This document shows, one piece after another, positions 1 through 64,000 of a stretch of 64,000 nucleotides of DNA. Source of the stretch: Adineta vaga (taxonomy: Eukaryota; Animalia; Rotifera); assembly GCA_021613535.1 (NCBI GenBank), contig CP075494.1, positions 11,346,001 to 11,410,000 of the forward strand, read 5' to 3'. The notes under the pieces were generated by a model, which was not told where the DNA came from, did not search any database, and saw only the letters and a list, made by a program, of their open reading frames with translations. The translations under genes were made by a program, and so were the position numbers. Position 1 is the stretch's first letter. Each line of letters opens with the position of its first letter.

Positions 1-205
1 ATATATTTTGATCCATTGCAATCTCAATGACTTTTCAAATTTCATTTGATATAAATTAAATCAGAGAGCTGCGTGCATCTTCAGTTTTTTATACGAAAGA
101 AAAGTCTTTCAATGAGAAATGTTTTATCATTAACAATGTATTATATTGTTTGTTTCTTTATTTTGTTCAAAACTAACAACTAAGAAGATGGAGAAATGAC
201 TTCGA

Positions 206-1375
206 TTATTCTTTATCAATAACATTTAAAACTTCATAACAAGCACCCATTGTATGATAATCTGTTTTTCCTGCTGGTGATTTTTCATCGGAATACTTCT
301 CATTTGTTCGTGTTAAAATTCGATACCAAGCACCATATTTATGATCAACAAAATATTTCCAACTATATTGCCAAATTTTATCATACCATTGCCAATATTT
401 GTCATCCTTTAATTTATCTGCAAGAAGTGCAGCTGTTGCAAAACTTTCTGCTTGTACCCAAAAATATTTATCACCATCATATAGATTTCCTTCAGTATCG
501 TAACCATAAACTAAACCACCATTGATTTCATCCCAACCATACTTCATTGCACGATCAAATAATCGAACAGCACGTTCAACATGCCATGGTTGAGGATCAT
601 GCCGATCAAGTATTAATAGAAGTTTTGCCCATTCAGCTTGATGACCAGTTTGAATTCCCCATGGACGAAATATATTGGTTCGAACATCTTTATTATATTC
701 AAAATTTGGTGTCCAATCCAGATTGAAATGTTCGAAGACTTGATAATGTAATTCTTTTGAACTAGCTGTCATATTTTCAGCTAAAGTTTTTGCTCTTTCT
801 AAATAAAGTGCATCCTTCGTGGCTTCATATGCAGCTAGCATTGCTTCACATGAATGCATATTATCATTTTGACCGCGATAATCATTTAATTTCCAATCAC
901 CTGTTGCTTCACTTGCATATAAACCTTTATCTTTTAACCAAAAATGTTCTTCCATAACATTATATGTTTCACGAATCCATTCTCGAGCTTCTTCAATACC
1001 AACACGTAATGCACATGCATATGCTAAGACAACAAAAGCTAAACCATAACAATGATTCGTATCATCACTAACTTCTCCATCATAAATAACCCAAGCATAA
1101 CCACCAGTTTGAGGATTACGATGAACTTTACGAAGATGTTCTATACCATGACGTGTACGTTGAAGATAATCAGCTGTACCAAAATTAATATAAGCCATTG
1201 CATAATTATAGATAAAACGTGTTGATGATACTAAATGACGTGTGTGGGGATCATACACGGTTCCATCATCTTTATAGAATTGATAAAAGCCACCTTTGGA
1301 ATCAACAGATTGATCATAGAAATTCAATGTGCGTTGAACATGAGCTAATAAAAATGAACGACTATGAAAATTCAT
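206..1375 (-). CDS. AGE-family (N-acylglucosamine 2-epimerase superfamily) sugar epimerase/isomerase, D-mannose isomerase/YihS-like; intronless, bacterial-type
   Basis: 389-aa uninterrupted ORF with RHLVSSTRFIYNYA, YRGQNDNMHSCEA, GHQAEWAKLL, KYFWVQAES and KSPAGKTDYHTMGAC, including the His residues typical of AGE-family (alpha/alpha)6-barrel enzymes. Confidence 0.9.
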   Translation of the reverse strand: MNFHSRSFLLAHVQRTLNFYDQSVDSKGGFYQFYKDDGTVYDPHTRHLVSSTRFIYNYAMAYINFGTADYLQRTRHGIEHLRKVHRNPQTGGYAWVIYDGEVSDDTNHCYGLAFVVLAYACALRVGIEEAREWIRETYNVMEEHFWLKDKGLYASEATGDWKLNDYRGQNDNMHSCEAMLAAYEATKDALYLERAKTLAENMTASSKELHYQVFEHFNLDWTPNFEYNKDVRTNIFRPWGIQTGHQAEWAKLLLILDRHDPQPWHVERAVRLFDRAMKYGWDEINGGLVYGYDTEGNLYDGDKYFWVQAESFATAALLADKLKDDKYWQWYDKIWQYSWKYFVDHKYGAWYRILTRTNEKYSDEKSPAGKTDYHTMGACYEVLNVIDKE

Positions 1376-1978
1376 TTTCTTTGAGACGACGCTTTTCTAA
1401 AATGAAAATATTTCATTGCATACTATAGTAACCATATATTTATCTATCTGTGAGTTCAGTCAAAATTCATTTCATCAATTGTTAAATTTTACCATACAAA
1501 CAAATATATACGAAAACGTTGTTATGTTCATCAAGTCTCCCAGCATCCATTGTTATGAAATATATTGCTTTCTGCAATAGAATATTTTGATTAAAAAAAA
1601 CTCAAGAAATGCGCCTGTATCTATCCTTTTAACAATGTAACTTATAGAGCATAAATGTATGTCAGATAAGATAAAACAAGAAACGTGTAAAAATGACAAT
1701 CTTCATATACACATGCCAAAAAATTTCACCTGTTATCGACGTATCGAAACGTCTTCCTTTTAATTCGTTTTTAAACGTATTTAAAAATCTGAAACATTCC
1801 CTCGTTTTCTTCTTTCCTAGAGGCTGAAAGAAAGAAAAAAAGAAAGAAAGAAAAAAGAAAAGAAAAGAAAATGTCTACACTTTGAATACATACAGAAGTC
1901 AAAATAATCATCACGTGTATTGTCTGTCGACAGTGACGTCTTTCTTTCATACCATAGATTATCACTACTAAATAACCT

Positions 1979-2575
1979 ATGGGAAATTTATTTCGAAAAC
2001 AAGGTGTGGTTTACAAAACTTTATCTGAAGAACTTCTTGCTCATTGTCGTACAATAACAAATTTTACTGATCAAGAAATTCATGATGAACATACGAAGTT
2101 TTTCTCGTTTACAGACGATGGTCGTTTAAAAAAATCTCATATGGAACCATTAATCGGTGAATATCTACCATCGACAAAAAAGAAACATTCAAAATATTTA
2201 ACTGATTGTGTTTTTTTGGCTATTGATACAAATAATGATGGTTATATTGATTTCTTGGAATATTTAATGAGTATAAAATTCTTTCAAACAGAATCACCAA
2301 TTGAAAAAGCTGATTTTGTTTTTCGTATAATTGATAAAAATGGTGATAATCATGTGACACAAAAAGAACTTGAACGAATATTAAAATGTTTACAAGATTA
2401 TCATAAATCATTATCAAGTATTCATGTACAGGATGTTGTCAATGAAGGACCTAAACCAGCAGCTAGTGCAATCGTGGAAAAATTAGATGAAGACAAATCT
2501 GGTGTTATTAATGTCTCAGAATTTGTTGATGCTTGGCTTAAAGATGAATCAATTCGAGCTTTATTTACTTTTTGA
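1979..2575 (+). CDS. Neuronal calcium sensor/recoverin-like EF-hand protein (intronless)
   Basis: 198 aa with an N-terminal MG (possible myristoylation) and EF-hand loops DTNNDGYIDFLE, DKNGDNHVTQKE and DEDKSGVINVSE. Confidence 0.8.
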   Translation: MGNLFRKQGVVYKTLSEELLAHCRTITNFTDQEIHDEHTKFFSFTDDGRLKKSHMEPLIGEYLPSTKKKHSKYLTDCVFLAIDTNNDGYIDFLEYLMSIKFFQTESPIEKADFVFRIIDKNGDNHVTQKELERILKCLQDYHKSLSSIHVQDVVNEGPKPAASAIVEKLDEDKSGVINVSEFVDAWLKDESIRALFTF

Positions 2576-2907
2576 CTTTCACTAAAATGTTAATGGATTA
2601 AATTCAAAAGTTTCTTGTATTATTTCTTTGCTTTAGTAAAATAAAGATATTCTACACGCATTTCTTTTCGTACTAGAGCTTTATTGATCATATGGAATAT
2701 GCATTATGATCAACGCCCTCTATTGATCATTGATGTTTTTTTTTCTTCTATACCAATCATAGTTAAATAGTATGACAGGTTGTTTTCTCATTAGATATTC
2801 TTCTATCAGTAAAAAGAATTTGTTTATTTATTTGATTAAGTAATATGTAAGTAAAGATTATTATCAGATCTCAAATATTTTATTTTGTAAAAGTATATAA
2901 AAACAGA

Positions 2908-5900
2908 ATGCAGTCCTTGCATTATAATAGTGGCTCGATTAAATTAACTCGTGAACGTGCAACGATGGTTGCTCGATGGGAACCAAATGAAGTAGCTCGA
3001 TGGATTTCTGGTAAGTATTACAGAAAATAAAAATAGGGTGTATCGAATGGATTTATTTTTAGGTTTAGCAGGAATTCAATCGGATATTAGTGAACTATTT
3101 CTTCGATATCGTATCAATGGTGCTTCACTAGGAACTCTTCTTCGAGATGATCTGATTCGAATGGGTATTACAAAACTTGATCAACAATTGATTCTTATGC
3201 AATCAATCGATCTTCTTCTTACTCTTGTAAAAATTCTATTCGAAAGAATTTCATAAATTCATCTTTCTGATGTGTTTTTTTCTTGTTTTGTAGGTTAATC
3301 GTTTAAATAGTGAAACTCTTGCTTTATTATTTATGCGTATACACTGTACGGCAACGACATGTTATAATCAATTGAAAAGACATGATGATACATCAAATGA
3401 TAATAGTAATGTGACTAATTCACCGCAATTTTATACATCTGTAAGTAATCTATCAAATGCAATTGTGGAAACTTGTCATTGGCTTGGAAGGTAAGAGATC
3501 AATGTCGGAAAAAGAAGAAGAAGAATTATCAGCATATTTATACTTATTTAGATTGCCGTTTATTGAGAATGCTGAATATATCGATTTAAGACGAAAGATT
3601 ATCAAAGCACTAGTTCAAATACGTGTTTTACTTCGTAATTTACGTCTAGTTGATCAAATCAATATGCCAAAATCAAAATTAATTCTTGAAGTAAATGATT
3701 TGTTCTTTTCTAACAATAGATTTAAATAAGATTTCATATTTAGATCAGTGAATTACGAACAACAGCAATTTCATTAGTTCGTCAAAATAAAGATTCTCTG
3801 TTTTCATCGGATTGTTATTTAACAAAAGTGAATTTACGACGTCCAATCAAAGATGATGTGGTAAGACAATGATATACACTTTTCAATTTACAGAATCATT
3901 ATCATTTTTTTTCCTTCTCAATAGAATATTGAATATACAACAATGCCGGATTTTACACACGTGATATCAAGTATTGAAACAGAAGTATGTACATTTTATA
4001 GATAGTATGAAATCAAATGAAATCATTGTTGAATGTGATTTCAGGCAATGAGTTTGATGGGATCTGGCTTTAATGCAATTAATATTGGAGATGAAATCAT
4101 TGAAATTAATAATCAAGTTGTGGTATGTCGAATGAATATGAAACGAGATAGGCAATCGTTTTGAACTAAATTTTTAAGATCTTCTCTTGTAATTGTGTTC
4201 TATATTTATCTAGTTGATAAGAAGATAGTGCCTATTATAAATGTAATCCTTTTTTTTCTTAAAGATTGGTTGGGATCCAATGCATTTTAATGATCTACTT
4301 CGTTCATCAACACGTCCAAATGAAATTTGTTTATTAGTGAAAAAAATGCCCCGACATAATGATGATGAAATTTATACAAAACGTCTAGTTGATTTAACAC
4401 CAAATCCTCGACGAACGCGTACTCGTGGCGTATTAGAACGAATAAAACAAACCGAAGATAATCGAACAAGATTGCTGGAACAAGAAGGGTATGTAATAAC
4501 TGTTTTCTATAATTTGTCTTCTCTTTTTCTAACGCTTTTTTATTAATCAAATATAGAATTCGAGAAGAAGATCAGGTACATCATTGTATTTATGTTGTCA
4601 TATTCATGTTTTGTCTAATTCTTATTTGTTGTTTCATTTGAATAGAACTTTAATTTCTAATATTTTGTTGTTTATATTTAATTAGGGAGATTAATGTTGA
4701 AAGTGATGATGAAACTCTTTATCTAAGTAAACGTTCTTCCCAAATAAAACGTGATCAACATTCATCGTTACCTGATCTCACCGAGTCACTTACTGATAGT
4801 AATAATCCAAATAATATTAGTGAAATATCTGATCATATCGAACCATCATCATCAACTTCTTCTATATCGACAACTGCAATGTTATCACCAACATCTCCAA
4901 TTAAAATCAATTCAAAACGAAAGAGTATGGAACAATAGAATCACTACGATAGGATAGCATTTGATTATTGAAATCATTTTTCTTTATAGGTAATGATCGA
5001 CCACCATCCGCTGGTGGCGTTTCGTCATCACCGAATGTAACACCAAAAAGTCCAAGAAAAATGGTATATATTACTGAATAATCAAGGAATATATTTCTCC
5101 GTATTTTCTGTCTCTCCTCCGACATTTCATTTTTGTACAGGTTTCGAAGAGTTTCGTTTTGCTTTTAGGGTATTGAATCCTACTTTTCAACATTATTTCG
5201 TCCTCGTCAAGATGCCAAATCTGTCATTCCTGATCTTGATGAAACTACAACAAAAGATCACCCTCAATTAGTCACTGTAAAACGTATCAATTCTATTTAC
5301 AAACAAAGTTCATCAAATAATTCAAATTCTTCATTACAAGACGATCAAATTATTGCTTCATCACCACCCTTATCATTATCAACAAATATCGACAAACGTG
5401 GCAGTCAAAGTAGTTTACAAACACCTTCAACGCTCTCACATTTTTCCAATATGTTCAAAGTAAAATATTTCAAAATACTATAATTATTGAATTGAATAAC
5501 TTATTCTTTTATAGTCACCAGAGAAACGCACAAGTTCTGATAGTGGAAAGAATATAACGTATAGTTGATTTGGTAGAGATCTCATGAAATTTGTAGAATT
5601 TTTTCTTTTATAGATTTCGAAATGAACTAAAAATGGAAATTGGTTCGGTGTTTGGAAATAATAATGATATCGTTGCCAATAAACCGCCAGTCAATCATAG
5701 TGATAGTCGAAAGGTATTACAAACGATTCTAATAATTATGTAGAAGCACATATTTCTTTTGTTTCAGAGTTCTGTTACTACTGAACGACGTCGTCCAAAA
5801 CGAAAACGTAAGTAGTTGAAATTCTTCGAGAATTTCATATGAGAAATATATTTCTAGCAACTATTGACTGGTAAATTTATACCAGAAGGTAACATTTATC

Positions 5901-7933
5901 TGCACATATTGGGCTATCGATTATTTCTATCGCATTTCAATACGCCCGAGATCGATTGATTTAACTGCTAAATTTGAGAAAATATTTTGACATCGATAAA
6001 GAAACATTTAATCAAATAGTTTACTGAGAAAAAAGGGGCATCTTTAGTTAATCATATCCTTTCTTTATATATTAGATTTAAAATAGAATTTTGTCATGAT
6101 TTATATGGGGTAGATACATCTATTTTCAGTAAAAAAAAACTGCATTTGTTGTCGACATTTTGTTATTCTAATATAAGCTCATTAGTTCATACTGATTTTT
6201 TTTTCTTTGCTTCAATTCAGACAATCTCTAGTTAATGCACACATATATTATATCGGGTTTCGATATTCGCTTTTTGATTTGCACGATATAGTGATATCTA
6301 AATATTTCGTTGTTTATTTTAGCATCGTATAGAAAAGTCTCGTGTAAAGATTTGGGTAAAGGTGATTGTGAAGGTTTTCTACATCGGTATTCACCTAAAG
6401 GAGCACTATCACTTGTTACATGGCGTGTATATTGGTGTGTTTTAAAAGGTGGTACTCTATATGTATTCAAATCAAAGGATGTAAGTTTATCTAAAAACAA
6501 ATGTCTTGAATTGCATTGTTTTTGTTTCTAGGATAAAAATCAAGAAATCGAAATAAAACTTGAAGGAAAAAATGTCTCACCAGCACCAGAACGAAGGAAA
6601 TAGTAAGTAAATGATTTGTTATCAAGAATGGAATATGTCATCTGCTTTTGGTTTTTAGTGCTTTTCGTATTGCAGATGAGAACAGTAAATATCGTGAATA
6701 TTTTTATTGTTCAACACGAGATGAAATGGCAAAATGGATGAATAAAATGGGTTTAGCAGCAATTAATTTCAATATAGATGATTCAAAAATTGGTGGATTT
6801 CATAAAGGTTTTGTTGATTCACGTGAAGGATCACCAGCATCAACACCCATACTTGGTGCTTCACCTCAATCCATCAGTAAACAACATCGAATAGGACATA
6901 TTGGTTCAACCGGTGACAGTGAAAATGATTCCGATAAAGATTCCATTGCATCTTGGCATAAATCCACATCGCAACATAGTAGTGTTTCAGATACTGAATC
7001 ATCAAGAGAAAAAGTAAAAAAAGGTTTTGTCTACATTCATAAAAAATAAAGAAAGCATTTTTTCTATGTAGAGTGATAAACGAGCAGATCTATCATCTGT
7101 TGCACGACATGCACGTTCATCATCATCAGCTTCAATCTTGTCTGGTACACATAATAGTTCAATGACATCGCCATCAAATCGTTTTGCTGGTCAAATTAAT
7201 ACATCCTCGAATAAAGGTCATTATCGAGCAAGTAGTTCACCACGAAATTTTCGTTCATCGTATGGAGATGATCAAGACAATGCCTATGTTAATGCTGCAC
7301 CAAGACTTTCCGATTCCGATTCATCGACAGAACTTCCTTATCAACGAATGTTTATTAACAGTCAAGTTATTAAGAATGATCCATCGCAACAAGAAGTGGT
7401 AAGAAATAGAACACTATTCAATAGATTATTCAAGAGTTTTGTTCTTATTTATCTAGCATCTTCGACCTTTCATCAATGATTCATCAAGAACATTGACGTG
7501 TTCTGGTGGTTTTACTAACCCAATCACACCTCATCTATCGATTTCAAGTGATAAAACTCTCTCACCATCTCAAGAAACTTCGAACAGTAATCGATTTCTT
7601 TCGAGTAATGAAGAACATTTGTCTCAAGCATTGAATGAGTCTGATATCCCATCGAATCTGTCGTCATCTCCGTATGAGGAACATTTACCAGCAGTTGTTC
7701 GTGTTGCTCCATTGTATGTATCTGTTTTTACGTCAACTCCACCGATTCCTCTTGTCAAAGGTACAGTTGCTTCCTCAGCGCCTTCGAATAATAATGATGA
7801 ATTATTTTTTACTCGTCGTTCACCTTCTCCAAAACCAACCTCAATATCAAAAATATCTGAACAGTCAAAACCAAGCAATATTTCAACAGATTATAAACAA
7901 CATCGTTATCCCTCCACGTCTCAACAAAAATAA
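2908..7933 (+). CDS. CNKSR: Connector enhancer of KSR (CNK)-like scaffold, multi-exon (SAM-CRIC-PDZ-PH)
   Basis: Exon 1 MQSLH...VARWEPNEVARWIS|gtaag. SAM domain (INGASL...DLIRMGITKLDQQLILMQSIDLL), CRIC-like region (WLG|RLPF), PDZ (IGDEIIEINNQVV|IGW) and PH (SCKDLGKGDCEGFL...WCVLKGGTLYVFK...EMAKWMNKMGLA), followed by a Ser/Pro-rich tail ending at TAA 7933. Confidence 0.85.
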
Positions 7934-7966
7934 TAGTCTTTCTTCTATCTTTTTCTATGTATGTGC

Positions 7967-7984
7967 GTGTGTGTGTGTGTGTGT
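7967..7984. repeat. (GT)n microsatellite in the CNK 3' UTR
   Basis: gtgtgtgtgtgtgtgtgt read directly. Confidence 0.9.
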
Positions 7985-8642
7985 ATTTGTCTTGTTTTGT
8001 TTTTGCAATATTTTTAAATATCATACCAATATTTCTTTATTCTCTATTTTGTATTTGAATTTCATTTTCATTAATACATATATGTATACTCATTTCTTCA
8101 GAAAGTATGACTCACGACTATTGATGAAAGATGTATGCACGATTCAGTGAACAAAAGTGTAACAACGACAAAAATATTTTCTTACCAACATTTCGAGCAT
8201 ATCAGTAAGTAGCATGACTCAGAAAGTTGAGTCATAGATTGCTATGAAATAAAATGAAAAAAAAAAGAACTCAATCTATTAGCGATGAAATTGTCGTGCT
8301 GGAAATACGTCAGAGATGAATAACTACGATAACTCTGCATTGAATGCTCATATTTTAATACTGATATTTCTATGTAAGTATGTATGTGTTGAATAGTTTT
8401 TCACAGAAATCAGTTGATTATATATGACATGGTACGAATCAATGTGGTTTTACCATTTTGTTTGAAAGATATGTTTTATTAGGATAATCTCAATTAGATT
8501 ATGTGTCTGTTCAGTATTGAATTATATTGTAGTCATACTGTTGCAAGAACTAAGTTATCTCTTTGTTCACAGATGAATATCAAATTTTCTATTTTAGACT
8601 TATAATCATATACATAAGATCCAATTGTGTTCATTCATAAAC

Positions 8643-10887
8643 ATGTTTCTACGTTTTATTCTTCAAATTGTTCTCTTTTGGCTCATTATTCACCTAGTCA
8701 ATCATCTCTTACTAGTGCGTTTCGAATCTTTCTATTTTTAGCAAATATTTCACTTCTTTGTTCTTATAGCGTTTTCGAATTACGAAACGTCCTTATGGTC
8801 GTCTCCTACGTTCATTAGGTTGTCATATATCAATATGCAATATCATGTTTTATACGACATCATTCAATCGATTATTTTATCGAATTGGTTCAAAAAACGC
8901 TCGTCTTTGGAAAGGTTGGTTTACTATTGGTATATTCATTGCTATGATCACTTCGATTTGTGCTTGTTTAATCTTATTTTTCCTACCAATGAGATATGTA
9001 TATGATCTTCGACAACAAAGTATTTCTTCAAAACAAAATTTAACTACATTTAAACAAAATGAACGTGATACATTACTAATTCAACCAATAGTTTGTAGAA
9101 TATTGCTATTTTCCATAAAGAATTGTGAAAATAAATGCTGAATTAATCTAGATTCCTGGTGTAAATGTTCCATTAGAACAAATGGTACATTTCTTTCTCG
9201 CTTTACTTGTTTGTACTGTTTTTCATGAATTTGGCCATGCTGTAGCAGCAACAGCGTAAAAATTTTGTTTTTATTTGAAATCTATGATTGATGTCTTCGT
9301 TTCGATAGTGAACAAGTTCGATTGAATGGTTGTGGTTATTTTCTATTTCTTCTCTATCCAGGTGCTTATGTCGACTTAAATCATGAACAAGTGCAGATGA
9401 TTTCAGCTTATCGACAACTGAGGTAAGTAAGGATATGAATAAATTTCAATTGAAAAATATAAAAATTTTGAAGAATTTATTGTGCTGGTGTTTTTCATAA
9501 TATGGTTCTTGTTCTTTTTGCTGTTCTATTTCTTTTGATACATCCAATTTTTCTACGAAATTTCTATACCGAAACAGCAATGGTATCTCGTGTATCAAAA
9601 GTAAATTTGATTTTTAGAAAAACAAAGAAAATAACTTATTATTATTCTCGAAGGAATCACCACTGTCTAGTTTACTTCCTGTTCGTTCGATAATTCAATC
9701 AATTGATGGTTGTGTAGTAAATACATCCAATGATTGGTATCAATGTTTACGTCTAATTCGTGATCGACGACCTCAGGACAGTAGTGGTTATTGTTTAACG
9801 CAGGATGAAATTCAACTTCTTTCCAATCATATCGGTAAGAAAAGTTAACTTCTAGATGTTTGGTACTCATAAAAAGATCATGTAGTCTTATCGAAAACCA
9901 TCTGGCATCAGAACGTCATAGAAAAAAATGAACTTTTACGTTCATCATTTATAATATTAAATATTGTCGATGAAACAATTCTATTTAGAATTTAATCAAA
10001 CGATTAACTATGATTGTTGTCAAAATTTCTCTCAAAAAAACTATTGTTTTCTTTATCATTCCAAACAATACTCATATCAAGTAACAATCATTAATGTATA
10101 GATTTCATTTGATTTCATTCGATTTTATTAAAGAATGGTGCATGTATGGAAGCTCGAACAATTACTCAACATCCACCATGTTTGCTCAACAGTGACTGTC
10201 AACGTCATGGTAGTGATGCATCATGTGTTTATCCATTTACTGCTGATAATATAACACGATTAGTACGAATTTCACATAATCAAGGACGTGCGATACTTTT
10301 TGTTGGTTCAATCAATGAAATTTATCGAACAAGTAAAGAAAAGAATTTCATTGGTTTCTGTCTAAAGAACGAAGTCTTAAAAATTTCATTCTACATGTTT
10401 CCGAAAACTTAATCATCTCGAATTAAAATGTAGATTAATCTATCTAAATAATCAAATTAAGCATTTTTCTATGTTTTCTTTTTCTTTTAATTAATTATTT
10501 AACTTTATGATTAAATTTTCATTCTAGTTACTCTTCAATCTTATCAAGCTAAATATAACTTTATTCCAACAATTCTCATTACTGATATTCCATTATTTTT
10601 CCAGTAAGTAACAAGCATTAAATTTACATTTAGATAATTAGTTCGTTCATTTGATTAATTTCTTTTCTTCCAGGTATGTCGGTGCCTTTTCATTTGCATT
10701 AGCATTCTTCAATGCAGTACCATGTTATGGATTAGATGGACAATATATCTTAGCTGCTTTAATTGAATATTGTTCACCGAATTTCTATCGAAAATATCAA
10801 ACTAGTTTAGTGTTTCCCTTGATTGTTGGTACATGTTTACTTGTTGTAAATGTTTTACTTGCATTTGTACGTTACTTTCTTTTGTAA
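8643..10887 (+). CDS. MBTPS2: Site-2 protease (membrane-bound transcription factor peptidase, M50), multi-exon
   Basis: ATG 8643 gives [13 protein letters not shown]. Motifs: IPGVNVP, zinc motif [10 protein letters not shown] (about 9221-9250), [19 protein letters not shown], a Cys-rich insert and the C-terminal [13 protein letters not shown]. Confidence 0.92.
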
Positions 10888-11776
10888 TAGACGACCGAAA
10901 AAAAAAACAGAATTAAAAATTTTTATTTTAAACTTGGATGTATGTCGTGTGGAAAGATCACGACTTAGATATGTATTTTTCAACTGTAGTGACAAGAACG
11001 AGGATATGCACCTCGATAGACAGAGCATTTTGTCAATAAGGAAATCGAGCAAAGTTAAAGATGAAAAGAGAGTACAAATGAGTATTGTGTGATAGACACA
11101 TACAACAGGATATTGCAATTGAAATCAGTAATTGAACCAATAGACGACGAAAGTTGATGACTTTTATTCACTTTCTATTTCTTATGTTTTATTGTCATCA
11201 ATACAATGATGATGATGATGATGATCATAATAACAAAAAAAATGCAGATGGAGATGATTAAAGAATAAAAAGCAAACCGGATATGAGCAATTCATCGGCA
11301 ACCGGCACTTGCTACTATGACTGTCGTCATTATTAAATGTAATCAAGCTGCAAATTACTTCTTCATTCAACAATATTATCGTCGTCTGACAATGTTCACA
11401 TTACAGTTGTTTCTTGTGAATTATTCACAAACAAGCATGTTATTAAACATATAGAAGGCATACATCTATATTGTAATTATTGCTTTTAAAAGTCTTCGCA
11501 TGTTACCCGCCTCATCATCATCATCATCATCATCGACATTAATATGCTTCTTTCTTTTCTTTTTTCATATTATTTATATAAAAGAAGAGTGGCTAAAGAA
11601 TGAAAGCAAGAGAAACTCAACACATATTTTATAACAACCTCGAATCTAATTATGAGTATTATCAATCTAAGTGTATCCGAACATGGAAATAAGAATATGT
11701 AACCATAGAACAATTAAACGTGTTACACTCTTCACTCTATCGAACCACTTATATATGAGAATGAGAACATACGATG

Positions 11777-11796
11777 TATATATATATATATATATA
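11777..11796. repeat. (TA)n microsatellite; short (CAT)n tracts nearby at about 11206-11228 and 11513-11534
   Basis: Read directly. Confidence 0.85.
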
Positions 11797-12629
11797 CACG
11801 AATCGTCCACAATTAACTGAAGTAGCTCTATTCATTCAGTAACACGACAGGTGGGATTGATGAGGAGAAAAAGAAATCCTTGGTATACAGACATATAGTT
11901 ACATATTCTTTTCTTCAATCAATAAGATCTTAATGAAGCGGAAAAACGGTTAAATCTCTTTGCAGGAACAGATTAGTCAAGATTATTTGATTAGATCGAA
12001 ATTCATTCTTTCTTCATGTATGTGTTATCAAACATGCAAACGATGTTTATACTTTATGAATAAGAAGAAAAGAGAAAACGAGGAAAGTTCAGCTGTAGTA
12101 AGAAGAACATAGAGACATTCGTCTTTCTTTTGATGATGCATTTCCGTCTTTTCTTACTCTCGTTAAATTACTACTTTAGTTTTTTTTTCTTACATTTCCG
12201 TTCATCTTCCATCTAATTTTCCATCTTATTATCAGAAATCTAAGTATAAGATGAAGTCACGAAATAGTCTAATCAATTTAAGAAAATTTGTTTTCTATTG
12301 AAAGAAAGGAAGAGAGAACAATAACGAACCAATCGATTTATTTGCCATAAGGGAAAAATAGTCTTCTTCTTTCTTTCTTTCTTCTTTTTTTTTCATGTCG
12401 ATACATCCCAATGTTCAAAAGATTCAACCAATCGTAAAACAATCCGATTTATGTTACTAAATTATAGGTCTTCTTTCTAAAAGAATGATCTTGTTGTTCT
12501 ATTAATACATACTAGTTAAATTCATTTGGTCATATTTAAAAAATAAGACGCATACATTTACAAACAAAACAAACTGTACAAGCACTGTAAAACGAAAGAG
12601 AAAAAGAAAGAAACAAAGAAAGTATTTTG

Positions 12630-13957
12630 TTAAGCAATGCTATCTTGAAGTTCTAATTTCACACGTCTATGATGATCAAATCGATCGTTTGGATTGGCTA
12701 AATAAGATTCTGATGATGAAGAATTTGATGATGGAGAAACAGAAGATGGATTTAAAGTTGGTGGATGATTTTGATAGAGTAAATTAAAATGTGGATGTTG
12801 ATTTAGAGGTAAACGTGTTAAAAGTTTTTCATCAATATGTCCCATTAAAAAAGGTAGATAATGAGGTGGTGGTGGTAGTGGTGGTGCAACGCCTTGTGAT
12901 GGACGATCATTAGAAGGATTATTTGCTGCAACACTTGCAGTTAAAGCATTTGAGAGATAGGATGACATGTGTTGACGAAATGATTCTATATCATGTGGAG
13001 CAATAAAACTTGGACTTTCTCGACCAAGAGCTTTTTCACGTTTACGCCATTTTGCACGACGATTTTGAAACCTGGAAGAAAAATAAATGATTAAAAACTA
13101 ATTATTTGATCTAATCTTTTCAGTTTGAATTATTTATTTATTACGACAATGAAATGTCTATTCGTTTCATATTTCATTCTTTAAATATTCCTTATGAACT
13201 CATCGTTGTCTTCTTTCTCCTACTTACCAAACTTGTACACGAGCTTCACTTAAATCTAATCTCATTGCCAATTCTTCTCTGGTGAATACATCTGGATATT
13301 GTGTTTTTTCAAATGAACGTTCTAATTGATGTAATTGATATGTAGAAAATGTTGTACGACTACGTCGAACTTTTCGCGGTCGTTCATCGGAACTATGTTG
13401 TTCACCTGATGAATCACGTTCTTCATCATTACTTGATAATTTATTATCCGAATTATTTATTGATGATGGAAATGGTACAATAGATGATGGTGAAAGAATT
13501 TCAGGTGCTAAATGAAGAGAAAAAAAAAGAAATCTTGATATTATTAGTTGTTTTCCATAATCTTATTCTTTTCTTCTATTGTTATTAATGAAGTAATTGA
13601 CGATGAAATTAACAAGACATTTTCTCTTTTCTTTTTCTCCGAACAATAAGAATAGATTTCCAATTCAATTGTATTGATTAAGTCTCATAGTACTTATACA
13701 TGTGTTTGAGTGGGGGTATGTATATGTATAATCGAAGAAACAAAAAGTTGAAGTGATCAATTAGAAACTGACAAGAATATGAAGACAATTCGAGATATGT
13801 TTCTTTACTTACGATCTAGAGTTTGCCGTTTATGTAATTGATGTTCATAATCTTCATTTTCATCAGATAATTTTCGTTTTAACAAAGTTGTTGTTGTTGA
13901 TGATGTTGAAGAGGAAGAATTATTTCCCAATATACAAGCAATTGTAAAACCTCGCAT
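12630..13957 (-). CDS. hbn: Homeobrain-type Q50 paired-like homeobox protein, 3 exons
   Basis: Exon 1 [12 protein letters not shown] is an eh1/octapeptide-like motif. The homeodomain [52 protein letters not shown]|[13 protein letters not shown] matches the homeobrain signature. An intron occupies 13072-13227. Confidence 0.85.
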
Positions 13958-15711
13958 TGTATAATAAATCTTCGGTGTTTCTTTTTCCTTCTTTTATTCA
14001 ATTATTAAATGTAGTGGATGATTTGATAGCGAGCGTACACCGAGAAAGAAAAACGTTGTATGTTCGTCAATAGAAGTAATAACGATGATAATTATATTCG
14101 CATTTTCTCTTCCTCTCTCTCTCTCTCTTTCTCTCCCGTTTTTCTTTTTCTTCCGCCGAGAGAAGAAGAGAAAAAAATTGAGTGCGTCGAGCTATTTCAT
14201 TGGTGCATATTATAAGTAGGACGAACTGTATGTTGTAATCAACAAACCAATATAATCATTTCACGCGTGTATATTGGACATAAAAAAAGTAAACGAAGGG
14301 AAAAAAGAGAAGAAACCTTAGTTCGAGGTTTCTTTCTTCTTTTTCTCTTTATAGCTTCGAGCTTGCTGTATATATTCGTTTCGCTGTCTGGTTGACGACA
14401 TTCTAATTTGTCTAAAATGATGACGATATTAAATAATATATGAATTACTAAACGACGTTCTACTGCTGTTAATTTTTTTATAGATTCTATTTGAATCAAA
14501 TGAATAAATCTCATCCAACGATTGAAATCAAAATACAAAAAAAGAAACCATCTAAATTAAGACGTTAGATAAATATTCAATTCTTTAATTAATTAGGTTT
14601 TTTTCTCGACTAATTAACAAAAAGAATTTTGTTCATATTTTTTTTCTTTCTTTTCCTATTCATCTATTATACTCAATTTAACACTTGAGTTTTCTTTCTT
14701 CTTGATCAACAATCAATTTAACATTAGTGAAAAGTTTCTTATCTTAGAAAAATAAATTTCTTGTAATTGAGTACTTAAATTAAAACTGAAGAATTAGTTC
14801 TATAATTACAATTTATATTAGAAAAACTTAGGAGAAAATAAATGTACTCAAGATGCATATTCTTGTGATATTGATATATTCGAATTGATCAAGAAGGAAA
14901 GACGACAACTGTCCTTAATACTTGTGAATACACGTGTCGATAATTGAACACTTCATTTCCTGTGAAATTAAACACAACTTTTTCTTTTTTGTCTCTTTGT
15001 CCATTGTTTCATATCACTTGCCATTGTCAAAGCCCTCGAGCATAATTAAATGTATATAGTTCATATTTATTTACATCTTGGACACACAAAATGATCAAGA
15101 GAAATACACACACACACACATATACGTGGCGCACTTGGAAGTTTATTAATTGATTTCAATCAATATATCATCAGTAGCCGATGGCAACTGACATGAATTT
15201 GGAAAATAATATTTAATGAATAGATGATTAAAACTAGTCATGCATAATGATGAAATATTATGTATAACGACAATCTTAAAAAGGTATCTTTTGATTATTC
15301 GAAGTTTATGATGGACATATTTTTTCATTATTAGTTACATGTAAACAGGTGTTAATATGGAAATTTTGCTGTAATTAAAAAGAAATCAAACAAAAGTTAA
15401 AAAACAAGGTTATTTTCCGGTCTATGAAGCAATCGGATTTTTATTATATTTTCATCATAGAATTGCGAAATAGTTTTTTTTGTCAATCTTAAAAATTACA
15501 TCAGTCGTAGAAGATGTGTTTTTTTTTCAACTAGTAGGTCGATTTTATGCTATGCTGAATTTCAAATATTACTCCAGAACAATTTTGGTCATGTGCCGTG
15601 TGCATAAGACTTATACTTATAGAAGAAAACGATGTCAATTATCAGGCTATATTCCTGATCTAATCTAAGTTAAAAATATTTATTAAATATAAAAATTGAA
15701 AGAATAATTGT

Positions 15712-17105
15712 CTATGAATTATTAGATTGACGGTTGAATAGAGTATTATGTTGAGAGAAATAGGATGTTGATGGTCTGAATGGTAGGAATTGAAACATTT
15801 CTGGAACTGTTGATCGAACAGAAGTTTTTGGTGTAATCTTTGATTGTTGACGACTGACGACTGATTTCGTTGAAATAGGATTAGATTTCTGGTGCGGATT
15901 ACGTTGTGTTATGGTGACCTTAGATGATTTTGTGGTGGTTTTAATTGAGTTATTGGTTGATGATGATGATGGTTTTGTAATTCGTTCCGATTGATGCATC
16001 AAAGCGGTAGTATTACGAAGTAAAGTGTTTTGTAGATTTGATTTATAACTAGTATTGTTCGATGAAAGATGAGAATTACTCAAACGATTTGGTACAACTA
16101 ATGAAATCAAATGATTACAATGAAATCAGAAGAAAGATAATTATTACTTGAACGAGATGGATAAGGTGTTGAGCAAATCTGTGGATATACATTAAAATTA
16201 TTTATAATTAAATGAAGTGGTTGTTGGAACGTTTTCAGATTGAAAAACGAGCGATGCAATGCTTGTTGACGTTTATTTACACAACTCGAACATTGATCAA
16301 AATAGATTTGTAAGTTTTGAATAATAAAAACAATTGAACATGAAGTATCTCTAAATAAAGATATTGAATTAAGTTTATATAAACAAATCTTACCGTTGTT
16401 TTCGTTGATTTTTCAACAATTGATTTTGTAGAAAAACTCCATCCATAACTAAACCACGATAACCAGATTCATTCAACAATCGATCCGAAAACTAGAACAT
16501 AATGTAACAGATCATAAATGCAGCATAGAAAAGTTTTACAAACATATTTTTGAACAAGGATTGTATTAATATCTGATAGATGAGTATGAGAAGAAAAATT
16601 GAGTTGATTGATATTGTTTAAACCATATTGTAAATCACCTAAGTCATATCCTTATTCAGAAAACAAATGAAAGATTTCGTCTAGAATTGATGTCTTTACT
16701 TTCAATAGCATTTTCTTTACGAGTCTTTGTTTCTATAAGGAAAAGAGAATCACATAATTAGCTTGATTTATTTTTTTACAAGTAGCGAAAATTCTCACTT
16801 GCAAAAGCAATTATTAAACCGATCATGAAAATCGAAAGAGCTATTATCGCAGCGGTAGTAAATAAACAAGTAACTAAACTTAAAGTTTTTCGTGATCGTC
16901 TGAAATAGAAATATTCTTCAATTATTTTAGATTCAGAAATAGGTTTTTACTCGGTTGTTTTAGAACGTATGTGAGAATACTGTTGCGTCATTTCTTCATT
17001 CTACAAATGAAAAGAATGAATCATTGATTCAGAGAAGATAGATTTGGTTACTAAAGGTGTAACTTCAACTTGTCGTAGTATATCCATTTGAGTTGTAATT
17101 GTCAT
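15712..17105 (-). CDS. Uncharacterised single-pass (type II-like) membrane protein with Ser/Thr-rich C-terminus, about 8 exons
   Basis: The spliced frame MTITTQMDILRQVEVTPL|NEEMTQQYSHIRSKTT|RSRKTLSLVTCLFTTAAIIALSIFMIGLIIAFA|...|GYDLGDLQYGLN...|...CSSCVNK...CSTPYPSRS|VPNRLS... uses canonical GT-AG sites. Confidence 0.6.
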
Positions 17106-17607
17106 AACTGCATATTTCATAGGAGAAGTTTCAATATGTACTGGTTCTATACGATTTGTTCGATTCATGGTTAAAAAATTGTTTTATTTTGATTACAATA
17201 TAGTAAAATGTAAAATGATCGCAGACAAACTTCCCTTTCTTCAATAGAACTTGTTCTCTTATTATTCTTGAAGGAGAAAAAAACAAATGTGTAAGGAAGA
17301 CAGAGTTTCTGCTATTATCTTTTAACAATGAGGTTCTCTTTTCGTCTACCGTCTGTCAAAACAAGAGAAATTCATCAATTATAACGTGCAAAGAAGATCA
17401 ATTAGATTAGACTTATACAAGAACGTCTGTCTCTACTACCATCTTTAGTTCGATAAAAAAACAATACGCCAGATGTCACTCATTAGTTTCTTTTTCTCCC
17501 TGATGATTGGATATAAATATCTCCTTCGACTCATTTGTTGACAGGGATATAAATCGCAAATTGCATGTAATTTCTATTTCTTTTCTAACCTTGCTGTGTT
17601 ACATTGC

Positions 17608-19876
17608 ATGAAAATGTCGAATAAATTGTTAACACCAAAACAAGAGCCCATGGGAGCTGCTGCGGTTAGTATATAAATTTAAAATTTAATCTCTAAAATT
17701 CACAAATCCCTTTTAGATCAATGATATGATGAGAGCTGCTCAAAGACAAATTAAAGATCGACAACAAGAACTGAATTTCACTGTTCGTAGATTCTTCTAT
17801 TCTTTCTATCATATGTTTTTCAATCTTATGCAATTTTAGGTGCCTGTGACTGCTGCACAACAACGTTTAGCAGAACTTCAAGCACGTATTGCAAAACAAT
17901 CAGGTAGAGTTGGTAAATTATATACAAAAAAGATCAAACGAATGAATTGCTTTTTAGGACATCTTCTTCCTATTCCACCTATCGATGAAAAACCTGTTCA
18001 TGTTACTATCGATCGAGAAGGTCGTACAATTGATTCAATCACTGGTGAAATTCTTCAGATTCCTAGTCGTATACCTACATTAAAAGCCAATCTTCGTGTT
18101 CAGAAAAAAGATATTAAACAAGAAGGACCGAAAATTAAAGCAGTTAAAGAAGTTGCTCCTGAATATCCTGGTATTGATGCATCAGCAAAATATCATGATG
18201 GTCGACTTTTGTAAATAATTTTCAATCTTTTTTCAATTACAATTTCATTCACTCTTTCTTTCATTTCGATTAGGGTTCGACCAGCTGTACGTAATCGTCG
18301 TGATTTGAAATTTGTTGAAAAAGGTAAATATGAAGATCTAGCAAATAAACAGCGTGCAAAAGCAAAACTGGAAAAGCTCCAAGAACAAATTTCACAAACG
18401 GCAAAAAAAGCTGGTATTACTGTTGGAAATAAAGCTGCTATTATTCAACCTAAAAAATTTTTCGTACGTAAATATTTTCCCTTTGATATTCATAAGAACT
18501 TTCATCTAATGAAAACTTTTGTTTTAGTCGGAATTGGACGTTCCCGATATTGAATGGTGGGACTATGTTATTCTTCAACAAAGCAAGTAAGTCCTTTTTA
18601 TATTATTACATTGAATGCGTAGGATCTTTCTTTAATATATATTTAGTTATCAGTCAATTACTCCAGAAGTTAATCTTGCACCAATGCTAACTGGAATTAC
18701 GCAACTTATCGAACATCCAACACAATTGAAACCACCATGTAAGATCTATGAAAAAATCCAAGTTGAAATTTTTCTATTTTGATTTTGTTTTTCATAGTTG
18801 AACCACATAAACCAGTTTTGATACCTATTCATCTCACAAAACGGGAACAAAAGAAAGTACGACGACAAAATCGTGCAGAAGTTTTGAAAGAACAACAAGA
18901 AAAAATTCGTCTTGGATTGATACCAGCACCAGAACCAAAAGGTAAGAATAGATTATTATGACAATCTGATGAAAATGATCATAAATGATACTTTTGTTTT
19001 CTATTTTTTAGTAAAAATTTCCAATATGATGCGTGTTTTATGTTCGGATCATGTTCAAGATCCAACAAAAATTGAAGAATATGTTCGAACTCAAATGGCA
19101 CAACGTATCAGGTAAGCTATTTTCTTCTTCGTTCATACAATAAAAGCATACTTTTCTATTTGCTTTTTTCAGAACACATGAAGAAACAAATGCAGCACGA
19201 AAACTATCTGCTGAACAACGTCGTGAAAAAAATACCAAACGAGCTACAGAGGATACAACGACTGGAGTTCATGCTGCAGTTTATCGTGTTCGATATTTAG
19301 AAGATCCATCTCATCGTTTTAAAATTGAAACCAATTGTAAACAATTACACATGACCGGTTGTGTTGTTCTTTGCAAAGATGTTAATATTATCGCTGTTGA
19401 AGGAGGTTAGAAATGATCATATGTTTTGTTTCACATCCAAGAACAATCTCTTTTTTCTTTCATTTAGGTCCTAAACAACAAAAGAAATTTCGTCGTCTAT
19501 TACTTAATCGAATTAAATGGAATGCTTCGTGTAAAAATCGAATGGATGATGGTATGTAGATATATTTCATTGACTTTTATTTCTACAATAGTTACTAACA
19601 ATTCTTTTCATAGATACAAATGAAGATTCGGAAAAACAACAAAATAAATGTGTACTTCTTTGGGAGGTAAGAATATCGAGTCAAATTCATTCAAAGTCTT
19701 TTCAATATCTTTCATTTTTCTTCTAGGGAACGGTTAAAGATCGTGCATTTGGTGAAATTAAATTTAAAGCATGTCCAACAGAAAATTTTGCTCGAGAACA
19801 TTTTCGTCGATATGGTGTGGAACATTATTGGGATATCGGACATAACGATTCGGTACTAGACGCATCTACTGATTAA
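17608..19876 (+). CDS. PRPF3: U4/U6 snRNP protein Prp3, multi-exon
   Basis: [43 protein letters not shown]...[44 protein letters not shown] and VEHYWD. Start at ATG 17608 or 17614. Confidence 0.95.
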
Positions 19877-20196
19877 GATGTTTCTTTTTCCTCTTCTTTT
19901 GTTGTATGTAAAAATATACGAATAGATCAATAAGTGAACAATAAACATGATGATCTATTGAACTTGATAAAAATCATTTCACCTACTCTGTAAACAATAA
20001 ATGATGATGAAAAGATTTTACTAATAGAGAAAAATATGACCCGTATTTTATTTTATTATTCTCATTCCGAATTTCATTTATATCAAAGCAAGAAGAAGAA
20101 GAAGAAGAAAAAAAGTTGATTAAATAGCAATACAAAAGAAATGTTGATAGGAGAATGACAATACGCTTTTTTTACAGAAATACTCGAATATAGCAT

Positions 20197-20423
20197 TCAC
20201 ATAGCTTCAAATTCGTCAATACGTCGTTTGACTAAAAAAAGAAAAGAAATACACAATCAGATTATAAATGAAAAGAAATTACAGATATCTTACCAGTTCC
20301 TTCACGAATTTTCTTCAATGTTTTATATTTATCAATACCTTTGTCAAGCATATTTTCACGATATATTTTATCTTCACGTGTATCTTCTTTTTGTTGTCGT
20401 CGACCGAGATCTTGTCGTGTTTC
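20197..20423 (-). CDS. Alternative ERM C-terminal tail B (exons 20294-20423 and 20197-20231)
   Basis: A phase-0 acceptor ctag| precedes ETRQDLGRRQQKEDTREDKIYRENMLDKGIDKYKTLKKIREGT, then a GT-AG intron 20232-20293, then VKRRIDEFEAM*. Confidence 0.85.
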
Positions 20424-20607
20424 CTAGATTAACAAAATAAAAATCGTTTTTTTATGAACAGAATATTCAGTCCGCCCATCACCCAATGTGATTCATAGAG
20501 CTAAAGCCTGATAGAGAAGAAGAAAATGAGATACATTAATAAGCATTTATTTTCAAGAGTAAAGAATATACAAATTTTTTAAGAATCATTCGTCTATATG
20601 AAGAAAA

Positions 20608-23600
20608 TTACATTGACTCAAATTCGTCAATGCGTTTCTTCGTATTCCCCTGTCGAATCATTTTTAATGTCTTGTATTTATCTCGACCTGATGCAAGATT
20701 TTGTTCATGTAAACGATCATTATCGGTGACTTTGTGTGAATTTTGTACAGAACCCAATTCATATTTGAGAGCCTGAAGAAGAAGCAAGTTAGCAAAAGAG
20801 CATGTGCAAATCAGTATGTGCAAAAAAAGCAAGAAGCATAAAAATCTATGAATGAATTTTACTTACTTCAAGTTTGCGTTTTATATTTTGATTACGTGTC
20901 GTGACACTAACACGACTTTCTTCATGACGTGATGCATTTGGATCCGTTTCAAATTGTATATCTTAAAAAACAATAGAGATAATGAATAGATTCGATAATA
21001 TTCAATTTGAATAACGAACCGTGTCCATTATGACTTGTCATACTGTTTTCTTCGTCATCACTGTCGGGAACATCCATAGGATGACGATTATCAATACGAG
21101 AATCGGGATAAGGATTATTACCGTTTTCTTTAGCTTCAAGAACCTAAACAGAATCAAACTTAGCGTCTGTAAAGGAAAGAAGATTGCAAAATTCATGATA
21201 TTTGGAGATAAAAGCGTGTACAGGTCGAAATATTTTTGTCTCTGCGAGTATTTTCCAAAGTAGAAGAAGAACGATTTTTGGAAGCAAGTAGATCGCGCAA
21301 AATCTTACTCTTTTATTTGCTTCACGTAATTCTTGTTCGAGTTGACGTGCTTCATTCTCTTTTTGTTGAGCCTCTTGCGCTTTTTCTTCGGCTAATATAC
21401 GAGTTTTTTCAATGTCTTGAACCTTTGAAAGAAGATATCAAATTGTTTTTTTTGAAGAAAGAAGTGCATTAGAAGCCATTCTTTCGCACATCTTTTTGAA
21501 GTTTTTTTTCTTCTATTCTAATATGTGCTAAAAGCTCTTTTTGTTATGTGAAAGTGATAGGAGATGTGTTCATACCCAAGAACAAATAGGATTGTCCAAA
21601 CGCCATAATTGCTGAAAAATATAGGATTACAATGATTAGTGTATGCGTTTCACGTTAACTTTCACTATTGTGAATATGCTCATTAATGTACTGCGGAAAA
21701 GGAATGTTAATCATTCAGACAAGATAAAAATTTTTGAAATGAAATTTAACCTACGATTTTCTCTTTTTGTATGTCTTCATATTGGATTCGATCCATCATT
21801 CTTTGATGTTCTCTTTCTGCTTCTTCTCGTTCTTGTTGTACACGTCTTTCGGCTTCTTCTGCTTGTAAACGTCTATCGTTCAATTCGTTTGCCATTCGAT
21901 TTTGCTCTTCTACAGCTAAAAAACAAATAAATTAGAATATTTTCAACACTAAAGAAAAGCAATTTGTTAATTATCAAAGAAAACTAATGACCAAAATATA
22001 ATCATTTCTTAGCATATATTCTTACACTCATCCTCATCGAACGTACTTAAAAACAATCGTGGTGGTTTTTCTAAAATAAATCGATGGACTATAGTAGACC
22101 ATATATCTCATACAAACCTCGTTTGACAGCATTTGTAGTGTCTTCAAAACTTTTTACGCGTTCTTCCATTTCTTTTCGATCTTTTTCAGCTTGTTGACGA
22201 AGTGCAATTTCAGTTTGCATACGTTGTCTAGAGAAAACATAACCAAAAATTCCTTTTGAATATTCATTTCAAAAATGATAATACCGTTCTCGTTCTCGTG
22301 CCGTTCGTTCCTCTCGTGCTTGTTGTTTCATTTGTTGAATGTCAAGAGGATCTGCCTTTCGACGACGCATATATAATTCATGATTACCCATACATAAGGA
22401 TAAAATTCGTCGATTGATACGAAGTCTTGGTGCATAGAAATGAAACGGAGGAGATTTTTTCTCCATTGGTTTTATGACAAATTTCTTATCATTAAAAGAT
22501 ATATTCTGTATTTCACTCCATGGAAAACCAATTTTTGGTGTTAATCTAAAGAAAATAAAAGATAGAGATAGAAATAGAGATGATAGTTGAAGGATCGAAT
22601 TTACTTGTCTTGTTTTTCGTAAATATTAAGACCAAGAGCATCAACACCAAGGTAAAGTTCAGTACCTTTTTTATTTTTTATATCGAAATAATTGACACCA
22701 TACATTTCAAGATCTTGAGCAACTTTCAAATATTCAAGCATAGCTTCTTCTCTAAATTCATAATGAAAAGTACAATGTACTTTTGTTTTCAAAATCAAAT
22801 AAAAGAATTAAGTCATGAATGAATGCCAACGATTCTCTATTTGAACAGATATACAAATGAAGTCTGATTAGTAATGGAATTTGTTGACATTGTTTCAATT
22901 CTAGAACGATTTTTTCTTATCTGTGGATGAAAACTCTATGGTACAAAGGTTATCTCGTAGTACTCTCATTGCAGATAACTTACTTCACTAATCCTCGGTG
23001 TTCTTTCCACCAATTGACTACACGTTTTTCCCATTCATCAATTGATAATTGATATTGTTCTACCACACGTCTCGGTAAAAGACGTTCATGATGTAAAACT
23101 CCTGGGCGATGTACATCCTCTTTGAAATCACCATGTTTCGCTTGCATCGCATAGGAAGCAAGTAGAACACATGTCTCAGGTGGACAATAGATCTCATCAG
23201 TAAGAATTGAATCTTTCACTTGAAGAAAGAAAAGTTTCTAAAATAAGACAAGAAAAATATGAATGGATATTGATGGATATTGATAATCTACTTGAGTAAT
23301 TTCTTGAATGAGTTCTTCGGATACTTCTTCGGGAAAGAAACGAGCACGAAATTTAAATGCTAATGGTTGATCGAGTGATTTCTTAATATCTTGACTAAGA
23401 ACTTTTTTATTTAATTTAAGCCAACAGGGAAAATCTTTTGAGTCTGTAAATAATAAACCGAAAAACCAAATTTCACGAAGACCAATATTTTTTACAACCT
23501 AGAATTCATGATTCAATTCAATACTTTTGTTTTTCCAATCTGAACTATATCTACTTGATCGAATAATTGTTTACCAGTGGTATTCGGTTGAATAGCAAAT

Positions 23601-23892
23601 TCAAGTTCCGAATCCATGGTAACTACACGGACAGTGACCTAAATACAGAATGATGATTATAGATAACACTTGGATTATCCTGATAAAATTTGCAACATTA
23701 GATCATATATATACACATCGTGTTTCCAATGGATAAAAATGATTAACATGTAATCGGAAACCCGTACATTCTTGTAAAAAAGATCGTACTCTTAATCTTA
23801 TTGACAATTACTATTAGGATTACTTCAATGTCCATATTCATTGAAAGTTATCACGATTCAATCTCATTATAACTTACTGGTTTTGGTGGCAT
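20608..23892 (-). CDS. Moe: ERM (ezrin/radixin/moesin) protein, isoform with proximal C-terminal tail A
   Basis: MPPKP|[32 protein letters not shown] domain ([68 protein letters not shown]), coiled coil, and [32 protein letters not shown]. Confidence 0.95.
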
Positions 23893-25518
23893 TGTTTATA
23901 AATATGTTAATGGATTTGTTTGACGGCTTAATCGATGTTGTTTAAAAATATTTTACACATAGAGATATCGCCTATCTGTGCTCGTCCACAGCAGAATGTC
24001 TGTTAGAGTATATGAGTGTGTGTGTTTATCTAAAAACGAACAAAAGAAAAGAAAAACGCTGTAGGAGGACGAAGAAATGCGACGTATGTCAATAGTGATA
24101 GTGCTGCGATATTATAGAGAAGAGAAGAGAAGAGAAGAAAAAAGCGAATAGCAAACGAATATGTGATTCATTGAAAACGAACGGATGGTATCTGCTCGAA
24201 ATTTGATGTCTCTTCGTTGATGTCAGCTTGAAGAGCTCAAAAGAGTATTTGTTCCGTTGTATGATGAACAATAATGGGCGTCTATCATGATCAAATATAA
24301 CATAACATGAATCAATAATGATCTAAGCATCATTGGTCAGTTGCAATGAAAAAGAATAGAATAAGGTTATTTTACAATGAATAGCACGTGCCGGACAGTG
24401 TTAAGTCAATAAGACGAAAATGAATTTTTCTGTCTGAGTTCTTATATGATATGTCGATGTGTTAAAAGAAGGCCGTATAAAAGATATGGGTATTTATTTG
24501 AGAGCTACAGGTTAGAATCTTATCATTTGTGTTTAGATCTTCACAAGATGATAGAATATTTTTATTTAAATAAGACAATGACAAAAACCGACAAGTACGA
24601 TGGAAAGAAGAAGAAGAAGAAGTGATCGATAGTTAACTATTCCTTTCAAGAGAGAGAGACAATGAAAGAAGTGCGTCATCTTGACATCATGAACACATGA
24701 ATATCAGCGTTTGTCTATATATAAAATGAATAAATAATGAACACATAAAAGATTATGAGGTACTTTCTATTCAATTCAAGGGTCATTGATGCTCATACTG
24801 ACAGTTATGTTTGAGTATAATTAAGTTCGATACAATCATCTATATAAATATTATATAACTAATAATAGACTTACACTGTTTGAAAAAAAAAGTATAGAAT
24901 AAAATATTGATCTTATGCTTTTAACATATATTTAGGATTAAACCTCACGCATCGAAATGATGACTATAACTACTATTATTTCAATAACAAAAATACAGTG
25001 AACAAACAATAAACGAGAAAAAAAAGCGAACGAAGAGAAGAAAAAGAAGAAGAAGATAAGACGAAAGTCAATTTCAAATGTGTGTTAAAGAGAAGAAACG
25101 AAAACGTATAGTAACAGACAAAGATATACTGTAAATAATAGAAAGACGAACAGCGGTGTCGGTAAGAGAAGGGCTTGTAAGATTTCACCTATTAATTTAT
25201 TGTAGAGAAAAAGAATGAATTTTTTTGTCTACTAGTATCTGTAATGATGAAGAACGAGAAAAGAACAAGCACAAATAGACAAATGATACGAGAAGTAGCC
25301 AATGTTATTACTAATGAGGAAGAATATGTCATTTTCATACTATATACTAACTAGAAAGGATTCACGAATAATATCAATATGAGTCAACTTAGAAACAAAG
25401 TTTCAATAAAACGATACTTTCTTCTCGTTTTTCTTTACATTCAAGATCATAAATACGAAAACTACTGATTACAAAAGATATGTAAAGAATATTGTTGTCA
25501 TAAAATCGAACTCTTCGT

Positions 25519-25857
25519 TTATATGGTTAAACCAAAAATACTGATAATTGAAAAGATATTCTGATTTTCCCATTTAACTGTCACACAACCATCTGTAGTT
25601 CCATCCCAAATACAAGATAAAGCTGTGTGTAAACCAAAATTATTTTCTTGACTTTTTTCTCCGATTAAAACTGTCACAACATATTTCATTTGTTGATTAT
25701 GAAATTTCTCTTGTATATCTTTTAATCGTTGTAAAATCTCCGTTAGAATATCAATATTCCATTGTCGAACATGTTCATTCACAAAAAGTTTCTCACCGAT
25801 TTTTTCATGTAAAACTTCTTTAGTAATCTGTTTTATTTCATCAATATTAAATAACAT
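25519..25857 (-). CDS. Tctex-1 family dynein light chain-like (intronless)
   Basis: MLFNIDEIKQITKEVL...VRQWNIDIL...MKYVVTVLIGEK...GLHTALSCIWDGTTDGCVTVKWENQNIFSIISIFGL carries the Tctex-1 signature. Confidence 0.85.
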   Translation of the reverse strand: MLFNIDEIKQITKEVLHEKIGEKLFVNEHVRQWNIDILTEILQRLKDIQEKFHNQQMKYVVTVLIGEKSQENNFGLHTALSCIWDGTTDGCVTVKWENQNIFSIISIFGLTI

Positions 25858-25900
25858 TATACGATAAATAAATAGAAAGACAGAAAAAAACAACGCGCTT

Positions 25901-27559
25901 TTATACTATTTTATGTTCGTCGTTTGGATTATGATCGTAATCATAATCAAGATGAACAAATGCCTAAAATGAAGGGAGAAAAAAACGTAAGAAAAGATAA
26001 TGGGTTAATAAAAAGTATTACTCGTTCAACTTCAGGTAGTGCTTCGATTTTCTTTTGTAACGTTTCTCCAATATCATGTGCTTCTTTTAATCGCATCTCT
26101 TCAGGTAGAACAATATCAACTTCTACGAAATAGGATGTACCAAAATAAAATGCTCGAACAGTATCGATTTTCTTGATCAATGTAGAATGATGATAGGTTA
26201 ACCACTAGAAATAATCGAAGGAGATGAGAAGAAATTCGATGAAAAATTAGAATTTATTTACAGTTATGAGAGAAAGAAACTTGGGATCAGCTGTATGTCC
26301 ACTCAAACGTTTGATTTGACCTGGAAAATAAAGACAAATGTATAGCAACTGAAAGATAATAGTTTCAAACAAACCATTCGCTTGTCGAATCCACATGACG
26401 ATAATATAAATAGATATTACAATAGCACCAACAGGATCCACCACAATCGCTTTTTGATTAATTTTGTTCTTATATGCAAATGAACCTAAAATATCAAAAG
26501 AATCTCTCATATTTCAATGATATCTTCTTCTATCTCACCGACAAGACCACATAGCAACGCTACAGTATTCGATGCTACGTCATTACGATGATCTTCAGCC
26601 AATGCTGACAGCGTTGGAGTATGCACACGATGACAAAAATAGAATAAAATTGCTTTACTAACAATTACAACACAACTCGTTGCTATAGGAAATGCACTCA
26701 TATCAATATCAGATAAAGTTTTTGTCGTATTCTTTTCCGTGAAATATTGTACATCACTGATAATTGTATTAACCGATTCATAAATAACTAGAACGGATGC
26801 TGCACACATTATAACTGATAAAATTACAATCGCAACTGGCTCAAGACGTGTGCGACCTGTACAAATATATCGAATATAATATCAGAGTAAAGTCATGTGT
26901 GCATGATAGCATACCTTCAGGATAACGATATTTGTCTCGTTTTTTGATCGTACGCCACGCCCAAAATAAAATACCAGCCGTAGCAAGATCTACTGCAGAA
27001 TCAATCACAGAAGAAACAACTGAAAGTGATTTCGAAATGACAGCACTAACTATTTTCAATACGAATAAACACTAAAAGTACAAATTGTCACAATAATTTT
27101 TATTGAAAAAGAAGTTCTACGTACAATATTCACACCAAGTGAAATATTAGTTAACATATGGGCACTTTTTTGTCTTATAGCAACACTATCATCTGTTTGT
27201 CCATTTCCTTTACCATAATCGTGCATACGTTGATAATCATCAATCCATTCATCTTGATTTTCATAAAATCGTTTCACACGATTTGATAAACGAGCATCGT
27301 CATCACGTTTACCTCGACGGTGAGAATGTAAATGTGTCATTGAATAATATGAATCATCGACAGAAAATGGATGATGCTTTTGTTCTGAATCGGGTGCTTG
27401 CTGTTCATCTTTATCTTTTCCTGCAGTTAAACTATCACTGATTCGTCGAATGTATCCATCTAATTTTCCTGGTGACAATGTGAGTTGTCTATTTGATGGT
27501 GAATCTCCAAGTGAAACTACGTCTGAATCAGGCTTATAAGCGACATTTATATTAGACAT
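25901..27559 (-). CDS. Cation diffusion facilitator, Mn-CDF/MTP-like metal transporter, multi-exon
   Basis: [17 protein letters not shown](E)[74 protein letters not shown]|[20 protein letters not shown] with stop at 25901. Confidence 0.9.
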
Positions 27560-28336
27560 TTTACTGTCGTTATTTAACGAACGACTAACGCGTCAATATA
27601 TTATATACTGCCTATATATTTTATCTGCACGTCACGCTTCGTCGAATTCAAAGTTCGAAGTACTCATACTTCGATTGATGTGTTGCGTTTTTCTAACTCA
27701 ATACTCCTATCAAATGATGACCAAGTGATCATTTACTTGATATTTTGATATAAAATTTATTTCCAATTATTTATCAATTACCAGTATCTATTTATGTTCT
27801 ATTTTGATTTGTTCTGATTCATTGTATTGACCTTTAGGGAAAGTTCAATCTAAGAAATATATATGACGTCAGTTTGATTAATATTTATACCGTACTTTTC
27901 TACATATGATCGATGTTGGAACAACAAAAAATATTTTTTTGTATACAAAAGTGTCGTGTTGATGACTAACTTATAAATGTTTTTTCCTTATCTATATTCA
28001 TTAGTCTTACAACGTGTCAATGAAAATACAGTTTTTGAATTCTGAGACTTTAGTAAAATAGTCGCATGATTAAATGTGGTTAGTATATATATAATATCAC
28101 AAAAACGAAATACAGTACACTGAGAGATTCTACAAAGGAATTGATCTATTTCGTATGATACATGCATGTTTATTCTTCTCAAGTAAATTTACCTTCTTTT
28201 TTGAATAAACATAAGTTTTATTATAATTTAGACTGATCTTTTTGCTTTTCAACATTTGACACTGTCAATGATCAAGGAAAGCACTAATTATACATCATTT
28301 TATCTATATTTGGAATTCCTATTTCATATGTTCAAA

Positions 28337-29612
28337 TTAGAATAGTGTGTCGGCAATGATGTGGTCGTACTGTAGAGCTTTCAAATAGTCTCCTATATTA
28401 TCATACACTAAATCAGGATGCTTCGGTGGTAGCGATTGCTGTTGAATCTCAAGATATTTTTCGTGGCGTTGTAGACGTTTTGGATACTCTCTCATAATGT
28501 TATATAACAAACCGATGCTTTGGTTGGATGTAGCGAAACTAAGGTGCTTTAGAAAATTGTGTTTCCGAACTAATTCTAACAAGTTTTCATACATTGTAAT
28601 GGCTTCTGTATAGTGTCCTTGTTGATCTGTATCAATCACGACTCGATATAATAGAAATTGATTAATTTCTTCTGCTCTCTGGAAATTACTCATCTTTTGT
28701 AATAAAGCTTGCGAACTGCTTCAGCTCGTTGATATATCTACTTCCTCCTTTACGCGCGTAGTTAGTATACGAAGATCCTTATCATTTTCGTAGTTGATAG
28801 GAAATTGTTAAAAGCAATTAATCCACCTTTTGTTTTCGATAGCTGATCAAAATACATTCTGGACAGAGTTTGATCTCAATACAGGGTAAAAATATCACTA
28901 GGCATCTGTTTAGCAATATGCAACAAATGTAATTGTTCGATACACCGGTGAAGATCATGAATAGAAAATCCCATATTAACAATGAGAGTAGCATCCATAG
29001 TTCTAAGCGCATAATTAAGCATAAACTACAAAAATAGTCATAAGTATACCACCATATCGGAGAATGCTTCCGATATTGTTCATCAAATCGTTTAACGTTC
29101 TTTAAATGATGAACTGCGTCAGCAAATTGTTAAAATTGTTCTTGTTCGAAGTCAATTTTTAATAAAATCTCTTTAAGAATCTACGTATACATAAATGAAC
29201 AATCAAGTTTGCCTAAGATTTTACTGCTTCGATCAGTTTCTCTTTGCATAAAACTGATAGATATTGTATTGTGTTCACATTTTCTAGCGGTTTGTTTAAG
29301 CGCTTTCGTAATGGAAATAGAATCGGTGAACAATCCTTTATTCTTGTACCATTCTGTTGTCCATTGTTCAGATGCTACTTCTTTGTCAGAAAAGATAAAA
29401 ACAGATTGGAGCTGACACAAAGCGCCAGACATGATCATAATTACTTTGTCATCAGAATTATCGATAAGAGAATCAATACAATGATGAACATTTGTAAAAT
29501 GTTTAATGGTAAAAACAACACTTTGCAATTGAATGACTACATTTAACCAATCTTCGTGTTCTTCGTCAGCATGAATGGCAAGTCAGATGACCGATATATT
29601 CAATACCATACG
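28337..29612 (-). pseudogene. Decayed ADP-ribosyltransferase/TPR-repeat gene of the bdelloid-expanded family
   Basis: Collinear motifs RMVLNISVI*L, IMSGAL, LDCSFMYT*ILKEILL, SPIWWYT, MLNYALRTMD, FTLY*DQ, KGGLIAFNNFLST, then a frame change to NDKDLRILT and TPR-like YLEIQQQSLPPKHPDL. At least five in-frame stops and an apparent internal deletion. Confidence 0.8.
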
Positions 29613-29991
29613 CCTTTTCAATCGCTCGTTCTTACATCTGTCCTTCTTTTCTCTTTTTTCGTTGTTTATCTTTATGAAAATCAGAGAGACCTGTATAAAC
29701 AGTCGCAACTAATGAATGAATATTAGAGAGGATTTTTTCTACTCAATGAGACATCTCATAAGTTAAAATGGGATAGTTATTATGTATATGCAAAAATGAA
29801 TACTAAAATATTATCCAAAAATCTCCACGCTCCTTTTGTCACTGTTTAACAAAACCAAATATAATTGGAAAAAATGTCTCTTATCATTGCGGCAGTTACT
29901 CAGGCAAATTCATACGTCAGAACTATTTTTGTAAAGAGTATAAACATTGAGAGCACAGTTACTGTTTTTTATTCGAACATCATTAAAATAA

Positions 29992-32734
29992 TCACAGTTT
30001 AAGTATCGTTTTGGTGGATTTGTCAATGGCTGTTGAACGTAATGTAGCTATTTCGTCCCATCGATTACGTGTTATACCTGATAATGTCACTGTATTTTCA
30101 AGAAATGTTAACCAAATTCGTAGAAGTCTATATCATATTTTAGATGAAAATTGATCAATTCTTATTGTGTAAAGTCTTACGTACTTCATCAATAAGGATG
30201 AATATTTCGAATCAATAGATCGTATATGATCTAATGAGTAGAGAATGCATACACTTAAATGAGTAATGAATAAAATCAATTGACGAAGTTCATCATAACT
30301 ATAACGAACACAATTTGAATATGAAAAGAATAAAGAAAAATTCTTCTATACATACATATTGATAAAACGTTCAAAATTAGCACGTTGATTTGCTCGTAAT
30401 TGTTTGGAATGATAAGCTTGTCCACGTGTTTGGAGAAATGTATCGATATTTATTAATATTTGATGTATATGAGTAGATAGTTGTCGAATGATTGTAATGA
30501 AAGATTGTTCATTATAACCATTTGTTATTACCTATATTATTAGAATTATGAAAGATTCTATCGATATCATTTAACTAGATATTTACCCTATGTGAACAAT
30601 ATCGATTAATTAGATCTAAATTATCTGCATTAATTAATACATCAATTGTTTGTATCGATGTATCATTAAATAAAGGTAATTTATCTAAATACAATCAAAA
30701 TATTTCCAATAATTCATAATCTTTCGTCACTCACCTGAAGGAATAAATAATCGCCAAAAATCATCTAATTGAATGGCAAATTTTCCAGGCTGGTTTTTCA
30801 TCTCGTCTGCTTCTTCTTCAATTGATGCAACACATTCAGGTATTTGTTGAAATTTCACAATAAACTGTCGTATCTAAAGATAATATCAATGTAAACAACG
30901 AAACAAACAAAAATTCTTGTACTTGATTTTTTGCAATTGCAATTGGATGATAACAAACTTTGTAATTATTTACGTACTCAAGAAGACGTTGTCCATAATC
31001 ATCAGATTTCTAAAAGAAAGATAATTGAAATTATGAAAAAAAAACGCGATTAAACTTTGAGATACATGTTTATCATATCGATAGAGGAATGTCATTATCA
31101 GACTTAATTGAGTATCGGCAATCGATCGTGGAAGTTGTTCATAATTAAATTCACCATGACTTAATTTAGATCGAAGACAAATACCTTCTGGAAACGTAAT
31201 TAAATCAGCAAGTAGACTCTACAACATATCGTTTAAAATTAAAATCTATCTTCTCCAATCATTTCTTATTCTATACCATATAACCATGTCCTAATTCATC
31301 ACAGAGACGATTTGTTTGACCATCTGGTAGACAACAAGTGAGTATCTAAAAATTCTCAGTGTTATAAAATCAACTATTAACTGTAAATCATACTTCATCC
31401 AAAGTTGTGAATAATGTTGTACTCTAAAGAGCGCAGTAACCAACAATATTATAATTGGTAGACAAAAAAACGAACAAACCTCAGCTGTTAACAATCGTTC
31501 TGGACAATTATTAACTTGAACAAATAATTTTCGTAATAGATGCTCAAATATCGGTAGCAAAAGCATCATACTCAGACCATATCTAAATTATCTATTAAAA
31601 CGACAAACAGTTAAAGATCAAATCGATCGACATACTCATTTTGATTGTAAAAATAATCGATACTGGATTTCATGAGTGGTTTATATCCATTATCAATAAG
31701 TGGATGATTTTCAATTAATTGAATTGCTATATCAGCATTGGGACAACATAGATCTATATGAAAATGGAATAATTTCATTCTAATTTCCCTCTCGAAATAC
31801 CTGTAGGAAGAAAAGTATGATTTATAAAACGTTCAAATGAAATAAATTGTCGTTCTGGTACCAGTTTCCCTTGGACAATAGGTCCAATTTGTAATATGAT
31901 ATATAATAGAAGATAAGTGAATCTACAAGCATATATTGCTGTCAATAAAAACATAAATATCAATATACTTCTGTGAGATTTCATGACATTGAACAAATCC
32001 ATGCCAATAAATATTTCGTAAATTAATTGATTTTGGACTACCAATCAATACTTGCAAGATTATTGTCTAGATTTCCATAGATTTAAATGAAAGAGTATTT
32101 CGTTTCAATAGACTTACTAGATCCGAGCCAAGTATTGAAGCGAGAGTTGATGATTCAACAATTTGTCGTAGAAGATTAGGTACAGTATTTATTTGTGTTA
32201 AAAGCAACTAGATAGCAATATAAAGTATTCGGTACGAAGGAATTTATATTACTTACATTGCCGAGATTTCGTTCAGTAAAACAAGTTAAAAGGAGAGTAG
32301 CTAAATGAATTTCATTATTTTTCAATAGTTGAAAAACTCGAAACAAATCCTAAATACAAAAATATACCTTTCATCTATATTGATTAGTTGAAATTCTACT
32401 TTTCTATTCTTTAACCATCCACAATAATGATTATTATCGTAAGAAGATTGAAATTGTTCAATACTCATCTGATTGAATAATGTTTCAATTTGACGTAATA
32501 CTTTTACATCCAATCGACGAACAGATTCTAGATAATTGATTTCTGATTCTACCATGAATAAAAGCATATTCAACTGAACTAAAAAATCCAATTCATACCT
32601 TCGATCACTAGACATTGTCGAATTTCTTCTATTGATGGTTGATCTCGATATTCATTCGTTTCGCAAAGTACTGCCGGTGATACACTCAGTAGTAATTCTC
32701 GAATACCAGATGATAAATAAGTAGAATCTATCAT
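29992..32734 (-). CDS. ERMARD: ER membrane-associated RNA degradation protein (C6orf70/DUF4209)-like, multi-exon
   Basis: Start [15 protein letters not shown]. Motifs [28 protein letters not shown]|[10 protein letters not shown] and [19 protein letters not shown]. The C-terminus [23 protein letters not shown] ends at 29992. Confidence 0.75.
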
Positions 32735-32832
32735 ATCTAAATGAACTAGATGCACATACACTTGGTATTTTAGATACATCAATCATGATCAAAAAAAACT
32801 ATCACATCTCTACGAAACTTTGAAAAATAAGT

Positions 32833-33813
32833 TTATGAAAATAATGTTTGTTCTTCTCTTAAACCTTCTACTCCACATTCGACAAATTGAATCGATTTAA
32901 TAGGATTATCTTTTAATAGTTCTAAAACTTCTTCTTTTGTAAACGTTGTTGTCAATGCAATCAGACAACCACCACCTCCAGCACCAGTAATTTTCGTAGA
33001 AATCTTATTTTTCAATAAAATTTCTATAATTTGATCAATTTCTGGTGTCGATACACCTAAACTTTTCAATAATCGTTGATTCTCTTGAAATAATTGATTG
33101 ATTTCTTCCGGATGTTCAACCATCGTATCCACACATGTTTCAATTTCATTTAAAATCTTTTCTCCATCATTAGGATTACTTTCCACAAATGAACGAACTA
33201 AACTAACCATTCGTTTCGTCGATTTCGGAATACCCGTATCAATAATCGCTAAATTTGATAGATGAAAGTTCAAATGTTTTTTCAATGTTCGACTATAGAG
33301 AAGTGATTGCCCAAATGTACTAATCGTATTATCAATACCAGACGGTGTACCATGAAAAAGACATTCAATTTTATATGCTAATTGATTGATCTCTTCAGCA
33401 TTGAGTGTTTCATGAGAAAGAAGATAAAAACAACCAACAAGACAAACACTAAATGCTGCACTAGAACCAAGACCAGCACCAATAGGAATTTCAGAACGAA
33501 CTTCGATATTCAATGTATTCCGATCAGATAACAACGATTTGAAATGATTGTATGCATAAATTACCGCTTGAATTTCAATCGGATGTGAACCAGAAGATTC
33601 AGATAAGTCAATTGTATAACGTTGATTTGTATCATGCAATAAGACATTCAATAGATGTTTATCAGTTTGATTGCTAGAGTTTTCATCTACAGTTAACTGC
33701 ATGTATAATCGCATACCAATACTAGTCACCAAAGCTCGTCGACCGTAGACAACAGCATGTTCTCCACCGATAATTAATTTTCCAGGTGATGAAACAATCA
33801 CAGTTTTTTTCAT
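32833..33813 (-). CDS. MVK: Mevalonate kinase (GHMP kinase), intronless
   Basis: SPGKLIIGGEHAVVYG, SEIPIGAGLGSSAA, HGTPSGIDN and KITGAGGGGC. ATG at 33813. Confidence 0.92.
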   Translation of the reverse strand: MKKTVIVSSPGKLIIGGEHAVVYGRRALVTSIGMRLYMQLTVDENSSNQTDKHLLNVLLHDTNQRYTIDLSESSGSHPIEIQAVIYAYNHFKSLLSDRNTLNIEVRSEIPIGAGLGSSAAFSVCLVGCFYLLSHETLNAEEINQLAYKIECLFHGTPSGIDNTISTFGQSLLYSRTLKKHLNFHLSNLAIIDTGIPKSTKRMVSLVRSFVESNPNDGEKILNEIETCVDTMVEHPEEINQLFQENQRLLKSLGVSTPEIDQIIEILLKNKISTKITGAGGGGCLIALTTTFTKEEVLELLKDNPIKSIQFVECGVEGLREEQTLFS

Positions 33814-34058
33814 CTTCAATAATACTATTCAAACTCTTCGCTTTCAAAAGAGACAAAAACGAACTAAAGATAAGAAAGAGATAAGTTCGTATATCGTTCG
33901 ATGTTAACTAATTCCTCAGTTTCATTTCATTGTATTATGTCAAAAAAAAGACAAAGAAACATGGTTTTTTTCTATATTTTAATTTTTAAATGCTAAAATA
34001 CATTATCTTTTTCATCAAATAAAATGAGTTCATCTTGAATATTGAGATATCATTAGAA

Positions 34059-35027
34059 TTACGGTTTACGTAATCGATATTTATCTGAATAGAGAAGAAC
34101 TTGACAAAGAATAGCAATATCAATACTAATTTGCAATAATCCGCAAAGCCAAAATTGTTTCGGTGCACTTCGAAGAATGAAATAAACAGTTTTAAATATA
34201 TCACCCGATGTCCACATAAGAACCTGAAAGAAATGGTTTAGAATTTGTAGAAGGAACAAGAAGAAATCGTATCTACCATTTTAACACTCATTCCTTCCGT
34301 TGATTTTAATCGAAAATTTCGTAAAAATTGTGGTGTACCTAATAGCGCTTCGAAAAAGACAGCCAAGAAACCGATCGTTTCAATATAGAATGTATTATCA
34401 AGAAATAACCATGTTGTTGAACCTAGGAGAAAAGTAAATTCAGATGAAAAAAAAACATGTTAATTTCGTATAGATTTACTGAGAAGTAATGCAAATAATG
34501 ATAAAAATTGAAGATAACTTGCAAATCTAAAACAAATCCAATGTTCTTCTTATTCAATTTGCCAAAAATCTTACGTTGTCCATTTCCAGAAATAATTCAT
34601 ATTCAAATCTGTAAATCTCTTTTCTGTATAATCTAATGGCAAATCTTTTGAACCTTGTTGATTGACAGGTAAATGATGACGAAGTGTGTTTGAATACACT
34701 CGAATACAAAGTTCCAACATAACAAGCATACAAATAATCATTACAATTGATTGAACTAATAAGGGTGTTTCAAAATGTTTACCAAACCAAAATTCAATAC
34801 GAAGAATATTCGCAATTAATAATGTTAAACAAACATAACTCGAGAAGCCTTCAGCATTTTGAGATCGTTTGATAATTAAATATTGAGGAATATAAGGAAC
34901 AACACCACCAAACTAAACGAAACCTATTTAGATTGAAAAGAGGATAGATTGAATTTAATCTTACAATGATAAGTGCTTGTGAGAACACTCGAACAGTTGC
35001 TGCAAAAAGTGCACTAAGATCAGCCAT
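34059..35027 (-). CDS. PQLC1: PQ-loop repeat protein PQLC1/SLC66A2, multi-exon
   Basis: FGGVVPYIPQY, GFSSYVCLTLLIANILRIEFWFGKHFETPLLVQS, EALLGTPQFLRNF, GMSVKM|VLMWTSGDIFKTVYF...APKQFWLCGLLQ. Confidence 0.9.
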
Positions 35028-36991
35028 TGATATCGAATCAAGACTAAATGAAGATGAGAAATGGATTGAATTCTATCGAAAATGAATAATTGTTGATTAT
35101 GATATAAATTTTAAAATTGTCTTTTGGTCATTGAATTCAACAACGAAATAAAGCAGTAGAATAACAACAATGAATTAAGAAGTGGAGCAAATGATGATAA
35201 ATAAAGACTAAACAAAGCATTCAAAGTTCATTGATACATACAAACGAAAGTTCTTTTTTTTCTCAAAGAAGAAGATATCAATACTTACACATATCCCATC
35301 TTTTTTTCTATACTCTGCTTTACAATTGAGGAGAATGAATAGAAATAAGTAAAGTTTTTAAGATCAAATACTTACTGTGCTTTAGTATCAGTAAGCGAGG
35401 AAATCAAACGATCTTATCTGATATTTTCTGCTGTATAATAATGTATTTTTTTTTGTAACTAATGAAAAAATACCATGATGAGTAATGAAAAGACTTGATT
35501 GGTGGAAATTCAAGGAATAGAAAAGCTTGTATAATTATAGCATCAAAATTTTGTTGTGATGATGATGTAACCAAGAATATTCTAGTGACAAAAAAAAACT
35601 CTTGTATTCCGATGCCAACAGTTTTCTTTCAATGCAAAATGATAATTAACGGAAATTTGAAAATCTATGATCGTGCGTAGACATGCAAAAATCTAATTAA
35701 TTTTATTGTGATATTCATCTATGTTTATTTCATATACATAACTATCGATGAATGCATTCTGCATTTTTATTAAGTATTCATTCATTCTCTACTACGAATA
35801 GAGAAAAATAGTCTAATTTAATATTCAAATTCGATCAAACTTTGTCTCCCAAAAGAACAAGGCGAATATTGATTATCTCTTTTTTTGTCTCGCAATATTC
35901 TAATGAGATTTTCCTATTATAATCTTCCGAACAAGAATTATCATAATGAATGTTTAATACATATTAAGTCTTTTAAATATTTTTTCTTAAATCATAATTT
36001 GTTACAATAGATTATTAATGATATAATCCAGTATGATGAGACGCCTTTTTTTAATAATTTTGCACTCGATTATTCGGATATGTCCTTGAACAATCCAGTA
36101 CGTATATTCTTTTCTTTTTCTGTCATGATATTTATTGCTTCGTTAGTTTGAAAACGATATTAACGTCATGGTGTATCGTTAACTATAGAAATTATCTTCT
36201 CTCTTTTTATTGCTTACTATACATATGCGATATAAGGTGAATAATTAAACGATCCATTTTTAGTATCGTTGTGTTTTATTTTTATTACATTTTGCAGCAA
36301 AATATAATATTTGTGACGTCCATTCTCTTTGCAATGGTGTGATAATAAAACGATACAGTACATTTCAGTCACAGAGAACGAAAAGAAATACACAACAATC
36401 AAAATAAAATTCGATTCATTCTTTGTACTGTTTGCCACTGATTTACGTAAAAGATATTCGAAAAGTAATAAATAACAACAATAACATGCGATGCATTCTC
36501 TCGAATTTCTCTTGCACGATTAACGTGATAGTTCAAATAAATCTTCGAAGAATGGTTTAAAAGTAAAATAAAAAGAATGAGCTATCAAGGTTATCAAGTG
36601 AAAAAAAAAAGAGATGTTCGAATAATTACAAACTATGTTCCAAAGGGACGAAAAAGCGACCTTTAGCTTTACTTAGTCACGTCTCTTCACAGAGAAAAAC
36701 GAAGAAAAGAAAAAAAAGAGAAAACGACTGCAGTATTGTTCTCGATGGTCCCAGAATAAGCGATAGGCAATCTATCACGTTGAATCAAACACGAGCGTAT
36801 ATATACGATATGACTCACCAACAGAAAGGCGAAAAAAACGTCTGGAAGAAAAAAACGAACAAGGGGTTTACTCGATATATATAACGATGAAAAGGCACAG
36901 AAGGAAAGCAATAGCTGTGCGCGCATACAACAAGAAAGGCCATTAAGTACGAGTTTATATTCTTCTTACATATTCTCAAATTTTAACAAAA

Positions 36992-37765
36992 ATGGTTCGT
37001 GAAATTGAAATTCAATCAAGTGAATATGGTAAAATCGAACATCTTGCATCTAAGATTGCTGCAGATGATGGTATACAAGTGGAAGATTTACCATTAAAAG
37101 ATGATTTATCATTCAAACATCGATCAAGTATAACCGATGATGAATCGGGTTATTCTGAAACAACAACTTTATCAGCACGTGCATCACCAATTCAAACAGT
37201 TACCGATCATGATTATGAATTAGCAGCCACATTACAAGATGACAGTAAAAAAGAATTCTGTTCGGATATGTGTTTAGTATTTCATGCCGAATTTCAACTT
37301 ACATTTGGACGTTATTTTACCTCAGATCAATGGGTATTAATGCCATTAGGTTCCGATGGATCGTGTAAATTACCATCAAATACATTATGTGATGTTGAAA
37401 TCGCTAAAGTACGTTTTGAATGTGATGCATGTGAACATTGCTGGACATCAATGCGTGGTCAAATATCATTCTTCTATGATTGTAAATCTCATATTTTATA
37501 TTTTAAATTATTTACACAAAATTGTGATCAATGTGGAAGTATTTGTACACCATTATGGTATCCTGAAGAAGTTTGTCGTGTAATTAAAAATGTCTTTGTC
37601 ATCGTTCAACAACAATATTATCCAGACTCAAACACTCCAATAAAATCAAATCATTATCGTCGTTTCGGAAATCCAAAAGGACAACATCACGGATGTGAAT
37701 CATGTCGTGATGGTGTCTGTGTTGCTCTAGCTGCTCAGCAACTTGGCTGTAAACTTGTTAAATAA
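36992..37765 (+). CDS. 3CxxC zinc-binding domain protein (RTP/ZAR1-like), intronless
   Basis: KVRFECDACEHCWTS, FTQNCDQC and QHHGCESCRDGVC give the zf-3CxxC pattern. No C-terminal transmembrane segment. Confidence 0.8.
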   Translation: MVREIEIQSSEYGKIEHLASKIAADDGIQVEDLPLKDDLSFKHRSSITDDESGYSETTTLSARASPIQTVTDHDYELAATLQDDSKKEFCSDMCLVFHAEFQLTFGRYFTSDQWVLMPLGSDGSCKLPSNTLCDVEIAKVRFECDACEHCWTSMRGQISFFYDCKSHILYFKLFTQNCDQCGSICTPLWYPEEVCRVIKNVFVIVQQQYYPDSNTPIKSNHYRRFGNPKGQHHGCESCRDGVCVALAAQQLGCKLVK

Positions 37766-39341
37766 TCAACTTGATAATCATATACTTTTCTTCTAGAGTA
37801 TAGGTGTCGTTGGTATACATTTTCTCGGTGTGTCTAGTCACCTTGTTTTCTTTTTTTCCTATCTCGGTATTATCTATAATGTATATACATGTAGGAGCAC
37901 TTTGTATCTATTTCGTTTATTTGCTTGTGTAATTTTTTTTTTAAAAAAAAAACTTTATCTAGACTATAGATTTTTTGTCAACTTTATTCATTTGTTTTCG
38001 TTACTAACGTTCATTACGCATTTTTCTTGTTTGTTTGTTCTGCATTATATACAAAACATATAAATAGTTATTATACCATAATTTCTTCTTTGTCAATTGA
38101 TATCATATTCGCACTTAATCAATCTCTGAAAGAAGCAAAACGACTGCTGTTTTCGTTTTCAATTATTTTTTCATTTTGTACGATAAACGTAACAATTTGA
38201 GTATAAATTTTCATGCAAATGGATAGATTTACTGCTTTTGTTATTAATGATATTCTTTTTCATTCACTCATTTTAATCGGTTTAACATACATTTAACGTC
38301 AAAAATGAGTACATATGTTTCTTATGATAAATGTGTTTTGGTTGCAAAATATTTCTTTATCTAGAACTGACTTTTATCGTTTGCACTCGATGTAGCGTCG
38401 GGTCGTATAGTAGAGCGCTTTACACAATCATTTTGCTCTTCCTGTTTCTTAGATCGAATTGGACAGAAAGAATTGTATACGATTAGCCAATAATAGTAGC
38501 AGATGGCATCTGTACGTTAAACACATGAAAATAACGTCAATGTTATTTATATAAAGAAAATTTGGAGTTGACAACTTTTCTTCGGATAAAAATATTTCTT
38601 TTTTTTTTCTTGACCTATTTAATTATGGCCGATAAACGCAAGAATGCAAAAAAAGGATGTTTTTTTTCACTCATATTAATTGGGCTAAGAGATTAATTAT
38701 GACAAAGAAATGGAAGACTCAATTCCACATGGGAAGAAAACTATGTTCATTTTCATAGGAATTAGAAGAATAACTAATGTCATCTATTCCATCATCTCAT
38801 AAATCACCGAAGAAACCGCGAAGAATACATAGAAGTACAAGAGTGTGTGTGCACGTTTGACTGATTGTTATTGAAAAAAGAAATGTTAAATTAAAGAAAA
38901 GGAAAGAAAAAAAATGTGAACAGTTCTTTTGATTTCTTATCAATGAAATTCTCTCACTTCACAATGTAAATGACTTGACAGATTTATATAAAATACTGAG
39001 ATACAATATATCGACACGACATATGATCAAGTTTATTCGTTCCAACACTTTTATAAATTTATTTGTATATATGTAACATATAGCGTTGGTGGATTCTTTC
39101 GAAAATTCTAAAGCTTCATTTACACTTGTTCTTCTATTTACAGATTTTTTTCAAAACTAACACAACTTTTTGAATAGCTTTTGCCTGTAGTAATATTTCT
39201 TTTTCTGATAGTGTTTCAACAACGAAGAGAGAAAAAGTCTCGAATTTAAATAGAATTTTCGATAGTGTATTTTGAAATAATTTATAAAATCAGTAGGATA
39301 AATATTTGTCTTCGATTTCATATTTTTCTAGATTTTCGTCA

Positions 39342-42166
39342 ATGACAAATAAAGTTGAACGAAGATTATTACGTGATGATCTAGTCGATGATATTGTTGA
39401 TCAACAGCAGCCTGTTTCTCATTCAAATAAGTCATCATATTTTATTGATAGTACAAAAAAAACACAAAATCGACCTTATTCAAGCTTTCCCTATGCTTTC
39501 AATAAACCGAAATGTGATCAAGATGATCGATTACAATTATCATCAACATCATCGTCACGTATTCATCCGTCATCAATGTTAATGAGTAATGATGAACGAC
39601 GAAAAGAAATCGATCGAATTATACAACATTTATACAATGGAAAACTATTAACAACAACAACAAGTGATGAATTTTCTAGTTCAGAAACTTCTGATCCACC
39701 AATACGAATGTTTAATCAACCACCAACAAATTCGAATGTCATTGTAGTACCAGCCGTAAAAGTTGATGACGAAAAGAAAATCAATGAAGTAAGAAATCCT
39801 TTTCTTTCTATTAATTTGTCCCTTGGGTTGAGTTAGGAAATTCATATAGTTGTACCAATATGAGTAATTATTTGCTGATCAATAAACGCTCTATTTGTAC
39901 TTCTTTTCTAAGAACTTTCGAAGTAAATTATCGGCTGACAACCTTGATTGTTCGTCGTACTCAATGTCTAGTGTCTCACTTCTTAACTGTTGAATAACCT
40001 TGAGCGATTTGTTAAATGTTCGACTGATTTTGATCTGCATTTATATAGTTCCCTCCACTTGATGCTGATGTTACATTATTACAACGTGAATTAAAAGAAA
40101 AAGAACTCGATATAACTCATCTACATAAAGAAATTCAAGAATTACAACTTGAAAATAAATTATTTAAAGTGAATGGTAGTGCATCTGTTTATTCAACTGT
40201 ATGTGAAAACTTTTCGAGAATAAAATCAGATAATGTGTCGATATATGGACTTCCCCTTTTTTTTTCTTCTCTCTACTTCTATAGAATAACAATGAAAGTG
40301 AAGTACTTCGACGCGAAAAGGAAATTTTAAAAGATGAATTATCTTCTTCACAAGAATTAATTGCTAAAGTTCAACAACAACAACAAAATTTAATTATTAG
40401 TCGAGCAAATCGATTTGATGAAATTAATTTACAACAAAAAGAAGTTTTCGAAAAACAATTAAGTTCGTAGTTCATTTGCTTTCCGAATGAAAAAATCTTA
40501 CTATTTATTTTGTTTTTTTTGTGTTAAAGAATTGTTTGAGAAACAAATAAGAATATTAGTAAATGAAAATGATAAATTAAAACAAAATTCTCATCAAACT
40601 AATCATATAATTTTACAATTAAAAAGAGAAAATGAAGATTTACAACAAAAAGTAAGATTTATTGAAACAATCAATTCATACGTTATTTATTTTGTTTTGA
40701 TTAGATAACTGAAGCAAAAAAACGAAATGATGAATTATTTTATCAAGAATTTCATTCATTAAGAAATAATATCAAGTAGATTTCAAGATTTTGAATAAAG
40801 AAATAATCATCTGTTAATGAGTTTAGAACTTTAAAAGAACGAAATAATGAATTATTTCAAGAAAATTTACGTTTACAACAAGGACAATCGAATAATAATT
40901 GGCGTTCAACAATTCACGATCAACAACAAATACCATCAGCACGAACAAGGAAACCATCCAATTCAGATTCTAAACATGTCAAACGTAAATATCACTATTT
41001 ATCTACATAAACAAAATCTTCTTACATCTTGAAATATGATTTAGTGATGGTAGATGAAAATTCATATATGTCTGAAGGAAGTGATTCAACAAATTATTTA
41101 ACTACTGTCAGTACTGATCATTACAATTGTCGACCAACATCATCTACCCATCGTTCTGCAACTATCGATGGAAATAATCATCATCGTACAACAAGATATA
41201 ATATTTTACTTGGACGTGAAGAAACTAATACAAATATAAATTCAGTTCCTCTATCAAAATCACTTGATCAACAATTAAATTTTCGTTCGCCAAGATCAAA
41301 ACGTATTGTTGATTGGAATGTACAAAATCATCAAATAAATGAAGGTATTCTTAAGCAATTGATCCCAATATTGACATTTTCTCTTTTTTTCGTTTCGATA
41401 TTTAGGTTTATATCATCGAGGTAGAGTATTTCTATTAATAATCAGATTTGTGAATATTTTTATTAGATAAAACAATTTATAATGATGAACATCCAACACG
41501 AGATGATATTGAATCATCAGCACAAATTTTTCAATCTTGTTTTGGTACACATCGTAATACAATAACAATAAATGAATCTCAACTTCATTCACGAGGATCA
41601 ATAAATAATCATACAAATAATTCTATGAATGGTAATGATTTGAGTATCTTTCAGGTTTTTTTAAGTAATCAAGTGGATTTAGATCGTGTTCAACTTCGAG
41701 TAAATACTGTGACAGTTAGGTAAGATAAATTGGGCGAAAGAATGGCATTTGTATGATATATTTTAATTATAGTCCAAAACGGCCGTATGCACCATTGTCT
41801 ATTGGTGATATTCATGTAGGTGATGTTATTAAATTCTCTCGACAAGGTGGTAAAGTAAGTAAAGGATCGGTTAAATATATTGGTTCATTACCTGGTAAAA
41901 ATGATCAATACCTTGGATTAGAATTAGATGAAGAAGGTAAAGAGATAGAGAGGAATTGATCAGAAGTAAAATTTCAAGAAATGTTTGTTTTGTAGAGAGT
42001 AAACATGATGGTGTTTATCAAGACCAACGAATCTTCCAATGGTACGATAAAAGAAAACATATTTTTGTAGGTAGTTCAATTGATTTTATTTCGATTATTT
42101 AGTAAATCAAATAAAGGCGTATTTATTGGATTTAATAAAGTGATTATGGCATGGAGTGAACAATAA
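39342..42166 (+). CDS. Coiled-coil protein with C-terminal CAP-Gly domain, multi-exon
   Basis: Heptad-rich exons (LLQRELKEKELDITHLHKEIQELQLENK). C-terminal VGDVIKFSRQGGKVSKGSVKYIGSLPGKNDQYLGLELDEE|ESKHDGVYQDQRIFQC|KSNKGVFIGFNKVIMAWSEQ*. Confidence 0.8.
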
Positions 42167-42404
42167 ATATTTTTAGTGTACAGCATAAATTACAATTTAA
42201 AGTTTATTATAGAAGATTTGTTCTTTTGTTTTACCTCTTATATTTGAGTTTTATCTTTCTGCTCCTTTCTTTTTATATAGTAGTATCGATTATTCGAACA
42301 AATACAGTATTTAATTCAAATTTGGAAATAACTTGATAAGAAAGATCTTATGAGTCATATAGGTCATCATTTTATTGAATATATATATATAAATAAAAAC
42401 TCTC

Positions 42405-44027
42405 TTACCAATCACATTGTTGATAATCTTTTAGAAAACAACCATATGGAATAGTGATATCAGTTTTTCCTTCAGCTATTTGTCGATATGTATCAATAAT
42501 TGGATCAAGAACACGTGCTGCTGCATCTTCTTCATCAAGTGGTGTTTGAAAATCATATTCAGTCATGACTTTATATGCTAGGTCTAATGGTTTTTCATCA
42601 TTAATCCAACCTAGACAGAAAAGCAAAATGAAAATTTCTATTTTTTCTTTGTTTATATTTAATCTAAACATACCTGTATCGACAGAAACCATATAAATAT
42701 TGGATTTTTTATAATCACTTGCTGATGTTCGTGTCATCATATTCAAAGCTGCTTTCGCTGCATTTGTATGAGGATGTCGAGTTGTTTTGTTTTTGCGAGA
42801 AAATGAACCTTCCATTGCTGAAACATTGATAATAAACTTCTTGCTTTCAGGATCGGGATGTTTATTTGCCATAAGAACTTTTAATTTACTATTAAGAATA
42901 AATGGTGCTAATGTATTGATTGTTAGAACTTCATTGATTTCCATTGTAGATAAATCATCAAGACGTAACATCCATGAATTAGTTGAACGAAAATCAATGG
43001 GTTGTTGATTGACATCATACGAATTGGTACTGACCATGGAAGAAGTAGAAGAAGAAGAAGAAGAAGAAGAAGATAGAAGTGAAAGTGGTAAATATGTAGA
43101 CGTATGTTCAAGAAGATGATCAGATGATGGACATAATTTTTTATAAAATTGCAGGTTTCCATCAAGAATTGCTTGATTCTCATTTGATAAAAGTGCATAA
43201 TTAGCTAATCGTTCATGAGCAATTAAATGTTGATAGAATTCTTTTGGACGTTGAATAGTTTGACAAGCGTTATTAATTAAAAAATCTAATTTATCATATT
43301 TATCGACAAGCATTCGAGTAAATTCTTCAATTAATTGAACAAAACGTAAATCAACAGCATATATATGTATACGAGTTTTCCATTGATCGAAATCATGTTC
43401 TTTATTTAAACGATTCAAGAAATCAACTGGAAATCGACTTGTTGCAATAACGAAACAATTTGCACGAAGTAATTTCAAAACAATTCGATAACCTATTTTC
43501 AATCGACCACCAGTAACTAATGCTATTCGATTGGAAAGATCCGCTGTTTGTGTCCGTTTCGAAAAGTTGAATGCAGCACATGCTGGACAGAGACGATCAT
43601 AGAAAAAATGTAATGTACGAAATTTAAGTTTACATATATAACAAATGTTGCGTTCAAGAAGTCGTAAAGGAGCATTTGTATTTGTTGGTGCTGATGGTGC
43701 GAGTGAAGTTTGAACAGTTCCATCAGGGACGAGAATATCTTGTAATTGAAGTTGTTGTAGTTTTTCAGCACGACCAGCACGAAGTAAACAAGAATTTTTT
43801 GCTTTTCGATCGACTTGTTTTAATTGAAGACGTTTATCCTGTAATCGTTTCTTATAAAAACGTTTGTGTGCATGAAATAGACTGTGAATCATTGGACGAA
43901 GACGATCATGATCAGCAGACTCGAGTTCCGAATATGTTTGATGAGAGCAAAATTTCTGCAGAACTTTAATACATGTTTCTAAATCATCAGCCGATATAGG
44001 CGATGATATAGGCTCATCGATTGACAT
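42405..44027 (-). CDS. Atypical short-chain dehydrogenase/reductase with N-terminal CxxC...CxxC motif, bacterial/protist-type; one 63-nt intron (42611-42673)
   Basis: CYICK...FFYDRLCPACA, LVTGGRLKIG, LINNACQT, NVSAMEG, HPHTNAAKAALNMMTRTSA, VDTG|WINDE and PLDEEDAAARVLDPI. A gtatgt...tctag intron interrupts VDTG-W. Confidence 0.85.
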   Translation of the reverse strand: MSIDEPISSPISADDLETCIKVLQKFCSHQTYSELESADHDRLRPMIHSLFHAHKRFYKKRLQDKRLQLKQVDRKAKNSCLLRAGRAEKLQQLQLQDILVPDGTVQTSLAPSAPTNTNAPLRLLERNICYICKLKFRTLHFFYDRLCPACAAFNFSKRTQTADLSNRIALVTGGRLKIGYRIVLKLLRANCFVIATSRFPVDFLNRLNKEHDFDQWKTRIHIYAVDLRFVQLIEEFTRMLVDKYDKLDFLINNACQTIQRPKEFYQHLIAHERLANYALLSNENQAILDGNLQFYKKLCPSSDHLLEHTSTYLPLSLLSSSSSSSSSTSSMVSTNSYDVNQQPIDFRSTNSWMLRLDDLSTMEINEVLTINTLAPFILNSKLKVLMANKHPDPESKKFIINVSAMEGSFSRKNKTTRHPHTNAAKAALNMMTRTSASDYKKSNIYMVSVDTGMFRLNINKEKIEIFILLFCLGWINDEKPLDLAYKVMTEYDFQTPLDEEDAAARVLDPIIDTYRQIAEGKTDITIPYGCFLKDYQQCDW

Positions 44028-44591
44028 CGTAAATAAATTTTTCTGATAATAAAATTACGTTACATTCAAGGTTTTTATTCGAGTTATTATGATGATGCAA
44101 TATTAAACATGTGATGATGTAGCGTCAAGTATTTATGTTACTTAAACAGAAACGGTCGTTACATGACTGTTATTTCACAATTTCGATGCAAAAGTTATAC
44201 TACTCATTTAATTTATATTTTGCCGTCACTTCCGATCTGTCAATCTAAAAACATCGAATCATCCTATATTTTTGATCCCATACTAAATTTCATTCATGTT
44301 AATTCGTTGAATATCTGATAGATCTATGCCGCGCGTATATAGTATGCATGGAGGACAGAACATTTTTTCTCTGCCGTCATACCAGACCTCCTGTTAAAAA
44401 ATTAAGATAACGTGATTTGATGTTATTCAACAGTTGAAATTGAGAAGAGAGTTGTAAGAGAAACTAACGCTTTCTTCAATTTGTAATTAAATATCTCCAT
44501 AACAAAACAACTGTATGTTGTTAATTAAATAATTGTACGAAATTCTTTTCTTCTTCTTTGCGCATTACATCAGTTTTATATTGAAAATAAC

Positions 44592-45010
44592 ATGTTGAAA
44601 TATTTCATCATTGGCCTATTTGTAATTTCAAGTAATTTCATAAGCAAAATTTTTGTACACTGATAAAATATAATTTCTTATTTCCTTCAGTTATTATTTC
44701 ACCTATCAATGCGTCAATACGTATTTGTAATCAAGGTGGATATATTGCCAAATGTTACCTTGAATCACGATCACTAAGTTATGGATTTCGAATTCATCGT
44801 ACTGATACTGGCTTATTTCCTGTAGCACAATGTGAAACAATGGATATACCATTTGATGCTGTTTGGAATCGTTTAGAATGTAAAGAATTGGCTTTTATTG
44901 CTGTATATAAAAGTATTTTCGTACAAGAATTCGCTTCAGCTATGTATAATTATTGTTATGAAATTACCGGAACAACATTAGCTCCACGATGGTCTCAAAC
45001 ACAATGTTAA
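44592..45010 (+). CDS. Secreted 119-aa protein resembling cholesterol-dependent (thiol-activated) cytolysin domain 4; exons 44592-44631 and 44691-45010
   Basis: Spliced translation MLKYFIIGLFVISIIISPINA-SIRICNQGGYIAKCYLES...ECKELAFIAVYKSIF...YCYEITGTTLAPRWSQTQC*. Signal peptide, 6 Cys, and AATAAA just after the stop. Not in the ORF track. Confidence 0.75.
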
Positions 45011-45691
45011 TTGTTGTAAATAAAAGAAAAAAGGGATCAAGATGTTTTTTTGAAATAAAAATAGTTTCTTGTTCTTTCTGATTAAAAAGGAATGCTTTTT
45101 GCTCATCAGCATAAGTAATTTATTAAACGATATGTGCGGATGTACACTTTTTTTCTCTTAGAAATAAGTAATGATCGTAAAAAGAGAAAATACTGAATCA
45201 ATGATACGCTAATAATCAAGAAAAAAAGCTTTTTATATCAAAATCTATGACGCGTAACAGATCAAAATATAGACAATATTGAAAGATAGACGCTACGCAT
45301 AATGACAAAATATTTATATGAGGAAGGTCGTTGTTCTAAATCGAGGGAGGTTTTTCTACACATTTTATCAATTTCACCTCTTCAGGAATTCGTTTATATA
45401 AGTTATATATATATATATAGACACACGATGATCTGTCTAATCGACAACTGATGACATCTATAATAAGTTCATGTTCTTGGTGTATAAGTAGATTAAATCG
45501 AATGTATCGTCGAATGCTAAGCCATTTGAGAAAAATTCTAACAATTCAATGAATCATTAGTACAGATTCCACTTTTCTTTCAGTCGATTGATATATAAAT
45601 GTAATGTTGTCTGTTTTTTTTCTTCTTATTTCAGATTTTGATTAGATTCTTTCTTACACCGGTGAGCAAAGCAAAATTCAATTAATTCAAC

Positions 45692-46998
45692 ATGACAACC
45701 AGTGATGGTGTCACAGTACGTCATCCACCGATCTCAATAGGTGATATCCATCCACGTTTAGATATCGATACAATATCAATTTTAAGTTCACAATCTGATA
45801 GCATTCAACATTTATCATATAATGAATCTGATGATGAAGGTAAAGGTTTAGTTGGATCGAATGGTACACGTTTACATGATTCAATTAATCAAACATATCA
45901 ACCATCTGCATTGAAAAAAGATTGGATTATGTATTTAAAAAAATCATCTGATAGTAATCATGCTAAACATCATCAAAGTTCAAGTGATAATGAATCATCT
46001 TCATCGATATCTGATGATGACGAAGATGATGAAAGTGAACAAGGTTACATTGAAGATCCATGGACTATTAATATGGTACAACGAGAATATTATACAAAGC
46101 AATTTCAAAATCTCCAGACAGATACAACTAAAGTTATCAATGGTAAAATATTCGTTTTTTGAGACAAAATAAACTTGAATTTCTTTTTCTTTTCTTTTTT
46201 GAAATTCTTAAAGGTCATATAGCAAAAGAATTTTTTGAACGTTCAAATCTACCTACAAGTGAATTATCTCAAATTTGGAATCTATCTGATGTGAATCATG
46301 ATGGAGCATTGTCATTAGCAGAATTTTGTACAGCTATGCATCTTGTTGTCTTACGTCTTAATCGTTTTCACTTACCCGATGAACTTCCATCACAATTACA
46401 GCCATTTACACCATTAATCGATCTATCTGAAGGCACAGCAACAGATAATTGGGCAACTTTTCAAGAAAAAAGCGATTCACCTCAACAATTTACACAAGCA
46501 CAAGCTATTGCGGATAATCATCGAATCGTTGCACCTGTTCCTGTTCGTCTATCCCCACCGCCACCACCGCCGCCACCTCCTCCACCACCACCTATTCAAA
46601 CAACTAAACCACCTCCACTTCCACCGCGTACAAATATTAATGATACACCTCAACGAAATCTCAATAATAACACATCGACTAATACAACTCCATATCTTTA
46701 TAATCGAACACATCCATCAATGACTTCACCGCCTATTCAGCAACAATCAGATCCAAATATTTTACTTGGGCAAATTCGTGATTTACTTCAACCTGATCAT
46801 TTACAAGAATTATCTTCAATTATTTCGACATCATCATCAACAAAGAACGAGCAATTTGATTCGGCTTTAAATGAAATCAAGACTCGTAATTCAATACTCA
46901 AGTCACAATTAAAACATTGGGAAGATCGTTTAACAGATTTAATTGATAAAAGAATATCTCTCGAACTACAACTAAAGGTACAACAACAGCATCAATAG
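45692..46998 (+). CDS. EH-domain protein, REPS (RalBP1-associated Eps domain)-like; one intron about 46143-46213
   Basis: DPWTINMVQREYYTKQFQNL...NG|HIAKEFFERSNLPTSELSQIWNLSDVNHDGALSLAEFCTAMHLVV, a poly-Pro tract and a C-terminal coiled coil (LTDLIDKRISLELQL). Confidence 0.8.
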
Positions 46999-47669
46999 AT
47001 TTTTGGATTTTTTTCTATTTTTCTTATCAGCGAGTTTATTACGTCCATGCGCATATGTGTATAGAAAAATGAATCTTGTTCGATTCAATCGGCAGTGGTT
47101 TTTTTCTTTGCTCAATGTGTAGCTTTGCATTCTATTCTTCGTTTTTCTTCTTTCAGAAAAACAACTAACTACACTTTTCCTTCTATTTCTTACAATTTTA
47201 TGCTCATTTGTCAACATATGTGCACACTTTATTCGTATATACATACATATTATATATATATATATATTCCTTTCAACTAATGTCTTTATTATTCTTGTTT
47301 TAATGGGTGCACAACGAAAATAACGTTGATATAGGAAGAATTTACTTAATTCGATTCTTTTTCTAGAAATGATATCATATTCGAATGAAATCTATGGTTA
47401 TAGATAGCAACTTCTTTTTGTTTTCTGAAGAACAGTATATTCGATGTAATGTTTATTTAATTGAACAGCTTATTTTTAAATAAACATTTTCAATAACTTA
47501 TCATCAAGTTTCCCTACAGAACTTTCTGAAGAAGACTACTTTATTGAAATAGATCTATGCTTCAAAAAAATCTATCATACGTTGATGATAGTTCGAAATA
47601 CTAACATTTCTGGCTTGATTTTTTAAACAACTACAGAAAAATGACAGTCATTATTTTTCTTTTGTAGAT

Positions 47670-48965
47670 ATGTTGTCATTTATTCGTCTGAGATGTTATC
47701 CAATTATTCGTTTATCAACAGGTACTGATAGTTTTCCGATACAATACTCAAGCATCGATTGAGAATGAGTGAAAGGTTCGATTTTGTTCTTTAATTTAGT
47801 TCGTTATGCTTCATCGAAAAAGAAACATATGACCTCTTCGACACCTGCTCTTCGTCATAATTGGCTTGAAATGTCATCCGAACTTTGTCTATCGGATTCA
47901 TCAAGCTTATCATCAACTCCAGATTCTGTTTTTAACACTCGTTTAATTCAATATCTCTCTGATTCTATCAAAACACCTCTCACTGAAAATGTTCAACAAA
48001 ATCTATTAACTAATTTTCAATCCTGGTCACCTCAAGAATTCTATGATCTCGTTTCTATTCTTGGTTCATATGGTTTACAGCCTGTTGATGCTCTTCGTCT
48101 ATTAATAAATCTTCCATCTGCTGATAAAACGATTATTAATATTGAAAATTTCAAACAATGTTTTGAAAATCTTCTTCAATTAAAATTTGATACAACTACA
48201 CGATCAATTCTGATTTCAAATGATCCACATATAATTCAATATGATTTAAGTTACTTTCGTGAACGTTTCGATGTTCTCATGTGTTATTTTACAAAACGTG
48301 AAATTAATAAATTAGTTCGTACACATAAGAAAATCTTTAGTGAATCTTGGCCTGATTTAGATTATAAAATTAATTATTTGAAAATTATGTTATTTGCATC
48401 AACACGAGATATTGTAGAATCAGGTGCTTTAGCTTATTCAATTGATCATATACGTCAACGATATTTATTTGTTTATCGTGCCGGATTATTCAAACGTGTT
48501 CGTCATCAAGAACAATATGTTCAACAACGTGATTTAAATATTAGTTTAATCGATATATTCAGTACGAGTTTATCAACATTCTTAAAACGAACAACAAATA
48601 ATCTTCTTCGTCAAGATGATTATCAAGCATTTATTGATTCACTTAGATATGAAGTTTTTGATGATGAATTTCGACAATATTTAACACTTGATCATCAACG
48701 AAAGAAATGGTCAAAAGAAAAACTTAGTACGGAATTATATGAAAGACGTCATTGGATGAGTGAATTAGATATGTATAATAATCTTGATGAAGATGATTTT
48801 GATACAGATGAAAAGAGTTTAACAATTGCAAATGAAAAATCAGTGACGATACGAACTAATGAAGAAACTAAACCGAGTGCATGGCATTCATTATCAAATT
48901 ATAATCCTGATCGACATCAAAGAAGAAAACTTCGACAAAATATTGATCCTGATCTTCGAATGTAA
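47670..48965 (+). CDS. Mitochondrial transcription termination factor (mTERF/MTERF4)-like; intron 47722-47799
   Basis: Basic mitochondrial-targeting-like N-terminus MLSFIRLRCYPIIRLST|VRYASSKKKH, helical repeats, DLDYKINYL...SIDHIRQRYLFVYRAGLF and an acidic C-terminus. Confidence 0.6.
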
Positions 48966-49012
48966 TAATGTTAGTTTTGTTTTGTTCTTTTTCAGATAGA
49001 ATAGATAATTGA

Positions 49013-49487
49013 ATGGCAGCACAAATAGCAAATCTACCAAGTTTATTAGTTGGTCGAGTATTAACAAAAAGTAATACAACAACAGCAATTGTTCGAGTTT
49101 TACAAATGAAACTTGATGATAAATTCGATATGTTTTTTAATCAACGTAAATATGATGAGAATGAAGACATATGTGATTGAAATAATCCTATTGGTTGTTG
49201 TTTCTTTTTTCGTAGGTATTGATTATAAAGCATTTGATAAACGTGAACAAACGAAAGTGGGTGATATTGTCTTATTGAAGAAACGACCAACATTGGAATG
49301 TCGTTATCCATTAGAACGTTTTGAAATTAGTGAAATTATTTATGAACTTGGTCGTATTAAAGATCCTTTAACTGGTCGACGATGTAATGGTTTACGATTT
49401 CTTGATGAATCTTCTGTTGCTGTTGATCGTGAAAATCAATTGAAGCGTTCATCACCAGCACCGTTACCGACGAAGCCAAATGAATAA
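49013..49487 (+). CDS. MRPS17: Mitochondrial ribosomal protein uS17m, 2 exons
   Basis: MAAQIANLPSLLVGRVL...AIVRVLQMKLDDKFDMFFNQ|...YKAFD...KVGDIVLLK...IIYELGRIKDPLTGRRC. Confidence 0.85.
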
Positions 49488-49564
49488 AAATTTTGTTTTT
49501 TGTATTCAGTGAAATAAAAATAAAAAACGTCCTTTAGAATATCATTTTTCAGATAAATAAATCG

Positions 49565-52500
49565 ATGTTTTGGATTCTTCTACTCTTTCTCAATTCGGTT
49601 GTTACCGATGATTCGATGGAAAAATTTAAATCATGTAATAGTGAAGAATGCATTTTAATGCAATGTTATTTTCCCGTTTGTAAGTGCATAGAAATATTAT
49701 CATGTATTTCAATCAATATATTTTCTTAGCCGAATTTTTAAATGCTACACAAAATGAATTGAAAGTCTTCGAAAATTTCATCGAATCAAATCATATCTTT
49801 ATTAGTTATGTAAGCTTAGTGATCATTAAACGAATGATCGAACAGAGTTGAATTTTATTTTTTAGCATTTATGTAATGATTTATCCGTTGATAATATGGA
49901 CGAAGTTGGTGCATGTATTTATGGTATACTTTTTAAACTCTATCAGTTAGTTTAGTAAATCGGAAGAGATATCTAATGTCTGAAAGTTTATTTCGATAGA
50001 TTTGATGCAAATTTAACTGTACATCAACGTGTTCATGTTCAACAAGCACAAATTCAAGATGAATCAATTGCTATTGTTATTGATATGATGTAAACGACTG
50101 GATAATTATTTTTCTTTTTAATATTGTAAAATGAGTTTTATTAGATCAAAACTTCTGTATCGAATTGAATCGATGGATGATTCGGAAAAATTGAAAAATT
50201 TCATTCGAAAATCAAAGAAAGAAGAAGATGTGGTTGTTATTAATGCTTCATCGCTTACTCCAAAATGTATAGAGAAAACTTACATATGAATACTTATATC
50301 GATTATCAATTTCTAATTGTTTTTTTTTCAGTACATTTGGATGTGAGTCGAACAATATTGAATTATGGACTTTGGTTTACTTTCGTCTATGCTGCTATAC
50401 TGTAAGTATTGCTTACATAACAAATCTAGATTCATCTCTTTATTGTTTCTTGACTGATAGAGATAATAAAAAGACTGATTGTTTATATAACCTCTACTTA
50501 TCAGATGATAAAATGGACTCGTCAAAATGTATAATGGAAAATGATATTCGAATGACATTAGAACAGTTAATAGGAACGAATACTGATCAATTAGATACTA
50601 TTAAATCATATTCTGATCTGTTTCGTGTAAATGGCTTTCCAAGAATATTACCAACATTATTTTATATTCACAAAAATTCGACGTTTACTCTAGTATCAAA
50701 CAAACACATTATTATCATTCCGATCGATATGTAAGGAGAAAAACTTAGACTTTAAGAACAAAAAATAACTTGAATCGATCACTTTAGACTCAATTTTAAA
50801 ACTACCGATGTAGACGATCATTTGTTGTTACATGGTCCTTATCCTTTCTATCTATTTTGGTCGTCCAAACAAGTAAGAATTTAATCCCTGAATCTATTTC
50901 ATAATGTATGGTCATAAATGTGATAGAATGCATTTCAACGTCTAGGTGATCAACCATCTGATGAACTTATTAACATGTTACTTTATAATGAACAAGAACA
51001 TGATATGAAAAGTAAATCATATTCTTTGCAATTTAAATATCTTTATTCTGAAATAGATGCGTATGGCATGATTGATGATGAAGTTCGATATCTAGCTGAT
51101 AGTTTCAATGAAATTGAACCTAATCCTAATGTTATATTCCTCAAAACTCAAAACGATTACTTTCAGATTCGAAAAACTTCTCCTAAAACTGCCGTTCTTT
51201 TTACGGTTAAATGGGATTCGACATCGAAATTAGCTCGACGAACATTTCATCATTTAGCATTACATCTTCATACTTATTTACCAATGATTGATATTGATTG
51301 TTTCGATTGGACAGATCTATGTCATGAGGAAAATATCCTTCAATGGCCAACATTGATTTTAACTGAAAATATACCAGAAAGTAAAAGATATCAAGGAAGT
51401 ACAAATGAACAGGAAATGGGATTAACATTATTTCGGTAAGTGAAAAGATGATTTATGATATATTATGATAAAGATTATTTAGTTTTGCTGTAAATCAACC
51501 GTACGAAATTGAAGATGAGATGATAAAGAATAATCTATTGAATTCTCAACAAATTATTGTACTTGCACGAATTCAGCATGAAGAGAAATCTTGTACGTAT
51601 AATTGATGAAAATACTTTCTTTTATTCATATAGTAATGTCTATTCCAGTATATAATATTTATAAGAATCTAGTCGATATATTTCGAGATAATGAACATAT
51701 CTTTTTTATGTTTCATTATACAATTGAAAGGTAGAAGATAAGGTTAAGGGATTTTCTTGATTGATTTTGATTGAATGATTTTGTTTGAAACAAGATTCAT
51801 TATTGCAATGTTTAGATCTTCGTTGATGATTAAACAGAAACATGGTGATGTTCATTCATCATTTGAACCAAAAACGACCGTGTATCCATTCAATGAAGAT
51901 ATCAGTTATCTTCAAACGTTAATTAATGATGCTCTTCGAATTCAGTTGGTTTGTTCAATACTAGTTATTTTAATTGACATGATATTTAGGAGTTTTTTTT
52001 TTGTGTTCATACAAGATTCCATTCAATCCCGTCGATTTTATCAAGTCAACATCAACGCTATTTATTGTTGCTAGTCATTCGCAACTTTCTCAATTGAACC
52101 ATTATTTTACGTCGGAAGATTCATTTGAAGAACTTCCTGTCGTTTGGATTGATACGTAAGTTGATCTATGAAATTAGTTTTATATCAATGAACAATATCA
52201 TTTAGAAATTCACCATGGATTCTTACGATTAATCAATATGGTGATATAGTCTACCCAGCAATGATTTATATTGATTTTTCAAAGGTTAGTTTTATAAACG
52301 AAAGAACAATAAGATGAAGTCGAATGTTATCAATTATTTTAGGGACATGTTTATGTGAATTCTACACTAATCGATGTGAATATTTGGATCAAAACTGTTC
52401 GCATGCGATCAACAACACCTTTTTGTATGCGAGAATTCATTCTTTTTCATAAATAACTTCATTATTGTATAGATGAGTTATCATCGATAGAAATGAATGA

Positions 52501-52723
52501 GAGACCATCACAAGAAGCAACGGATTTCAATAAGGAAATGAATGATGAACAATTACTCGATGAATATCATCTAATTCATGAAGAAAGTGAGAAAATTAAT
52601 GAACATGGATTAGGTAATTCTCAAATGAGTAGTTTACTTATTAGTTTTTTAATGAAACGAATGCCTCTTTTTGTTTTTTTAGGATTTGATATGAATGGTA
52701 TACCTATTGAAACAATGGGCTAA
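49565..52723 (+). CDS. Signal-peptide multi-thioredoxin-fold protein, TXNDC16/PDI-like, multi-exon
   Basis: Signal peptide MFWILLLFLNSVVT and Trx-like repeats (CSEFRVNGFP-type position seen as DLFRVNGFPRI; AVLFTVKWD; DIDCFDWTDLCHEENILQWPTL...YQG). No CGHC motif. Confidence 0.55.
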
Positions 52724-53107
52724 ATAACTTTGTTTTTTTTCCTGTTCTATACCAGACTTTAATATGAAAATTCACTACATTCTATCTTTGAGAAATGTAA
52801 CCTATCGAAAAAAACAAATTCCTTCACAAAAGAATGAATTCATTCAAACTAGTTATGAGCATACCATTGCCATACTTATCTTTCAGCGTACACTCAGTAA
52901 GTAATCATCTCCATTTCGTCTTCAAAGGTAAAATTTGATAAAAATCAGAGTATCAAATATTTCACTTTATTTATTAATAAATCATTTGAATTATTGTACA
53001 TGCAAAAACGACAACAAAGATCATCGAAAGACAGATTCACATATACAAAAGTAGAATAGAGAAAATTTATCACCAAAATATTGCGCAAAAGAAAAATCTT
53101 GCACCAT

Positions 53108-53684
53108 TCAAAAACGTTGTTTTTGTATTGTACTAGCTAAGTCATTATATCGATTATTAGCTGGATAATTATTATAATTTTTTGTATTATCAATTGCTTG
53201 ACCAGATTTTCTTCCATGATGATTTTGACCTATTGGGTCATTACATGAAATAACTGAAACTGGTTTATTAGTTTGATTATTATTTGAAAATGTCACATTG
53301 GTTGGTGTATAATAAGAAGTTATCACAGGACTTGATTTTTTCTTTTGTAAAGAAACATGTTCAATATCACCGGAACGAATAGATACTCGAGTTATTGATT
53401 GTTGATCAAGAGATTTCGACGTTGTTGGTCGACTAAAATGATTCATTTTCTGATAAATTGAACTACGCATTGAACTCCATTTAGCTGTATTCCAAATATC
53501 AGCAACACCAATCTTTGTCCAATAAAAATGAACTAAGAAGGCACAGACACCGATAATCACTAGAGAAAACAAATCAATGAGACTCAATTTTATTGTCTTC
53601 GTTCTTAAACAATCAAAACAAACCGATGACAACAGCTAAAACAATAATAACAATAATGTCAGTTGTTAAATAACTTTCCGGCAT
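53108..53684 (-). CDS. Uncharacterised single-pass membrane protein, 2 exons
   Basis: MPESYLTTDIIVIIVLAVVI|VIIGVCAFLVHFYWTKIG forms the transmembrane segment, followed by a Ser/Thr/Asn-rich cytoplasmic tail. Confidence 0.65.
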
Positions 53685-55177
53685 GTTTAACTGGAAAAAA
53701 TATTGAAATAAGTAGCTTTTATTTTCTAGAGTGCTTTAATAAACGCATACATACGTAATAAGTGACGTTGATAAATAGTCAAAAACCGTTTTGAGCGTGA
53801 TCAAAATTATTAAACTAGAAAAGAGAGAATTTCAATCGTTCAATACAGGAAACACCGAATCTTAAGTCTCATCAAATGATTTCTCTTGTAAGCATCATAT
53901 TATTAAAACAATTATTCATGACTGAAATGATTCCCTTTTCGATAATTATCGCAATGTGTCAACAGACATATTAACCTTGAATTATGTGAAAACAGACAGA
54001 AAACGAATAATTTAAAAATCTATCGTTTTCTAATTTGTTTAAAAGATGTGGTTTTTTTCTCTCTTTCTATGTGTGAGAAAACATCCCTAACTTATTGTGA
54101 CAGCAAGAAAGGTTGCTAGAGAAACAAACAGAAAATTCATAATTGTAGAACTATTGAAAATTTTTAGGTTTCTATTGATAGTGGAGAATATTGTTTGAAA
54201 AGAATCTGCAGATGTTGCAATCAAGGTTACGAAGACACAGAACTGATCAATGTAGTTTTGTTGTTATGAAATGTAATTTATAACATGGGTTTATAATTAA
54301 TCCTTTCTTACCTTTCGATTTTATGTTTCTAATGTCATTTTTTAAAGGGTATTTGAACGTTTTATCTACTCACAATTGTTGTTAGAAAAGCGTTGGAGAG
54401 TGTTCTCTGTAATGAAAATGATGTTTGCCGAATAGAAGAGGAAGAAAAGCCGTCGAGTAGGATGATGATGATGATGAAGAAAAACCGACGAGTTACTTCG
54501 TCAAGTTATTCTCTATGAAAAATATCAAGAGAAGGAAAATATGACGAAGGTAGATGAACATTGTTTTGATAAGGAAAAGAATCGACTATTAGTATGATAA
54601 GATGTAATGAAAACTTTAACCATTAAATTTTTATACTGACAACAAAATCAGCACAGTGATTATCGATCTTTTGCGTTCTTTCTGACGATGTTTTTTCATC
54701 AAAATGACATCGTTTCAAATTCAAGGTTATTGGTCTATTTGTTGTTATTATGTTTTTGTATTTAATCAAAAACAGCAAAATATATGTTTGATAGGTTCTT
54801 GAGTAATGTTTTTGAAGAATATAAAATTCGAGATATTGTTTTTATGAAATAACAAATGTATCATACATGATATTTATCATGGATTAATGCTAGAATAAAG
54901 AAATAAGAGAAATGATTCATTTCATCAGTAGAAATTCGACGATAATTGAGTTTGTCATAGTTGTAAAGTTTCTTTTTTTTTGAGAAGAGACAAAACAACA
55001 GCTGCGAATGAAACATTATTAATGAGCCGTATATCGGAGAAAAATTATGACTATAGTAAATACCATAATTTTCTTTCTCTATACATGACTTTGAAAAAGT
55101 CAAATTGTCATCGTAATAAATTTCCAATGTTGCTTCTTTCAATAGAGGTACTCCGTGGTTATCTAACCTTATGACTA

Positions 55178-55199
55178 TCTCTCTCTCTCTCTCTCTCTC
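55178..55199. repeat. (CT)n microsatellite
   Basis: Read directly. Confidence 0.9.
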
Positions 55200-55467
55200 C
55201 CTTCCAATGTAATATGACAAAAATTAACAACATCAGTTGATAGTCACTATTTCGAGTTTGTTACGTTGCTAACGTAATTTGTTTTTTTTATTTATTTGAA
55301 GAAATGAGAATAAAATAACAGACGGTTCTCTTTCAACTACTAAAAAATTTATTTTTCTTTGTGGATGCATTGTCAAAAGAATGAAAAAGAAGAAGAAAAA
55401 AAAAGGAAAATAAGAATTCTTGTGTCTCTCAATCAACTTGTAAAGTGAAACAAAACCTATTGTGGAC

Positions 55468-58286
55468 ATGTTAGAGTACCAGTCCGATGCATCGTCCTTT
55501 GATACAACTAATACAAATACTCAACCGAAAATTAATTTAAAACTTTCAGCACATGGAAATATTTTCGCTGATTGGAGCCAATTAGCACGACCAGACAATG
55601 TTCGAGATTGTATCATACATTACAAGAGTCTAAATACGAATGAAGTAAAATTCGTTTGTTAGAAAAAGCAAATTTTCTTCTCTTTTCTTTTCTAAACTAG
55701 AGTCATACAATTCGTGTCTCACGAAAGAAACAAAATAGTTATTTGAAGAAAATTCAGCCAGGTCATTTATATGAAGTACATGTTTGCGCTGTGGATAGTT
55801 CAGATCGAATTATTGCTTCAAGTCAACGCGCACAAATTCAAACGATAAACTCAAATGAAGGTCCTCGATTACGTGTGACGTAAATTTCAATCATAGTTGT
55901 TGATTGATCGAAAAGATAATTTTTTGATTTTGTTAGAAAAGCAACACCAGATTTTATTTGGTTGGAATGGAATAAACCAGAGGAGGTACTTGTAACAGAT
56001 ATTAAATCGTATAAAGTCGTTGTCAATGGGCAAACAAAAGTGGTTTTACCACCTGAAGAAAATAGATATGTTTTCAATGATGGACAAGTTGCAAAAAAGT
56101 ATATTTTTCAAATTGAAGTAATTACATTGTTCTTTTTCTCGACAGAATTGAATGAATAAGTTAATATTTATCTTTTAAGATGATTCGAAAAGATCAGAAG
56201 ATCAGTTCATCAGTTCCAGTAGCTGTCAAATGGCCAGGAGTGACAATACCGAAAACCCATGCAAATGTCAACGGTTGTGAAGAATTGATGATATGTTGGG
56301 GAGATTCAATGTCTATTAATGATGGAAATATTGAATTCTATACGGTTTGTTCTTGTTTGTCAATAATACATCAGGAAATCTGTTTCTTTAGCTTCATTTA
56401 TACAATTCTGATGGTCAATTATTGAATACAATTGGTCCGAATTCGTCTGAATGTCGTCAAATTTGTATAAAAGATATGAACAAAGGTGTTTATTTCTATA
56501 TACTTGAAATCAAACTTGCGAATTCAAACAAATCTATATCTTCACAACCGATACAAGTTGAATGTGGTAGTGAATCAAGATTACCGATATTAACATATAA
56601 TTACAGTGATTCAAATGATGAAAAACAATTAGTTAATATGGCTTATCATTTAATCAGTATACGAGATAAGTAAGAATCAATAATGGATTGAAATGTTCTA
56701 TTTTAATAAATTGTCGCTTCTATATTTAGTATGAAATCTAAACAGCTAATTGATCGATGTGAAAATCAACTTCATCAAATACTTTCAACATTAACTCAAC
56801 ATACAGGTTTGATTTTTGACAAGAAAAACTTTGACGAATCCTTTTTTTTTCTTGAAGATTTCATTCGAATTAATATAACGATTGAATCCAAAGTTACTGG
56901 AAATATCCTTCAAACTTATCGATTAATGATCGATGATGAAGAGACCAATACACCAATCCCTGGAACAGTGAAACAATTTCCATTACAAGTAAAATTGCAA
57001 CAACTATAAAATCTTAATTCACCGATGTTTTCTTCTCATCGAATTTAGCTTCCACGAAGAGATAAACCATATGAATTGTCCGTTTCAGTCACCCCAGCAT
57101 TGTACGGAACACAATCGAAGAAAGTCTTAGTTGAAGCTTCTGGTCAACTTACATTCTTCTGTGCACATTTTGGTCGAAATAAAGTTCTTAAAAGGTATTG
57201 TGAACAGACCTTTCCTACGATAAGATAAACACCGTAGTTCTTCATCTGAAACAAAAAACTCGATTCCCCATAATTAGTTACTAACCAATCGTATCTTTTT
57301 TGTTCACTAGCTGTGCATACACGGAAACCTTACCGCGTGAAAAACAATTCAAACAAGCAATTCATCAAGGTTTCCTAAAAACACCTTTAGCACTAGAAAA
57401 CATTGTACTCTACGATATAAGAACAGAAAAAAGCGTTGAACTACCATCATTAGGCAAATCACGTCGATTAACTATTCTTTTGTTCTATCATAATAAATGT
57501 ATACCATCAATCGCTCATTTGAATTATTTTGCGAAATATGCGTCTACTCATCCAAAACAAGTAATTAGTTGTATGATTTTAATCATTACAATGGTAATTT
57601 TGTTTATTTTAAGTGTACGTATACATCAACCAATTGTGTACCAACCGATTATGATGCTTTAAAAGAATTAGTCAAAGATTTTAACGATATACAATGTTAT
57701 ACAGACTTTTCATCAGATGATTTCGAATGTAAAAAAAATTGATTCATCTAGAATTACATTTTAGTCTCTTTCATTTGGATAGATATAACAAAAGAGAATG
57801 ACAAACCTCTAAATGAAATATTATCACTTGCCGGTGTTCCAATATATTTTGTTTTGGACTTTTCAAGTAAATTTGATGGGAAATAAAGAATAGAATAAAT
57901 TTTATTTTTCAAAATAGGTCGTATTGTTTGGAAAGGTCGTATATGTGCTCAAACTCAATTAGAATATGATGCGCACATGGATCATATTATTGCTGAAGTG
58001 AATAAAATTAAATGTTCATCCGAAAAATGTGAACTCTGCCAATACTGTTTACTTAAAGATGACGATATTTTAGAACATTTAAAAGGTAAACATAGGAATT
58101 CTTTCCAAATGATTTGATTTTGTTTAAAAAATATGAATAGAATTCGAAATCAAACAAAATATCATTCAACAACGATTTTTACGATCACAAACGAAAAGAC
58201 ATGACGGAGAGAAGGAAGATCGACGACGTCGAGTGGTATCAATGAAAGATCCACCAAACAAAACGAATCCCACGGAATATCATTAA
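55468..58286 (+). CDS. Fibronectin type III repeat protein with C-terminal redoxin/thioredoxin-like domain, multi-exon (5' end uncertain)
   Basis: FN3-like exons (IFADWS...IQPGHLYEVHVCAV; WLEWNKP...SYKVVVNG; MICWG). Then LTILLFYHNKCIPS, LAGVPIYFVLDF|GRIVWKG and a Cys-rich CSSEKCELCQYC. Stop at 58286. Confidence 0.65.
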
Positions 58287-58479
58287 TTACTTTATCACAA
58301 ATCATTTACTTCAGAATAAAACAATATTTTTTCTACGAAAATATTTTTGAATAAATTCAATGAAATCTCAACATTCACATTTCCCGTATTTCTATAGAAA
58401 AACAGACATAATATACGATATGTTTTATTAATTAAAATAAAAAAAAGCGAATTTGTATAAACAAAATATAACGAATTTA

Positions 58480-59083
58480 TTAATTTGATTGTTTAACTTT
58501 AGCTGCTGTTTTAACACGACTACGACGATTTTTGAACCAAACCTAAATTTATAATCATGACATGTATATAAATTCCAATTTGTTTTAAATCATACTTGAA
58601 TGCGAGCTTCGGGTACATCAAGTCGTTCAGAAAGTTGTTCACGAAGTTGAATATCAGGATATGGATTCTTTTCAAATACTTGATCGAGTATATCAACTTG
58701 ATCTTTTGAGAAAATAGTACGTTGTCGACGACGACGACCAGCTGGTGGAACTATAAGATTAACATCTAATTATATTGTACGATTTTAATTGTTTTCTTTG
58801 TCTTACCTGATTCGAAAGTTGTATTTAATGTCGGTGTCACTTGCACAGAAGATGTTGGTTGAGCATAGATATTTGTCGTAGAATTATTATAAAGTACAAC
58901 TTGAGGTGTCGATTGTTCAGTATACGATGGATAATAGTAAGATGATGATGATGATGAATGTGTTGGAGTCGATTGTACTGGATATGAATAATATGGATCA
59001 ACATAAGAATCGTGAAGAGGACATGAGGATTGATAATAGTAGGATGATGATGATGATAATGGCGACGAATAGTATGAATCCAT
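58480..59083 (-). CDS. Divergent K50 paired-like (Otx/goosecoid-type) homeobox protein, 3 exons
   Basis: Ser/Tyr-rich N-terminus. Homeodomain RRRRQRTIFSKDQVDILDQVFEKNPYPDIQLREQLSERLDVPEARIQ|VWFKNRRSR, with the canonical PRD-class intron between Q46 and V47. Confidence 0.85.
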
Positions 59084-59881
59084 AATTCCTACAAAGAATC
59101 AATAGATTAATTCAAGACTATGTAAATACTTATCCTGTTTTGTGATATTGAATGTTGTAGTATGTAATGATATTGACGATGAAATCGAATAATATATTGG
59201 AGAGAGAAAAAAGAAAGAAATATCTATTCATTTTCTTCGCCAATCAAAATTAATCGACCTATAATAATCGAAAGAAGAACATCAAAAAAAGTAGACTAAT
59301 TAATACACCTAAGCTCATCTGTCGGTTAACAATGATCAAAGGAAAAAAAGGAACAACATAACATTTGGCAGTTTGAAAATCATTTTTCCCAGTGATTGTA
59401 ATCAATCAATTGATCATTATAAAGATTTTACTAGTGTAAAAGTGAAGTTTCATCATTTACTTATGGAAAAAGATCAAACAGATCAATATTCATTATTAGT
59501 TAGATACGGGAAAACAGATCGAACTTATCAAATTATTTGTCGGGAACTGTTGCTTATGTATATTGATACGGTTGATTTAGTTAGGTGTTGCCGACTATTC
59601 AACAATTTGCTTTTTGAGATTGATTGACACAAATAAGTGAGATCTATCATCTTCTTGATCATCGTGTGGATAAACCAATGTTTCGTTGAAAATGTCAATA
59701 GAAGAACATGAAAATACGAAGTCGTGTAAATAGTAAACAGACATATCTGTTTTCAAAGAGTAAGAGTGTAACAATGAGAAAAGAATTGATGATTTGATCA
59801 AGAATAAATACAGATATTTTATTAAAACAAAACAATTTTCTTTATTATGAAAAAGAAAAAGAAAGAAAAGTTCAGTACTGG

Positions 59882-60490
59882 TTAATCTATTAGTAAATCT
59901 GGATTCTTCTTATAGATTTCATAGTCGCTGCGTTTGAAAAATGCGATTTCCGTACCATTGACTACATTATAATCACAGAGACGTTTATCGTCTTCGATTA
60001 TGAATCGATCATCACCATCTCGACGAACTGTAACATCATTGCTCTAACAAAAAGAAGAGAGAATATGTATGAGTTTTTTCTATACGAAGAAAAAGTTGAT
60101 TTAGATTCGAATACCTTCGCTTGATGTGGATAATGTTCGATCTTTAAAGTATCTAAAAGACGAATAAGTTTCAATGTTATGAATTAGTTTTTGAATCTTA
60201 CCAAATGCAAATGTTTTGAATGGTGGAGGTAATTTTTCATTAGGTAGCACTGAAACAAAGACAAAGATACGAATTATTTTAATGAATGAAATGAAAGTAT
60301 CACCTGCAAAGCAAAACTACGAACTTGTTAGAATTCGTTGTTTGAGTTCACTACCAGTCATTTGTCCAGATGAATCGATAGAACGAAGTATAATATTACG
60401 AATATTTCGATGTTCAAATGAACGAACCAATCGAACAGATAGTATCATAGTATTTTCGTTAGAAGTACCGGGATTATCATTATTAGCCAT
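59882..60490 (-). CDS. UPF0538/C2orf76 (DUF2340, AIM29-like) protein, 4 exons
   Basis: ILSVRLVRSFEHRNIRNIIL, LPPPFKTFAF|DTLKIEHYPHQAK and NVVNGTEIAFFKRSDYEIYKKNP. Confidence 0.85.
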
Positions 60491-63017
60491 GATTTTGATC
60501 GATGAAGAAATAACGATTATTTTATATAGTAGAAAACCGAAGAGTAGAGTAAGTCAAGCCAAGCCAAGCCAACAAATAGAAATAGGCTAGTATAATATTT
60601 TTTTTGGTCAAAAAATCCAATCAAAAATGAAATAGCCGGAAAAAAAAGTAATTATATGATGATTGTACTTGGGAATTATTTTATCACAATTTTGAAATGA
60701 TATTAAAACTATTTCTATCAGTAAATGCGTATAGAAAGTATATATAGATGTCGTAGTCAAACGCTACTACAAAGATCTGATACCTATTGATTGATGTTTC
60801 TCGTTCTTAGCTATATCGGACTTTTGTTTAGTTTAGTATATTCTTTTCTTCGGAGGGTGAGGATGAGAATACAGAGCAAAAAAATTTCGTCTCATCTAAA
60901 ACATCATTTATAATTGTGCATTATCGATGGTATCAAGAAGATGTTTTCGAATTACCATCAACTGAGTAGAAACTTGAATTCAGTAGTGTCTTATTTTGCA
61001 ATTGACTTGATGCTGCGTTTGTGATACTTAATATTGTTAATACTGCTAGAAAAAGACACACAGTCATTTTAAAAAGAAGAAATTAACAATCTCTTAATTC
61101 TATTCTTTACATTTTTCTCTTGTTTTTCTAAGGCATAGCTACGATAGAATCCTATATGTAAACGATCGGTTCAAAGATAATCTGTTGGAAAAAATGCTTT
61201 TTCTCATAAATTTCGATTGGATTGAGTCGCTTTCAAAGACCCAAATCGTTACATAAGATCAAGAACAATTCGAGTTACGAAAAGCTGATATATATATATC
61301 AATGTTTTTGTTAGTTTTTTTATTGTTCAATATAATTTTTAACTATCATTATAACAACATAAATGAGAATATAGTGATCTATTTCTTTTCTTCAGTGTCT
61401 GACAGTATATGCTTGATCTTAAATGACTGGCTTAAGCTGCCAGAGCAGATTCTACTTCAAAAGTTGAAACAGTTGAGAAAAATCTTTTATAATTTTTTGT
61501 TTTTTTCTATAATGGAAATGATTAAATTGTATATTAACTAAAAAAAGCTTCGTAGTATAGTCCAAAAAGACTTTCATTAATAAGAGACTGCCAGCGAACT
61601 TAATGGTATGGCCTGAAAGAAAAATAGATTCTTAAGAATTAATAGAGCTATTTATAATTTGTTTGAAAATTTACTCATTTAGCAGGAACATTGGAGTTCC
61701 TCTTACCTTTCGTGCAAATAAAGATAAGAAAATAATAACTCAAATTTTTAATAGTAATTCGACCACTTCGAGAGAGAGTGTGTTTTTTAATTTTGCACGA
61801 TCAAAGATTTCTCGTTTAGAGACTCGATATACAATTTGAAGGACGATATATTGAATCTAGAACAACTTTCAAATCAAACATATGTTAGTTTAATGTACCG
61901 TATAGTAATTTATGATAAACATTCCATTGAACGTGTGACTTGAATTTTCAAGCTTTTCATAAGCATTTCATTCATCGAAGAAAATATCTTACCTAAAATC
62001 AAATTATTTCATTAAAAATCGTCAAGAGTCCTCACACTTCGATATATGTAGCAAATCAATCAACTAGGATCTCGAATGCTATTTCATAGAATTTTTCCTC
62101 AATCAACTTTTCGATTTACCTCCAGGTTTTTCCATTAAAACGTCAAAAACACAGTTTATCATCATTGTAAAAGAAAAATCTGTAAAGAATGTTGAACTAC
62201 ATGTACCGGTTGGAAAGCTACATATACTATTCGATTTCCTGAGACTTTATTAGGTAACAGACACTTTTGCTAATTGTGTTACTTAGGAAACAAGTCGGTC
62301 GTTCAAATTTTACATTTTAACTTCAAAGAAATTCTACTAATTATTTTTGTTCACTAATTGATTTCTATAAAAAACAAGACTTGAACAATTCAAGATAAGA
62401 AAATGGTTCTATCCGTCATACTTGTCTCAGTTCAATTCCACCTCATATACTGATCTAATAAGAAAGAGAAAAAATCTAGTTTTTATTAAAAATCGAACGA
62501 TTTCAATTGATATGTTTGTCGTTCGTTTCCTCAAAATAGATCTCCATCGGAAGACACAAATATACAGAGTAGGAACACATAATTGTGAATAAGAATCTTT
62601 ACTGGTGTATTTATTATCGTCTATACATATGTGATTCTGCATGCCAACCTATTTCCATAGATAGGTCTCAAGATCTCACCGGATAAAATAGCATTTGAGA
62701 AAGTAATATTGCAGATTTTTGAAGAAGTAAAAGTTCAAAAAGTATTTGTTTGGTTCTCTACATTTAATTATTACAATATACGCTTGTAGTGACAGATTAA
62801 ACGTCAGAAACAGTAATACGATTTTTAATATGAACGCCAGTCTATATGTTCTTCTTATCAAAACGAATAAAAAGAATTTTTATATGACGCCTTTCAGACT
62901 TAATAACTATATCATAAATAGATAGGTTTATATAAAAGAGTTAGCGAGTTGAATATAATTACAAGCATTTAAATTGGCTAATCTGGAATAATTTACTTGT
63001 CATTTCCAAGATATTTC

Positions 63018-64000
63018 ATGGCAATTGCTGACGATCTTAGTTCAGTTCAATCAGCTCTAACTTGTTATATTTTACCATTCATTTTCCTTTTTGGTATCAT
63101 TGGAAATGTATTGAATATTACAGTTTTCTCTCAAAAACATCTTCGCATGAATTCCTGTTCAATTTATTTCATTTCAACATCGATCTTTAATTTTCTTGTT
63201 ATGTGTTTTGGAATAATTCCAATTCTTACATCATCTTATTCATCCTATGATTATGCATCTTATTCAGTTAGTTATTGTAAATTACGTTCATATTTTGTTC
63301 ATGTTTTATTTATGATGTCACGATCAAGTGTCGCTTTAGCTTGTATTGATCGTTTTGCATTATGTTCACCTAATGTTCGAATTCGTGCTCTTAGTCAACG
63401 AGGAATGGCAATAAAACTAATCTCAATTGTTTGTTTTCTTTGGCTTTTAATACCTATTCATATGATTATATTTGTCGATATTCAAATGTCTAGTAGACGA
63501 TGTGGTGGAAATGGAAGTTATTCATATATTTATGGTCTTTATGCAGCTGTTGTTACAGCAATTCCATTGATAATCATGTTGCTTTTTTCAAGTTTAGCAA
63601 TTTATGATTTAAAACGTATTCGATCTCGTATTCAACCAGATCAAATAGTAATTGCTTCAAATACTCCAAGAACAGTTCGAATGAAAAAACGTGATGCTCA
63701 ATTAATGATTATTTTAGTTAGTGAAGTAGCTATCTATTTTTGTTCAACAGTATTATTTCCAATTTATTCAATTTATGTTGCAGTTACATCAAATGTTTCT
63801 AAAAATGCTGATCGAACAGCCATTGAAGGTTTTATCCGTTATATGGCATTAAGTTTCTTACTTTATTTAAATTCAGCTTCAATATTTTATGCTCATATTT
63901 TAGCTTCGAAAGCCTTTTGTAAAGAGTGCAAACAGTTAATGTTACGATTAATTAAACGAAGAGAAAATGAAAATATGTTAATGACAACAGCAGGAATGTC
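63018..64000 (+). CDS. Rhodopsin-family GPCR, intronless, runs off the window end
   Basis: MAIADD...FGIIGNVLNITVF...NSCSIYF...CKLRSY...LACIDRF...seven hydrophobic segments...YLNSASIFYAHILASKAF. No stop before 64000. Confidence 0.88.
   Translation, partial: MAIADDLSSVQSALTCYILPFIFLFGIIGNVLNITVFSQKHLRMNSCSIYFISTSIFNFLVMCFGIIPILTSSYSSYDYASYSVSYCKLRSYFVHVLFMMSRSSVALACIDRFALCSPNVRIRALSQRGMAIKLISIVCFLWLLIPIHMIIFVDIQMSSRRCGGNGSYSYIYGLYAAVVTAIPLIIMLLFSSLAIYDLKRIRSRIQPDQIVIASNTPRTVRMKKRDAQLMIILVSEVAIYFCSTVLFPIYSIYVAVTSNVSKNADRTAIEGFIRYMALSFLLYLNSASIFYAHILASKAFCKECKQLMLRLIKRRENENMLMTTAGM

Follow-up and report, generated by a model that had tools for sequence, protein, structure and literature searches.

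The gene, its transcript and its surroundings

The window analysed here, a 64-kb stretch of Adineta vaga DNA, is AT-rich (~30% GC) and eukaryotic in character. On its + strand it carries a small two-exon gene that starts with an ATG at 44592 and, as read from the sequence of the window, encodes a 119-aa product. A sequence-only reading had proposed a two-exon gene at this position and described it as hidden. The exon structure is borne out by both the sequence and spliced contigs; hidden the gene is only in the sense of being missing from the track of open reading frames, as its spliced product is identical to I4U23_025580, a hypothetical protein of A. vaga (P0067). The gene is thus already annotated, though without a name. 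Its parts are as follows:

44542..44591, + strand: 5′ untranslated stretch, minimum extent (a contig of run X1 begins at 44542 and is colinear, without a joint)
44592..44631, + strand: coding exon 1, which holds the start codon and the larger part of the hydrophobic, signal-peptide-like stretch (sequence, contigs)
44632..44690, + strand: intron of 59 nt, GT..AG, phase 1, within the signal peptide (skipped in contigs)
44691..45010, + strand: coding exon 2, with the end of the signal peptide, the mature domain and the stop codon (sequence, contigs, annotated protein)
44714..45007, + strand: mature domain of 98 aa and 11.3 kDa with six Cys, a predicted beta-sandwich resembling domain 4 as found in cholesterol-dependent cytolysins (CDCs) (model, profile alignment, Cys covariation)
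45011..45088, + strand: 3′ untranslated region to the poly(A) site at 45088 (poly(A) loose ends, X1 contig end)

The splice joint 44631>44691 is present in contigs of three of four runs (X1, X3 and X8, which carry three study codes), and a contig of the fourth run, X10, retains the intron and lacks the joint. Poly(A) loose ends fall at 45088 in two of four further runs (X2 and X7), and the X1 contig also stops at this position. The runs have no RNA label on record, and the transcript origin of the contigs was judged from splicing and poly(A); contig depth was not taken as a level of expression. Splicing at 44632-44690, which had been suggested as a check on the gene model, is therefore seen in contigs from three studies. 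An in-frame stop codon lies at 44526-44528, just 5′ of the 5′ untranslated stretch, and because 44542-45088 is spanned by one contig with this joint alone, the transcript codes for nothing larger. As to expression under infection, the one small supplementary file of PMC10809525 held no match to the gene, and the listed rows of a table in PMC12220480 gave only numeric chance matches.

The neighbourhood is unremarkable: a short-chain dehydrogenase gene lies upstream, EH-domain and mTERF genes lie downstream, and the third-position GC content of the gene (GC3 0.15) falls within the range of four neighbouring ORFs (0.13-0.19). The intron, the matching GC3 and the ordinary neighbours together argue against bacterial contamination. 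No second copy of the gene was found within the 64-kb window.

Several further observations concern the surrounding DNA. Three long ORFs on the - strand, encoding a GlcNAc 2-epimerase (206-1396), a GHMP kinase (32833-33828) and the short-chain dehydrogenase (42405-44054), are possibly further foreign genes. Two neighbouring genes show a common feature: directly behind an AG acceptor, at 45633 (+) and at 48994 (+), contigs from two runs start with the same 9-10 loose letters; this looks like spliced-leader trans-splicing, and the letters presumably resemble the bdelloid spliced leader. No such end was seen at the domain 4-like gene among the contigs of the runs examined. A skip of 50 nt with the non-canonical ends TA..TC (47342-47393) occurs within the EH-domain gene's 3′ region, in contigs that come from two runs of a single study.

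Homology to domain 4 of the cholesterol-dependent cytolysins

The first 21 residues of the product are signal-peptide-like by hydropathy, with predicted cleavage after 44713, and the protein is likely secreted; the call draws on hydropathy and on the database names of paralogues. The composition given by the sequence-only reading, a signal peptide followed by about 98 residues with six cysteines, was confirmed by count. The same reading had likened the mature part to a stand-alone CDC domain 4, and on this the predicted fold and the family profile agree.

An AlphaFold2 model built with 84 sequences is all-beta, with a pLDDT of 94.4 and a pTM of 0.84. Compared with 48,161 PDB representatives (VIA), its top three matches are CDC chains (Z 13.9, 13.6 and 12.7), which superpose on the model at an rmsd of 2.0-2.5 Å over 97-98 residues. 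The best of them is domain 4 of pneumolysin (Z 13.9, 2.0 Å, 97 of 98 residues); the first unrelated chain follows at Z 9.0. Foldseek likewise placed CDCs in every row listed down to rank 32 (E 3.4e-06, TMq 0.67-0.76), at an identity to CDC domain 4 of only 11-18% in these matches. The comparison with CDC domain 4 that had been proposed thus gave a predicted beta-sandwich with CDCs on top. An earlier, weaker model from the rotifer-type alignment alone (pLDDT 68.7) also had CDCs at the top in Foldseek and was ambiguous in VIA, where an unrelated domain came out best at Z 8.0, ahead of pneumolysin domain 4 at Z 7.5.

A check against the Thiol_cytolys_C profile, also proposed earlier, came out differently for direct and indirect searches. 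PF17440 (gathering cut-off 23 bits) gave no match to the window protein or, with E allowed up to 10, to any of the 27 members of the alignment, searches of Pfam and PDB sequences with the single protein or with rotifer-only alignments yielded nothing useful (one chance match, E 1.3), and the ESM Atlas held no usable match to the window protein. The family profile, by contrast, does match CDC domain 4s: searched against PDB sequences, 26 of its 27 matches are CDCs, among them suilysin (E 1.6e-12), listeriolysin O (LLO, 1.2e-10) and perfringolysin O (PFO, 3.7e-08). In the opposite direction, a profile of 42 non-rotifer domains from 32 PF17440-positive proteins scores the mature protein at 61.3 bits, compared with a maximum of 6.5 over shuffled sequences (1000 shuffles, of which 895 were reported) and -0.7 for the reversed one; these 32 proteins were retrieved with a rotifer profile, and each clears Pfam's own cut-off. 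With the direct searches empty, the link between the rotifer protein and the CDCs is visible solely via intermediate relatives. On profiles and model taken together, we regard homology to CDC domain 4 as firm.

The nearest relatives allow the loops to be placed. The first 26 matches are all 63-80% identical to the window protein, and the named ones come from Adineta and Rotaria; we refer below to clade A (27 domains) and to a second clade, B, which was added by a profile search and includes a second A. vaga gene, I4U23_007866. Two named proteins of A. vaga are found among the database matches as paralogues. The profile search also yielded P0052, a distant 111-aa protein of 38% identity that clears the PF17440 cut-off. 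Reading the family alignment through the profile-to-PFO alignment gives the following register (mature numbering):

44729..44749, + strand: equivalent of L2, residues 6-12, with N6-A12 matching PFO H398-A404 (profile alignment, conservation)
44813..44824, + strand: equivalent of L3, residues 34-37 (LFPV) matching PFO D434-A437 and more hydrophobic than in PFO (profile alignment)
44876..44881, + strand: E55-C56, the 'EC' of the sequence-only reading, with C56 matching PFO A456 and covarying with C14 (alignment, covariation)
44885..44911, + strand: residues 58-66, a shortened, Trp-free hydrophobic loop in the place of the undecapeptide (alignment)
44969..44986, + strand: equivalent of L1, GTTLAP, with G86-P91 matching PFO G488-P493 (profile alignment)

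The three motifs on which the original comparison was built are all present and in the order claimed, yet they did not fare equally well. The Thr-Leu pair is kept: T88-L89 (44975-44980) aligns with T490-L491 of PFO, and the pair is found in 25 of the 26 clade A domains with letters there, from two named genera. The pairing of ECKELAFIAVY with the undecapeptide ECTGLAWEWWR, on the other hand, fails. From the conserved Pro46 the alignment runs gap-free, so that C56-K57-E58-L59 corresponds to A456-R457-E458-C459. Within the undecapeptide, E58 matches E458, L59 matches C459, V64 and Y65 match W466 and W467, K66 matches R468, and A463-W464 are deleted. This leaves the protein without the undecapeptide Cys and without any of the three Trp. 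We rejected the identification of the rotifer 'EC' with that of the undecapeptide, as it is three residues out of register and its cysteine belongs to the core and covaries with Cys14. The spacing of 31 residues between EC and GTTL, which had been set against about 30 in perfringolysin, was counted correctly; the true E-to-G spacing is 28, the loop being two residues shorter, and since ECKEL and ECTGL were paired three residues off, the agreement was partly luck.

Conservation follows this register. All 27 clade A domains keep the equivalents of G400, Y402 (Y/F), V403 (V/I/L), A404 and V470 (V/I), and the equivalents of G488, T490, L491 and P493 are kept in 26, 25, 26 and 25 of them; the tip loops of the clade are hydrophobic and near-invariant. 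The position of T460 is Thr in none of the 27. No cysteine occupies the undecapeptide Cys column in any of the 257 family domains, no Trp occurs in the equivalent loop of the 45 domains of clades A and B, and the last loop Trp is replaced by Tyr in all 45. Across the family the Thr-Leu pair occurs in 125 of 257 domains and in clade B in 2 of 18, where Ala stands at position 58 in 17 and Ile at 88 in 16; among bdelloid subfamilies the tip pair varies between TL, IL, IF and TF. Relative to CDC domain 4, the family profile has its long first hairpin shortened by about 11 residues.

The six cysteines fall into the inferred pairs C5-C40, C14-C56 and C81-C98. In the 212 domains outside clades A and B, the partner of C81 is present in 153 of 162 domains that have C81 compared with 2 of 50 that do not; for C14 with C56 the figures are 14 of 15 compared with 5 of 197, a count that leans on related bdelloid-like sequences; and for C5 with C40 they are 2 of 2 compared with 1 of 210, a small count. 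This covariation suggests three disulfides in the mature domain, and in so far backs the earlier expectation that disulfides were probable. The C-terminal pair, C81-C98, is common to the rotifer protein and its bacterial relatives.

A broad family of free domain 4-like proteins

Scanning 1.84 billion representatives in full with the profile brought 197 matches at E<=0.001, the best 150 of which were retrieved; outside the close bdelloid clades, E values reach down to 2e-31. Among these best 150 are 147 new distant relatives; a match to PF17440 at E<=0.001 is seen in 46 of them, and 32 score above its cut-off. CDC pore-forming domains were found in only 3 of the 147 when scanned. The remaining relatives scanned include small proteins that stand alone, arrays with up to five domains in tandem, and fusions in which the domain is joined to papain or astacin proteases or to ricin-B, tectonin, F5/8-C, LamG, B-lectin, CAP, PASTA or phosphoesterase domains. 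The fetched proteins comprise 160 with a single domain and at most 170 aa (some of them fragments), 29 with several copies, and 46 longer ones with a single copy, which in 37 cases is at the C-terminus. Complete stand-alone bacterial genes of 110-115 aa (L001, L002 and L006) come from an Ectothiorhodospiraceae MAG, a Chitinophagales MAG and a Clostridium novyi plasmid, and among their neighbours that were scanned or annotated there is no gene for pore-forming domains 1-3. A hydrophobic N-terminus is absent in 81 of the 102 other stand-alone proteins, some of which are fragments.

Judged by sequence, the nearest relatives of the rotifer protein are mostly not toxins; they belong to a short-loop domain 4-like module that occurs in environmental bacteria and in some eukaryotes. 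Compared with the bacterial module, clades A and B have two more Cys pairs and the Tyr in place of the last loop Trp. Free bacterial domain 4-like proteins are already implied by database annotation; the papers found put no function of the module on record, and the literature search, in which subscription journals were thinly covered, brought up no description of this gene or of the free family. Named eukaryotic carriers are bdelloid subfamilies (Adineta, Rotaria, Didymodactylos), Brachionus calyciflorus, Bemisia tabaci and Parthenolecanium corni, and the Brachionus, Bemisia and Parthenolecanium relatives also have hydrophobic N-termini. For the distant member P0093, the top look-alike clusters in the ESM Atlas, with 112 and 85 members, consist mostly of eukaryotic sequences, Mucoromycota being the commonest source, which suggests, as a lead only, a fungal family of small domain 4-like proteins. 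No phage relative of P0125 was found.

In a tree of 52 hand-picked domains of the 257 (95 columns, unrooted, bootstrap not fully settled), all 13 named bdelloid domains lie on one side of a branch (97/88), inside a less certain group (82/96) to which the Brachionus domain also belongs. The domains of the two hemipterans stand apart from the bdelloids and from each other. Gene transfer into bdelloids is common. The homology to domain 4 stands, and the idea of a domesticated toxin domain is weakened: with pore-forming domains in only 3 of 147 relatives, and with complete stand-alone genes in bacteria, the rotifer gene more likely derives from a module that was already free. A bacterial origin is inferred from the distribution. 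We envisage an old transfer of such a stand-alone module into rotifers, after which the gene would have acquired an intron, a signal peptide and two further disulfides and would have expanded into at least four bdelloid subfamilies.

Some members of the family have architectures of their own. P0084 (1176 aa) combines SpvB and TcdB middle domains, as in Tc-toxin B, with a domain 4-like domain at ~1050-1140, near the C-terminus. P0068, P0069, P0070 (the latter two from Saprospiraceae), P0072, P0074 and P0088 have a signal-like N-terminus and three to five tandem, Cys-closed repeats; some tandem-repeat proteins carry the repeats behind papain or astacin protease domains, and such repeats are a possible avidity-based targeting tail. 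P0121, P0168, P0190 and P0250 join domains 1-3 to a short-loop domain 4 with a degenerate undecapeptide and the C-terminal Cys pair, and are atypical CDCs. Stand-alone hypothetical genes occur on eight Clostridium plasmids, and the one on C. novyi pCN2 (L006:3968-4315) sits among trypsin-like peptidase genes and glpQ. The LRR-fused A. steineri models P0046, P0057 and P0062 were rejected as real architectures, since LRR and domain 4-like parts also exist as separate proteins; they look like gene-model fusions.

Possible functions and comparison with known systems

Domain 4 is usually seen as the anchor of bacterial toxins. The predicted fold of the rotifer protein is common to domain 4 of pneumolysin, perfringolysin O, listeriolysin O and suilysin (PF17440), and the protein keeps the Thr-Leu of L1, the GxY-hydrophobic-A of L2 and the conserved Pro and Gly. 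It differs from them in lacking the undecapeptide Cys and Trp, in a loop two residues shorter, in its six cysteines and in the absence of domains 1-3. The protein is not a CDC toxin: the four-domain architecture (PF01289) and the Trp-rich undecapeptide are absent; the 119-aa product, as had been claimed, has no pore-forming domain, and none is encoded elsewhere in the 64-kb window. As a domain 4 homologue it may, going by alignment and model, bind as CDC domain 4 does.

The reading we prefer, and whose chances we would put at about even, is that of a secreted, disulfide-locked, non-lytic binder of sterol-bearing surfaces, acting as a tag, sensor or scavenger. The Thr-Leu loop would read accessible sterol, the hydrophobic L3 together with the short hydrophobic loop would stand in for the Trp anchor, and the protein would sit on sterol membranes as a monomer, without forming pores; sterol on microbial or food membranes would in this way be tagged, sensed or captured. 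As described in PMC3390400, recognition of cholesterol by CDCs falls to the Thr-Leu pair; after recognition, L2, L3 and the undecapeptide insert and anchor, with the Trp residues helping to anchor in the bilayer, and the undecapeptide provides allosteric coupling to the pore-forming changes of domain 3. Loss of the undecapeptide may have been tolerated here because its known coupling job targets domain 3, which is absent. In PFO, T490-L491 is reported as the recognition motif, Y402, A404 and P493 as residues of the adjoining pocket, and ergosterol as a weaker ligand than cholesterol (PMC5744101). According to PMC11416283, E458 of PFO tolerates small hydrophobic residues and T460 is intolerant of change, selection on cholesterol enriches bulkier hydrophobic residues in L3, and I, V or A at 490 with F or W at 491 can work; the Ala58 and Ile88 of clade B loosely parallel these alternative motifs selected in vitro. 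Against a sterol-binding role speaks the loss of the undecapeptide Cys, of all three Trp and of the T460 Thr, the Trp and Cys being aids to anchoring in CDCs. The GTTL motif may also be partly structural, since the pair is kept in fewer than half of the family domains and is rare in clade B.

The main rival, which we think unlikely though deserving of weight, makes the protein a secreted lectin-like binder in which the domain 4 fold serves to bind microbial or mucus glycans and the role of GTTL is mainly structural. Isolated domain 4 of four CDCs is reported to bind glycans, in three of them independently of cholesterol (PMC7244308), and the Trp anchor is gone. The tandem arrays and the ricin-B, tectonin, F5/8-C, LamG and B-lectin partners also fit: with many relatives bacterial, tandem or lectin-linked, the family suits a general surface or glycan binder. 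The hydrophobic, near-invariant tip loops of clade A, however, suit a lipid surface. A binder of lipid or protein surfaces without sterol specificity (a coat, mucus component, adhesion protein or receptor ligand) would explain why Thr-Leu is missing in about half of the family and why the pair varies among bdelloid subfamilies, and it has a precedent in intermedilysin, one of the CDCs that bind a protein receptor, CD59, through domain 4 (PMC3390400); the exact Thr-Leu pair in all but one of the clade A domains, across two named genera, makes it quite improbable in our view.

The sequence-only reading had also considered the targeting half of a two-component effector, or a toxin decoy. Two-component CDC-like toxins do occur in Bacteroidota (PMC11169675), and the four atypical CDCs above bear the same short-loop domain behind domains 1-3. 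Against this, the best tblastn match to domains 1-3 in the 64-kb window spans only 13 residues (E 0.47), the three stand-alone bacterial genes likewise have no such gene beside them among neighbours scanned or annotated, the coupling undecapeptide is lost, and in the known two-component systems described in PMC11169675 the anchoring subunit has domains 1-3 itself. The targeting-half idea is weakened accordingly, and we consider a role in a two-component pore-former, or as a decoy blocking bacterial cytolysins, very improbable.

The sterol-binding reading can be extended, in a form that we hold only as a rather doubtful conjecture. CDC domain 4 would be one branch of a free sterol-recognition module without the Trp loop, which in bacteria occurs alone, in arrays and as enzyme tails, and from which rotifers, sap-feeding insects and possibly Mucoromycota would separately have made secreted sensors or scavengers. 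Bdelloid paralogues with TL, IL and TF tips would then each recognise other sterols, distinguish the membranes of fungi or food from those of the animal itself, and make up a family for sterol-pattern recognition in innate defence or nutrition. Genes for sterol C24-methyltransferase are reported in bdelloids (PMC10692144), whose own sterols may for that reason differ from cholesterol.

What the locus offers is the predicted domain 4 fold as a natural, free and likely secreted animal protein, a member of a broad unnamed family. It presents a natural test of a point long debated, namely whether the Thr-Leu loop suffices for sterol recognition without the Trp-rich undecapeptide. If binding is confirmed, the family would be a source of sterol probes that are small, non-toxic and stabilised by disulfides, with tips that vary and may be selective for ergosterol or plant-type sterols, and it would provide a candidate recognition molecule for bdelloid defence or sterol uptake. 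Engineered PFO domain 4 probes are laboratory constructs with the full undecapeptide, whereas the rotifer protein is natural, free of the Trp loop and predicted to be disulfide-locked. What the two would have in common is an isolated, non-lytic domain 4 (PMC5375790). That animals have captured full CDCs has been published before: the leafhopper CDCs described in PMC13670155 are also a co-option by horizontal acquisition, mostly with signal peptides and in some cases non-lytic. They differ from the free domain 4-like gene, however, in being full-length proteins of 490-680 aa with pore-forming domains. A whitefly gene, too, is annotated as a thiol-activated cytolysin (PMC5426028).
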